A stretch of DNA of 64,000 nucleotides. Origin: Octopus sinensis. Its lineage: Eukaryota. Below are positions 1 through 64,000 of the stretch, piece by piece. Every line of letters begins with the position of its first letter. The stretch's first letter is position 1. The stretch is from contig NC_043007.1 of assembly GCF_006345805.1 (NCBI RefSeq), forward strand, positions 19,840,001 to 19,904,000, in the 5' to 3' direction. The position numbers were made by a program, and so were the translations under genes. The notes beneath the pieces were generated by a model. That model saw only the letters and a list, made by a program, of their open reading frames with translations, did no database searches and was not told where the DNA came from.

Positions 1-265
1 ATATATATATATATAAAGTAACAAACTGAGGAAAAGAAATCCTTCAAAGCGGGGTGTTGAACAGCCAATGACACGGAATTCCTTCTTTTATATATATATA
101 TATAGGCAAGGAAAATTATAAAAAGGCAGAATGCTAAATTGAAAGAAAATTTTAATGAAAATGGGTGTATGGAAAATTTTGAAAAATTGATAGAATATAT
201 ATATTGATAAAATATATATATTGATAAAATATATATATCCAACACAACCCCACCATTTATTGATT

Positions 266-311
<46 letters not shown>

Positions 312-1129
312 AAGTTAGAGTGTTTTAAAACCTCTAAGGTAAGCAGAAACGATCATAAACGTACTATTACTACCACTTTTCTTTATTAATTAATTAAATT
401 AAAAGGTTACTAGCCAAAACGACCAACTTCTTACTATTATTTTCCCTCCATTTACTTCTTGCATGCTGGAGTTGAACTAGGGACAGCTGATGAAGGGGAT
501 TTTTCCTTGTGTAGTTTGTCTTGTACTCTGTTTTTTCGTTGTTAAAAAAGGTCCGTTTCCATGTTTGTTTTTACGTTTTCGTTTCTCGTTGAGTTCTACG
601 TCTATTTGTAGTGTCCTGTACTCACGTATATATATTTATATATGCATGTATATATACATGTAGATGTAGGTACGTACATATATGTATGTATGTATGTATG
701 CATATATTTTATTTATTACACTATTGTATGACTGAGCGCCCTCGCGTCGTTTCGTTTCGTTTCCTCCAAGTAAGTTTTTATATATATATATATATGTATA
801 TATTGATTAGAGGTTACGTTAACCTCATGAAGGGATGGTTTAATTCAAGGAAATACTGGTTCAATACCCAGTGTTTTGGAGCAATGAATTTCCTTAAAAT
901 AATAGGTATATATATATAAAACATATAGTTTATATCCATTTAAAAGAAGAAAAAGAAAATAGAGATTAGGAATTTAATAATTACTTCTTATTAATAACAC
1001 ATTGGGCATCTTCGCTTCTGACATCTGTTTCAATTAATACGCAATAATTTAATTACAAATTTGCACATTAAATTTGCATTTATGTGATATGAGTTTAATT
1101 TCATTAGAATAAAAAAGATGTACCTTTGG

Positions 1130-1202
1130 ATGTTATATGCGGGGTTATCAATTCATTTTAGCAGACACTGCTAAAATGAATTGATAAGGCCACATATGAC
1201 AT
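1130..1202. repeat. Inverted repeat / hairpin
   Basis: ttatcaattcattttagcag-aca-ctgctaaaatgaattgataa is a perfect 20-bp stem, with imperfect outer pairing to about 35 bp. Confidence 0.9.
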
Positions 1203-1548
1203 ATCGAGCCATTGGTTCAAACATGGCTTCCCCGGGTTCTATGGCGTATATATGACCTCCACTGCACGGAACGCTGTTCTGCCACAAGATTACACATAGT
1301 TGTCGAGTGCGTGGACTTGAATAAAGTGAAATGAAGTGTTTTGTTCAAGAACACAGCGCATCACCTGGTTGCTTCAAGAATCGAAACCACAATGTGAGAC
1401 GATCCCACACACAAACCACACACACACACACACACACACACAACACACACACACACACACACTCACATACGCATATACCCACATGTATATGGGATTAGTT
1501 GTGAGATGTGAGGGTGAGTGGGTATGCATGCATATATATATGTATATG

Positions 1549-1584
<36 letters not shown>

Positions 1585-1970
1585 AATATATGTATGATGT
1601 ATGTATGGATGTCTGTATGTATTGATGTGTATGTATCTATAATATTATATATATATATATTAGATTGATAGATAGATAGAATACATACATACATATATGT
1701 ATATGCATATGTAAATATATGCATTTAAATATATATTTATACGCATATACATACATATAGACATAGAGAGAGAGGGGGAAGAGAGAGAGGCATACACACA
1801 TACACTTATACACATGCGTCTGCTTACATGTGTGTATGTGTATGTGCATATATATATATACATACATGCACATACATACATACATACATATATATATATA
1901 CATACATACATACATACATACATACATACATACATAGACACATACATACATACATACATACATACATACA

Positions 1971-2003
<33 letters not shown>

Positions 2004-2400
2004 GCATACATACGTTCGTACGTATGTACACATGCGTCTGTGATCATTTGTGCTTACGCATGCACGTGAAGGACAGAAAAGAATGGTTAAACGTTTGGGT
2101 GAAAGTTCAGAATTCTGAATTTGTTAAGAACGAAAGATGTAAGTCACATCCCGGGATAACCGTGGCACCGCTCAAAATATCATAAGACAGTCAGCTAGTA
2201 GTGAATAAGACGCGTCTTAAATGGGCGCCATTGCTTAATTGCCGTATTATTCATTCTATAAATGAAAAGTGAAGGCGACAGATCGAAATGGATCAGATAT
2301 TGGTTCTAATCTTGAACAATCAACACACACATAAGTATACATATATGTAAATATGTATACATATGTATATACATGCATACATATTTGTATGCATATATAC

Positions 2401-2476
<76 letters not shown>

Positions 2477-3480
2477 ATGTCTGTGTGTATACTTTGATAG
2501 ACATATAAGTATACGGATGTGATTAACAGAAAAATATGTGTGTACATATGTGTATATATGTGACAAACTCGCAATCTCAGGGATGCACTCAGAAAGTTCT
2601 CTTGTATCTATATTTATACTTTCATTTAATATGCATATGCACATATGTCTGTTTTTGCATCTATCTATCTATCTATCTAATTACCTAGCTGTCTATCTAC
2701 ATACATGCTTACATACATACATATACATGTATAATAATAATAATGATAATAATAATATAATAATAATAATAATAATAATAATATATACACATAAATATAC
2801 GCACACATACACCAATACACACACATACATATTCATATGTGTATATATATATGTACACACACACATGACACAGACACATCAAAGTGTATATCGAAAACTA
2901 ATTATTATCCCAGTCTTACGTTTTCTTTCTCTCTCTGATTATTCGTCCATCCATCCATCCATCCATCCATCCATCCATCCATCGCTCTCTCTCTCTCTCT
3001 CACTCTCTCTCTCTCCCTCTCTCTCTCTCTCTCTTTCTTTCTCTCTCCCTCTCTCTCTCTCTCTCTTTTCTCTCTCTCTCCCTCTCTCTCTCGATCTCTA
3101 TCTATCCATCTTGATTTGGTCTCCTACTAATCCAAGTCTATTGAAAAGATATCGGAAGGATATTCCGCATCTGCAACTCATTAAAGTCGTCGCCCTGGAT
3201 CGGCTGCTTCCCGCCACAATGCTGAAGGGATCGTTGTCTTAAAAATCCCTTCAACAAATTCTTTACAATCTTCGTGACATGGCGTCTCATTGAACCAGCC
3301 AACAACTTCTGCCATCAATTTTCCCTCTGTTTTACAAATGGTTTATGTCCAAGACATTGGAATATCGTCTTTAAAATCGCTATACTCTCTCTTGTTACTC
3401 TTTTACTTGTTTCAGTCATTTGACTGCAGCCATGCTGGAGCACCGCCTTTTGTATGTGAACATATGCATGATCGATCAAA

Positions 3481-3710
3481 ATAGCGACCCATTTCATTAC
3501 ATAGCATCACTGGGAAAGAAATGGAAGCTGCATTCCACAGACAATTCCAAAGGTAGTAAATAAACAGGGAACTCATCCCTAAACATCTATTCCGTTTCCA
3601 ACCAAACCGTAGAACCGATTTCTTGGCTAATTCGACTGTGACCAGGAGGCATATGTCATAGCCTTGGATATCAAGGAAGTTTTTGATATAGTTTGGCACA
3701 ACGAACCCTA
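3481..3710 (+). mobile_element. Decayed LINE reverse transcriptase fragment
   Basis: Translates to RPISLHSITGKEMEA and VIALDIKEVFDIVWHN, matching the non-LTR RT motifs YRPISL and ALDxxKAFDxVWH. Confidence 0.7.
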
Positions 3711-3770
3711 CACTAGACCCAAATGCAGGTGAAAATACCAGAATCCGCTAAAGTGACTACTCAGCTATCT

Positions 3771-4182
3771 TCTCTTTACTCTTTTACTTGTTTCAGTCAT
3801 TTGAATGCGGCCATGCTGGAGCACCGCCGTTAGTCGAGCAAACCGACCCCGGGACTTATTCTTTGTAAGCCCAGTACTGATTCTATCAGTCTCTTTTGCC
3901 GAACCGCTAAGTGACGGGGACGTAAACATACCAGCATCGGTTGTCAAGCAATGCTAGGGGGACAAAAACAGACACACAAACATATACACACACATACACA
4001 TATATTTATATATATACATATATACGACAGGCTTCTTTCAGTTTCCGTCTACCAAATCCACTCACAAGGCTTTGGTCGGCCCGGGGCTATAGTAGAAGAC
4101 ACTTGCCCAAGATGCCACGCAGTGGGACTGAACCCAGAACCATGTGGTTGGAAAGCAAGCTACTTACCACACAGCCACTCCT
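3771..4182 (-). mobile_element. tRNA-derived SINE family A, near full length
   Basis: A/B-box-like head, CORE-like ttgggcaagt motif, internal (TA)n(TG)n and a (gagtaaaa)n tail; about 12 copies in the window. Confidence 0.9.
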
Positions 4183-4624
4183 TCGTGGATAAATCCCTCA
4201 GTGTTACTCTTTGAAGTCAGCGCTCTCAAGCTATGACCCATCCATTTATCAGTATCTCAAGGTTTAATACATGGGTTACTTCTTTCCCCGTTTCTCTTAG
4301 ATGACCAGTTCAACACATGTAACAGTAAACAGTTCTTTTACGCTGTTCATTCTCCGCTGTTAGCTCCTGTACGATCAACAGAAGAAAGCAAAGCGAAGCT
4401 GACAGAAACGTTAGCGTAATACCGCTAATGCTTAGCGGTATTTCGTCTGCCGTTACGTTCTGAGTTCAAATTCCGCTTTAAGGAAGGAAGTCTTAAGATT
4501 AAAAAAGAAAATATTGCTTAATATCGGATTCTAGAACACATTAATAGATCGAAGTGAAGAATGAGAGAAAGACAAATTCGTTCCTGCGGATATAACAGGT
4601 ACAATCAGGTAAAATTAAACAAAC

Positions 4625-4753
4625 CCTTCTCCCTATTTTCTCTATCCTGAGGTCATGAACTGATAGATTATCTTCTTTGAAGTCTTTAAATACTGATCTG
4701 CTTTGTTTTGCAATTCTAAAAGAGTCCTCAATGGGAAACGGAAGAAAGAGAGC
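4625..4753 (-). CDS. Candidate coding exon, unknown protein (ALFLPFPIEDSFRIAK...IGRR)
   Basis: cag acceptor and gtttgt donor, 129 nt, only phase 0 is open, phase-compatible with 5086-5223; no family recognised. Confidence 0.3.
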
Positions 4754-5085
4754 CTGTGTAGGTTACAACAAAATATCAAGTTTACTGACCAGTTGTTAGC
4801 ACTGGGCGAAGGCAACCAGAACAACTAACCTTTATAAATGAGAAAATTATAATTATAACCCTGAAACCTAGATTTACTGACCAACAGCTTCAACTGAAAT
4901 CAGTTTCAGTGGAACCGCGTCAGTGACCAGGCTACAGTTAGTGCGAAGAAAATTTTGACATCAAATATAAAGTCAACGGCTTCTGTGTATTTTTGTATGG
5001 CTAATTTTTGTCTTCACATCTGTAATTATTTAAGTTTCAACACAAGATTTCAGGCAAGTACATCTTCATATATATTATGTATTAC

Positions 5086-5223
5086 TTTAACCAAATGTAA
5101 CCTATTTGTCAAATGGATGACTGCTTCATAAAAAAATAAGAAAAAGAAACTCATGAAACGGAAGAACAAAGCGAATAATACTGCTAACAACAAGCCAACA
5201 GTAAGGATATGTCGATAAAGTAT
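5086..5223 (-). CDS. Candidate coding exon with a hydrophobic, transmembrane-like segment
   Basis: Strong acceptor ttttcttttttgcattcag and donor AAA|gtaata, 138 nt, only phase 0 is open (ILYRHILTVGLLLAVLFALFF...). Confidence 0.3.
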
Positions 5224-5707
5224 CTGAATGCAAAAAAGAAAAGACCTTTTCGTCGATACGAAACCACAAACGTGCAAAGCTCTGATAATCAATCAATGAA
5301 AATTCAATGATGAATTACAAAGCCAATTTCAAAGTAAAATATTGAAGTTGTAAGCTGTGTGACATCGACTCTTACTTTACTTGATACAATAATAAGCCAT
5401 TCCAACACATATAGAAGAGAGAGAGGGGGGGAGAGAGGGAGGAAGGGACAAAGGGAGAGGAGGGAGAGAGAAAAAGGCACACAAACACACAGAGAGTGAA
5501 AAGGAAGAGAGAGGGAAAGAGAGAAACAAGCATAAAGAAAAGCGGGTATATAGAGATATTGTAGAGAGAGAGGGGGAGAGAGAGCGAGAGGGAGGAAGAA
5601 ACAAAGGAAGAGGAGGGAGAGAGAAAAAGACACACACACAGAACGAAAAGGAAGAGAGAGGGAAAGAGAGAAACAAGCATACAGAAAAGCGGTTATAGAG
5701 AGATATA

Positions 5708-5744
<37 letters not shown>

Positions 5745-6058
5745 AGATAGGGAGAGAGGGAGAGAGAGAGTGTGTGTGTGTGTGGTAAATAAAGGAGGAG
5801 AGAGGGTGAAGCGAAATATACAGTTAAAGAACTGTCTTTTTAAAATATAATTTGGCGGCAATTTCTCGAATAATGTCAAATCCAGATATGGAAAAAGATG
5901 GCCGTCTCTATAGATACAAATCTATGTATTTACATTCATGCATACATACACACATATAATTAAACAAAAATATTTATGTATATGAGTGTATTTTACAATA
6001 ATATTCACCTCTATATCTATGTAGCTACACACAACCATATATATGTGATGTGTGTGCA

Positions 6059-6091
<33 letters not shown>

Positions 6092-6719
6092 GTGTATATA
6101 TATATATATATATATGGATAATTTATTTATTTAATTACGAACACTATCTCCCACTCTTTATAAATGTATTTCTGTTTCCCAGTGAGTGCGCGTGAGTGTA
6201 CAACCATATGCAAATATAATTTCGTTAATTTTGGGGTCTCTTTTGTCAAGCGAAAGAGAGCAAGTGCTCAGAGGGTGGGGTAATATCTGGCTACGTAGGG
6301 GTGGAGAGAAGGGCTATACAGGACATGACGTCTCAGTTCGGTTCGCGAGATTTGATCTTCGCATCTTTCCATCTTCAGATCGAGAAAAGAGTTAAGGTGT
6401 CGTGTTTTAAGGGGTAAACAATAATTATATTGTAGCGTGTGTTTTTAGGGATTTCAGGGAGTGGAGTTCTGTCGGAAATTCAATACGTGCTGCTGGATTT
6501 GATGAAACGATAGTTCTGCATAGAGATATACAGTTTCCGGTTTCTCATATACACACATACATACACACATACATACACACATACATACATACAGACAGAC
6601 AGACAGACAGACAAACAAACAGACAGACAGACATATATATTTGTGTATTTATATGTATGCATGCATGTATATATGCATGTATGTATTATGTAGGAATGTA
6701 TGTGTTTGTGTGTTTGAGT

Positions 6720-6821
<102 letters not shown>

Positions 6822-6961
6822 TGTGTGCATAAGAGCTCGCTTCTTTAAAAGCAGTAAGATATAACCAAAGAAAATATTTATGTATGAATATAATCATGAG
6901 GATGATAGAAACGAGAGAAATATATTGAAAAATAGATAGATGGGTCTATAGATAGATGAAT

Positions 6962-7006
<45 letters not shown>

Positions 7007-7605
7007 CAGAGAGAGAGTGAGAAAGAGAGGGAGAGAGAACGAAGCGAGAAGAGGAGAAAGTGTGAGAGAAAACGAGTGTTGAAAATAAAAAAAGAAAGCT
7101 ATGAAAATGTCGTTTGAAATTTAGAAACGTAAATTTGTTAATAGTTAATTAAATGTAACCAGAGGCGAGAAGCCAGCGCAGAAAGAAATCGTTTGTTTAT
7201 GTATTAGCGAGGAAGAGATGCAGTATTTACAATATCCACAAATAGCGTTATATGAATTTGTATGTTGTCTTGTAATAGTGAGATATAATGGGGTATGGGC
7301 AAGGCTGTTTGATTAAGAAGGCAGCTGCGTAACCGTGTGTTTCTGGGTTCGGCAGCGTGTGCGCTTCCTATTCCTATCGGGGTCCATAATAGACAACAAC
7401 AAGGTTGCAAATGTTGAAACAGAAGACGCATACAAACCCCCATCACACATAAAAAAACATAATGAAACTAGGATAGGACCCAGCATACGAGAAGCAATGA
7501 AACTACCAAAGGATACAAAACTCAAGAAACAAACAAGGCGTTGCAGCAAATTGAAAATCAGACATCGAGGGAAAGGAGCAAAAATACCAAAGAATTATGA
7601 TCTTG

Positions 7606-7753
7606 GGCGATGGCGTGGCTGTGTGGTAAGAAGCTTGCTTCCCAACCACATAGTCCATGGTTCAGTTCCACTGTGTGGCACCTTGGGCCTATGTCTCCTA
7701 CTATAGCCTCGGAACGACCAAAGCCTTGTGACAGAAACTGAAAGAAGCCCACC

Positions 7754-7756
<3 letters not shown>
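7606..7756 (+). mobile_element. SINE family A, 5' half
   Basis: tggctgtgtggtaagaagcttgcttcccaacc...gaaagaagccc followed by (TA)n. Confidence 0.8.
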
Positions 7757-7794
<38 letters not shown>

Positions 7795-8051
7795 TAGATA
7801 CTCCAAACATGAAAACACAAAGAGAGAACACAACACGAGGACGTGGAACAAGTATAGTGTAATTGAAACAGCCGTAAGTGATAAGGATCGATTTGTTGTT
7901 GATAATAAACTCTTATTAACTTCACAATCTCCATTTTCCTTCTTCATTTATATGAATACGAATTACAGGTCTTTATATATATACCTAATATTTTAAGGAA
8001 ATCAATTTCGCGCAAAGTATTTGTTATTGATCCAATATTTCCTTGGATGAC

Positions 8052-8269
<218 letters not shown>

Positions 8270-8489
8270 TTGATCCCCTCCATTTTCTTATTGCTGTATA
8301 AATTAAGAGAAAACTTTTTACCTTCACCCATTTATTACATTCTGTAGTGTAATTGCCATGCAATGAAAAAAGCACACTCGTGTATCAATAATTAGGTATT
8401 CTACCAGCAGTATATTGGATAGATATTATCCCTTGGTTGGTTGGATTCACAACCTCTAACTCTCTTGGAATTATATATATATATAAAAC

Positions 8490-8650
8490 CAGTGTCGGTG
8501 TATTAACCTTCCTGTTCGGCAAAAGAAATCAATAGAACAAGTAGCAGGCTTTAAAAATTTACATACTGGGGTCGATTCATTCGACAAGAAATTCTTCAAG
8601 ACGGTGCCCCGGCATAGCCGCAGTCTAATGACTGAAACAAGTAAAAGATA
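8490..8650 (+). mobile_element. SINE family A, diverged 3' half
   Basis: gttcggcaaaaga...ggggtcgatt...gactgaaacaagtaaaaga. Confidence 0.75.
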
Positions 8651-8735
8651 AATGAAGATCATTACGTTCTGAGTTCAAATTCCGCCGAGGTCGACTTTGC
8701 CTTTCAACCTTTCGGGGGTCGATAACTTAAGTACC

Positions 8736-8969
8736 TATTTCTTTACTACGCTCAAGGGGCTAAACACAGAGAGGACAAACAAGGACAGACAAACGGTTTA
8801 AGTCGATTACATCGACCCCAGTGCGTAACTGGTACTTAATTTATCGACCCCGAAAGGATGAAAGGCAAAGTCGACCTCGGCGGAATTTGAACTCAGAACG
8901 TAACGACAGACGAAATACGGCTACGCATTTCGCCCGGCGTGCTAGCGTTTCTGCCAGTTCGCCGCCTTA
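8736..8969 (-). mobile_element. SINE family B, nested in an opposite-strand related copy
   Basis: Reverse complement of 9681-9910; fragments of the host copy at 8661-8735 and 8984-9070. Confidence 0.85.
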
Positions 8970-9172
8970 CCAACTTAAATACATAAGTACCAGTTGCGTA
9001 CTGGGGTCGATCTAATCACCTGGCCCTCTCCTCAAAAATTTCGGGCCTTTTGCCTAGAGTAGAAAAGAATACCACTTTCAACCGAAATAAAAGAATAGCA
9101 ACAAAAAAAAAGGATGAAAAGAATGTTCATTTTTTGTTTGTGCTTGTGTGTGTGTGTGTGCATGTAAGTGAT

Positions 9173-9203
<31 letters not shown>

Positions 9204-9680
9204 TGTGTGTGTGGTGTGTGTGTAACTATGATTTCGGTGGTGTTGTGAAAGCTTTTTGTTGAAGAATTCAACTGAGAGAAAGAAAGCAAAGGAGGAAAAG
9301 GATGAAAGAGAATTCATTAGAATTCATTGAAGTTGATTAAAATCTGGTCCACAGTAAGAAGGAATTGATAAAGAAAATTCCACCAAATCTGGAAGAAATA
9401 TATACAAAAAATGCAAAAAGAAAAGAAAACAAGAAAAACCACTTCCACGTATTGTCAGAGTAAAATCCAATAACAATTGTTCGTAACTAGTCAGAATAAA
9501 ACCTGTTCTTTAGTGGGTACCCACCCTCACTTCTCGGCTGGTACTCTATTTAATTGACTCCAAAACGACAAAAAGTACAGAGAAGAGAATTTCAGTTTAG
9601 ATTTTAAATATTTCTAGAAGGAACAAAGCATTTTGTTTTGCAACCATAATATACTACAAGTATATTAAAGGTTTATTGTA

Positions 9681-9910
9681 AGGCGGCGAGCTGGCAGAAC
9701 CGTTAGCGCGCCGGGCGAAATCCGTAGCCGTATTTCGTCTGTCGTTACGTTCTGAGTTCAAATTCATCCGAGGTCGACTTTGCCTTTCATCCTTTCGGGG
9801 TCGATAAATTAAGTACCAGTTACGCACCGGGGTTGATATAATCGATTTAATCTGTCTGTCTGTCCTTGTTTGTCCCCTCTGTGTTTAGCCCCTTGTGGGT
9901 AATAAAGAAA
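9681..9910 (+). mobile_element. SINE family B with target-site duplication
   Basis: ggcggcgagctggcagaa head and B-box-like gttcaaatt; tatattaaaggttt at both 9661-9674 and 9913-9926. Confidence 0.9.
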
Positions 9911-10300
9911 CATATATTAAAGGTTTTCACAAGTCAATATTATGCCTTACTTTTAGCAGTGCCATGTTCTCGTTTTTATGTTTATCATTTTATGCTTACA
10001 CACTTTCAAAAGAATCTAGAGCCAGCACCGAATGTTGCGACTTTTCGTATACGAATACGTCGATGTATACAATATACACCCATTACCTAATAATAATAAT
10101 AATGATGATGATGATGATTTAAGTAAAAGCCCAACAATATTGAAGAGAAGGGCTTTAGAAGAATCCTATACTTGACTGTGACTTTATTTGTCGACCCCGA
10201 AAGGATGAGAAGATGAGTTGACTTTGACGGGATTTGAACCCAATGACGAGTGTTCCGTTTCTCCAACAAGCTGAACCGTTTGAACCGAATTCCATATTTT

Positions 10301-10608
10301 GTTACGACGAGGGTCCCAGCTGATACGATCAACGGAACAGCTTGCTCGTGAAATTAACGTGCAAATGGCTGAGCATTCCACAGACACGTGTACCCTTAAC
10401 GTAGTTCTCGGGGATAATCAGCGTGACACAGAGAGTGACAAGGCTGACCCTTTGAAATACAAGTACAACTCATTTTTGCCAGCTGAGTGGACTGGAGCAA
10501 CGTGAAATAAAGTGTCTTGCTCAAGGACACAACGCGTCGCCGGGAATCGAACTCACAACCTTACGATCATGAGCCGAATGCCCTAACCACTAAGCCACGC
10601 GCCCTCAC
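10301..10608 (-). mobile_element. tRNA-derived SINE family D (CORE-like body)
   Basis: Minus strand has tggcttagtggtt (A box), gttcgattcc (B box) and gtgtccttgagcaagacactt; related copies at 28483, 29144 and 50236. Confidence 0.85.
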
Positions 10609-11904
10609 GAGTAATAGTACTAGAATGTGAGTAATAGTACTCACATTCCCCCCTCTTAAATTTTTTTCCCTTCTTAAATTAACAAAAAATCTAAAAAATT
10701 ACAATGTATGTAAAAAATCAAATCTTCGAATTGCTAACATCGTCGCATGGAGATGAGCATATAAACATGTATGTGTGTGTGTGTATGTGTCTGTGTTTGT
10801 CACCGCATACTGCTTGACAACCGATGCTGGTTTGTTTGCCTCACCGTAACTTAACGCTTCGACAAAAGAGAACGATGCAAACAGTACAAGGCGTTAACAA
10901 AAAATAAGTACTGGGGTCGATTAGTTGCCCCAGCACTGCCGCGGTTCCATGGAGAATGAATAAAATGATAAAGATAGGAATCAAATATCGCATCGCATTT
11001 AAACAACACTCAACGTAATATACATTCAGACGGTGCAATACACACTATAAGCCGTACACTATAACATATACAGCACGACATACCCAAATGTACAGCGCCC
11101 AAATACACTCACACACACACATGCAATTCAACGCAATGCAAAACATCCACGCAGTAGAGAGCAACTAAGTGCGATAAGATCTTATAGACCGACATACGAA
11201 GATGTTAAAATGAAGAGGAAAAAATAAACAAACCGTGGATCTATTATTTTCAGATCTGCCATAATTGTTTCAGTGAAAAAAAACAACGAAAATTAAAATA
11301 AAAATGGAAAATGAGAAAATTCTAAACAATTAAAGAGGAGAAACGAGAAAACAAAAATAATTTAACAAAAAGCAGACGATAAAGAACTGTATAAAAGCAG
11401 ACGATAAAGAACTATACAAATGATTGAAACAGACGTTTATGGAAGAAGAAAGCAAATGGCTGCGGCAGACGTTAATGTTAATACAGGTTATTAGTGAATA
11501 AATGACATGATATCGTAAAATTTATTGTCTACACACCCTAACTAGTTTTCTGTTTTATTTTAACATATTTGGCATATATACATATTAGTTATTTATTCGC
11601 TGGTTTTACTTGTTTGCAGTCGCTGTTCTGTTTTTATGTTAACATGCATAAATATTTAATAAAAACATATGCAAAAGATACTGCTGTGTACAAGTGTGTG
11701 TGATTGTTTGTATGTATTATCTAAACAGACAATAGGTGAGAGTTAGATATGCTCTCGGTACAGAAAACACGTAGTAGTGCTTAAATGAATTTGAGCTTAA
11801 ACTTTCAATTCTTTGTCCAGTACAAAGTCCACGGTATCAACAAGTGTGGATATAAGAGACATCCAAGAAACACTCTCTTCCTAATGATCTCCTATACAGC
11901 CCCA

Positions 11905-12335
11905 GAACAGCTAGACTCTCTTACCTCAGAGAAGACCTGGATGGAAAGTACTCAGCATACAAAAAAGAGACTATGCATGGGTGTGTTGCCCGGGAGTTTG
12001 AAGAAGACAGTCGACTTGACACGAAGCGCAGCTTCTCTGGGATACAAGACCACTACATCACATCACACTTTGAAGACTAAGTGTTTGCAATCGAGGAACA
12101 GGAGATTGCCACAAAGTACCTGGTGAACAAGAGAGACAATGACGCCCTTGTAATCCCAAGGTGCAACCGCATGTGTAGGCTATGCTATGTTTCTGTGGAA
12201 GACATCACGCATGTGATTAGCAGTTGTCCTAAAATGTTGTCAAGGCATTACCTCCCTAAGCGGCACGATGTTGTCGCTAAAACAATTTTAAAATGTTATC
12301 CGCAAAAATGACTGTCCTGAATTAAACTTAGAAAA
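11905..12335 (+). mobile_element. R4/Dong-like LINE fragment (CCHC region)
   Basis: FAIEEQEIATKYL...CRLC...EDITHVISSCP...RHDVVAK. Confidence 0.8.
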
Positions 12336-13004
12336 TCCCTTTGTGCCTATAGTAGAAAGGATTATTAATCAATTAATTAACATTTAACCAATTAACTAAT
12401 CCAGTATTTGATTAATCGTTCGGTTTATCAATCACTAAGCAAAAGCACTAACAGCAGTATCACCACCACCACTATCCCGTCACTATCGCTAGCAACACTG
12501 CTACCACCACTAACACACTCACCACCACCACCACTAGCATCACCAACACCACCATCACTACCAGCACCAACCCCATCGAGAACACCACCAACAACAATTT
12601 ATGACAACCTTCAATCGTAACCCTGAATAAAACTCCAAATTGGCAAAACCCTTTTTTTAAAAGCCTCCTTAGTTCCCACTTCAGAACGCAAAAGAAAGAG
12701 GTGTGAGGTGAGGTAGGGATAAATAAAGGCCTTTTTTTTTTGTCTTAAGCAGCTGTTAATATTCCATGTGCCACTTCACAGAAGTGAACTGTCTACATAT
12801 TCGAAATAATGAAACCTCAAAATGTGCGCTCGAACACAAATAAAAGCACTCGGAATTTTCTAGATTACATCAAATGAACGGCTTTGCGTATCTTAATTAA
12901 GTCTCACCAAATCAACACTACAGAACTCATCATCTCCCCTACTTTATCTTGTAGGCGATATAAACGATTTCTGCTCCTTAAAAAAGAAAAAAAAAAGGGA
13001 GTTA

Positions 13005-13277
13005 GGTGCAGGCATGGCTGTGTGGTAAGAAGCTTGCTTCCAAACCCCATGTTTCCAAGTTCAGTACCACTGCATGATACCTTGGTCAACTTACTTCCAC
13101 AGTAGCCTCGGGTTGACCAAAGACTTGCACGAAGATTTGGTACGGAAACTGAAAGAAGCCCTTCCTATTTATCCTGCGTATTATGTATGTATGTATGTAT
13201 GTATGTTTGTAGTATGTATGTATGTATGTATGTATGATGTATCTATCTATCTAATTATCTTTCTCTCTCTCTCTCTC

Positions 13278-13313
<36 letters not shown>

Positions 13314-13378
13314 GTTATGTATGTATGTATGTATGTATGTATGTTAATGTATGTATGTATATATATATATAATATAAT

Positions 13379-13415
<37 letters not shown>

Positions 13416-13442
13416 TTTTATATATTATATATATATATCTAC

Positions 13443-13477
<35 letters not shown>

Positions 13478-13745
13478 TGTATATACATACATACGTGTGT
13501 GTGTGTGTCTTTGTGTCCGTGTTTGGGTTTGTATTTGTCTCCCATCACCACTCGATTGACAACCGGTGTTGGTGTGTTTACGTCCCCGTAACCTAGCAGT
13601 TCGGCAAAAGAGACCGATAGAATAGGTACTAGGCTTTAAAAAAAATTGCATCGGTCCAATTTATTCGACTGAAACTTCTTCAAGTCGGTGCCCCAGCATG
13701 GCCACAGCCTAATGACTGAAACAAGTAAAAAAAAAAAAAGAGTTA
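13005..13745 (+). mobile_element. SINE family A with expanded internal microsatellite
   Basis: 5' and 3' halves separated by about 340 bp of TATG/CT/TA repeats. Confidence 0.8.
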
Positions 13746-14266
13746 AGAGATTGCTGTTTTCTGCCTCCCTCTCATGTCGCTCAAACTAAGTACTTCGGCG
13801 CCCGGTGGTGGTCCACAGGCAAAACATGCACCCTCTATTTGAGCACGGTTTGTATATAATCACATATTTATACTTCCACATGCACAGGGATGTTAGCTAC
13901 TCGCACATGCGTTTACCGAACGCAAATGTATACCTATGTATGTGCCTGTATGTGTGAAATCTTTGTGCGTATGTAAAAGTCTACGTTCGTGCGCGTGTGT
14001 GAAAGAGAGAGGGAGAGAGAGAAAGTATGTGTGTTCTATGAACGCAATGAAATTTATATAAGGGAGATTAGCTTAAGGTGACCCGCTCTACGCGCGGCTA
14101 AGGGTGTGGCTGTTACTTTCTGTTGCTTCCTTTCTGTTTCTTATCACCACATTCTCCCTCTTTGAGTCTCTCTCCTTTCTCTCTCACTTTCCCACTCTCT
14201 TACTCTCCCTTTCTCTCGGACTCTCCCTCGATTTCTCTTGCTCTCTACCTTTATCTCTATCCCATC

Positions 14267-14480
14267 GATAAAATAACTTTGCGGTTCGCCAAGCGTGATC
14301 GATAAAATAACTTAGAGGTTCGCCAAGCGTGACTGATAAAATAACTTAGCGGTTCGCTAAACATGTTCGATAAAATAACTTAGCGGTTCGCCAAAGGGGA
14401 GCGATAAAATAAATTAGTGTTCACCAAAGGAGATCAATAAATTAACTTAGCGGTTCGCCAAAGGTGAAGGATAAAATTAT
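14267..14480 (+). repeat. Minisatellite, about 34-bp unit x 6
   Basis: gataaaataacttagcggttcgccaa plus about 8 variable nt, repeated. Confidence 0.9.
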
Positions 14481-14746
14481 TTTATCGGCGGACTTGTTTC
14501 CTGTCATCGCTGATGATCCGCGATACAGTGAAATCACGTGATATGGTAGTGCCACCCGCCTCTGCACTGATGGAATTTCGTCAACTGATGACAGAATTTC
14601 GATGCTTTTTAGCATTTCTCATCTACATGAAATGGATTTTCGGGACCTTTACAGAAGTCTAAGGCGTTATAAGTAACACATCCAAGTTAGGCTGGACGAC
14701 TTAACTTCTCTTTACAAAAGCTGCTCCTGTAGTTAATGTGTGTGTG

Positions 14747-14825
<79 letters not shown>

Positions 14826-15089
14826 GATAGAGAGAGAGAGAGAGAAAGAGAGAGAGTAAGAGAGAGTGAAGAACAGAGAGAGAAAGAGAGAGAGAGAGAG
14901 CGAGTGGAGAGAGAGGAGAGGGAACTAGATAGAGAGAGAGAGGAGAGAGAGAAAGAGAGAGAGTAAGAAGAGTGAGAGAAAAAGAGAGAGAGAGGAGAGA
15001 GAGAGAGAGAAATAGATAGAGAGATAGAGAGAGAAAGAGAGAGAGTAAGAGAGAGTGAGAGAAAAAGAGAGAGAGAGAGAGAGAGAGAG

Positions 15090-15136
<47 letters not shown>

Positions 15137-15467
15137 GCATACATGCGAGCTTGTGTTTAAATTTATATAGTAGGAATTTATGAAAATTAGTCTAAATGGA
15201 TACTTCAAATAAGAAATCACCACCACCGCCTCCGCCATCGCCGCCACCACTATCACCACCACCACCACCACCACCACCATGGCTACCAGCACCTCCACAG
15301 CCTCTCCTTAGTCGCTGGGGGAACAAGTGACGTCAAGTGCTATTCCACGAGACTTCAATGAAGTTTATAGTTTGTTAGGTGAGACGATTCTGAATGGAAT
15401 GAAACCGCTGCCAACTTAACTTCATGTTTATATAACAGAATGCAGGAAAATCCTCTTCTTGTGCGTA

Positions 15468-15868
15468 GGCGTAGGAGTGGCTGTGTGGTAAGTAGCTTGC
15501 TTACCAACCACATAGTTCCGGGTTCAGTCCCACTGCGTGGCATTTGGGTGTCTTCTACTATAGCCTCGGGCCAACCAAAGCCTTGTGAGTGGATTTGGGA
15601 GACGGAAACTGAAAGAAGCCCGTAGTATATGTATGTATTTGTATATGTGTATGTGCGTGTTTGTGTGTCTGTGTTTGTCCCCCCAACATCGCTTGACAAC
15701 CGATGCTGGTGTGTTTACGTCCCCGTAACTTAGCGGTTCGGCAAAAAAGACACCGATAAAATAAGTACTAAGGCTTACAGGGAATACGTCCTGGGGTCGA
15801 TTTGATCGACTGAAGGCGGTGCTCCAGCATGGCCACAGTCACATGACTGAAACAAGGTAAAGGAGTAA
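15468..15868 (+). mobile_element. SINE family A
   Basis: Full-length match to the other copies. Confidence 0.9.
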
Positions 15869-16480
15869 ACAGAGAAAGAGAGAGTTGTACGTGGCATTCA
15901 TTTTGTTGTTGATATTGTTCTTGTTGTTTAATGCCAGGTCGTTCCTCCTTGAACGCACCCATCATCCTAAGCATTTTAAACGCATCCTTCCCTCTTCTCT
16001 ATTCAGGTATCAAGTATCAAACCTACGTTATCCTTAAAGGTTTTAAGACGGTGTGGATTGGGGGTGGTGGTGATGATTTAAAGACGATTTCGCTGCTTCT
16101 TCTAGCAAGTCCTGAGACCATGTATAAGTCCCTTTGTTGGCTCACCCGAATAAAGGTGGGGTCTTTTCATCAAGGATTGGGAAAACCGGGCCTTCTGCTT
16201 TTACAGTTCCATTTGTATTTTACTTGTGTCTATCACTGGACTCTGGCCGGGCTTGGACAGCGTCTTGAGTGGTTTAGTCGAACAAACCGACGCCAATTCC
16301 TACTTTTAAGCCTGCTTCTTATTCTACCGGTCTCCTTACGGGAACATAAACAAACCAACAACGGCTTTCGAACAAGTACAAAGTCATACAAGCATATATA
16401 TATATTGTCCGGCCTTCACCATGATAGATCGCTAGCCATTACACATTCTTTATTTTCTCTCCTTGTTTCTTTCTGTGTTC

Positions 16481-16516
16481 CTTTCTGTGGAAGAGCGTAG
16501 GTTCGAAACGTTAAAG
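16481..16516 (+). ncRNA. Degenerate minimal hammerhead-like motif
   Basis: cttt-CTGTGGA-A-gagc(gtag)gttc-GAAA-cgt-t-aaag; the core deviates from CUGANGA. Confidence 0.4.
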
Positions 16517-16606
16517 ACTTTTTCATTTCCCGAGCATTAAACTAATACATCTGTTTGTTGTCTACACCACCCATCTTCGTCTTTTGCTTTATTTGTGTGA
16601 ATTCTC

Positions 16607-16661
<55 letters not shown>

Positions 16662-16774
16662 ATATAATAATATATATATATATATATATATATAATAATA
16701 TATACATAAAAGTTAATCATATAATCATATAATCAGAAACATATATATATATATATTTCATCTATCTGTATGCG

Positions 16775-16831
<57 letters not shown>

Positions 16832-17125
16832 TATATATACGACGACGGGCTTCCACACAATTTCCAAATTCACTCACATGTCCTCTATACGCTAGTGATT
16901 GCTATGACCGTTAAATGTAAATAGGTCCCCAGTGTGATCCGTATGAAAGGCGCTACGGTAGAGATTGGATTACTCGGTTCACTGCCATTACATTCAACAT
17001 CCCGTATCTTCATGCGTTCCTATATATCCAGCTTTCTTTCCATTCACAGTTGTGCGACCAATCAGAAATATCAGCATAATAGTATATGTGTACGTGCGTG
17101 TATGTATGCATTGTTGTTGTTGTTG

Positions 17126-17157
<32 letters not shown>

Positions 17158-17476
17158 ATGTACGTGTATGTGTGTATGTTTGTGTGTATATGTAACAAAA
17201 GAAAACAAGTGTGAAAGGGAAAAGAAAATTTAATATTTCTGCATGGTTACAACTGTTTCGTAATTTACTCTACGTTACATCGTTAACTTCGACGTGTTGC
17301 TACATATACAATATGCATTTAGCAAACACACTCTCTATAAATCTCTGAATATATATATATATGCACACACAACATTATACAATGCAATGTTTTTTTATTT
17401 TCTTTTGTTTATTATATACTCCACACTGAGAACATTACTATTAGTTTATCCTGGATTCTCTGTTGTATAGTCAGAT

Positions 17477-18533
17477 TAAATTACATCGTAATTTAATTAC
17501 TGTGTAATAGCCAGTCCCTCAGCTGGAATGCCTTCCGTGAGTTCCATTTGATTCTCCGAATAAAATTTTCTACTCCACACACACACACACTAACACACAC
17601 ACAAATGTGTGTGTATTGTTCCTTAAATGTTTTGTTTAGGAGTTTATATTTCAAAATATTTAGTGTAATTAGATACTTCTGTTATGTTACTATTATATTT
17701 TAAAATTTCCTGTCATAACTACATTGCTATCGTTTATATATATATATATATATATATATAACACGTTGTTATTCTGCAGATTTCGCAAAACATCGAACAA
17801 AATACGATTCATATTTATTACTACGACTGAGACCAAAAGAGTTTACCACCATTAAAGAACTGTTGGAACCATCACAGAAAGACTCTGAAGTCGGCTGTTA
17901 GATTAACTTCCTTGAATGGCGTCTAAAAGACAGAATCGTCTCTGACACGATTAGAAACCCCCAATCGTCCAAAGAATTTCGCTCACCCAGCATTTCTCTT
18001 CACTGGCTTTCACAATTTACTGAATTGCCATTTTCCTCGGAGTACACGTATTATCCAAACCTGACACTTATACCGTAGAATGCATTCCGTGAACCAATAT
18101 TTTAACGCCTTTACACAAGTGGTAATTAAAAAATCCCATGAAATGCACTTGTTCTTTGAAGCCCTTGAAAAGGAGGATTTAACTCGAAATATAAGGTCTA
18201 ATTAAATATTTCTTAGCTTTTATCTCATGTGATCTTTGTTACCATTATTTTTTTAATAGCTGTAAATTACATCGTAATTTAATTACTGTGTAATAGCCAG
18301 TCCCTCAGCTGGAATACTTTCCGTGATTTCCACTTGATTCTCCGAATACAATTTCTACTTCACACACACACACACACACACACACAACACTTTTGTGTGT
18401 GTATTGTTCCTTAAAAGTTTTGTTTAAGGGTTTATATTTCAAAATATTCAGTGTAATTAGATACTTCTGTTATGTTACTATTATATTTTAAAATTTCATG
18501 TCATAACTACATTGCTATCGTTTATATACATAT

Positions 18534-18592
<59 letters not shown>

Positions 18593-18711
18593 ATAATAAA
18601 TATTAGGGAATAAATCCAAACTTACAGGGAAAATTCAGATTTAGGATTGAATCCAATTTTATAGTAAAATATTATATATATTAAATTAGAGACATATGCA
18701 TATATATATAT

Positions 18712-18780
<69 letters not shown>

Positions 18781-18794
18781 TATTTATTTATATA

Positions 18795-18840
<46 letters not shown>

Positions 18841-19341
18841 CACGTTGTTATTCTGCAGATTTCGCAAAACTTCGAACAAAATACGATTCATATTTATTAC
18901 TACGACTGAGACCAAAAGAGTTTACCACCATTAAAGAACTGTTGGAACAATCACAGAAAGACTCTGAAGTCGGCTGTTAGATTAACTTCCTTGAATGGCG
19001 TCTAAAAGACAGAATCGTCTCTGACACAATTAGAAACCCCCAATCGTCCAAAGAATTTCGCTCACCCAGCATTTCTCTTCACTGGCTTTCACAATTTACT
19101 GAATTGCCATTTTCCTCGGAGTACACGTATTATCCAAACCTGACACTTATACCGTAGAATGCATTCCGTGAACCGATATTTTAACGCCTTTACACAAGTG
19201 GTAATTAAAAAATCCCATGAAATGCACTTGTTCTTTGAAGCCCTTGAAAAGGAGGTTTTAACTCGAAATATAAGGTCTAATTAAATATTTCTTAGCTTTT
19301 ATCTTATGTGATCTTTGTTACCATTATTTTTTTAATAGCTG
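17477..19341 (+). repeat. Tandem duplication of about 785 bp
   Basis: 17477-18262 is nearly identical to 18263-19341; the second copy has expanded microsatellites and an extra insert of about 100 bp. Confidence 0.9.
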
Positions 19342-19774
19342 ATCTTCTATCTACATTGCTATCGGCTTCTATAAAACACTGATTTTATATTTCAGATTAC
19401 ACTTAAATCTAAGAAAAATATTTTAAACAAAAGAAACGAAATACTGAAGATGGGGGTCCATCGGATGTTTAGATAACAGTATCAACAAAATCAGCATGTA
19501 TTTATGAAGAAATAACTTAACGTACATCCATATCAATATGAATCGTCACGCATGCGTACATTCACACACAAACACATTGTGCACACAAACACACGGTATA
19601 TATATATATATATATATATATATACGTGCGTGTACAAATGCATGTGTGTGTGTATATGCGCGTGCTTGCTTTTGTGATGTGTTAAAACACGTGTTCAGGA
19701 TAATTCTTATTGTCTCTCACCCTTTATTTTTGTTTAAACAATATTTAGCCATCACGGTTGTCTTCGTCGTCAAC

Positions 19775-19830
19775 ACTACCACCACCACCACCACCACCAC
19801 CACCGCCGCCGCCACCACCGCCGCCGCCAC

Positions 19831-19862
<32 letters not shown>

Positions 19863-20137
19863 ACATCATCATCATCATCATCATCATCATCAGTATCATC
19901 ATCATCATCAGCACCCGCATCATCATCATCATCATCATCATCACCATCATCACCATCATCATCATCATCATCATCATCAACATCATCATCATCATCATCA
20001 TCATCAGTATCATCATCAGCACCAGCATCATCATCATCATCATCATCATCATCACCATCATCACCATCATCACCATCATCATGATCACCATCATCATCAC
20101 CATCATCACCATCACCACCACCACCACCACCACCACC

Positions 20138-20171
<34 letters not shown>

Positions 20172-20221
20172 TCATCATCACCACCACCACCACCACCACC
20201 ATCATAATCATCATCACTATC

Positions 20222-20253
<32 letters not shown>

Positions 20254-20325
20254 CATCATCATCACCACCACCACCACCACCACCACCACCACCATCATCA
20301 TCACCATCATCATCATCATCATCAT
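19775..20325. repeat. (CAT)n/(CAC)n compound trinucleotide array
   Basis: Directly visible. Confidence 0.95.
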
Positions 20326-20795
20326 GAGAAACTTTATCAGATAATGCATTGTTTGTTTTTTCAATTACTTCTAAGTCTTGGCCCCACACTTCCTTATCAG
20401 TGCTTAACAATCTTGGCCTGCACCCTCACTCTTCGTGTTAACATCGTCATATATTCCAACTATAAATAATAGCCTTTGTTGTTTTTGCTACTACTACTGC
20501 TGCTGTTGTCGGTGACTTTTATTATTATTATCATAATTATTTTTATAAGAAAAGATCATACAAGCCGATCAACCTCCACCCTTCATGGCCTTGTTCCAGC
20601 AGAATCATCGGACAAAGTTGCTGAATGGCATTTCGTCCGGCTCTTTACGTACTGAGTTCAAATATCGCCGAGGTCGACTTTACCATTCGCCCTTTCGGGG
20701 TCAATAAATTAAGTACCAGTCAAGAATTAGCGGTCTATGTAATGGACTTACCCCACCTCCTCAAAAATTGCTGGCCCTGTGCCAAAAATTGAAAC

Positions 20796-20850
<55 letters not shown>

Positions 20851-21929
20851 GTTGTTGTTGTTGTTGTTGTTGTTGTTATTATTATTATTATTATTATTAG
20901 AAGTAGTAGTAGTAGTAGTATGTATGTATGTATGTATGTGTCAGACAGAATTACTATGCTTTATTCTTTAAGCTCGTGGGTATATTCGTGAAATTAAGTT
21001 GAGAAGCTATTTTATTTAGCACAACGTTTTCTTCATGAAAAGGTAAATTTGTGCATCATTTCCTCTGTTTGGAAAAAGACCTTTGATTAGCGAAACAAAG
21101 AAAAATCTTCTTTATTTGTAAACAACATAACATGACTTTTTCCCTGTAGGAACGTCCTCATAATTTTGAACCAAAACGAACACGGTTTCCACGGACGTTA
21201 AGCAGTAATCAAGAAAATGCAGAAAATATCTTACAACAAAGCACCTCCATTTTGAAAGGAAAGAATGAGAACATTTTCTGTAACAGCAACGTGAGAGGGA
21301 ACATGCCCGGCGGGAATGTCCAATAAAGACAGAAATTATAACAACGTGCACACAGATATTGCACAGAGGTAATGTTTTATCAGCAAAGAAAGTAGTCTTA
21401 GTGATATTGTTGAACAAGAAATGTAGGGGTATATATTGAATCCAACCATGGAAACCGTGAGTCACAAATGGTGGTGCTTCCTTACCCGATGAATTTACTA
21501 AAAAATAAAATAGCAGAGAGAAAAGTGTCGTACCTGTAGCTCTCGAAAAGACTAAGCGTTTTCAAAAGAGCAATGAAACAAAGGTTTACCGACGCAGGTG
21601 ACAGTGTACTTTCCATTGATCGGTAGAGGGAACATACACTTGTTTTTTAAGACCGAAAGTTAGACAATGTGACTAGTTGAGCTAGTGCTCTCCCTACCGG
21701 TCCATTGGCTCACATTGCAACACATGAGACAGCGCAATACAAGGGATGCGATCAGAAACATTCATAGCAATATTCACTCTTTGCTTGATGTTTGCTTTGT
21801 AGCGCAATGTGAGAAAGTGGTGAAGCATGACATATTAAGGACAGGTCTGTATGGAACAACAGGTTCTGACGCTAACTTGTAATTTCGGGGACATTGTCAT
21901 GAGAGCAATAACAAAAATGATAAAGCTGA

Positions 21930-22370
21930 TGTTTGACCATAACGAGTTGAGCATGCTCCTTAGTGGCTGACGATGTGCATCTCTGATCACGAGCAGAAGT
22001 AGTGGGGGAGCATCATAGTCATGTGTTGAGAGGGATTCTTTGGGGTTTGAATAATTCACCTCTGGAAACATGGGTGGTTCTTTCAACATCCTTAAACAAC
22101 CCTTATTCAGGGACCTTTTGAGCGGGATGGGCTACTCAACCTGAAGAAAATTCTAACTGGGCCCCACCTGCAAGGTCATGTGCTGTTTATCTTGATATGA
22201 GATCACCATGTCGCGCACATATGGTTGTGATGCATGTGCCTGGTGTACCTTTATCAGACGGGTAGTCATGATGGGTATATTGGGCTTCGTATATTTTACC
22301 CCAGTGTCACTTTGATGGCATGCACTGCTCTCTCACTCAATGATAATAATAATAATAATAATAATAACAA
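21930..22370 (+). mobile_element. Unclassified retroposon 3' region ending in (AAT)n
   Basis: Second copy at about 57300-57800 with the same ctgctctctcact-(aat)n end. Confidence 0.7.
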
Positions 22371-22420
22371 CATAAAAAATTACCTTAGAAATGAGAACTC
22401 AGGTTCGAAATTTCCCCAAT

Positions 22421-22464
22421 ACACCTGATGAAGGTTGGAGGGTATATCAGCCGAAATATTGTGT
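22421..22464 (+). ncRNA. Minimal hammerhead-like motif (Penelope-type)
   Basis: acac-CTGATGA-A-ggttgg(agggtata)tcagcc-GAAA-tat-t-gtgt. Confidence 0.55.
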
Positions 22465-22529
22465 TAACAAACAAGATGAGGACAAATGTCCGTCAAATGT
22501 AAATAGTGTACACACCCACACACACACAC

Positions 22530-22578
<49 letters not shown>

Positions 22579-23002
22579 GACAGATCTTATTTCTTCAGAA
22601 AAGATAATAAATGCTACAATTCTATTCAATTAGGAAAGGTTAGCATGCTATTATATAGCTAAAGGGGACCACATTATTACATTTGGAAACATTATAATAC
22701 TGTAACAGTATAATTGAAAAGGTTAGTATTACATTCGAAGCGCTAGATACATACCTAAATGGACAGATACCGTGAAAGAGGGTGGTTGACAAATATATAA
22801 ATAGCTATTCAGACTGATAGGATGGCGGATCAATAGATCGATAGATTAAACCAGTAATACAAAGTTAAACATATCTAATGTATAAAATAGATCCTCCATG
22901 TGTTCTCCGCCAAAGTAACAACCACCAGAGTCCGCCATAATCTCTTCACCACATCCTCTTGAATTATATAGGTAACGGTTATAGAGAGTGGTTTTAGTAA
23001 AG

Positions 23003-23017
23003 TTAGATAGATAGATG

Positions 23018-23048
<31 letters not shown>

Positions 23049-23273
23049 GGATAGATAGATAGATAGATAGATGGATGGATGGATGGATGGATGGATGGAT
23101 GGATGGATAGATGGATGGATGGATGGATGGATGGATGGATGGAGGGATGTATGGATGGATGGATGGATGGGTGGATGAGTGGATAGTTCGACGAGTATAT
23201 ATATATATATAGAGAGAGAGAGAAAGAGGGGGAGAGGGAGAGAGAGATAAACAGACAGATAGACAGACAGATG

Positions 23274-23318
<45 letters not shown>

Positions 23319-23541
23319 ATAAATCGATAGATAGATAGATATGGATAGATAGATAGATAGATAGATAGATGGATAGATAGATAGATAGATAGATGGATGG
23401 ATGGATGGATGGATGGATGGATGGATGGATGGATAGATGGATGGATGGATGGATGGATGGATGGATGGAGGGATGTATGGATGGATGGATGGATGGATGG
23501 ATGGATGGATGGATGGGTGGATGAGTGGATAGTTCGACGAG

Positions 23542-23572
<31 letters not shown>

Positions 23573-23715
23573 GGGGAGAGGGAGAGAGAGATAAACAGAC
23601 AGATAGACAGACAGATGGATAGATAGATAGATAGATAGATAGAAGATAGATAGATAGATAGATAGATATAGATAGATAGATAGATAGATAAATAATCGAT
23701 AGATAGATAGATATG

Positions 23716-23781
<66 letters not shown>

Positions 23782-23916
23782 GGATGGATGGATGGATGGA
23801 TGGATGGATGGATGGATGGATGGATAGATGGATGGATGGATGGATGGATGGATGGATGGAGGGATGTATGGATGGATGGATGGATGGATGGGTGGATGAG
23901 TGGATAGTTCGACGAG

Positions 23917-23964
<48 letters not shown>

Positions 23965-24006
23965 GAGAGGGAGAGAGAGATAAACAGACAGATAGACAGA
24001 CAGATG

Positions 24007-24079
<73 letters not shown>

Positions 24080-24086
24080 ATAAATC

Positions 24087-24160
<74 letters not shown>
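23003..24160. repeat. Triplicated GATA/GGAT compound microsatellite block
   Basis: Unique core gggtggatgagtggatagttcgacgag at about 23168, 23515 and 23889. Confidence 0.9.
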
Positions 24161-26124
24161 TAGGTAGATAGAAAGAGAGGTAGGTAAATAGACAGTTTTC
24201 ACAAAGCAGATGGAAGACTTAGATACGCAGAAAGAGAGAGAGAGAGAGAGAGATTAAACCAGTATTACGAATAACCGCAAAATATGTAAGATCATATAAA
24301 TACTGACGCTCGCCACCACCTCCACCACTACCATCACCACCACCACCTCATTCACCACCGCCACCACCACCATCACCACACCCAGCCAACATTATCAGAT
24401 GAATCAGGGATTCACTGCTACGAATGACGTGGCACCAACTCGAAACCTTTGTGTTTAATATTTACTTATTAAGGTAGTGGCGGTGGTGGTGGTGGTTGTG
24501 AAGGTGGTGGTGCTGGTTGTGAAGGTGGTGATGGTGATTGTGAGGGTGGTGATGGTGGTGGAGATGATTGTGATGGTGGTGCTGGTTGTTAGGTGGTGGT
24601 TGTGGTGGTGGTGGTGGTGGTGGTGGTGGCTGTGAAGGTGGTGGTGATAGTGGTGATTGTGATTGTGATGGTAGTGGTGGTGATTGTGGTGGTAGTGGTG
24701 GTGGTGGTGGATGTGAAGGTGGTGGTGGTGATGGTGATTGTGGTGGTAGTTGTGCTGGTTGTGAAGATGGTGGTGGTGGTCTGTACTCCATAGAGTCGTT
24801 GGTCTGACAGGTTTTGCCGGCCGAAATGCCAATGCCTGAGTCTAAGAGAATGGGAGAATGGGTGGAGGTTGATGTCATATGAGGGAAATTTAGCTATCAT
24901 TTCCAGCAGGTTCGGCAACCACATAGAGGTCTCCTTCATTGCTTCTTTGGTTTATTATTATTCTTGAAGTGCCATGTATCTTCTTTTCTAGGTTTTCAAA
25001 TAATACATAGAAATGGTCCTGTCGAGAGAGCCGAAACCACGTTGTGATTTAGAGAAACGGAGAGTGAAGAACAGCGACCTCAAAGATTAACCATTCTAAT
25101 ATTACGAGTGCTCATACATAAGTAGAGTGTGAGAAGTTTTGGTGCATCGTTTGATTAATCGTTCGATCAATCAATCAATCACTGAGCTAGATCTGTCGAA
25201 GTCCTTTCGTCGTCATTCGCGACCTCATCAGTAACGTGTTCTTTCCGCTCCAGGTCTGCTTTAGATATATAAAAATAAAGAAGTGAAATATAACTAGTGT
25301 GTGTGTTCATTTGTGGCATAATGACCCTCCCGAGTTACAACAGAATACGGTTCGATATTTTCTGCTTTAGCGTTTGACCCAGTTTTTTTCTTCCTGTTGA
25401 GATATTTGTGTCTTTTGTTTGATGTTCTCGGGTGTTTGTCTGAGGTCAACGGTAATTGAGCAAACCGATGCTGAAAGATATATTCCATCCGTGACCATCC
25501 GGTCTTTTGAAAGACTATGTAGGATTACGTAATCTGATGCGTCCTGAGCTTATAGAAAAAGATGGAGGGGGGTTGGTAATTCGAGGGAGATTTGGCTGCT
25601 ATTTCTAACATTTTAAGGGAACCCATGGAGGTTCTGTCGTTAATTGCACTGGTTTTGTTTTTTGGTGATGAGTTTTGGAACGTCGTCACAGCAAATTCTT
25701 AAAAGAGTGAGAGAGAGAGGAGGAGAGAAAGAGAGAGAGAAGGGAAAAGAAAGATACAGAGAAAGAGAGAAGGAGGAAGAACGAAAGAAAATAAGAGAGA
25801 AAGAAAGAAAGAAACGAAGAAGGCAAAGGGAGAAGTGGGAGGCGGAGAAGTAGAGCAAGAAAAGGTAGAATATGGCCAAGTGCTAATGTAGGTGATGGGG
25901 AGAGAAAGGAAAGGAAAGGGAAACAGATAGAGTTACGTAATATGTAATAATGTATTGGATAAAGAGAGGTAGAAAGAGAAGACGATTGAATGAGAGAGCG
26001 AGAGAGAGAGAGAGGGGAAGAGAGGGTGTGATGGATAGACAAATACGGACATCTGCATAATACAGCGATAGATAGACAAACAGACACACAGACGAACAGA
26101 CTGACAGACAAAGAGACAGGCAAG

Positions 26125-26384
26125 CATGCATACATACATATATACATGCATACATATATACATACATACATACACACATATACATATATACATGCATGCA
26201 TGCATACATACATATATACATACATATATACATACATATATACATACATATATACATACATACATAATACATACATACATATATACATACATACATACAT
26301 GCATACATACATGCATGCATAGATACATACATTACATACATACATACATGCATGCATGCATACATACATACATACATACATACA

Positions 26385-26418
<34 letters not shown>

Positions 26419-26468
26419 CATACATGCATGCATACATACATACATACATACATACATGCATGCATAGA

Positions 26469-26502
<34 letters not shown>

Positions 26503-26690
26503 CATACATGCATGCATACATACATGCATGCATACATACATACATACATACATACATACATGCATGCATAGATACATACATGCATACATACATATATACA
26601 TGCATGCATAGATACATGCATGCATACATAAATACATACGTACATACATACATACATACATACATACATACATGCATACATACATACATG
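26125..26690. repeat. (TACA)n/(TGCA) tetranucleotide array
   Basis: Directly visible. Confidence 0.95.
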
Positions 26691-26825
26691 CTTACCTAAT
26701 TGTCTACATAGAAAGAAAGGGAGAGAAAGTGAGAGAGAAGGAAAGAGAGGGAGCAAAAGAAAGAGAGAGACGTACTGACCAGCAGATGCGCAGATAGATT
26801 CAGATATACATACAGGGAGAAAGAA

Positions 26826-26856
<31 letters not shown>

Positions 26857-26934
26857 GGGAGAGAGGGAGAGAGGAGAGAGAGAGAGAGAGAGATCGAATA
26901 ATAGATAGATAGATAAATATTTTGATAGACAGAC

Positions 26935-26994
<60 letters not shown>

Positions 26995-27964
26995 TGATAG
27001 ATAGGTAGATAGATAGATGGATAGTTCACTCAGAAGTCATGTAAATCACACTTGGTATACAAGCAAACATACCTAAGTGTATACGTGGTGTGTATGTGTT
27101 GGCAAATAAGCATACGTCTCTGGTGGCAGTGGACAGCTTCGATTGGTGGAAAGTCAACAGATTGAACTGTTCAAATATTATTCCGCTGTTATTAGGTAAT
27201 TTGATAGAGGTTCTCAGAGTCGGACATGTGTGATTTGATGGTGATACTAATACTACAATAATAATGTTGCTTATTTTTTTCTTAAACATTGACATAAGTT
27301 CTGTGGTGGGAGTATAATATATTAAGAGCGTAAATTTGTTCCAGTTCATAAGTAGTAGAAAGATGAAAACATGGCCGTCTCCAGTGAAACCTTTCGTTGG
27401 AGAAGGAAGTGTTTTAAATGGGAAGAGAGGATAAATACGTGTGTATGTGTGTATTAAAAATGGGGAGGGCCGGTTTATGAGATTACCTTAGGTTTCCGAC
27501 GTGGGTGTGTGTGTGGAAATATATATATATATATATATATAGGTATGAGAGGCTGTCATGACTCTGTGGTTAAGACGCTTGCTTCCCAACCATATGACTT
27601 CAAGTTCAGTCCCATTGCGTGGCACCTTGGGCAAGTATCTTCTATTATAGTCCTGGGACCACTAAAACCTTTTAAATGGATTTGATAGACAGTATCTGAA
27701 AGAAACCCGTCGTTTGTGTTTGTGGATACCATTTATTTAGACATCACGTGATGGTTGTAAATGAGCATCACCGTCAAACAAGCGAGGTTATTCTTTTCTA
27801 GTTTTCTATGGAAAACATGATATCTATGGGAAAATATTTTCTTGCTTAGAAACCGGTTTCCAAGCAAGGGCTATCCGTAGAATACATCCGTCTGACCTAT
27901 GTATGCATGCAAAATTGGACGTATTTAACGTTCAGTTTTTAGCTGCTGGTGATTATGATAGTAT

Positions 27965-28120
27965 GTGTGTTCATCTGTGTGGGTGAATTAGCTTGCCATT
28001 TATGGGACAGCTTCCTCGGCCATGTTGCCAACACCCACAAAAACACTGGGGAGGGTGACTTTCAAAAAACCCATGGCGAATTATTTCCTTTCATCTGGCC
28101 ACTCCGTTGATCTCCAGTTT
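27965..28120 (+). mobile_element. Decayed Penelope-like GIY-YIG endonuclease fragment
   Basis: ICVGELACHLWDSFLGH and KPMANYFLSSGHSVD resemble YIGETxRxLxxRFxEH and PVAxHFxxxxHS; frameshifted. Confidence 0.45.
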
Positions 28121-28482
28121 CTATTTAAAATTGCAGCCAACCCTGCAGCGCTTCCTTATTTCTGAACATAAAGAAAAATGACTCCAAGCTTGACCCAGTT
28201 TTACCAACAGAAATAAGCGAACGGCTGACCTTTTCCTAATTCCCCCGTCCTTCCACCGTTTCATTTTCGCACCTGTCCGTCTCTATCGAGGTGTGAATAC
28301 ACACCTCCTCCGCACACCTATGTATTGCTCATCCTGTCTTTCTAAACTTTACATTCCTTCTTGCCTGTCTTAATATGTTTGTGTGTGTGTATGTGTATGA
28401 CTGTGTGCGTTTGGGAGCTCGCACATCACGTACACATGTACGTAGGACATAGGCAAATGTTATACCTACTTATGCACACATA

Positions 28483-28800
28483 TGGCTCACTGGTTGGAGC
28501 GTTGGGTTTACAATCATGAGGTAGTAAGTTCGATTCTTGGACTGGGTCGTATGTTGTGTTCTTGAGCAAGACACTTTATTTTCCATTGCTCTAGCTCACC
28601 CACCTATAGAAATGCGTTGCTACGTCACTGGTGCCAAGCTGTATCGGCCTTTCCCTTGGATAACATCAGTGGTGTGGAGAGGAGGAGGCTGGTATGCATG
28701 GGCGACTGATGGTCTTCCATAAACAACCTTTGCCTGGACTTGTGCTTCGGAGGGGAAATTTCTAAGTGCAATTCCATGGTCACTGATGACCGAAGGCGGT
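28483..28800 (+). mobile_element. SINE with family D-like head and a different tail
   Basis: tggctcactggtt A box, gttcgattc B box, gtgttcttgagcaagacacttt. Confidence 0.7.
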
Positions 28801-29143
28801 CTTTGCCCTGGTTGTACATTAGCATGCGCGCGTGTGTGTTTGTGTGTTTGTGTGTGTTTGTGTTTGTGTGTTTGCGTATGTGTGTATTTCTGTGTGTATG
28901 TATGTGTGTATGTGCGTGTTTGTGTGTTTGTGCTTGTGTGTGTTTGTGTGTGTATGTGTGTGTATGTGCGTTTGTGTATGTGTATGTGTGCATGTGTTTG
29001 TTTGTGTGCATGTTTGTGGGTATGTGTGTTTGTGTGCGTATGTGTGTATGTTTGTGTGTGTGTATGTATGCATGTGTTTGTGTATTTGTATTGTTTGTGT
29101 GTGTGTGTATGTGTGCGTATGTGAGTGTACGTGTGTGTAAAGC

Positions 29144-29420
29144 CGTATGGGTAAGTGGTTAGGGTGTTCGGCTCACGATCTTAAGGTCATGAATTCAATT
29201 CCTGGCTGCGTATCCTTGAGCAAGACACTTTATTTCACGTTGCTCCAGTCCACTCAGCTGGCAAGAATGAGTTGTACCTGTAATTACAAAAGGGCCTGCC
29301 TTGTCAGATCCTGTGTCATGCTGAACCGCCCTCAGAACTACGTTAAGGGTCCGTGTGTTTATGGAGTGCTCAGTCACTTTGCACGTTACTTTCGCGAGGA
29401 AGCTGTTCCGTTGATTGGAA
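29144..29420 (+). mobile_element. SINE family D
   Basis: Reverse-complement match to 10301-10608. Confidence 0.8.
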
Positions 29421-29439
29421 CAATAGCACCTTCTAGGAA

Positions 29440-30077
29440 CCTGAAAATCCGCATACTATTGAGAAACATCATGTTAATTTACCAAGAATTAAAGTATGAT
29501 GCAGCTTATCATCGAAAGGATTTATTGAACCATTTATTTTTCAATGGTACTGTGTTGGGACTATTTTTAATTCAAGTTGCTGCGACAGTCTATCGTGCCA
29601 AGCATTCAAGAGGACTTTGAAAGTATGGGGTTTTGTTCCCACCCAGCAAAATGCGTTACTCCACACTACCACAGTTATCTAAGGATCTACTTTGATGAAA
29701 TCTTGCCACACTGGTGGATTGGATGAACAGATTCAGTAGAATATCCTCACACCAAAAGAAGACACTTTTAATATATGGGGATACTTAAAAGATAAGTTTA
29801 CAGTATAAAACCAGCAACAGTCAACGAATTGAGGGCAACCACTGAACGAGAATTCGCACAAATACCGAACAAAATGTTTCCAGACATTTGAGATCCCATT
29901 GCTTTGCGCTATCAGCAGTGCCTGGACCAGAATAATCAAGAGTTCGAAAACAAGCATACGTAAAAGAAATTAAATTCTGTCGGTAGATTCTATTAAATTT
30001 TGAAAACGTAATATATTTTAAGAAACACTTACTTTATAATTATTTAGTGTGTGTATACATTTTTGAGACATTCTGTA
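29440..30077 (+). mobile_element. Tc1/mariner-superfamily transposase relic (C-terminal half) with right TIR
   Basis: ENPHTIEKHHVNLP, PHYH...WIG, IWGYLKDK, KPATVNELR; ends gtgtatacatttttgagacattctg-TA. Confidence 0.75.
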
Positions 30078-30152
30078 TGTATGTGTATAAAGAGAGAGAG
30101 GGGGAGAGAGAGAGAAAGAGAGGGAGATACATACATATACGTGCGCGCGTGT

Positions 30153-30186
<34 letters not shown>

Positions 30187-31327
30187 CAGACAAAAATAAG
30201 AATGATATACATGGTAACCAAAGAATTAAAAGCAGGGTCATTGTTTGGTCAATGTAAAGAACCAGGGCTCTATGTACATTATTTAAAGAGGTCTTCTGAC
30301 CTCTTCTTTCAATTTCTGTCTACCATATCCACTCACAAGTCTTTTGGTCGGCAGGGGCCTATAGTAGAAGACACTTTCCCAAGGTGCCAGGCTTTGGGAG
30401 GGAACCAGAAACCACGTGGTTGCGAAGTGAGCTTCACAAGTACATAGTGAGCTTTTTTTTTGATAAAGTAGATAATAAAATTAATTAGAATCCTTTCTAA
30501 TTTTGGCACAAGGCCAGCAATTTTAGGGGCGAATAGTAAATCGATTACATTGATCCCAATGTTCAACTGGTATTTATTTCATCGACCCCGCGCTAACGAT
30601 ATTGTCAGCTCACCGCTTTAATTGCGATAAAATATGGAAAGTAAATGGCGTTGTTGTGTCAGTAAAGTGTGGCGGATCTCCGTCGGTTTCGATGATGAAT
30701 ATTCAATTGTCCAATCAAATTACCTGTTTCTGAATCAACGTGTAATTGGCTGAGTATTCCACAGATACACATACCCTTAACGTAATTCCCAAGCAGGGTC
30801 ACATGACATAGTACGTATGAGAAAGCTGTACATTTTCTGATTATAGGTAGAATCCATCCGGGCTTTTATACAGTTTTTGTCTACCCAGTGACACTCCCAA
30901 GATACGAGTCGACTCAAAAAGCATATAAAATGACACTTATTCATAATATCATGCAATGGGATCGAACTCGGAACCTACTTTGTGCTTGCGAAGTGAATAT
31001 CCTAACCACTCGGCCATACTGCACCATCAATAAGTACCAATATATATAACATAGTTAATGATGCTGTTAAAAAGTGACTTTAGAATGCCATGTTTTGATA
31101 ATTCGTCGCAGAGAGATTATAGATTAATGGAGATAAAACTGCCAATGGGGAGCAGAATCTCTTGCCAGGAATATTGACGAACTTCGGACAAGCTTAAGGA
31201 AAATATCTATGTAAATAGAATAAATGTATGCAAATAGCGCTACATGATGATTGAATGTAGTGTTATAGACTCACATGCATCCACACACACACACAAGTAT
31301 ATACATAAGTACATACATACATACATT

Positions 31328-31404
<77 letters not shown>

Positions 31405-31519
31405 GTATTAACTTTGTTGGGTACTTCACTAGCAGTATATTGGATATATGTTATCCCATGGAGGGTTGCATTTACAACCCCTATCTCAATTTGTATATAT
31501 ATATATATATATATATATC

Positions 31520-31658
31520 AAATTAATCAAAGGACATAGTAAGTATGGCTACCTGCTTGAAATAATAGTCAAAACTCTTATTGAATCGCCAAAAATACGA
31601 GTTTTGACTGTTATTTCAAGCAGGTAGACATACTCTTGCTATGGCATTTGATTAATTT
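31520..31658. repeat. Inverted repeat with arms of about 60 bp
   Basis: 31520-31580 pairs with 31596-31658 with few mismatches. Confidence 0.9.
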
Positions 31659-31845
31659 TAATCCCTCGGCTATTTAATGCTATTGTTGGCCTGCTATTGC
31701 CTGTGTCATTGATTCTGTTATTATCATTTTAAAAATATATTAATATATGGTAATAGAATTAATGACACTTTCGCAAATAAATAAATAAATAAATATATAT
31801 ATATATTTATATACATATATATACATACATACATACATACATACT

Positions 31846-31877
<32 letters not shown>

Positions 31878-31890
31878 TATATTATATATA

Positions 31891-31936
<46 letters not shown>

Positions 31937-32119
31937 ATATATAGGAAAAATCAAGGGGAATAATTACAAAGTAGCTAAATGTTGCTTAAGTGTCCCAGGA
32001 GACACTGGTCAGACCTGTGTGTTGTTTGATTCCGGGATAAGTAAGTCATATTTAGGAGAAAATAAGAAACATTGCAAAAAGCAGACAAATGCTCAAGATA
32101 TTATTAAAACTTTTATGGC

Positions 32120-32344
32120 TTCATATCTTCTACATATGTTTCGATGGATGCATTCAAAATAGGTCCAACAGGAGGAATTATGGTCAGCTTAAGCAAAGGA
32201 ATAACTGAACATCTGTAAAAATATCTAATTTATGTGTGTTGTTGTTTATACCTTTCCTGATAGGATTGATGTATAGCTGACCATAATTTTTCCTATCGGA
32301 CGTATTCTGAATGCATCCATCGAAACATATGTAGAAGATACGAA
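32120..32344. repeat. Inverted repeat, about 46-bp arms and 130-bp spacer
   Basis: tatcttctacatatgtttcgatggatgcattca and its reverse complement. Confidence 0.85.
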
Positions 32345-32870
32345 AATATAAATGTTTTGAGCGTTTGTCTCCTTTTACAATCTTCCCTACATACATATAT
32401 ACAAATAAGCATATATGTGTGTGCGTGTGTATATATGTATATACTAGATAAATGGATACAGATATTATATATGCACATATACACATCAGGCCGGATGATG
32501 GTTTTGGGCCCGAAGCTAAGGAATAACAGACATCAAGAAACGTTTCGCTTGGTATTTATACGAATTCTCATTCAATGGCTATCTCCAATCCGTCGTCTGT
32601 TGTCGCTTTTGTACTGGAAACTTATCTTTTAAGTATCCCCAAATAAAAAAAATGCCTAGTGGTGTGATGTTCGTTGAACGAGAAAGCTATTCCACTGAAC
32701 TTCTTCATGCAATCCGCTAGTTTTGCAAAATTTTATCAAGGTAGTCCCTTACTTTACTGTGGTACCTAATCTTGCTAGAAATAAACTCCACATCTGTATT
32801 TAAAGTCTTATTTGGCCGGTACAACAGATTGTCGCAGCAAGTTCAAGTAAACAGAACTAGTGACAACCCC

Positions 32871-33594
32871 CTAAAACTGGAATGGTTCAGTTAATCCTTT
32901 GCATAAGCTATGCCAAACTGTAATTTCTCGTAAATGAACATGATGTTCCTTCAAAATACGCAAATTTTCAAGACCCCAATAGGTGCAATTATGGCAGTTA
33001 ATTGTGCCATTTAATTTTAGTGTAGACTCCTCTCTCCAGACAATCTTTGATGGAAAGTCAGAGTCTTCTAAACAGCTTGCAAAATACCTCTCGCACATCT
33101 CCACTCTTATGTCCGGGTCATCTTAATTGAGAGCATGGACTATTCTTGGAATGTAACTTTTCCAATGACAGCACTTCAAGATGCAATGGGTGCTGCATTT
33201 CGAAATCATCTCATCACTTGCTTTCCGCACATTATTCTTGAAATCAGGTTATTCAATCCCACCATTCCTGTTTGCTTTGTAGGGTTCGTCGAAGTCCACG
33301 ATCTTCTGTAACATTTCTTGAAGACATTCCGGACATTTCCATCTGATTTAAGCTTGTCTCTAATTCGAGTGATGGTTAATCGTTTCGTTGGATCTATTTC
33401 AAAATTCCTCCTAAACTGTTTTTTCACTTTGGCCTCGCTTTCAAAATTCTAGTAGCAATTTAGTCGAAATTCCCTATGTACAAAGCCTATTCTAGCTCAA
33501 TTCATTACTTCTAACGGATTAAATGTAAAATAATATGAAAATGAATTAAGTTATCAACTGTTAAAGTGTGTAAATACTTTTGCGACACCTTGTA
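32871..33594 (-). mobile_element. Tc1/mariner-superfamily relic (N-terminal half) with TIR
   Basis: FRRNFEIDPTKRLTITRIRDKL (HTH-like) and IVWREESTLKLNGTINCHNCTYW; the minus strand begins TA-caaggtgtcgcaaaagt. Confidence 0.75.
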
Positions 33595-34617
33595 TATAGT
33601 CAGACAGCTATAAACATCAATATATATCAGTATATATGTATATGTTTATAAATGTACACTTATACATATATATGTACATTTATACATGTGCACTTGCTCA
33701 TATATGTGCACATATACATACATGCAGACACACACGTATGTATGTATACAGTCATGGAGGTGCTGTTAAATATACAAGCGAGAAAGCAGTTATCAAAGTC
33801 AGTATTGATCAGGTACAAACAAATGAAAAGTAGGTTGATGAATATATATGTTTAGTGTTATGTAACAGAGTGACATATCGGACAAAATCAAGTATTTGAG
33901 ATAACAACTAGGAATAAACAATGTATTGAAAAGCAAACCTAATAAAAGACTAATTATAATCGCAGCGTCATATATGTTAATCCATTAGGAAAAAATATCG
34001 GTTAAACGTTAACGAATGTCTGGCATTTTAAGACAAGCAATAATAAGGTTTGGTTTGTGAAGGAACCTTAGAATAAAGAATTTAGATCCTCCACGTATCG
34101 TTGCTCAGTTGGGCATATATATATAACAGTAATCCATCTAACATTAAAAACAATATGGCCAATCCTTCAATTTCCAGATATAATCTGACAAAGACGTTTA
34201 AATTATTGTATTAGGCTTCTGAAAGGAATGCGTATGAGATAAAGCCACATTTTATAAACATTTGCAGTAAGTCATATGTAAGTTAAGCAGTAAATGATAA
34301 GTAAGCTAAGCCAGGGTTGAAGGCAAGTCACCGAGCCAGTTCACATATGAAATAAAAACAGCTCTAGTATAATAAATATTATTAACTATATATACTCTAG
34401 CGGGTGTCCATCACTCCCAAATGTTGGTGCTGTACCTATTATCGTTGTTGCTACCGCTGCTGCTGTTGCTGCCGGTGTCGTTGCTGTCGCCGATGTTGCT
34501 GCTGCTGTTGATGCTGTTGATGTTGGAGCTGGAGCTGCTGGTGTTAGTGCCGGGCCTGCTAGTGTTGGTGCCGCGATAGGCGGTGGTTGCGTCGGTAATG
34601 TCACCTCACTTGCGTGT

Positions 34618-34815
34618 GTTGCCGGAGCGCCTCCTCCATAACCGGCAACGGAGATATGGGATTACCGTAGGTTTCCCGTCCATAAAAGGTTTAGCTTTAT
34701 GGCGTACTGTCAGATCCCAAAACCTGTTGGCCCAAGGCCTCTTAAGGTTTTGAGATCTGACGATACGCCATAGAGGTAAACTCTTTAGGGGCGGGAAAAC
34801 TAAGGCCATACCATT
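34618..34815. other. GC-rich long imperfect hairpin (candidate structured RNA)
   Basis: 34668-34725 pairs with 34745-34802 around a 19-nt loop; an 8-bp stem gttgccgg/ccggcaac lies upstream. Confidence 0.6.
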
Positions 34816-34835
34816 AACCAGCCTTTCCCATTTTT

Positions 34836-34866
<31 letters not shown>

Positions 34867-35053
34867 GTGTGTGTGTGTGTGTATGTGTGTGTGTGTGTGT
34901 GTGTGCGTGTGCGTGTGTCTAATCAGCCGAAATTGCGAGGATGATCCGGTTTCTTGACTGAAGATTGAAGGTCTTCGAATGTCCCGTCCGTGTTTTTTGT
35001 GTCGTCATAAAAATGTTTTGCGTTCTTGTCCCAGCTTGTATTCTATATATATA

Positions 35054-35134
<81 letters not shown>

Positions 35135-35387
35135 TATATATGATAGATGATGCAGGGGGAGAGAGAGAGAGAGAGAGGGGAAGAGACATTTGTGTGTATG
35201 TGTACGTTTGTATTTAGGTGTATTTGTTATCTATTATGTGTGTATGTATGTGTATTGTAATCACTGTGAGTATATATCGACATGATAACGTGATTTACTC
35301 TGAGAAAATGTAATAAATGACAAAATGCCATTATCACCGTTGCTGTCCTTGAAGACTTACTGATTAAGTGTGGTTGTGGTGTGTGTG

Positions 35388-35487
35388 NNNNNNNNNNNNN
35401 NNNNNNNNNNNNNNNNNNNNNNNNNNNNNNNNNNNNNNNNNNNNNNNNNNNNNNNNNNNNNNNNNNNNNNNNNNNNNNNNNNNNNNN
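35388..35487. other. Assembly gap (100 N)
   Basis: Run of N, likely a fixed-length scaffold join. Confidence 0.99.
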
Positions 35488-35866
35488 GTATATATGTATG
35501 TATGTATGTGTATGTATGTATGTATGTACGTACGTATGTATGTATGTATATTTATACATATATATAAATACGTGTATGTATGTATACATAGTTATATATG
35601 TACCTATATATATGCACGCATATATATACATATATATATATATACAGGCATATATAGACATTATATATAATATATATATATATATATCTATATATATATA
35701 TATATACATACATTTACATATAGGTAGGTAGGTAGGTAGGTAAGTGGGTAGAGTTACAGCTGGGTAGGCTGGGAATCGAAGCCCCGATTATAGGATCGTG
35801 ATTGCAATGCCCTAACCACTAGGCCACGATCCTTTTCCCAGACACACATACATACACATATAATAC

Positions 35867-35897
<31 letters not shown>

Positions 35898-36641
35898 TAT
35901 ATAATATATATATATATCATATACATACATTACATACACACACGCACGCATATACATATACTTAGATTGCAAAGTAGACCTCGCTGAAGAGGTTTAATAG
36001 GCCCGAAACACGTCCATTCTTTTTCTCAAGTTGACTACGAAAATTTCAACTTACTCTTATAGTACAACTTCTGGACTTTTCTAAAAATTTTTATTGAATT
36101 GTACTAGAATTATCTCTCCTGCTCGTTCGTTGTTTCCAGATATTCCAATCCCGTGCAAGTCTTTTCGTTATAATTACTGTTGATTTTAGTCAAATATTTA
36201 CCAGAAAATCTATATTATAAAGATGTCTGATATCTTACTGTATGCGTCTTGCTTGCATTGGTTGTTGACTTTTGTCTAATGTCCGCTTCCATATATATCT
36301 CTATGTTTACACATTTGCCACTCTATTTTCGATATTCAATTGGCGGCCATTGCTGCGGCTGGTATTAGATACCTTTATACGTGTATATATGTGTGTGTGC
36401 GTGTGTGTGTGTGTGTACATACTAATATACAAACACCCTTACAGCCAAGCACATAAACATCGATGCATATATGCTTATATATACGTGTGTGTATGTGTTT
36501 GTATGCCTATATACATGTATACACGTGTATATTTATGTATGCATATTTATAATATATATATATATATATATATAATATATATATATATCATATATATACA
36601 TCGGTACATTTAGATACATTTATAAATACATATGCATGTAA

Positions 36642-36687
<46 letters not shown>

Positions 36688-36695
36688 GGATACAC

Positions 36696-36726
<31 letters not shown>

Positions 36727-36741
36727 TAGATAGATAGATAT

Positions 36742-36773
<32 letters not shown>

Positions 36774-36843
36774 GATAGATAGATAGATAGATAATTTGTT
36801 GAACATTTGTAATCTTGTATATACATATATAAATGTGTGTGTG

Positions 36844-36874
<31 letters not shown>

Positions 36875-37290
36875 ATATATTTATATATGGAATTTAGCGT
36901 GAAAAGTTTTTTTTAATGGATATATCTTTTAATTTATTAATTTATTATTATTTTCACAGCTAATTATTACCCTGGGCATCCGGGCCTTTTCCCCTTCTTC
37001 ATAAGCTATTTTTGATCTAAGGTTTTCTTCGATTTTTATAATAATATGATTTGAAACCGCAATATGTTATGTTATTTCCTGCAACCGGTTATTGAAAATA
37101 CCGTTAGCTGAAAGGACCAATGAAACAAAACCATTTTTAAATGTGTATCTGTCAAAGTAATTGTGTTTCTGCTCATAACTTTTTCTTGCTCCATTCTAAA
37201 CAAAACTGTCCGACGAACGGAAATGCGATACTCTGAGTAACAGATTTTGTGATATTTTTGCTGCTTTTTAATAAATTATACATACATATA

Positions 37291-37714
37291 GGCGCAGGAG
37301 TGGCTGCGTGGTAAGTAGCTTGCTAACCAACCACATGGTTCCGGGTTCAGTCCCACTGCGTGGCACCTTGGGCAAGTGTTTTTCTGCTATAGCCTTGAGC
37401 CGACCAAAGCCTTGTGAGTGGATTTGGTAGACGGAAACTGAAAGAAGCCTGTCGTATATATGTATATATATATATATATAAGTATGTGTGCATATGTTTG
37501 TGTGTCTGTGTTTGTCCCCCTAGCATTGCTTGACAACCGATGCTGGTGTGTTTACGTCCCCGTCACTTAGCGGTTCGGCAAAAGAGACCGATAGAATAAG
37601 TACTGGGCTTACAAAGAATAAGTCCCGGGGTCGATTTGCTCGACTAAAGGCGGTGCTCCAGCATGGCCGCAGTCAAATAACTGAAACAAGTAGAAGAGTA
37701 AAAGAGTAAAGAGT
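37291..37714 (+). mobile_element. SINE family A, full length
   Basis: ggcgcaggagtggc...gaaacaagtagaagagtaaaagag. Confidence 0.92.
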
Positions 37715-37740
37715 ATATATGTGTGTGTGTGTGTGTGTAG

Positions 37741-38036
37741 GCGCAATGGCCCAGTGGTTAGGGCAGCGGACTCGCGGTCGTAGGATCGCGGTTTCGATTC
37801 CCAGACCGAGCGTTGTGAGTGTTTATTGAGCGAAAACACCTAAAGCTCCACGGGGCTCCGGCAGGGGGTGGTGACGATCCCTGCTGTACTCTTTCGCCAC
37901 AACTTTCTCTCACTCTTTCTTCTGTTGGCCTGCTCGCTTAGCCAGCCGGGGGCGTCATTTGAAGGCTAAAACAACGCGAAGCGCATTGTGACCAGCGATG
38001 TGTAGCAACATCTGATAGCCTGGTCGGTCACGTGGT

Positions 38037-38044
<8 letters not shown>
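37741..38044 (+). mobile_element. tRNA-derived SINE family C
   Basis: ggcgcaatggcccagtggttagg (A box) and gtttcgattccc (B box), then a non-tRNA body; head-only relative at about 35770-35830 on minus. Confidence 0.8.
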
Positions 38045-38067
<23 letters not shown>

Positions 38068-38068
<1 letters not shown>

Positions 38069-38410
38069 TATGTTTGACTTTTGCTTTACATTTGTACAAG
38101 TTGACTCCAAGTCTCACCCAGAGACATCAAGAAGTTCATGTTTGTGTTATGCCTAGGGTGCCATATATTTGGTTTTGTACTTAGTGTTGTTCTAGAGAAT
38201 GCTTAAAAACCATAAGAAAATCATGTTTGTTTTAAAACTTGAGATTACATAGAAAGTATTTTGCGTAGGATATGGGCAGTTCCCATGAGCACTATCTTTT
38301 GAACATCTGCCATATTGGGGTTTCCTGGTATCTGAGCTACGTAGCAATCAGCTCCTTTTGCTATCATTCCCAGGGCACCTATGACAACAGGTATTGTTTT
38401 AGTCTTCAGG
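38068..38410 (-). mobile_element. R4/Dong-like LINE 3' end
   Basis: Minus strand reads LKTKTIPVVIGALGMIAK, like 54734-54973; the 3' UTR recurs at about 58290-58355; abuts (ATT)n. Confidence 0.7.
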
Positions 38411-38458
38411 TTCTATTATTATTATTATTATTTTTTTATTATTATATTATTATTATTA

Positions 38459-38499
<41 letters not shown>

Positions 38500-38586
38500 G
38501 GGAAGATTAATTCCGAATCCACAGGAATGAGACATTCAAATCAAAGGTACTAAAGGGAACTTCTCTCAATATTTTATTCATACATA

Positions 38587-38796
38587 TAAAAGTAGTTTTA
38601 GAGACAGAACCACCCTCAACTCAAAAGATATTATACCCGCCCAAGCCATCAAATATCAAATATGATACTTAACTATATCTATTCAGAATCCCATACTTTC
38701 TATTATAGATACGGTATCATATTTAATATTTTATGGCTTGGGCGGGTATAATATCTTTTGAGTTGAGGGTGGTTCTGTCTCTAAAAACTACTTTTA
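38587..38796. repeat. Inverted repeat with arms of about 82 bp
   Basis: 38587-38668 pairs with 38714-38796, near-perfect. Confidence 0.92.
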
Positions 38797-38800
38797 CATA

Positions 38801-38970
38801 TCTATATAGGCGCAGGAGTGGCTGTGTGGTAAGTAGTTTGCTTCAACCACATGGTTCCGGGTTCAGTCCCACTGCGTGGCATCTTGGGCAAGTGTCTTCT
38901 ACTATAGCCTCGGGCCGACCAAAGCCTTGTGAGTGGATTTGGTAGACAGAAACTGAAAGAAGCCGTCGTA

Positions 38971-39012
<42 letters not shown>

Positions 39013-39599
39013 TGTGTGTGTTTGTGTGTCTGTGTTTTTGTCCCCCTAGCATTGCTTGACAACCGATACTGGTGTGTTTATGTACCCGTCACTTAGCGGT
39101 TCGGCAAAAGACCCGATAGAATAAGTACTGGGCTTACAAAAGAATAAGTCCTGGGGTCGAGTTGCTCGATTAAAGGCGGTGCTCCAGCATGGCCGCAGTC
39201 AAATAACTGAAACAAGTAAAAGAGTAAAAGAGTATATATATAAATGGCAAAATGTCTGTCTGTGTGTGTGTGTCCTTTATACAAATCCACAAGTTTTCAG
39301 TTAGAGAGCTCGCACTTTCTATGGTCATTCAAAACCGTCCAAGGGTGGTCGTGCACATCTTTAACATTTCCCCCAGTCCCTCGCAAAGCCATTAGAAAAT
39401 AAAAAGAATGACTGACTTTTTTGAATTTTCTACCAAACCAATAAAAAAAAATGCCCGAAACTTGATTCCCAATTGAATGCCAGCTAACTGTATGTGGTTG
39501 GTCGGAGATTTGGACAGTACTCGCGTGTATTGTCGCACGCACGCAGCTGTATATGCATGCACTAGCACTATGACCCGCTTTGCCGGGTCATAGTGCTAG
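38801..39599 (+). mobile_element. Non-autonomous Helitron interrupted by SINE A
   Basis: A|TCTATATA at 38801, body resumes at about 39234, 3' hairpin and CTAG|T at 39596-39600; second copy at 58633. Confidence 0.75.
38809..39233 (+). mobile_element. SINE family A, full length
   Basis: Matches the other copies. Confidence 0.92.
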
Positions 39600-39617
39600 T
39601 ATATATATATATATATA

Positions 39618-39681
<64 letters not shown>

Positions 39682-39830
39682 TCTTTTATTCGTTTCATTC
39701 ATTTGACTGTGGTCATGTTGGAGCACCGCGGAGAGGTTGATGTATAGGATCACAAATCATCATTAAATTATATTTTCGCTTACTTTATAAATATGTAGAC
39801 TCTACATTCTTCTAATATGAAGTTGTATTA

Positions 39831-40045
39831 TACAGGTGAGAGTGTTGAAAAGTTTCTGGCTTTTATGTGTATCATGAAAAGCATGGTTGGAGGCCCAACC
39901 TTCTGAGTTCTTTTACAGGGCTTACAAAACCTAAAGGACTGCTACAATACGTGTGTGAATCTGAGAGGGGAAGATGTTGAATAAAATCATAATTAACTGG
40001 TTGTCCTGTATTTTTCTTCAGGAACTTTCCAGAACCCCTCGTGTA
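39831..40045 (+). mobile_element. Mariner-derived short non-autonomous element
   Basis: Imperfect TIRs (tgaaaagtttctg / caggaactttccagaacccctcgtgta); internal CVNLRGEDVE* resembles a mariner C-terminus. Confidence 0.55.
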
Positions 40046-40110
40046 GATGGATGGATGGATGGATGGATGGATGGATGGAAAGACAGACAGACAGACAGAT
40101 ATAGAAGACT

Positions 40111-40487
40111 GTGCATGGATATGTGAGTAGAAAGCTCCGAGGTGATAGTAACATCGATCATCAAAGCAGTTTATCATGGACCAATAATTGGATTGCTACA
40201 TCCCAGTTTGAAGGGTATGCGTTTGCAATCCAGGAACAGGAAATATCAACCAAGTACCTGATGCACAAAAGGGATAGAGATGCAAGAAAAGCCGTAAAAT
40301 GTGACAACCGATGCAGACTTTGTGGAGTTCACACTGAAGATATCACCCACATCATAAGCAGATGTCCGAAAATGTCATCACGATATTATCTACCGATGAG
40401 ACATGATGTTGTTGCTAGGACACTCTATAATGAAATCCGTCAGAAGGATAACCCCGAGGACAAAGAAATAAGAACCCACAATATGTT
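40111..40487 (+). mobile_element. R4/Dong-like LINE fragment
   Basis: FEGYAFAIQEQEISTKYL...CRLCGVHTEDITHIISRCP...RHDVVA. Confidence 0.85.
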
Positions 40488-40704
40488 AGCAGCAAAAATG
40501 CTACTTCTAAAATCTCTCCAAGAGATCAACGCAGTAGTTGTACTGACAAGTAGTATTCGTAGCCACTTCAACATGGCTGTCCGTTCGAATGGACTCTACT
40601 GCGATTTTTTTAACCCCAAGAAGACAAACACAAAAGAAAACAACAACGTGAGGACGTGGTACATGTAAAGTATTAGCAGACGCTCAGGGAAGGAAAGGAA
40701 GATG

Positions 40705-40739
40705 GTTTAACGTTTCGAGCAAAGTTCTTCTTCAGAAAC
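40705..40739 (-). ncRNA. Minimal hammerhead-like motif
   Basis: gttt-CTGAAGA-A-gaac(ttt)gctc-GAAA-cgt-t-aaac. Confidence 0.5.
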
Positions 40740-41086
40740 AGAGGAAAGTACAATAGAAAAGGAAGTCGGAGGGGAAAAAATCGCCAACGATTCACATTTA
40801 GTTACATTATGAAATATGCATGCATGCATGCATACATGCATACATACATACATACATACATACATACATACATACATACATACATACATACATACATACA
40901 TACATACATACATACATACATACATACATTCATACATACATACATGTATATATGTATTCACACACATTGGTACAAGGCCAGCAATTTCAGAGGAAGATGG
41001 GTTTCGGTCAATTACATCGACTCTTGGTCTTGACTCGTATTTTTAGCTTATCCACTTCGACGGGATTTGATAGATAATTATATATA

Positions 41087-41701
41087 ATGAAATTATTGTA
41101 TACAGTGCTCAGGTGCACCACAACTTGTCAAAAGTGCATATAAAGCATATGCAGTAATGTACAAATGTCTGGAAAGTGAACAGTGTATGAGTCAGATACA
41201 TGCTTGCGTGTGTATGGAGGGGAGAAAATCAGGTGTAGTGTTGGCGAATCTCAGGAAGCATGGAAGTTTTGAAGGATGCAGTGCTCCGACTTTTGAAGGA
41301 TGTATGTATGTATAATAATGATAATAATAATGAAATTACTGTATACAGTGCTCAGGTGCACCACAACTTGTCAGAAAGTGCGTATAAAGGATATGCAGTA
41401 ATGTACAAATGTCTGGAAAGTGAACAGTGTATGAGTCAGATACATGCTTGCTTGTGTATGGAGGGGAGAAAATCAGGTGTAGTGTTGGCGAATCTCAGGA
41501 AGAATGGAAGTTTTGAAGGATGCAGTGCTCCGACAACTAACAACTGATGCCGGCAGTTTGTTCCATACTTCAGCAACTCTTAGCGTGAAAATATGTTTCC
41601 TGAAGCCATGGGAACTGTGCTGTTTTCTGACTTTGTAAACATGTCCACGGGTGTTAGACAGGTGGAGTTTGAAAAAGTGCTCAGAGATATTGTTTGTAAG
41701 A
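41087..41701 (-). mobile_element. CR1-group LINE 3' end with a tandemly duplicated tail
   Basis: NTRGHVYKV...FTLRVAEVWNKLPASVVS...FK; 41087-41290 duplicates 41330-41533. Confidence 0.85.
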
Positions 41702-41934
41702 TACTCTTTTACTCTTTTACTCTTTTACTTGTTTCAGTTATTTGACTGCGGCCGTGCTGGAGCACCACCTTTAGTCGAGCAAATCGACCCCGGGACTTAT
41801 TCTTTGTAAGCCCAGTACTTATTCTATCGGTCTCTTTTGCCGAACCGCTAAGTGACGGGGACATAAACACACCAGTATCGGTTGTCAAGCAATGCTAGGG
41901 GAACAAACACAGACACACAAACACACACATACAT

Positions 41935-41968
<34 letters not shown>

Positions 41969-42120
41969 CATATATACGACAGGTTCTTTCAGTTTCGTCT
42001 ACCAAATCCACTCACAAGGCATTGGTCGGCCCGGGGCTATAGCAGAAGACACTTGCCCAAGATGCCACGCAGTGGGACTGAACCCGGAACCATGTTGTTG
42101 GTTAGCAAGCTACTTACCAC
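41702..42120 (-). mobile_element. SINE family A
   Basis: Matches the other copies. Confidence 0.9.
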
Positions 42121-42751
42121 TATAACGGTTAATTATTTTATTTAAAAATTTTATTATTTGAAAGAGAAAAGGCGAAGGGACGTAACTCAACCTTACAGAG
42201 CGTTTTTATTCACCGCTCTGCCGCACTTGAAGAAAAGTGTCTACGCGATAAACTGCGGTGAACTGCAGTGAATTTTATGACTATCATCGCCTTCGTTACT
42301 ATCATCATCACCTGTTCTAAGGAAGCCGTGCTACTATTCGCATGGTTTATCTGCTGCCAACACTAATCGACATAACTCTGCAGGTCAATGTATGGATCTC
42401 CTCAAGGCGCTGTCTTCTTTAAATATACGGGTTAAGTTATACACTTTTGTGGTTGTGGAAAAAGTAAATTCCATACGTGACATATTCAAGGGCAACTATA
42501 TAAAACAACGTAACTGTTGAAAGAGTGAGAGAGACAGAGAGAGAGAGATCAATATCATTCATACACTCATAGACACTCTTTCTTTATGCAAATGCTAACA
42601 CAAAAGAAACGCGAAAGAAAAACAAAATTGAAAGCGACGTCGACTTCGTTTAAAGATCTCGGCGTCGAGTGTAACAGTTGCTGATGTAAGGGAGGTAACT
42701 CTCTCTGCCTTGAGAGTTTTTGTTTGTTTGTTTTTTCCTGCTCTCTCTTTT

Positions 42752-42964
42752 GCTCTTTACTCTTTTACTTGTTTCAGTCATTTGACTGTGGCCATGCTGG
42801 AGCACCGCCTTTAGTCGAGCAAATCGACCCCTGGACTTATTCTTTGTAAGCCTAGTACTTATTCTATCGGTCTCTTTTGCCGAACCGCTAAGTTACGGGC
42901 ACGTAAACACAACAGCATCGGTTGTCAAGCAATGATGGAGGAGACAAAAACACACACAACACAC

Positions 42965-43031
<67 letters not shown>

Positions 43032-43180
43032 TACGACGGGCTTCTTTCAGTTTCCGTCTACCAATCCACTCACAAGGCTTTGGTCGACCCGAGGCAATAG
43101 AAGAAGACACTTGCCCAAGGTGCCACGCAGTGGGACTGAACCCGGAACCATGTGGTTGGTAAGCAAGCCACTCCTACGCC
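42752..43180 (-). mobile_element. SINE family A
   Basis: Matches the other copies. Confidence 0.9.
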
Positions 43181-43381
43181 TGATCGTGTAAATTTATGAT
43201 TAATTATTGATTTAAAATTTTAGCACAAAGCCAGCAATGTCGGAGGAGAGGTAGAGTCGATTAAATCGACCCCAATACTCAACTGGTACCTATTTTCTCG
43301 CTCACGAAAGGTTGAGAGGCAAAGTCGGCCTCGGCGGAATTTGAATTCGGAATGTGAGGACAACAGATTAACGAATCGATA

Positions 43382-43788
43382 TACTCTTTTACTCTTTTAC
43401 TTGTTTCAGTCATTTGACAGCGGCCATGCTGGAGCACCGCCTTTAGTCGAGCAGATCGGCCCCGGAACTTATTCTTTTGTAAGCCCAGTACTTATTCTAT
43501 CGGTCTCTTTTGCCGAACCGCTAAGTGACGGGGTCATAAACACACCAGCATCGGTTATCAAGCAATGCTAGGGGGACAAACACAGATACACAAACACACA
43601 CACATACATATATATATATACATATATACGACGGGCTTCTTTCAGTTTCCGTCTACCAAATCCACTCACAAGGCTTTGGTTGGCCCGAGTCTATAGTAGA
43701 AGACACTTACCCAAGGTGCCACACAGTGGGACTGAACCCAGAACCATGTGGTTGGTAAACAAGCTACTTAGCACACAGCCACTCCTGC
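43382..43788 (-). mobile_element. SINE family A
   Basis: Matches the other copies. Confidence 0.9.
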
Positions 43789-44450
43789 TGATTTTACAGT
43801 GGAAAGAAACTCGGGGAGAGTGTAACACAGGTGGTCCTCAAAGGAGAAACCCCCTTTAAGTAAGTGTTTCAGCCCTTAATTCCTCACACACTAGGGGCGT
43901 CGAGCCACATCCGAGTCACGACTCCCGGATGTCCACCTGCTGTCCGTTTTAGTACGCCTTAGATGGGATTGGTTTCTCTGGTTTCTAGCACTGCTGGGGC
44001 GTGTGCTGCGGCCCTGAAAAGGGCTAAGTACCCGTTTCCAGCTGGGTGCAGCATTTGGAGAAGGCTAAATGTTTTGCTGGAGGAGGGTGTAGTCAAGCAA
44101 ATTGATCTAAATACTTGGGTGGGACTTATTTTAACAACACCGAATGATTGAAAGGTAACATCCATCCCAGCAGGACTTCAGCTTAAAATATGAAAAATAC
44201 GCATAGAATAGGCTGGAAAGTTAGGGGGGAGGGTCGAATACAGGACACTGGTCACTTCGAGCTATTTTTCTTCTTTTTTTTTTTTTTCTTGTTGTTAAAT
44301 TACACAAATTACCTGGGCCATGATATTGTGATCTTTTTCTTTTATTTTTGTATAAGTCCAAGTCGCTTGGTTCCTGCCGATAACGGTGCATAAATGTCGA
44401 GCTAATGGCGCTTATTGAAGCAGAAACAGATGTCCACAAATGTCAATTTA

Positions 44451-45012
44451 TTGGGTTGTCCGAAAAGTTCGTGCCGATTTATAGTAGCTTACCTTTCGAC
44501 TTATTTTAGAACATGATTGAGTCCATAAAATAGGATTTTACTACACCTCCATTTAGAGCACAGTTTAAGCTATCTCTTTGTGGAAGAAGGTTTATGTTCC
44601 TATAACCTGTGTTAATTCTGTAACCCTTTAAAATGGAAGATAAAGTTTATTTTCAGCACTTGATGCTTTGGAAACCAGACAAAAATTGCTGCAGCTCGGC
44701 TGGGATGTGTTACCCCACCCTCTATATTCACCAGATATTGCTCCTTCGGATTTCCACTTATTCAGGTCTCAGCAGAATAGTCTTAATGGTAAAAATTTCA
44801 ATTCCTTGGATGACATAAAAAGATACCTTGATGAATTCTTTGCCATGAAACCACCTCAATTCTGGGAAGAGGGTATTTTCAAGTTAAAGGAAAGATGGAG
44901 ATGCATTGGCAACAAAATGGTTCATATTTGGTAGATTAAAAATGTAATGGCAAGTATTTATTGACCTTTTTCTTTCCTTTAAAAATCGGCACGAACTTTC
45001 CGGACAACCCAA
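44451..45012 (+). mobile_element. Internally deleted mariner element
   Basis: 30-bp TIRs ttgggttgtccgaaaagttcgtgccgattt / aaatcggcacgaactttccggacaacccaa, TA flanks, LPHPLYSPDIAPSDFHLF motif. Confidence 0.92.
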
Positions 45013-45296
45013 TATTTCCAGACACTAAGCTTGTCCTTTTTTTTTAATGGTATGTCTACTGCGGAGAATTCTTGAGATTATCTCCCCTTCGCAAAGAGAG
45101 CTGCCTTTGCCTACCATTTCGTAATTCTGACATATTCTGAGAGGCGGAGATAAAAATTGATAAAGCTGGAATTTATGTAGTACAGTATTTGATATACTCG
45201 TTTTTGTCTATACTGTTCAACTACATACAACTCGGAGTTCTTTCCCTTAGCTCGTTTTTATATGTACACATTTACATACATACACATATATATATA

Positions 45297-45813
45297 CCGT
45301 AAATCCTCGATTATAATCCGCACTTTTTCCCAAAATTTAATGGTCAAAATCCCAAGTGCGTACTATATACGAGGTTAAAAACGAAAATTATTTTCTAAGC
45401 AACGTCCGAGTCTCTATTTGCTGTCCAGCAATGTTTTTATTCAGACGCATTTTGTGATGTCGGGCGCGAAAATACCTTAAGCTAAGCCTGAAAGCAATGA
45501 AGTCATAAAAGAATCATCCATAACTTGCAATAAGCAACATTTATTAAACATTATTACTGTTATTTCTTTATTTTCTGCAAACAAAATGCAGAAAAATGCT
45601 ACACGTTTGCATTATATTATATATACAAAAATAAAAAAGGACGTTACTGTATACATTTTTACAAACCAAGGACGTTATATAGACCTCCTTGACTCAAGTT
45701 AGAGAAGGGGTGCGTGCGTATTATACACAAGGTTTAAGTTTTTCAGAAGTACAGCCCCCTAAAAATCCCCTGCGTATTATACTTAAGGGCGGACTATACT
45801 CGAGGATTTACGG
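45297..45813. mobile_element. pogo/Tc2-type MITE
   Basis: TIRs ccgtaaatcctcgattataatccgc / gcggactatactcgaggatttacgg, TA flanks, subterminal gcgtaytatac repeats. Confidence 0.85.
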
Positions 45814-45992
45814 TATATATAATTATAACATTCTCCAGAGGCGGAAATAATTTTAATAAATCTAAGATTTATGTCGTATGATGTTTGATATAATTGCATT
45901 CGCCTGTGTTGAGTGCGAGTGTGTGTGTGTGTGTTGTGGTGTGTGTGTGTGTGTGTGTGCGCGTGCGGATACATGTATATATATATATATAT

Positions 45993-46595
45993 TCTTTTAC
46001 TAGTTTCAGCCATGCAGCTGCGGTCATGCTGGAGCACCACCATGGTCCTTCTGATTTCCTCAGCCTGGGGTGTTTCACATCACCATTCCTGTATGTGCCT
46101 TTGTCCCAGCTATTAGCCCATTTGGTGCATAAGGGAGTTTGATTCCGCTGCCCTCGTCTGCACCTCAGGTCGGGTTGTTGGTTCATCCTGTATTGTGAAA
46201 AGGAGGATGTCTTGTTCCTTTTTGAAGACATCTACTTCCACCTTATGCAGATTTCTTAATTTTTGTGGCAGAATATTGAAGATCTGTGGGCCTTTGTACC
46301 CGAGACTATAGCAGTACCTGGTCCTGAATTTCGATGGAGTGGATGGTACCTTTGGTACAATACAAAGGCAGCCAGTTCTGGCATTTGTATAACACTCAAT
46401 GCCGAAGTTAGCTACTAGCCCTTCTAGGATTTTCCATATGTAGATTATTGCATATCTCTCACGCCTTCGCTCCAGAGAGCAAAGTTGTACTTTTCTCAGC
46501 CTATCCCTGTAGCTCATCCGCTGCACTGTTCCAATCTTTTTAGTGTAGTGGCGCTGGTCTGCTTCAAGCTACGCTGTTAGTTTGGCACTGTGGTA
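45993..46595 (-). mobile_element. CR1-group LINE 3' end
   Basis: MSYRDRLRKVQLCSLERRRERYAIIYIWKIL...FNILP; the tail is ggtgctccagcatgaccgcag...gaaactagtaaaag. Confidence 0.85.
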
Positions 46596-46791
46596 ACTGA
46601 GGGAACCCATCGGGACCAGTGACGGAGCATGAGCTGTCTCCTCAATGTTGTTGTATTGATGGTTGGCACCCCCTTTTTTAGGGCTGCAAAATTAAAGAAT
46701 TCGGCCGGGTTCTTTCTCTGCATATGTTACAGAGGGGTGATGAAGACACCTTTAAATTATTCACTTATCCTTCTTGGGTCCGCGGTCAGCG

Positions 46792-46836
<45 letters not shown>

Positions 46837-46896
46837 TATATATATATATATACATACACACACACACAGAGACAGAGACAGAGAGTAAAAGGTATA

Positions 46897-47659
46897 CTGT
46901 ATGACGCATGCTACATGGCAGTGAGACATGAGCCGTGACTGCTGAGGACATGCGTAAGCTTGCAAGGAATGCTGGATGTGTAATGTCAGTGTGCATACAC
47001 GACAGAGTGCAAGTTCCTTGAGAGAAAAGTTGGATTTAAGGAGCATCAGATGTGGTGTGCAAGAGAGACGACTGCGCTGGTATGGTCATGTGTTGCGAAT
47101 GAATGAGGACAGCTGTGTGAAAAAGTGTCACACCTTAGTAGTTGAGGGAACCTGTGGAAGAGGTAGACCCAGGAAAACATGGGATGAGGTGGTGAAGCAC
47201 GACCTTCGAACATTGGGCCTTACCGAGGCAATGACTAGTGAACGAGACCTTTGGAGATATGCTGTGCTTGAGAAGACCCGACAAGCCAAGAAAGACCATG
47301 ACCCATGGCCTATGCCATTCGAGCGTGATCGTTGCTAGAGTCGCCCAACCGGCACGTGAAAAACAACATTCGAGCGTGGTCGTTGTCAATGCCGCCGGAC
47401 TGGATCCCGTGCAGGTAGCACGGAAAAAACACCTTTTGAGCGTGGTCGTTGCCAGAACCGCCTGACTGGCCCTCGTGCCGGTGGCACGTAAAAGTACCTA
47501 CTACACTCTTGGTGTGGTTGGCGTTAGGAAGGGCATCCAGCTATAGAAACTTTGCCAGATCAGATTGAGCCTGGTGCAGCCTCTGGCTCACCAGTCCTCT
47601 GTCAAACCGTCAAACCCATGCCAGCACGGAAATCAGACGTTAAACGATGATGATGATGA
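46897..47659 (+). mobile_element. RTE LINE 3' end
   Basis: RRLRWYGHVLRM...GRGRPRKTW...DLWR, followed by a 3' UTR and a (GAT)n tail. Confidence 0.9.
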
Positions 47660-47837
47660 ATATATATATAATATATATATATATATTATATATATATAAC
47701 ACACACATACATACACACACATACATACACGCCCACATACATACATATACATACATACCATACATACATACATACATACATACACACACACATACATACA
47801 TACACACATACATACATACATACATACATACATACAT

Positions 47838-47872
<35 letters not shown>

Positions 47873-47894
47873 AACACATACACGTACACACACA

Positions 47895-48300
47895 CAGTGT
47901 ACCAGAAGTCTTTGAGGACATATATGGTAATTTAATAAAACAACTCAGATCTAATGAAAAAACAAATATATTTTAACAAAAATTTGTGCACGTATTCGCA
48001 ATATACTTCCTCATAAACCCGCCTTTAGCTTCGATTCTTTGTTCAATACAGAACCGGAATTGATGGCACGCTCGGATTTAATGGTTCTTGCTCATTTCGG
48101 ATATCACGGGCGCAATTATCGGTAGATTTCTCGCTTCAAACCAATTTATAATTTTCTCTCTATTTCTTTCAGATCCACCGTAGCAGCTAAAATTCTATTA
48201 TGAGAAATGCAAAAATGATGCAGCCATTATTGCTAGATGTGCAGAACACAGCGATTCAGTAATTGCCAGCTTTCTAAATATTTGCAACTTCTTCTCACTA
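47895..48300. mobile_element. Possible decayed Tc1/mariner relic
   Basis: Minus strand IRACHQFRFCIEQRIEAKGG resembles a transposase C-terminus. Confidence 0.4.
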
Positions 48301-48503
48301 AAAATAAAAAAACAAACTTCAACAACGTTAACTTTTAAGAGACTCCCCTCCCAAGGGAAGATTTATTGTATTAGAACATGTTATGGCAGTTTGGGCCGCG
48401 CTTTTGAGTTTGTAAGCAAATGCGATTTCATATATTTGTTCCTTTTCACTTTCCATATATATATATGAATATAAACATATGAATATATATATATATATAT
48501 ATA

Positions 48504-48557
<54 letters not shown>

Positions 48558-48649
48558 AAATTATTAAGGGTAGAAATTGATATTTATCAATTAAGACCAG
48601 TGGTCTAGCATATTAAAAAAGAATCCGAAGATTAAAATATTTATATATA

Positions 48650-48759
48650 CAATTAAGGACTGAACACGAAAAGTGGACAGTCAACATGCTAGATAATGGC
48701 GATTTGACGTCTATATCTAGCATGTTGACTGTCCACTTTTCGTGTTCAGTCCTTAATTG
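48650..48759. repeat. Perfect 46-bp inverted repeat with 18-nt spacer
   Basis: 48650-48695 is the reverse complement of 48714-48759. Confidence 0.95.
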
Positions 48760-48760
48760 G

Positions 48761-48794
<34 letters not shown>

Positions 48795-48829
48795 TATATA
48801 TTATTATATATATATATACGTACATTCAT

Positions 48830-49220
48830 ATTTGTCTCTTTTCATCTTCCATATTTATTTGAACGCGCTTCTATGATTTCTCCTTTTTCAGCTTCCATAT
48901 TTATATGTACGTGCTTTTACCTTTTTTTGTTCCTGTTTAGCTTCCATATATGTGTTCGTACTTCTATATATCTGTGCCTTTTCACCTTCCATATATGTGT
49001 TCGTACTTCTATATATCTGTGCCTTTTCACCTTCCATATTTATATGTACGTGCTTTTACTTTTTTTATTTGTTCCTGTTTAGCTTCCATATATGTGTTCG
49101 TACTTCTATATATATGTGCCTTTTCACCTTCCATATAAGTGTTCGTACTTCTATATATCTGTGCCTTTTCACCTTCCATATTCATGTGTACGTGCTTCTA
49201 ACATCTTTTCAGCTTCCTTA
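48830..49220 (+). repeat. Minisatellite with two unit types (about 45-50 bp)
   Basis: Units start cttccatat and run in A-B-B / A-B-B-like order. Confidence 0.85.
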
Positions 49221-49939
49221 TGCGTGTGTTTGTGATGATGGGTGAACGCACGCGATTATCGTCTGTACTTGAAAACTCTGTGTGTGCGTGCGTGTGCTTG
49301 CGTACGCATGTGTGTACGCGTTCGTGTGTTCCAATTACAACAAAGGACTTCTTTTATAACAGAACCAAGCTTAGCTTCTGCCTTCTTTTGCGTTTCTTTA
49401 TCTCTCTACATAACGTGGGTGAGGCGACTCACGCAATATCAAATATGCGCGCGCACACGAATGTGTGCTTGTGTTACGTGTGTGCTTGTATGTGTATGAG
49501 TGTGTATATGTTTGTATTCGTGCGTACGTGTGTGTGTGTGTGTGTGTTTCTATATATGTCTATAGTTATTTACAGTTTCTCTTCCTTTTTAGGTGGTTTT
49601 TCTCTCTCTCCCTCCCTCTCTCCCTCTCACACAAACGCACCCTCCCGTACTCTCTCCTTTTTCTTTCTCCCTTTCCTCTCTCTCTCTCTCTTCCTCTCTA
49701 TCCCTCGCTCTCCCTGTCTCTTTCCCTCTCTGTCCCTCACTCTCCCTCTCTATCCCTACCTCTCTCCCTCTCACACAAACACACCCTCCTTTTTCTTTCT
49801 CCCTTTCCCTCTCTCCCTCTCAATCCCTCCCTCTCACACAAACACACCCTCCCGTAATCTCTCCTTTTTCTTTCTCCCTTTCCCTCTCTCTCCCTCTCTC
49901 TCTCTTTCTCCCTTTCCCTCTCTCTCTCCCTCTCTTTCC

Positions 49940-49970
<31 letters not shown>

Positions 49971-50235
49971 TCTCTCTCTCCTTCTCGGGGAAAACAAATG
50001 GCTATACTCTCAGAATCAAGGCCACTGCGATGGAATTCAGATATCAGAGACAAAAGTATTTATTCTTCACAGATTATAATTTGTAGAATGCTCACGGTGC
50101 CATTCAGCCATTTGAGAAGCTTTCCAAAGACTTTAGACAATTCTGTAAAGAGACGGGAGGGAGACAGAGGGGGATTTAGGTGTGAAGTGTGAGGACCGAC
50201 GTCTTCATTGGTTTCGAGTCCGTGTTTTCTAGATT

Positions 50236-50500
50236 AGACGCGTGGCCTGGTGGTTGAGATGTTGCACTTTGGATCGCAAGTTAGCGGCTTCGATTCCCAG
50301 CCGGGCGACGCGTTGTGTTTTTTAGTAAAAAATATAACACTTCATTATTCGTTGCTCCAGTCTGCTCGGCTGTAAATGAGTATAACCCTAAAACGGACTG
50401 GTTTCCCGTTCAGAGATGGATGTTGTCCTTTGGTGGGGTCACTTATTGACCATGGAAACCGGAGAACAGATCCGTGGAACTGATGACAGTAGCGTCCAGG
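50236..50500 (+). mobile_element. Diverged SINE with family D-like head
   Basis: tggcctggtggtt A box, ttcgattccc B box, gttgctccagtc. Confidence 0.65.
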
Positions 50501-51726
50501 GAAGGGAGTGACGGTGATGGTGATGATGGATATGGAGGTGGTGGCGGTGAAGATAATAATGATGATGATGATGATGATGATGACAAAGACGATGATGATA
50601 ATATTCAATGAGCATTCCAGACATTCCAGACATAACCACCGCCTAGAATTTGTAACCTTACACTTATTCATCTCTCTCTCTCTCACTCACTCTCTCCTAT
50701 CGCTCTCTCCTTCTTTCCTTATTTCTTTCTCTCTCCCTCCGTCCTTCTCTCCCTCTCTATCCCTCACTCTCCCTGTCTCTCTCCTTCCCTCTCTCTCCCT
50801 CTCTATCCCTCTCTATCCCTCTCTATCCCTCACTCTCCCTCTCTATCCCTCCTTCTATCCATCCCCCTCTCTCTCTCCCTCCCTCAATCTCTCTCTGTTT
50901 TTCTCTCCCTCAGTTTCAGTCATCGGGTGCGGCTATACTGGAGCAATTCCTTTCAGTCGGGAATAATGACTGCAGTCTTTATTTCACATTTACCGCCGGG
51001 TGTTTGTTTACCTTCCCTCGAAGCCAAGATAATTGCAGTAAATCGAGAATTTTTCTTTTATAGTATTTAGTATAACCTTGTCCTCGTGTTTCAAACCCCT
51101 CCTCTAGCCACTGAGCTTTTACTCTTAGTTAATGTTTCTGTCATACATATATATGTGGGGTGGGGGTTATACATATGCATACATACATAATATAAACATT
51201 ATTATTATCTTTCCAAATCCTGGTGCATTTGCTCCTCAGAAGTCATCTTGGTGTATAAGCCAACCTACTTTTTTGGCTTTAAATTTTGGTCTGAAAAGTT
51301 AAACTTATATGCCTGAAGATACAGTGTCAGTAGCAAAGAAAAGTCGTCCTGTATTTCTGCTTCATTGGGCCTCGTCAGTAGCAAGCATCCAATGTCAATA
51401 CCACCAACGCTGTTCAATGATTTTCGTCTACTAAGTAAAGTAAATGGGTCGCCGTTGCTTTCGACGATGACTACTCACGGTTTCGATCAACGGAACTATT
51501 TGCCCCTTGAATTCAGACATAAGGGGCTGGGCATTTCAGAGACCCGTGCACCCTTTAGGCTGTTCCCAAACAGAATCAGCGTGTCACTGTATGCGTCATA
51601 TGTGGACCTTAGACTTATCGGTTACAATTTATCCGAACACTCAATCACACAACTAAGATCGATCCGCCGTTATACTCGATAAAACAAAAGAAAAACCTTA
51701 CACATGCACACATACACAATATCGAT

Positions 51727-51764
<38 letters not shown>

Positions 51765-51765
51765 C

Positions 51766-51822
<57 letters not shown>

Positions 51823-51826
<4 letters not shown>

Positions 51827-52233
51827 AGTGGCTGTGTGGTAAGTAGCTTGCTAACCAACCACATGGTTCCGGGTTCAGTCCCACTGCGTGCATCTTGGGC
51901 AAGTCTTCTGCTATGGCCCCGGACCGACCAATGCCTTGTGATTGGATTTGGTAGACGGAAACAGAAAGAAGCCCGTCGTATATATATATTATATATATAT
52001 ATGCGTGTGTGTGTTTGTGTGTCTGTGTTTGTCCCCCTAGCATTGCTGGACAACCGATGCTGGTGTGTTTACGTCCCCGTCACTTAGCGGTTCGGCAAAA
52101 GAGACCAATAGAATAAGTACTGGGCTTACAAAGAATAAGTCCCGGGGTCGATTTGCTCGACTAAAGGCGGTGCTCCAGCATGGCCGCAGTCAACTGACTG
52201 AAACAAGTAAAAGAGTAAAGAGTAAAAAGAGTA
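51823..52233 (+). mobile_element. SINE family A
   Basis: Matches the other copies. Confidence 0.9.
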
Positions 52234-52519
52234 ATATATATATACCTTCGAAACGCGGAGTGGACGAAACGGAGGCGGCTGAAGAAGGGGAATTTTCCTT
52301 GTGTCGTATGTCTCGTACTCTGTTTTTTTCGTTGTTTTTAAAAAATGTTCGTTTCCATAGTTCTGTTTTTATGTTTTCGTTTCTCATTGTGTTCGACGTT
52401 TTTTTTTTTTTGTTCTTTTTTTGGTGTCCTGTACCTATATATGGATGTATATATACATATAGATGTAGGTGCGTTCATATATGTATGTATATATGCATGT
52501 TTCATTTATTATTTTGTTA

Positions 52520-52550
<31 letters not shown>

Positions 52551-52594
52551 ATCTAGTTTCAGCTCACAAGCTGTGGCCATGCTGGGGCACCGCC

Positions 52595-52643
<49 letters not shown>

Positions 52644-52727
52644 TATCTAGTTTCAGCTCACAAGCTGTGGCCATGCTGCGCACCGCCATTATATATATAT
52701 ATATTATATATATATTATATATATATA

Positions 52728-53178
52728 TATGGCCAGCTGGAGGAGTGTGTCCTCCTGGGCCTAAAAACTACAGTAGCATCCACCCTTAGGGGTTAGCCAT
52801 ATTGAAATGGCAAAAATACGTCATGATGTGTTACCGCTACTGTATATAACTCACTTTGATATTTATCATTGTTTGATTTCACTTTTTCAATATCAGCGGC
52901 AGTGGACGCTGGAAAAAGTATAAGTATTTGTGAAGGAAATCTAATTCTCGGCGACAACTATGATTGTCACACGCTGACGAGAGGTCAATACCTCGAACTC
53001 GAGTCGTGTGTATCATAAGTTGAAGACGGGAAGGATGACTTCTCTTTGCAATACTGACAGGACACAGATAGTGTGTCTATGGCCAGCTGGAGGAGTGTGT
53101 CCTCCTGGGGCTAAAAACTACAGTAGCATCCACCTTAGGGGTTAGCCATATTGAAATGGCAAAAATACGTCATGATGT
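52728..53178 (+). mobile_element. Retrozyme-like non-coding element (350-nt period, about 100-nt terminal direct repeat)
   Basis: 52731-52829 is repeated at 53081-53178; internal hammerhead fold; (TA)n on both sides. Confidence 0.65.
52955..53022 (+). ncRNA. Type I hammerhead ribozyme motif, imperfect as assembled
   Basis: caactatgat-tgt-cacacg-CTGACGA-gaggt(caat)acctc-GAA-ctcgag-TC-gtgtg-t-atcataagttg. Confidence 0.7.
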
Positions 53179-53181
53179 ATA

Positions 53182-53216
<35 letters not shown>

Positions 53217-53263
53217 TCTAGTTTCAGCTCACAAGCTGTGGCCATGCTGGGGCACCGCCATTA

Positions 53264-53297
<34 letters not shown>

Positions 53298-53344
53298 TTT
53301 ATCTAGTTTCAGCTCACAAGCTGTGGCCATGCTGGGGCACCGCC

Positions 53345-53392
<48 letters not shown>

Positions 53393-53444
53393 TATCTAGT
53401 TTCAGCTCACAAGCTGTGGCCATGCTGGGGCACCGCCATTATAT

Positions 53445-53494
<50 letters not shown>

Positions 53495-54582
53495 AAAAGT
53501 TTCACACACATACAGTCATGTACATACACACATATACATGCATACACACATTCACACATACACATTTGCACACACACACACACACACACACAGATGCATA
53601 CAAACGAGGAGCGACCGTCATTAGAACTGCCCTTGTTTCTTTGAGTCACGTGGTTTTGTTTGTCTCGTCATTGACCTCCAAACCATCACAATTGGCTCAT
53701 TATGCATAAATTTAGATTGGTTCGGGAGACCTCCTCCCACCTCTTCTCTTTCCCTCTCTCAAACCCCCACCACCACACACACACACACACACACACCCTC
53801 TCGCTCTCCACTCTTTTTTCTCACTCCCTCTCTTTCCCCTTCTATCTCTTCTCTCTCTACTCCATCCCTCTCTTTGTCACCTTCTCTATCTCGCCTCTCT
53901 CCTTGTCTCTCTCTCACTCTCTCTCTCTCTCTTTGTCTTTCTTCTCTCTTCCTCCTCCTCTGTCTCTTCTCCCCTCTCACTCTGTCTCTCCTTCTCTCTC
54001 TCACAGGGACTCGCCCACCACCTCTCTCTTTCTCTTCCTCCTCCTCCTCCACCTCTTCCCATCTCCCTGTATCTCCTCAAAACATCAGACCTACCAATCC
54101 TCTCAAAACAAACAACTTCTTTTCCTTTCCTGGTCTGCCACCTCAAGGTTTTTATTCATCCTCTTGACCTCAATTTTTGGCTCAGTCTATTTGGTCTGCT
54201 AAGACACCGTTCACAGAATGACAAAACACAAACAACATCGTCTAATTTTAGATCACTCCACGTAAATACAGATACATTCTCATATATACACACACATTTG
54301 GGGCTTCGCATAGTTTCCATCTGCGAAACTCCGCTCGCAAGGTGTCAAGTAATTCGAGGCTACAGTGGAAAGACGTTTGTCCAAAGTTCCACGCAGTGAT
54401 AGCGAACCCGGAACACAGGATTGTAAAGTGATATTGATGTGTATGTCTGGTATTCATGGCATGTGTGGTATGTGTATGTATATATGTGTGTGTGCGTGTG
54501 TGTGTGTGTGTGTATGTATGTATGCCATTCAGTTTTAACTCAAGAATTTTTGCCAATAGAGAAAGAGCTGGTTTTCATGATG

Positions 54583-54634
<52 letters not shown>

Positions 54635-55067
54635 GATAGATAAATTAAGGCCAACAGACCAGATATAGTTGTCAGAGATCATGAAGAAAAAAAATGCTTT
54701 CTAATTGATGTATCAATACCGGCTGATGACAACGTGTCTCTAAAAGAAATGGAGAAACTTTCAAAATACAAAGACCTGGAAATAGAGGTAACTAGAATGT
54801 GGAATCTGAAAACAGAAACAATTCCTATCATAGTAGGTGCATTAGTCATGATAAAAAAATATTCAGACAAATACATAACAAAAACACCAGGACTTACAAA
54901 CACATATAACATACAGAAAATTGCACTACTAGGCACTGCACACATCCTACGCAGAACACTTTCCATACAATAACCATCAGAGCATCACAACAAATCACAG
55001 CACATACCCAAGGCACACAGAGCTGCGCTCGGTAGTGAAGTGAAAACACGCTATAAAAATAAAACTA

Positions 55068-55070
<3 letters not shown>
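54635..55070 (+). mobile_element. R4/Dong-like LINE 3' end (restriction-like endonuclease)
   Basis: PD-(D/E)xK-type region LIDVSIPADDNV...KLSKYKDL...IPIIVGAL; (AAT)n on both sides. Confidence 0.88.
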
Positions 55071-55157
<87 letters not shown>

Positions 55158-56740
55158 TAGCGATGGTGTCACAATAAAACACTGGTAATTGCGCAACCAG
55201 ATAATCGCTACCTCTTATGAGTAACAATGAAAAATCAAAATATTGTGAATAACGGTGGTAATGAAACTGCAGCCAATGATGGTGACAGTGTTACATCCGG
55301 TAGACTCAGAGAGTCTGGTCCGGCTCCAGCCTGTCGATATCCAGAAAGGGACTACCACACACGGCGTAGATGGAGCAAACAAATTAATGCTGTGGTTATG
55401 GAGTGTTACTACTTGAGCAACCCGGTAGATGAAAATGGTGCTCAAATTAGGGGTTACCGACAACGTATGTATGATCATTGGAGAGAAAAGGGATCGTTTC
55501 AACTCACGGAACAGACTATGTGATCAAGGTAGAGCAATAAGAAAAAATTGTTGGTTCACAGAAGTAGAGCTGTAAGCTATCAAAAGACGGGTCTTGGACA
55601 ATAGCAGCAGAGATAAGAATGAAAATACAGTTCTTACTAGTATGAGTAATCCTATAGCAGGGGAAAGGAGCAGTGGTAGCTTACTTGATGAGAGACATAT
55701 AGATGATCTAAAAGGAGGCAATAAAACTGATGGCGACATGACAGATGAACAAAAGGCAATCTACGACAGAATAAAGGAAAGACTACAGGAGAACGATAGC
55801 GACATTTCACTAGAAGGAAGAAGGTCAGGCTTGTGTAGGATGAAAGTTTGCAAAGATAAAGCACAATACAAGAAATTGAAAACGAATGAAACTGAAAATA
55901 GGTGAGTAAAGAAAAGAATGCATGGTCAATTTCATAGGGATGTTGAAGATAAAACAGAGAGAGAAAAAGGATTGTTGTGGATGACTAAGAGTGATTTAAA
56001 ACCGGAAACGGAGGCTCTAATCTGTGCTGCCCGAGAGCAGGCACTAAGAACAAACTACATAAAATACAGAATAGACAACACAGCAGAAAGTGATAAGTGC
56101 AGAATCTGTGGGCAAAACGGTGAAACCGTATGGCACATTACCAGCCAATGTACGTCACTAGCCCAGAAGGAATATAAGAGATGCCATGGCAATAAATCCA
56201 AGTTTGTCCATTGGACACTTTGCATATGGACTTGACACAGCAAAAAACTGGTACGACCACAAACATAAAGGCATCGTCGAAAATAGAAATGCAAAGATCT
56301 TTTGGAATTTTATGATTCAGTGCGACTATGAGATAGAGAATAGGAAGCCGGACATAGTCTTAATTGAGAAAGAAAACAAACTATGCTGGATCATAGACAT
56401 AGCATGCCCAGCTGACAACAAGGTATGCGATAAGGAAGAAAGAAAAGTTGAGAGATATGACAGGTTAGCTTGGGAAGTTAAGCAGTTGTGGGCGATGAAA
56501 AATGTAGCAGTAGTACCAATAATTGTCGGAGCCCTGGGAACAGTGAGCAAAAATCTTGAGAAGTACGTGGAACAAATAGGGACTGCAATAAGGGTGGAGC
56601 ACTTGCAGAAAACAGCACTGCTTGAGACCGTTCGAATACTCCAGAAGGTGCTCGAAAAATAAGAGGTGTTACCATAGTTCACTTGTAGTGAACAGCTGAC
56701 ACTGTAGTACATCTCTGGCGTTAGAAGCTGTGCAAAGGCA
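55158..56740 (+). mobile_element. R4/Dong-like LINE, internally deleted (no RT domain)
   Basis: N-terminus RRRWSKQINAVVMECYY...GYRQRM is joined to MHGQF...CRIC...HITSQC...KPDIV...IIDIACP; (AAT)n flanks. Confidence 0.85.
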
Positions 56741-56799
56741 ATAATAATTATTATAATAATAACAATAATAATAATAACAATAAAAATTTTCGATGATCG

Positions 56800-57245
56800 A
56801 ATGCAAAGATCCTATGGGATTTTATGATTCAGTGCGACCATGAGATAGAGAATAGGAAGCAGGACATAGGCTTAATTGAGAAAGAAAACAAACTATCCTG
56901 GATCATAGACATAGCATGTCCAGCAGACAACAAGGTATGCGATAAGGAAGAAAGAAAAGTCGATAGATATGACACGTTAGCTTGGGAGGTTAAGCAGTTG
57001 TGGTCGCTGAAAACGTACCAATAATTATCGGAGCCCTGGGAACAGTGAGTAAAAATATTGAGAAGTACATGGAACAAATAGGGGCTGCAATAAGGGTGGG
57101 GCTCTTGCAGAAAATAGCACTGCTTGGAACTGCTAGAATATTCCGGATGGTGCTCGAAAAATAAGGGGTGTTGCCTTAGTTCACTGGTAGTGAACAGCTG
57201 GCACCGTAGTACATCTCCAGCGTTAGAAGCTGTGCGAAGGCAATA
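56800..57245 (+). mobile_element. 5'-truncated second copy of the preceding Dong-like LINE
   Basis: High similarity to 56288-56740. Confidence 0.88.
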
Positions 57246-57299
57246 AAATGATAATCATAATAATAATTGTTTTGTCTTCGTTATTTTGTCTTGGTATAA

Positions 57300-57800
57300 T
57301 TTGTTTTATCTTAACATAAATTGTTTTGTCTTGCTATAAAAGATGGGCTACAACAAATATTCTGCTCAATACCACAGATTTGCTTGTCGGTTGCTTGACC
57401 TTAACCAGTTGAGCATGTCCCTTAGTGGCTGACGATATGTGCATCTCTAACCACGAGCAGAAGTAGTAGGGGAGTATCATAGCCATGTTTTGAGAAGAAT
57501 TCTTTGGAGTTTGAATAATTCATTGGTGTTTCATTCAATATCCTTAAACAACCCTTATTCACGAACCTTTGAGTAGAATAGGTTACTCGACCTGAAGGAA
57601 ATTCTAAAAGGGCCCCACCTACAAGGTCATGTGTTGTTTATCTTGATATGAGATCACCATGTCGCGCATATATGGTTGTGGTACATGTGCCTGGTGTACC
57701 CTTAGACAGGTAGTCATGATGGGTGTACTAGGCTTCGTATATTTTACCCCAACGTTACTTTGATGGTTTGTTCTGCTCTCTCACTAAATAATGATAATAA
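57300..57800 (+). mobile_element. (AAT)n-tailed retroposon 3' region
   Basis: Homologous to 21930-22370. Confidence 0.7.
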
Positions 57801-57823
57801 TAAGCAACCATACTCTGAGATAT

Positions 57824-58268
57824 GTCAATACACACAGATAGAGAAATTAAGGCCATTGGCTGGATATAGTTGTTAGAGATCACCAAGAAAAATGCTTTCT
57901 AATCGATGTATCAATACCAACAGATGACAATGTTTCTCTGAAAGAAACGAAGTAACTTTCAAAATACAAAGACCTGGAAATAGAGGTAAACCGAATGTGG
58001 AGTCTAAAAATGTGATAACAATTCCTATCATAGTGGGTGCATTAGGTATGATAAAAAATATTCAGACAAATACATAACAAAAACACCCGGACTAACAAGT
58101 ATATATAACACACAGAAAATAGCACTACTAGGAACCGCACTCATCCTACGTAAAATACTTTCAATACAGTGAAAATAAGAGCATCACAACAAACTACAGC
58201 ACAACCCGAGGCACAGAGAGATACGCTCGATAGTGCAGTGAAAGCACGTGATAAAAATAAGACTACTA
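57824..58268 (+). mobile_element. R4/Dong-like LINE 3' end
   Basis: Homologous to 54635-55070; (AAT)n tail. Confidence 0.85.
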
Positions 58269-58575
58269 AATAATAATAATAATAACAACAATACTTGAGG
58301 TCTCTGGGTGAGACTTGGAGCCAACTTGTACAAATGTAAAGCAAAAGTCAAATATAGAATAATAAAGATAATAACAACAACAACAATAATAATAATAACT
58401 ATTAACAGCATACCGAAGTCACCCGCCAAATTATCACAGAATGCAATTATTTGTGCAAAGCATGAACAAAGTGTAAGTGGTGTGATAATGTTCGTTAACC
58501 ACAATCATTAAAGAGAAGAGGAAAAATACTGTAATAATACACAAGCGATAGAAATGAAGTAGAAAATTATCATCA

Positions 58576-58632
<57 letters not shown>

Positions 58633-58633
<1 letters not shown>

Positions 58634-58990
58634 CGCTATATATATAAACGGCAAAATGTCTGTGTGTGTATCCTTTTTACAAATCCACAATTTTTCAGCT
58701 AGAGGGATCGCACTTTCTATGGTCATTGAAAACATTCCAAGGGTGGTTGTGCACATCTTTACATTTCCCCAGTCACCCTGCAAAGCCATTAAAAAATCAA
58801 TAGAAGTGACTTTTTTGTGAATTTTCTATCCAAAACCCAATCAAAATGGCCGAAACTTGATACGCCAATTGAATGCCAGCTAGCTGTATGTGATTGGTCG
58901 GAGATTTGGACAGTACTCGCGTATATGTGCGCACGCACGCAGCTGTATATGCATGCATTATGAGCCGGCAACGCCGGGTCATAGTGCTAG
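58633..58990 (+). mobile_element. Non-autonomous Helitron
   Basis: A|TC 5' end, subterminal hairpin ccggc-aac-gccgg, CTAG|T 3' end, inserted in (ATT)n. Confidence 0.8.
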
Positions 58991-59045
<55 letters not shown>

Positions 59046-59064
59046 CATCATCATCATAAGAAAA

Positions 59065-59535
59065 CTCACAGCTTATTTTGCTGGGTATGATGGAAAGTGT
59101 CAGCTGTCCACAGTCAGCAGACTAAGGTGACACTTGATTACTGGTCATGCTTCAAGAACCCTGCGAAGAATTCTTGCACTTCCAAGCAATGCTGATTTTT
59201 ATAGGTGTTCTACCTTCACACTTTCACCGATCTTTTTCAGCCATGTTCGTAGTTGAGTGCTGATACTTCCAAGTACACCAATTACTACTGGTATCACGTC
59301 TACTCTCCTCATTGACCACAACCTTCGTATTTCCCACTTCAAATCATCAGAGTTATTCGCTTTTTCTTCTTTCTCTTTGATCCTCTTGTCACCGGGACAT
59401 ACTACGTCGATTATCATACATGTTCCTTCCTTTTTATACACTACAACAATGTTCGCTTTCCGATGTCTGGTCAGGTGATCGTACTGAATCACTGCATCTC
59501 ACAAGATTTTGCAATATTCATTCTCAGTGACTCCT
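59065..59535 (-). mobile_element. R4/Dong-like LINE 3' end (another subfamily)
   Basis: HRKANIVVV...IIDVVCPGD...DLKWEIRRLW...IPVVIGVLG. Confidence 0.82.
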
Positions 59536-59676
59536 AGGGGCGGAAATCTGCTCCGGCATCTCTTCAGTTATCGAGGCAATCAAAATATGCTATGAAAATG
59601 ACCGTTAACCAGATAAATTCCTGTATTTACATAATATCGAGGTCTCTTTCATTCTTTTGTTGTCTTACCATTTCTA

Positions 59677-59733
<57 letters not shown>

Positions 59734-60410
59734 AATACTAACATATAAGAGACCAAAGTGTACGTACGCCGCTATATTTTTTATATACAAAAAATACAAA
59801 AATGGGACAAGAACGCAAAACATCCAGACAGCTAGATGATACAAAAAAGGGACAAGAAAACATCCAGCCAGACGGTACAAAGAAAACAAGGACGGGTCAT
59901 TCGGAGTTTTCTTTCCTCAGTCGAGTTAACGATTATCTTTGCAATTTCGGCTGGTTATACTCGAGATTGCTCCAATCTGGCCAGCCCCAAGGAAAAACTA
60001 AGCTAAGAGCACTAGATTCCTTGGAATAAAGCAGCGAATGTATATAAAAACAAGGACGGAAAAAACGGATAAATGGTACAAAATACAAATAATAGGACAT
60101 ATACAACGGGTGTCTTTCGACTAAGGACGAATTAAATTAAGCTGGCATGTGTAGAAGTAAAGCCTTACGGCACGGACATAGGATTTGACAGGTACATGGA
60201 GGAATATAGATGTGCACGGGTGGTAGTCGAACCAAGAAAGAAGAGAAGAGAGAGAGGTTGAGGCAGAGGGATAGAAGAATTAAGGAGGGACAAGAAAAAG
60301 ATGAAAGGAACAGAGTGAAGTGAAAGAGGATGAAAAGGTAACTTCTTAAAGCAACCATCCTACCTCCTTTGTACCACCAAGTCAACACGCAATCCCAATT
60401 GATTTCTTTG

Positions 60411-60988
60411 AAGGCGTCGAGCTGGCGGAAACGTTAGCACGCCGGGCGAAATAAGTAGCCGTATTTCATCTGCCATTACGTTCTGAGTTCAAATTCCGCC
60501 GAGGTCGCCTTTGCCTTTCATCCTTCCGGGGTTGATAAATTAAGTACCAGTTACGCACTGGGGTCGATGTAATCGACTTAATCTCTTTGTCTGTCCTTGT
60601 TTGTCCCCTCTGTGCTTAGACCCTTGTGGGTAGTAAAGAAATAGGTATTTCGTCTGCCGCTACGTTCTGAGTTCAAATTCCACCGAGGTCGATTTTGCCT
60701 TTCATCTTTCGGGGTCGATAAATTAAGTACCAGTTACGCACTGGGGTCGATGTAATCGACTTAATCTCTTTGTCTGTCCTTGTTTGTCCCCTCTGTGCTT
60801 AGACCCTTGTGGGTAGTAAAGAAATAGGTATTTCGTCTGCCGCTACGTTCTGAATTCAAATTCCGTCGAGGTCGACTTTGCCTTTTATCCTTTCGGGGTC
60901 GCACTGGGTCGATGTAATCGACTTAATCCATTTGTCAGTCCTTGTTTGTCCTTTCTGTGTGTAGCCCCTTGTGGGCAATAAAGAATTA
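60411..60988 (+). mobile_element. SINE family B tandem trimer within one TSD
   Basis: One full and two 5'-truncated units; flanks aatcccaattgatttctttg / aatcccagttgattcctttg. Confidence 0.9.
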
Positions 60989-61518
60989 AATCCCAGTTGA
61001 TTCCTTTGGCTATTATTATGTCTTAATCAAAGATTTCCGCGGAAGAAGAATTCAGAGCTGGGTTCCCGTTGCCTTCAAAGAAGACATAATTTTGTCAGCT
61101 GGATGTACTCAAGTTCGTACCACCTACATGGACACTGAGCGCGTAAAGAGCATGAACAAATAACGCAAAGTACTTATGCCTATCGCTCTATCAATTCCGC
61201 CAGCTCTTCGCTCAGAACTGTTTCTTTATTTTATCGACATCGGTTGGATGAAAAGCAAAGTTGCTTCCGGTGAGATTAGCATTCACAATGTAAACAACAG
61301 GAACAAATAACGCAAGGTAATTTGTTTGATGCTCCACCGGCTCTGCCAATTCGCTACTTTCACCCATACATAGCACTTAATTTTATAGGCTGTGCAAATA
61401 TTAAAGGCCAAGTTGAAATCTGGGTGGAATTTGAACTTAGAATGGCAATGACTATAACGAAATATCATAATGCGTTAACGATTCTGCCAATGCAGCGGCG
61501 GTTGGATAAGAAATTTAT

Positions 61519-61928
61519 AGATCTTTTCGGTTTGACCGGCAGTTTTTTCTAGCGGTATCATATGAAATTGTCACCCATAATTATGACCCTAGTATCGATC
61601 TATTGCATTTCAATCTGTCTTAGGGTTAGGGTTAGTTAGGGTTAAGGGTATCTTTTTTTTCTTCACAAATGTAAATAAACCCAATCTGTTTCTTAAACGA
61701 GGGACATATTCATACGGCACAGAATGTTTCTTTTACCTCAATAGACGTCAGTGATTGGTTGAAATTGCAGAAAATATCTTACAAATATCTTACAAACTAT
61801 AGAATTTTCTCAATAAAGCCAAGAGAAAAAGATGTTTTATAAACACATTCTACCAGTATACAAAGTTTAAAAGTGTTTAGTTACAAAGAAATTATTTTTA
61901 AAAACTGCCGTTCAAACCGAAAAGATCC
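61519..61928 (+). mobile_element. Non-autonomous TIR element with internal TTAGGG repeats
   Basis: TIRs gatcttttcggtttgaccggcagtttt / aaaactgccgttcaaaccgaaaagatcc; aaatttat on both flanks. Confidence 0.85.
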
Positions 61929-62190
61929 AAAATTTATTCTTATTTGGATGGAGATATGAGATACGGAGAAGGAGGTGGCAGAATATGGTTGTAATATCAA
62001 AACGAAACGCCATACGGTAGGTGTTCCGGGTTTTTTAGGTTCCAATTCTGGTGATGTCAATTTTGTGTCTCATCCTTCGTTATTTTCAACATCATCAACA
62101 TCAACCCTGAACACCAATGTCTCCGGTTCTAAGACTCGCCGGCCGTTACCCGGTCCCTATAGCGTATAACTGAGCAAGATCACAAGATTC

Positions 62191-62589
62191 GAATCATTTC
62201 GGTTTGAACGGCAGTTTTTTTTAATAATTTCCACTTTTAAACTTCGTATACTGGTAGAATGTGTTTATAAAACATCTTTTTCTCTTGGCTTTATTGAGAA
62301 AATTCTATAGTTTGTAAGATACTTGTAAGATATTTTCTTCAATTTCGGCAATTTCAACCAATCAATGACCGTCTATTGAGGTGAAAACATTCTGTGCCGT
62401 ATGAATATGTCCCTCGTTTAAGAAACAGATTGGGTTTATTTACATTTGTGAAGAAAAAAATATATCCTTCCCCCACCCCTAACCCTAAAACAGATTGAAA
62501 TGCAATAGATCGATACTAGGGTCATAATTATGGGTGACAATTTCATATGACACCGCTAGAAAAAATTGCCGGTCAAACCGAAAAGATCC
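62191..62589 (-). mobile_element. Second, inverted copy of the TTAGGG TIR element
   Basis: Reverse complement of 61519-61928; 8-bp TSD caagattc. Confidence 0.88.
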
Positions 62590-63139
62590 CAAGATTCCCC
62601 CTGAACAGGGTGCTAGTTCGTTGCTGCTGGGTGGATTGAAGCAACTTGAAATAAAGTTTTTTTAGCCCCCAGAATGCTACGCGCCACCAATCTGGAAATC
62701 GAAATCATGTCCATAGTGGTGCATTGACGATATTGTTAGAGTTTAGACAAAATACCTCGTTGTATATGTTCCGGTTCTTTTCCGGTCTTCACACAGGAGT
62801 GGCAAATTGTACGGAAAACCACTTTTGTGTTCTTGCGCAAAAATTCCATGACAAATACACACAGCGCTTATAAAGGAAGCTATAAAGTCATTCGTCAAGA
62901 ATAAACCAGCAATATACGGCATACAATTAGTTTCTGACCTGTATTACTATTATTATTATTATTATTATAATCATTATTTCTACAACTACTACTACTACTA
63001 TTATTACTGCCTTTTATCCTTTCGGGGTCGATAAATTAAGTACCAGTTACGCACTGGAGTCGATGTAATCGTCTTAATCCGTTTGTCTGTCCTTGTTTGT
63101 CCCCTCTGTGTTTAGCCCCTTGTGGGTAATAAAGAAATA

Positions 63140-63770
63140 TATTACTACTACTACTATTATTATTATTATTATTATTATTATTACTACTACTACTACTATT
63201 ATTATTATTGTTATTACTACTACTACTACTATTATTATTATTGTTGTTGTTATTACTACTACTACTACTATTATTATTATTGTTATTATTACTACTACTA
63301 CTATTATTATTATTGTTATTACTACTACTACTACTATTATTATTATTGTTATTGTTATTACTACTACTACTACTATTATTATTATTGTTGTTGTTATTAC
63401 TACTACTACTACTATTATTATTATTGTTATTACTACTACTACTACTATTATTATTATTGTTATTACTACTACTACTACTATTATTATTATTGTTGTTGTT
63501 GTTATTACTACTACTACTACTATTATTATTATTATTATTGTTATTACTACTACTACTACTACTACTACTATTATTATTATTATTGTTATTACTACTACTA
63601 TTACTACTACTATTACTACTACTACTGCTACTACTATTATTATTGTTATTACTACTACTACTATTATTATTATATTATTATTATCATTATTATTATTACT
63701 ACTACTACTACTACTACTATTATTACTATTATTATTATTTCTACTACTACTACTACTACTACTATTATTA
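63140..63770. repeat. (TAT/TAC/TGT)n compound trinucleotide array
   Basis: Directly visible; follows a SINE B 3' fragment at 63008-63138. Confidence 0.95.
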
Positions 63771-64000
63771 CATCTAGCTAATTACCCACCGTTTAGGCAA
63801 ATTACACCCACATGACTAGGGCTATTAGAACAATTGCTGCTACAACTCCGTGCTACTATTTTAAGCCCCCTCTTTTTACTAATAACATTTATCGCCACAG
63901 ACAACACCTTATAATAAGCATTAGCTGATGTGATAACCAAGCCATCGCTCGACAAAACTATTTGCCATCTTTAAAAAGAAAAAAAGGGGTGGCAAGGACC

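Follow-up and report, generated by a model that had tools for sequence, protein, structure and literature searches.

A young hammerhead retrozyme family in an octopus genome with insertion ends like those of Penelope-like elements

Animal non-LTR retrozymes, described from coral, mussel and axolotl, are tandem, non-coding units of 150-450 bp with low GC content and a canonical type I hammerhead with a short palindromic stem III, and they co-exist with Penelope-like elements (PLEs) (PMC7229834). Cleavage and circles were shown for those retrozymes, whereas the octopus family reported here is described from genome sequence. The mobilising enzyme was left open in 2020, and the main text of that study has no cephalopod family and no insertion-end analysis (the words 'cephalopod', 'inverted' and 'microsatellite' occur 0 times each); its supplement may list such a family (PMC7229834). 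A preprint on 31 vertebrates, three insects and a coral links retrozymes to PLEs through co-occurrence and pLTR homology, favours local DNA expansion and describes the precise mechanisms as still to be worked out (bioRxiv 10.64898/2026.07.22.740005). We reach the same conclusion on the PLE link, but from insertion anatomy and with no homologous pLTR in 80 PLE-type stretches.

On the PLE side, EN+ elements (Penelope/Poseidon, Neptune, Naiad) are described with partial tandems, an inverted 5′-truncated copy, a 30-40-bp tail at one end and a bias towards AT-rich or (TA)n targets (PMC8557442, PMC3846280), and the making of their tandem and inverted insertions has been called undefined (PMC8557442). 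The purified protein of the PLE PAc, a predicted dimer, cleaves both strands and extends them, and it begins reverse transcription (RT) internally, at two sites that lie downstream of the hammerhead and bound the tail (PMC11167929). The octopus retrozyme resembles these elements in all of these insertion features and differs in having no ORF, a circularly continuous unit, a tail of 46-49 nt, start sites 171 and ~218 nt beyond the cleavage site, and a one-site-per-arm rule that could be counted. Putatively non-autonomous elements of Chlamys, e.g., MRC1, are likewise non-coding, multicopy, arranged head to tail and attributed to PLE machinery, but they resemble the 3′ end of an autonomous family, and the clade to which they belong is reported to lack canonical hammerheads (PMC8557442). 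The class is already known, and what is new here is the counted twin-priming and haplotype rules; in the literature outside subscription papers and repeat libraries, we found no report of a cephalopod retrozyme or of retrozyme insertion ends.

The window, a 64,000-nt stretch of Octopus sinensis contig NC_043007.1, holds 1.3 units of a 353-nt family with TA runs on either side. Its features are as follows.

52690..52728, no strand: (TA)n target, left
52729..53078, + strand: full retrozyme unit, 350 nt here and 353 nt in intact copies; 5′ start truncated at unit position 353/1 and blurred by the TA run
52769..52844, + strand: four-way junction, with closing stem 52769-52777/52836-52844 and three hairpins
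52824-52827 (unit 96-99): site A, in the loop of the third hairpin of the four-way junction
52828..52873, + strand: 'tail' between site A and site B, ~46 nt
52869-52873 (unit 141-145): site B
52922..53056 (approximate ends), + strand: long bulged stem prolonging hammerhead stem I, with several pairs that change on both sides in families A, B and C
52968..53010, + strand: type I hammerhead with CUGACGA, a 5-bp stem II and a palindromic CUCGAG stem III; predicted cleavage after 53005
52968-52973, stem I; 52974-52980, CTGACGA; 52981-52994, stem II GAGGT/ACCTC
52995-53005, + strand: hammerhead part GAACTCGAGTC
53079..53178, + strand: partial second unit (positions 1 to 99-101), stopping at the family's 3′ site A
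53179..53197, no strand: (TA)n target, right

An earlier note, made from the letters of the window alone, had described an element set in (TA)n whose first ~100 nt recur after 350 nt, and the repeat is there: at a spacing of 350/349 nt, 52728-52791 matches 53078-53141 at 94% and 52784-52829 matches 53133-53178 at 100%. The hammerhead motifs and all five stem pairs listed in the note were also located. The unit length of 350 nt had to be corrected to 353 nt, the modal length of the family (30/55 full monomers). As the note had remarked, two letters are missing from the core as assembled, an A behind 52995 and a C behind 53004, and no hammerhead appears among the 42 Rfam matches of the window copy at E≤5. 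The doubly deleted core is found at 2 places in the genome, the second of which is a different, indel-rich copy, and the A and C are read at full depth in all three contig sets that we guess to be RNA. Throughout the family, one-letter deletions fall in homopolymer runs (50 in 144 run positions vs 5 in 209 others) and are unevenly shared, with none in 30/55 monomers and many in a few; judging from this pattern, the double deletion of the window is probably a long-read assembly error. Having one cleavage site, the copy cannot release a monomer, a point on which the note was right, and it is therefore a dead end, an ordinary member of the family represented by a single-arm locus of the site-A type. 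The element lies within a five-copy minisatellite of ~90 nt (52517-53440) that consists of a SINE-like fragment and (TA)n(T)n.

Searching the genome with the element gave 1579 candidates, and scoring the best 40 yielded at least 137 matches at 93-100% identity. An exact 37-nt intact hammerhead core occurs 615 times, compared to 0 for the reversed control. Copies are dispersed, mostly in (TA)n, as arrays of 1 to ~10 units, so that the multimers for which the note had suggested a search do exist. We note that the loci analyzed are the top-scoring matches and not a random sample. Mean identity is 98.7% with assembly errors included, and the core of the 55 full monomers is intact in 45, has lost one letter in 6 and is changed at G8 in 4. 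Non-LTR retrozymes are characterized by a GC content under 45-50%, the lack of LTR, PBS and PPT, and target-site duplications that exceed 4 bp if there are any. The unit has a GC content of 42.8%, and its longest stop-free frame is 94 aa (in L016). The family has no fixed terminal repeats, its 5′ ends being scattered; this scatter, together with 0 genes predicted by ARAGORN on L017, ruled out a tRNA-derived SINE. One target-site duplication of 14 nt was seen, at L011, and most others are hidden in (TA)n. We are all but certain that this is a real, young, non-coding non-LTR retrozyme family. The note had proposed such a family targeting TA repeats, and multicopy, multimeric loci with mostly intact cores bear the proposal out; the family is neither single-copy nor core-less in consensus, nor are its copies always attached to a PLE ORF, the three findings that the note had named as speaking against it.

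The intact natural copy L017 matches Rfam Hammerhead_1 (RF00163) over the full model with 32.2 bits (E 1.2e-6), just below the gathering score of 34, which answers the model check proposed in the note. The window unit folds at -118.2 kcal/mol (z -6.4), a value equaled by 0/100 shuffles. The active fold of a monomer is predicted to lie 5.9 kcal/mol above the minimum-energy fold, and pairing of the palindromic stem III between two copies is predicted at -12.1 kcal/mol. The energy gap of the monomer counts against the route proposed below, but in these models it fits, together with intermolecular stem III pairing, the dimeric cleavage described for such hammerheads.

Sister families B to E, with circularly continuous units of about 350-400 nt, show 89% (B), 75% (C), 65% (D) and 66% (E) identity to the present family, hereafter family A, and the families are 63-89% alike overall. 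The fold persists in the older sister families, even where identity is as low as ~65%: core and stems are maintained with compensatory changes, and 13/66 predicted pairs are changed on both sides across families A to C, a count that reflects three lineages and few independent events. In the alignments, C3-G8 becomes U3-A8 in family D and in part of family C, and the stem III palindromes differ among families (CUCGAG, CUGCAG, ACAUGU). The junction region can be aligned across families; single-sequence folds of D and E give no matching four-way shape.

Related and unrelated hammerhead repeats also lie elsewhere in the window and near family copies. A fragment of the old sister family E is found at 40488-40628 (- strand), with 1324 genome candidates and copies ~80-85% alike. 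The fragment is contained in an open frame of 187 aa (40105-40665, + strand) with a zinc-knuckle, presumably part of a non-LTR element. Next to the fragment, at 40620-40810 (- strand), is another hammerhead-bearing repeat of ~190 nt, CTGAAGA...GAAACGTT, with 6903 candidates, which we rejected as a family member since it is unrelated to the retrozyme profile. At about 550-790 of L230, just upstream of an array of ~10 units, there is a sixth related family, F, which has a hammerhead of its own.

To describe how copies end, we mapped arms in 60 loci, 30 from the element search and 30 from a hammerhead-centered query, with overlaps collapsed by genome position. Among 70 unique 3′ ends, 39 fall at site A (unit 88-101, mostly 96 or 99), 28 at site B (unit 139-147) and 3 elsewhere, so that 67/70 ends are at two sites ~46 nt apart (46-49 nt). 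(TA)4 directly follows 64/70 3′ ends, and TA is also present at the truncated end of many single-arm loci. The 73 5′ starts, on the other hand, are scattered across the whole unit. The note had suggested a search for circularly permuted ends; the 5′ ends vary freely and the 3′ ends do not. The two fixed 3′ sites point to PLE machinery and are not evidence against a retrozyme.

Many arms are joined back to back. In family A, 20/22 such pairs combine one arm ending at site A with one ending at site B, none is A+A or B+B, and 2/22 have a damaged end (p 1.9e-6 for the A+B excess at even odds); three loci fetched later were all A+B too. The 19 single-arm loci end at site A in 15 cases and at site B in 4. 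With queries that fix one arm as B for families B and C, pairs in family B were 13 A+B, 1 B+B and 3 other (n=17), and those in family C were 7, 1 and 8 (n=16); family D, with noisy mapping, gave 3, 1 and 6 (n=10). At the inner junctions of pairs, the arms overlap by 1-4 nt, meet bluntly or are separated by an insert of 1-34 nt, and the longer inserts are mostly copied from the arms. Either arm can be the longer one (10 and 10), and the 5′ starts of both arms match in only 2/20 pairs. Fold-back (self-priming) as the sole source of the inverted arm is ruled out by arm length for 4/20 pairs; that either arm may be longer and that four pairs could not be copied from the other arm indicate that both arms were primed on RNA.

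Several details of these loci are recorded here for their own sake. Fine end positions are coupled in the 20 A+B pairs of family A: A=99 occurs only with B=141/142 (5/5), and B=144/145 only with A=93-96 (8/8). At L014, the same 12-nt palindrome stands outside the TA run on either side, as though TA tracts had been added inside a target duplication. L055/L056 comprises 42 nt of the unit (104-145), a TA run and an arm, 345 nt long, that also starts at 104, the whole being duplicated.

Set beside the EN+ PLE traits, the family has an optional tail at one end (two 3′ sites, one per arm in 20/22 pairs), inverted 5′-truncated copies and partial tandems (22 pairs and 19 single-arm loci among the 60 loci) and a microsatellite or AT-rich target (64/70 3′ ends in (TA)4); its tail of 46-49 nt, compared to the 30-40 nt usually quoted for PLEs, counts against the assignment. 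From this insertion anatomy, we consider it highly probable that the family is mobilized by PLE-type machinery. Intact RT+GIY-YIG ORFs of 775-781 aa are present in the same genome, and copies of these elements also end in (TA)n.

For a partner, we used a Pfam GIY-YIG search of this genome, with the best 150 of 5029 candidates scored, and covered other PLE clades by two further searches with proteins. Scanning with retrozyme-family profiles found no autonomous PLE with a homologous end in 80 PLE-type stretches, a small share of thousands of candidates, in which some stretches overlap and two are not PLEs; the scan returned only nested retrozyme insertions, and the readable PLE ends are unrelated sequence, several with hammerheads of their own. 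No RT+GIY-YIG ORF was contiguous with a family copy when two PLE proteins were compared by tblastn with all family loci, the matches being nested or separate fragments. A sister copy beside an intact PLE ORF (L087) was rejected as a partner because it is a separate insertion, as is the copy beside a PLE piece at L211.

Two PLE loci met in this search are of separate interest. L081 (1674-5377) represents a young PLE family. Its RT+GIY-YIG frame of 781 aa is intact and overlaps a preceding frame of 479 aa for which Pfam gives no match, and the hammerhead of this PLE has U3-A8 and the ACAUGU palindrome in common with retrozyme family D. L126 is a back-to-back pair of an autonomous PLE with 3′ ends ~41 nt apart; it is one locus, and the extra sequence may be flank.

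We then asked what RNA served as the template. Haplotypes were compared at 13 polymorphic sites, with 17/60 loci left out, mostly as overlaps. Units agree in 1476/1503 comparisons within arms, 905/911 between arms of one locus and 90081/104670 between loci; at the site split 54:54, the agreement is 89/92, 44/45 and 2729/5749, respectively. Four of five long arrays carry a private variant in all aligned units, and L231 has none array-wide. For a new variant to reach every unit, a one-unit bottleneck and subsequent re-amplification are needed; a circle supplies both. Of the 55 monomers, 52 have no deletion at the cleavage junction, so that units run seamlessly through the site. Starts of family-A arms within 5 nt of the cleavage site number 2/73, compared to 2.3 expected, in a sample that favors arms crossing the site. 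One haplotype per locus together with seamless passage through the cleavage site favors a circular template, and from these genomic patterns we regard circular RNA as the likely main template. None of the listed sequencing runs with the element is on record as RNA. In the contig sets, whose RNA status is a guess and whose contigs carry no strand, ends or level, neither joints nor piles of ends were seen; record 21 of X3 has 383 nt (353+30) and closes the unit, as tandem DNA or linear multimers would also do. This contig would be a closed assembly cycle if k=31.

The strongest competitor, though an unlikely one, is an uncleaved linear multi-unit transcript from master arrays as the template of PLE-type mobilization, with the hammerhead incidental or trimming some RNAs. 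Such a template has biochemical precedent: purified PAc protein initiates internally on unprocessed RNA, hammerhead mutants are without effect on insertion, cleavage is dispensable and uncleaved RNA is the main substrate (PMC11167929), and 8/9 dimers tested in the 2026 preprint failed to cleave (bioRxiv 10.64898/2026.07.22.740005). Uncleaved RNA accounts for the seamless passage through the cleavage site no less well than a circle does, and patterns longer than one unit in the arrays L047, L026 and L230 agree with a linear template and speak against a pure monomer circle. However, each of several haplotypes stays the same over 4-10 units and in the two arms. Such uniformity needs the one-unit bottleneck and is beyond what linear copying can produce, and the core has been kept with compensatory change over ~35% divergence. 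As to the longer patterns themselves, units 2 and 4 of L047 (1182-2494) have two variants missing in units 1 and 3, a pattern to be expected from a dimeric circle or from the duplication of two units.

Family C, whose arms were sampled with a query without the hammerhead, bears on the same question. Of its 22 arms reaching the cleavage site, 18 pass it and 4 stop within 5 nt (1.6 expected, P 0.08); 3/22 stop 1-2 nt past the predicted site (0.45 expected, P 0.011, in a narrow window picked post hoc). These stops hint at cutting by the ribozyme at this position, and a part of the templates had probably been cut and were linear.

A second alternative, in which short PLE end fragments insert and arrays then grow by DNA-level unequal crossing-over, is a model discussed in the preprint as proposed for vertebrate retrozymes (bioRxiv 10.64898/2026.07.22.740005). 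It is compatible with the whole-locus duplications at L055/L056 and L278 and with the unit sub-patterns of L230. We nevertheless find it improbable for a family this young, in which the arms form a continuous range of lengths between 62 and 1662 nt, pairs often have more than one unit in either arm and no parent PLE end was found in the 80 PLE-type stretches.

The unit could also be an ordinary pseudo-LTR of an unsampled autonomous PLE, its copies being 5′-truncated tails. The end signature is that of PLEs, and the GIY-YIG candidates scored were the best 150 of 5029; yet what lies upstream of the hammerhead is another unit, in head-to-tail series of up to ~10, and PLE fragments near copies are set off by TA runs or wrongly oriented, leaving this reading very improbable. 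In L1 twin priming, the arms are not known to overlap. Mobilization by a LINE (e.g., RTE- or R4-type) with L1-like twin priming would account for 5′ truncation and microhomology junctions, and LINEs have been named as alternative mobilizers of animal retrozymes (PMC7229834), but the 3′ ends are internal and fixed at two sites, of which each arm uses one, the sequences of the arms overlap, and there is no poly(A) or fixed simple-repeat tail, so that this is the least credible explanation of all.

Returning to a PLE-mobilized, probably circular template, we propose that multi-unit arrays would be transcribed, that their hammerheads would cut, probably while paired via the palindromic stem III, and that the monomer would be ligated to a circle, as in known retrozymes. 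A PLE protein, the putative enzyme, would bind the four-way-junction region, a candidate RT-recognition element, and nick both strands of the (TA)n target, and two cDNAs would be primed, one at site A and one at site B, where arms are observed to end. Each cDNA would roll a variable distance through the ligated cleavage site, leaving the tandem arms that we observe, and microhomology or short templated inserts would then link the two back to back, a repair route suggested by the junctions seen. Alternatively, a single cDNA would be joined to the far flank, as in the window. The window copy is a 5′-truncated 1.3-unit insertion, likely written into a TA repeat by a PLE RT/GIY-YIG protein from a likely circular 353-nt RNA. 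More tentatively, and with somewhat less than even confidence, we suggest that a dimeric PLE protein may sit on one 353-nt circle via a four-way junction kept in at least five families, with its RT subunits starting at A and B on opposite target strands and rolling independently, and that the family may be a fossil record of that reaction.

The value of the family is mechanistic, and it is not a new kind of system. Being short and very young, with hundreds of intact cores, it yields countable rules, namely one start site per arm, one haplotype per locus and passage through the cleavage site, and with its 353 nt it can serve as a minimal substrate when a PLE reaction is set up in vitro. If the reading of a dimeric PLE protein on a circle is true, it would explain the PLE tail, the inverted pLTR and the tandem arrays together, and PLEs would be the mobilizers of animal retrozymes without any common pLTR sequence.
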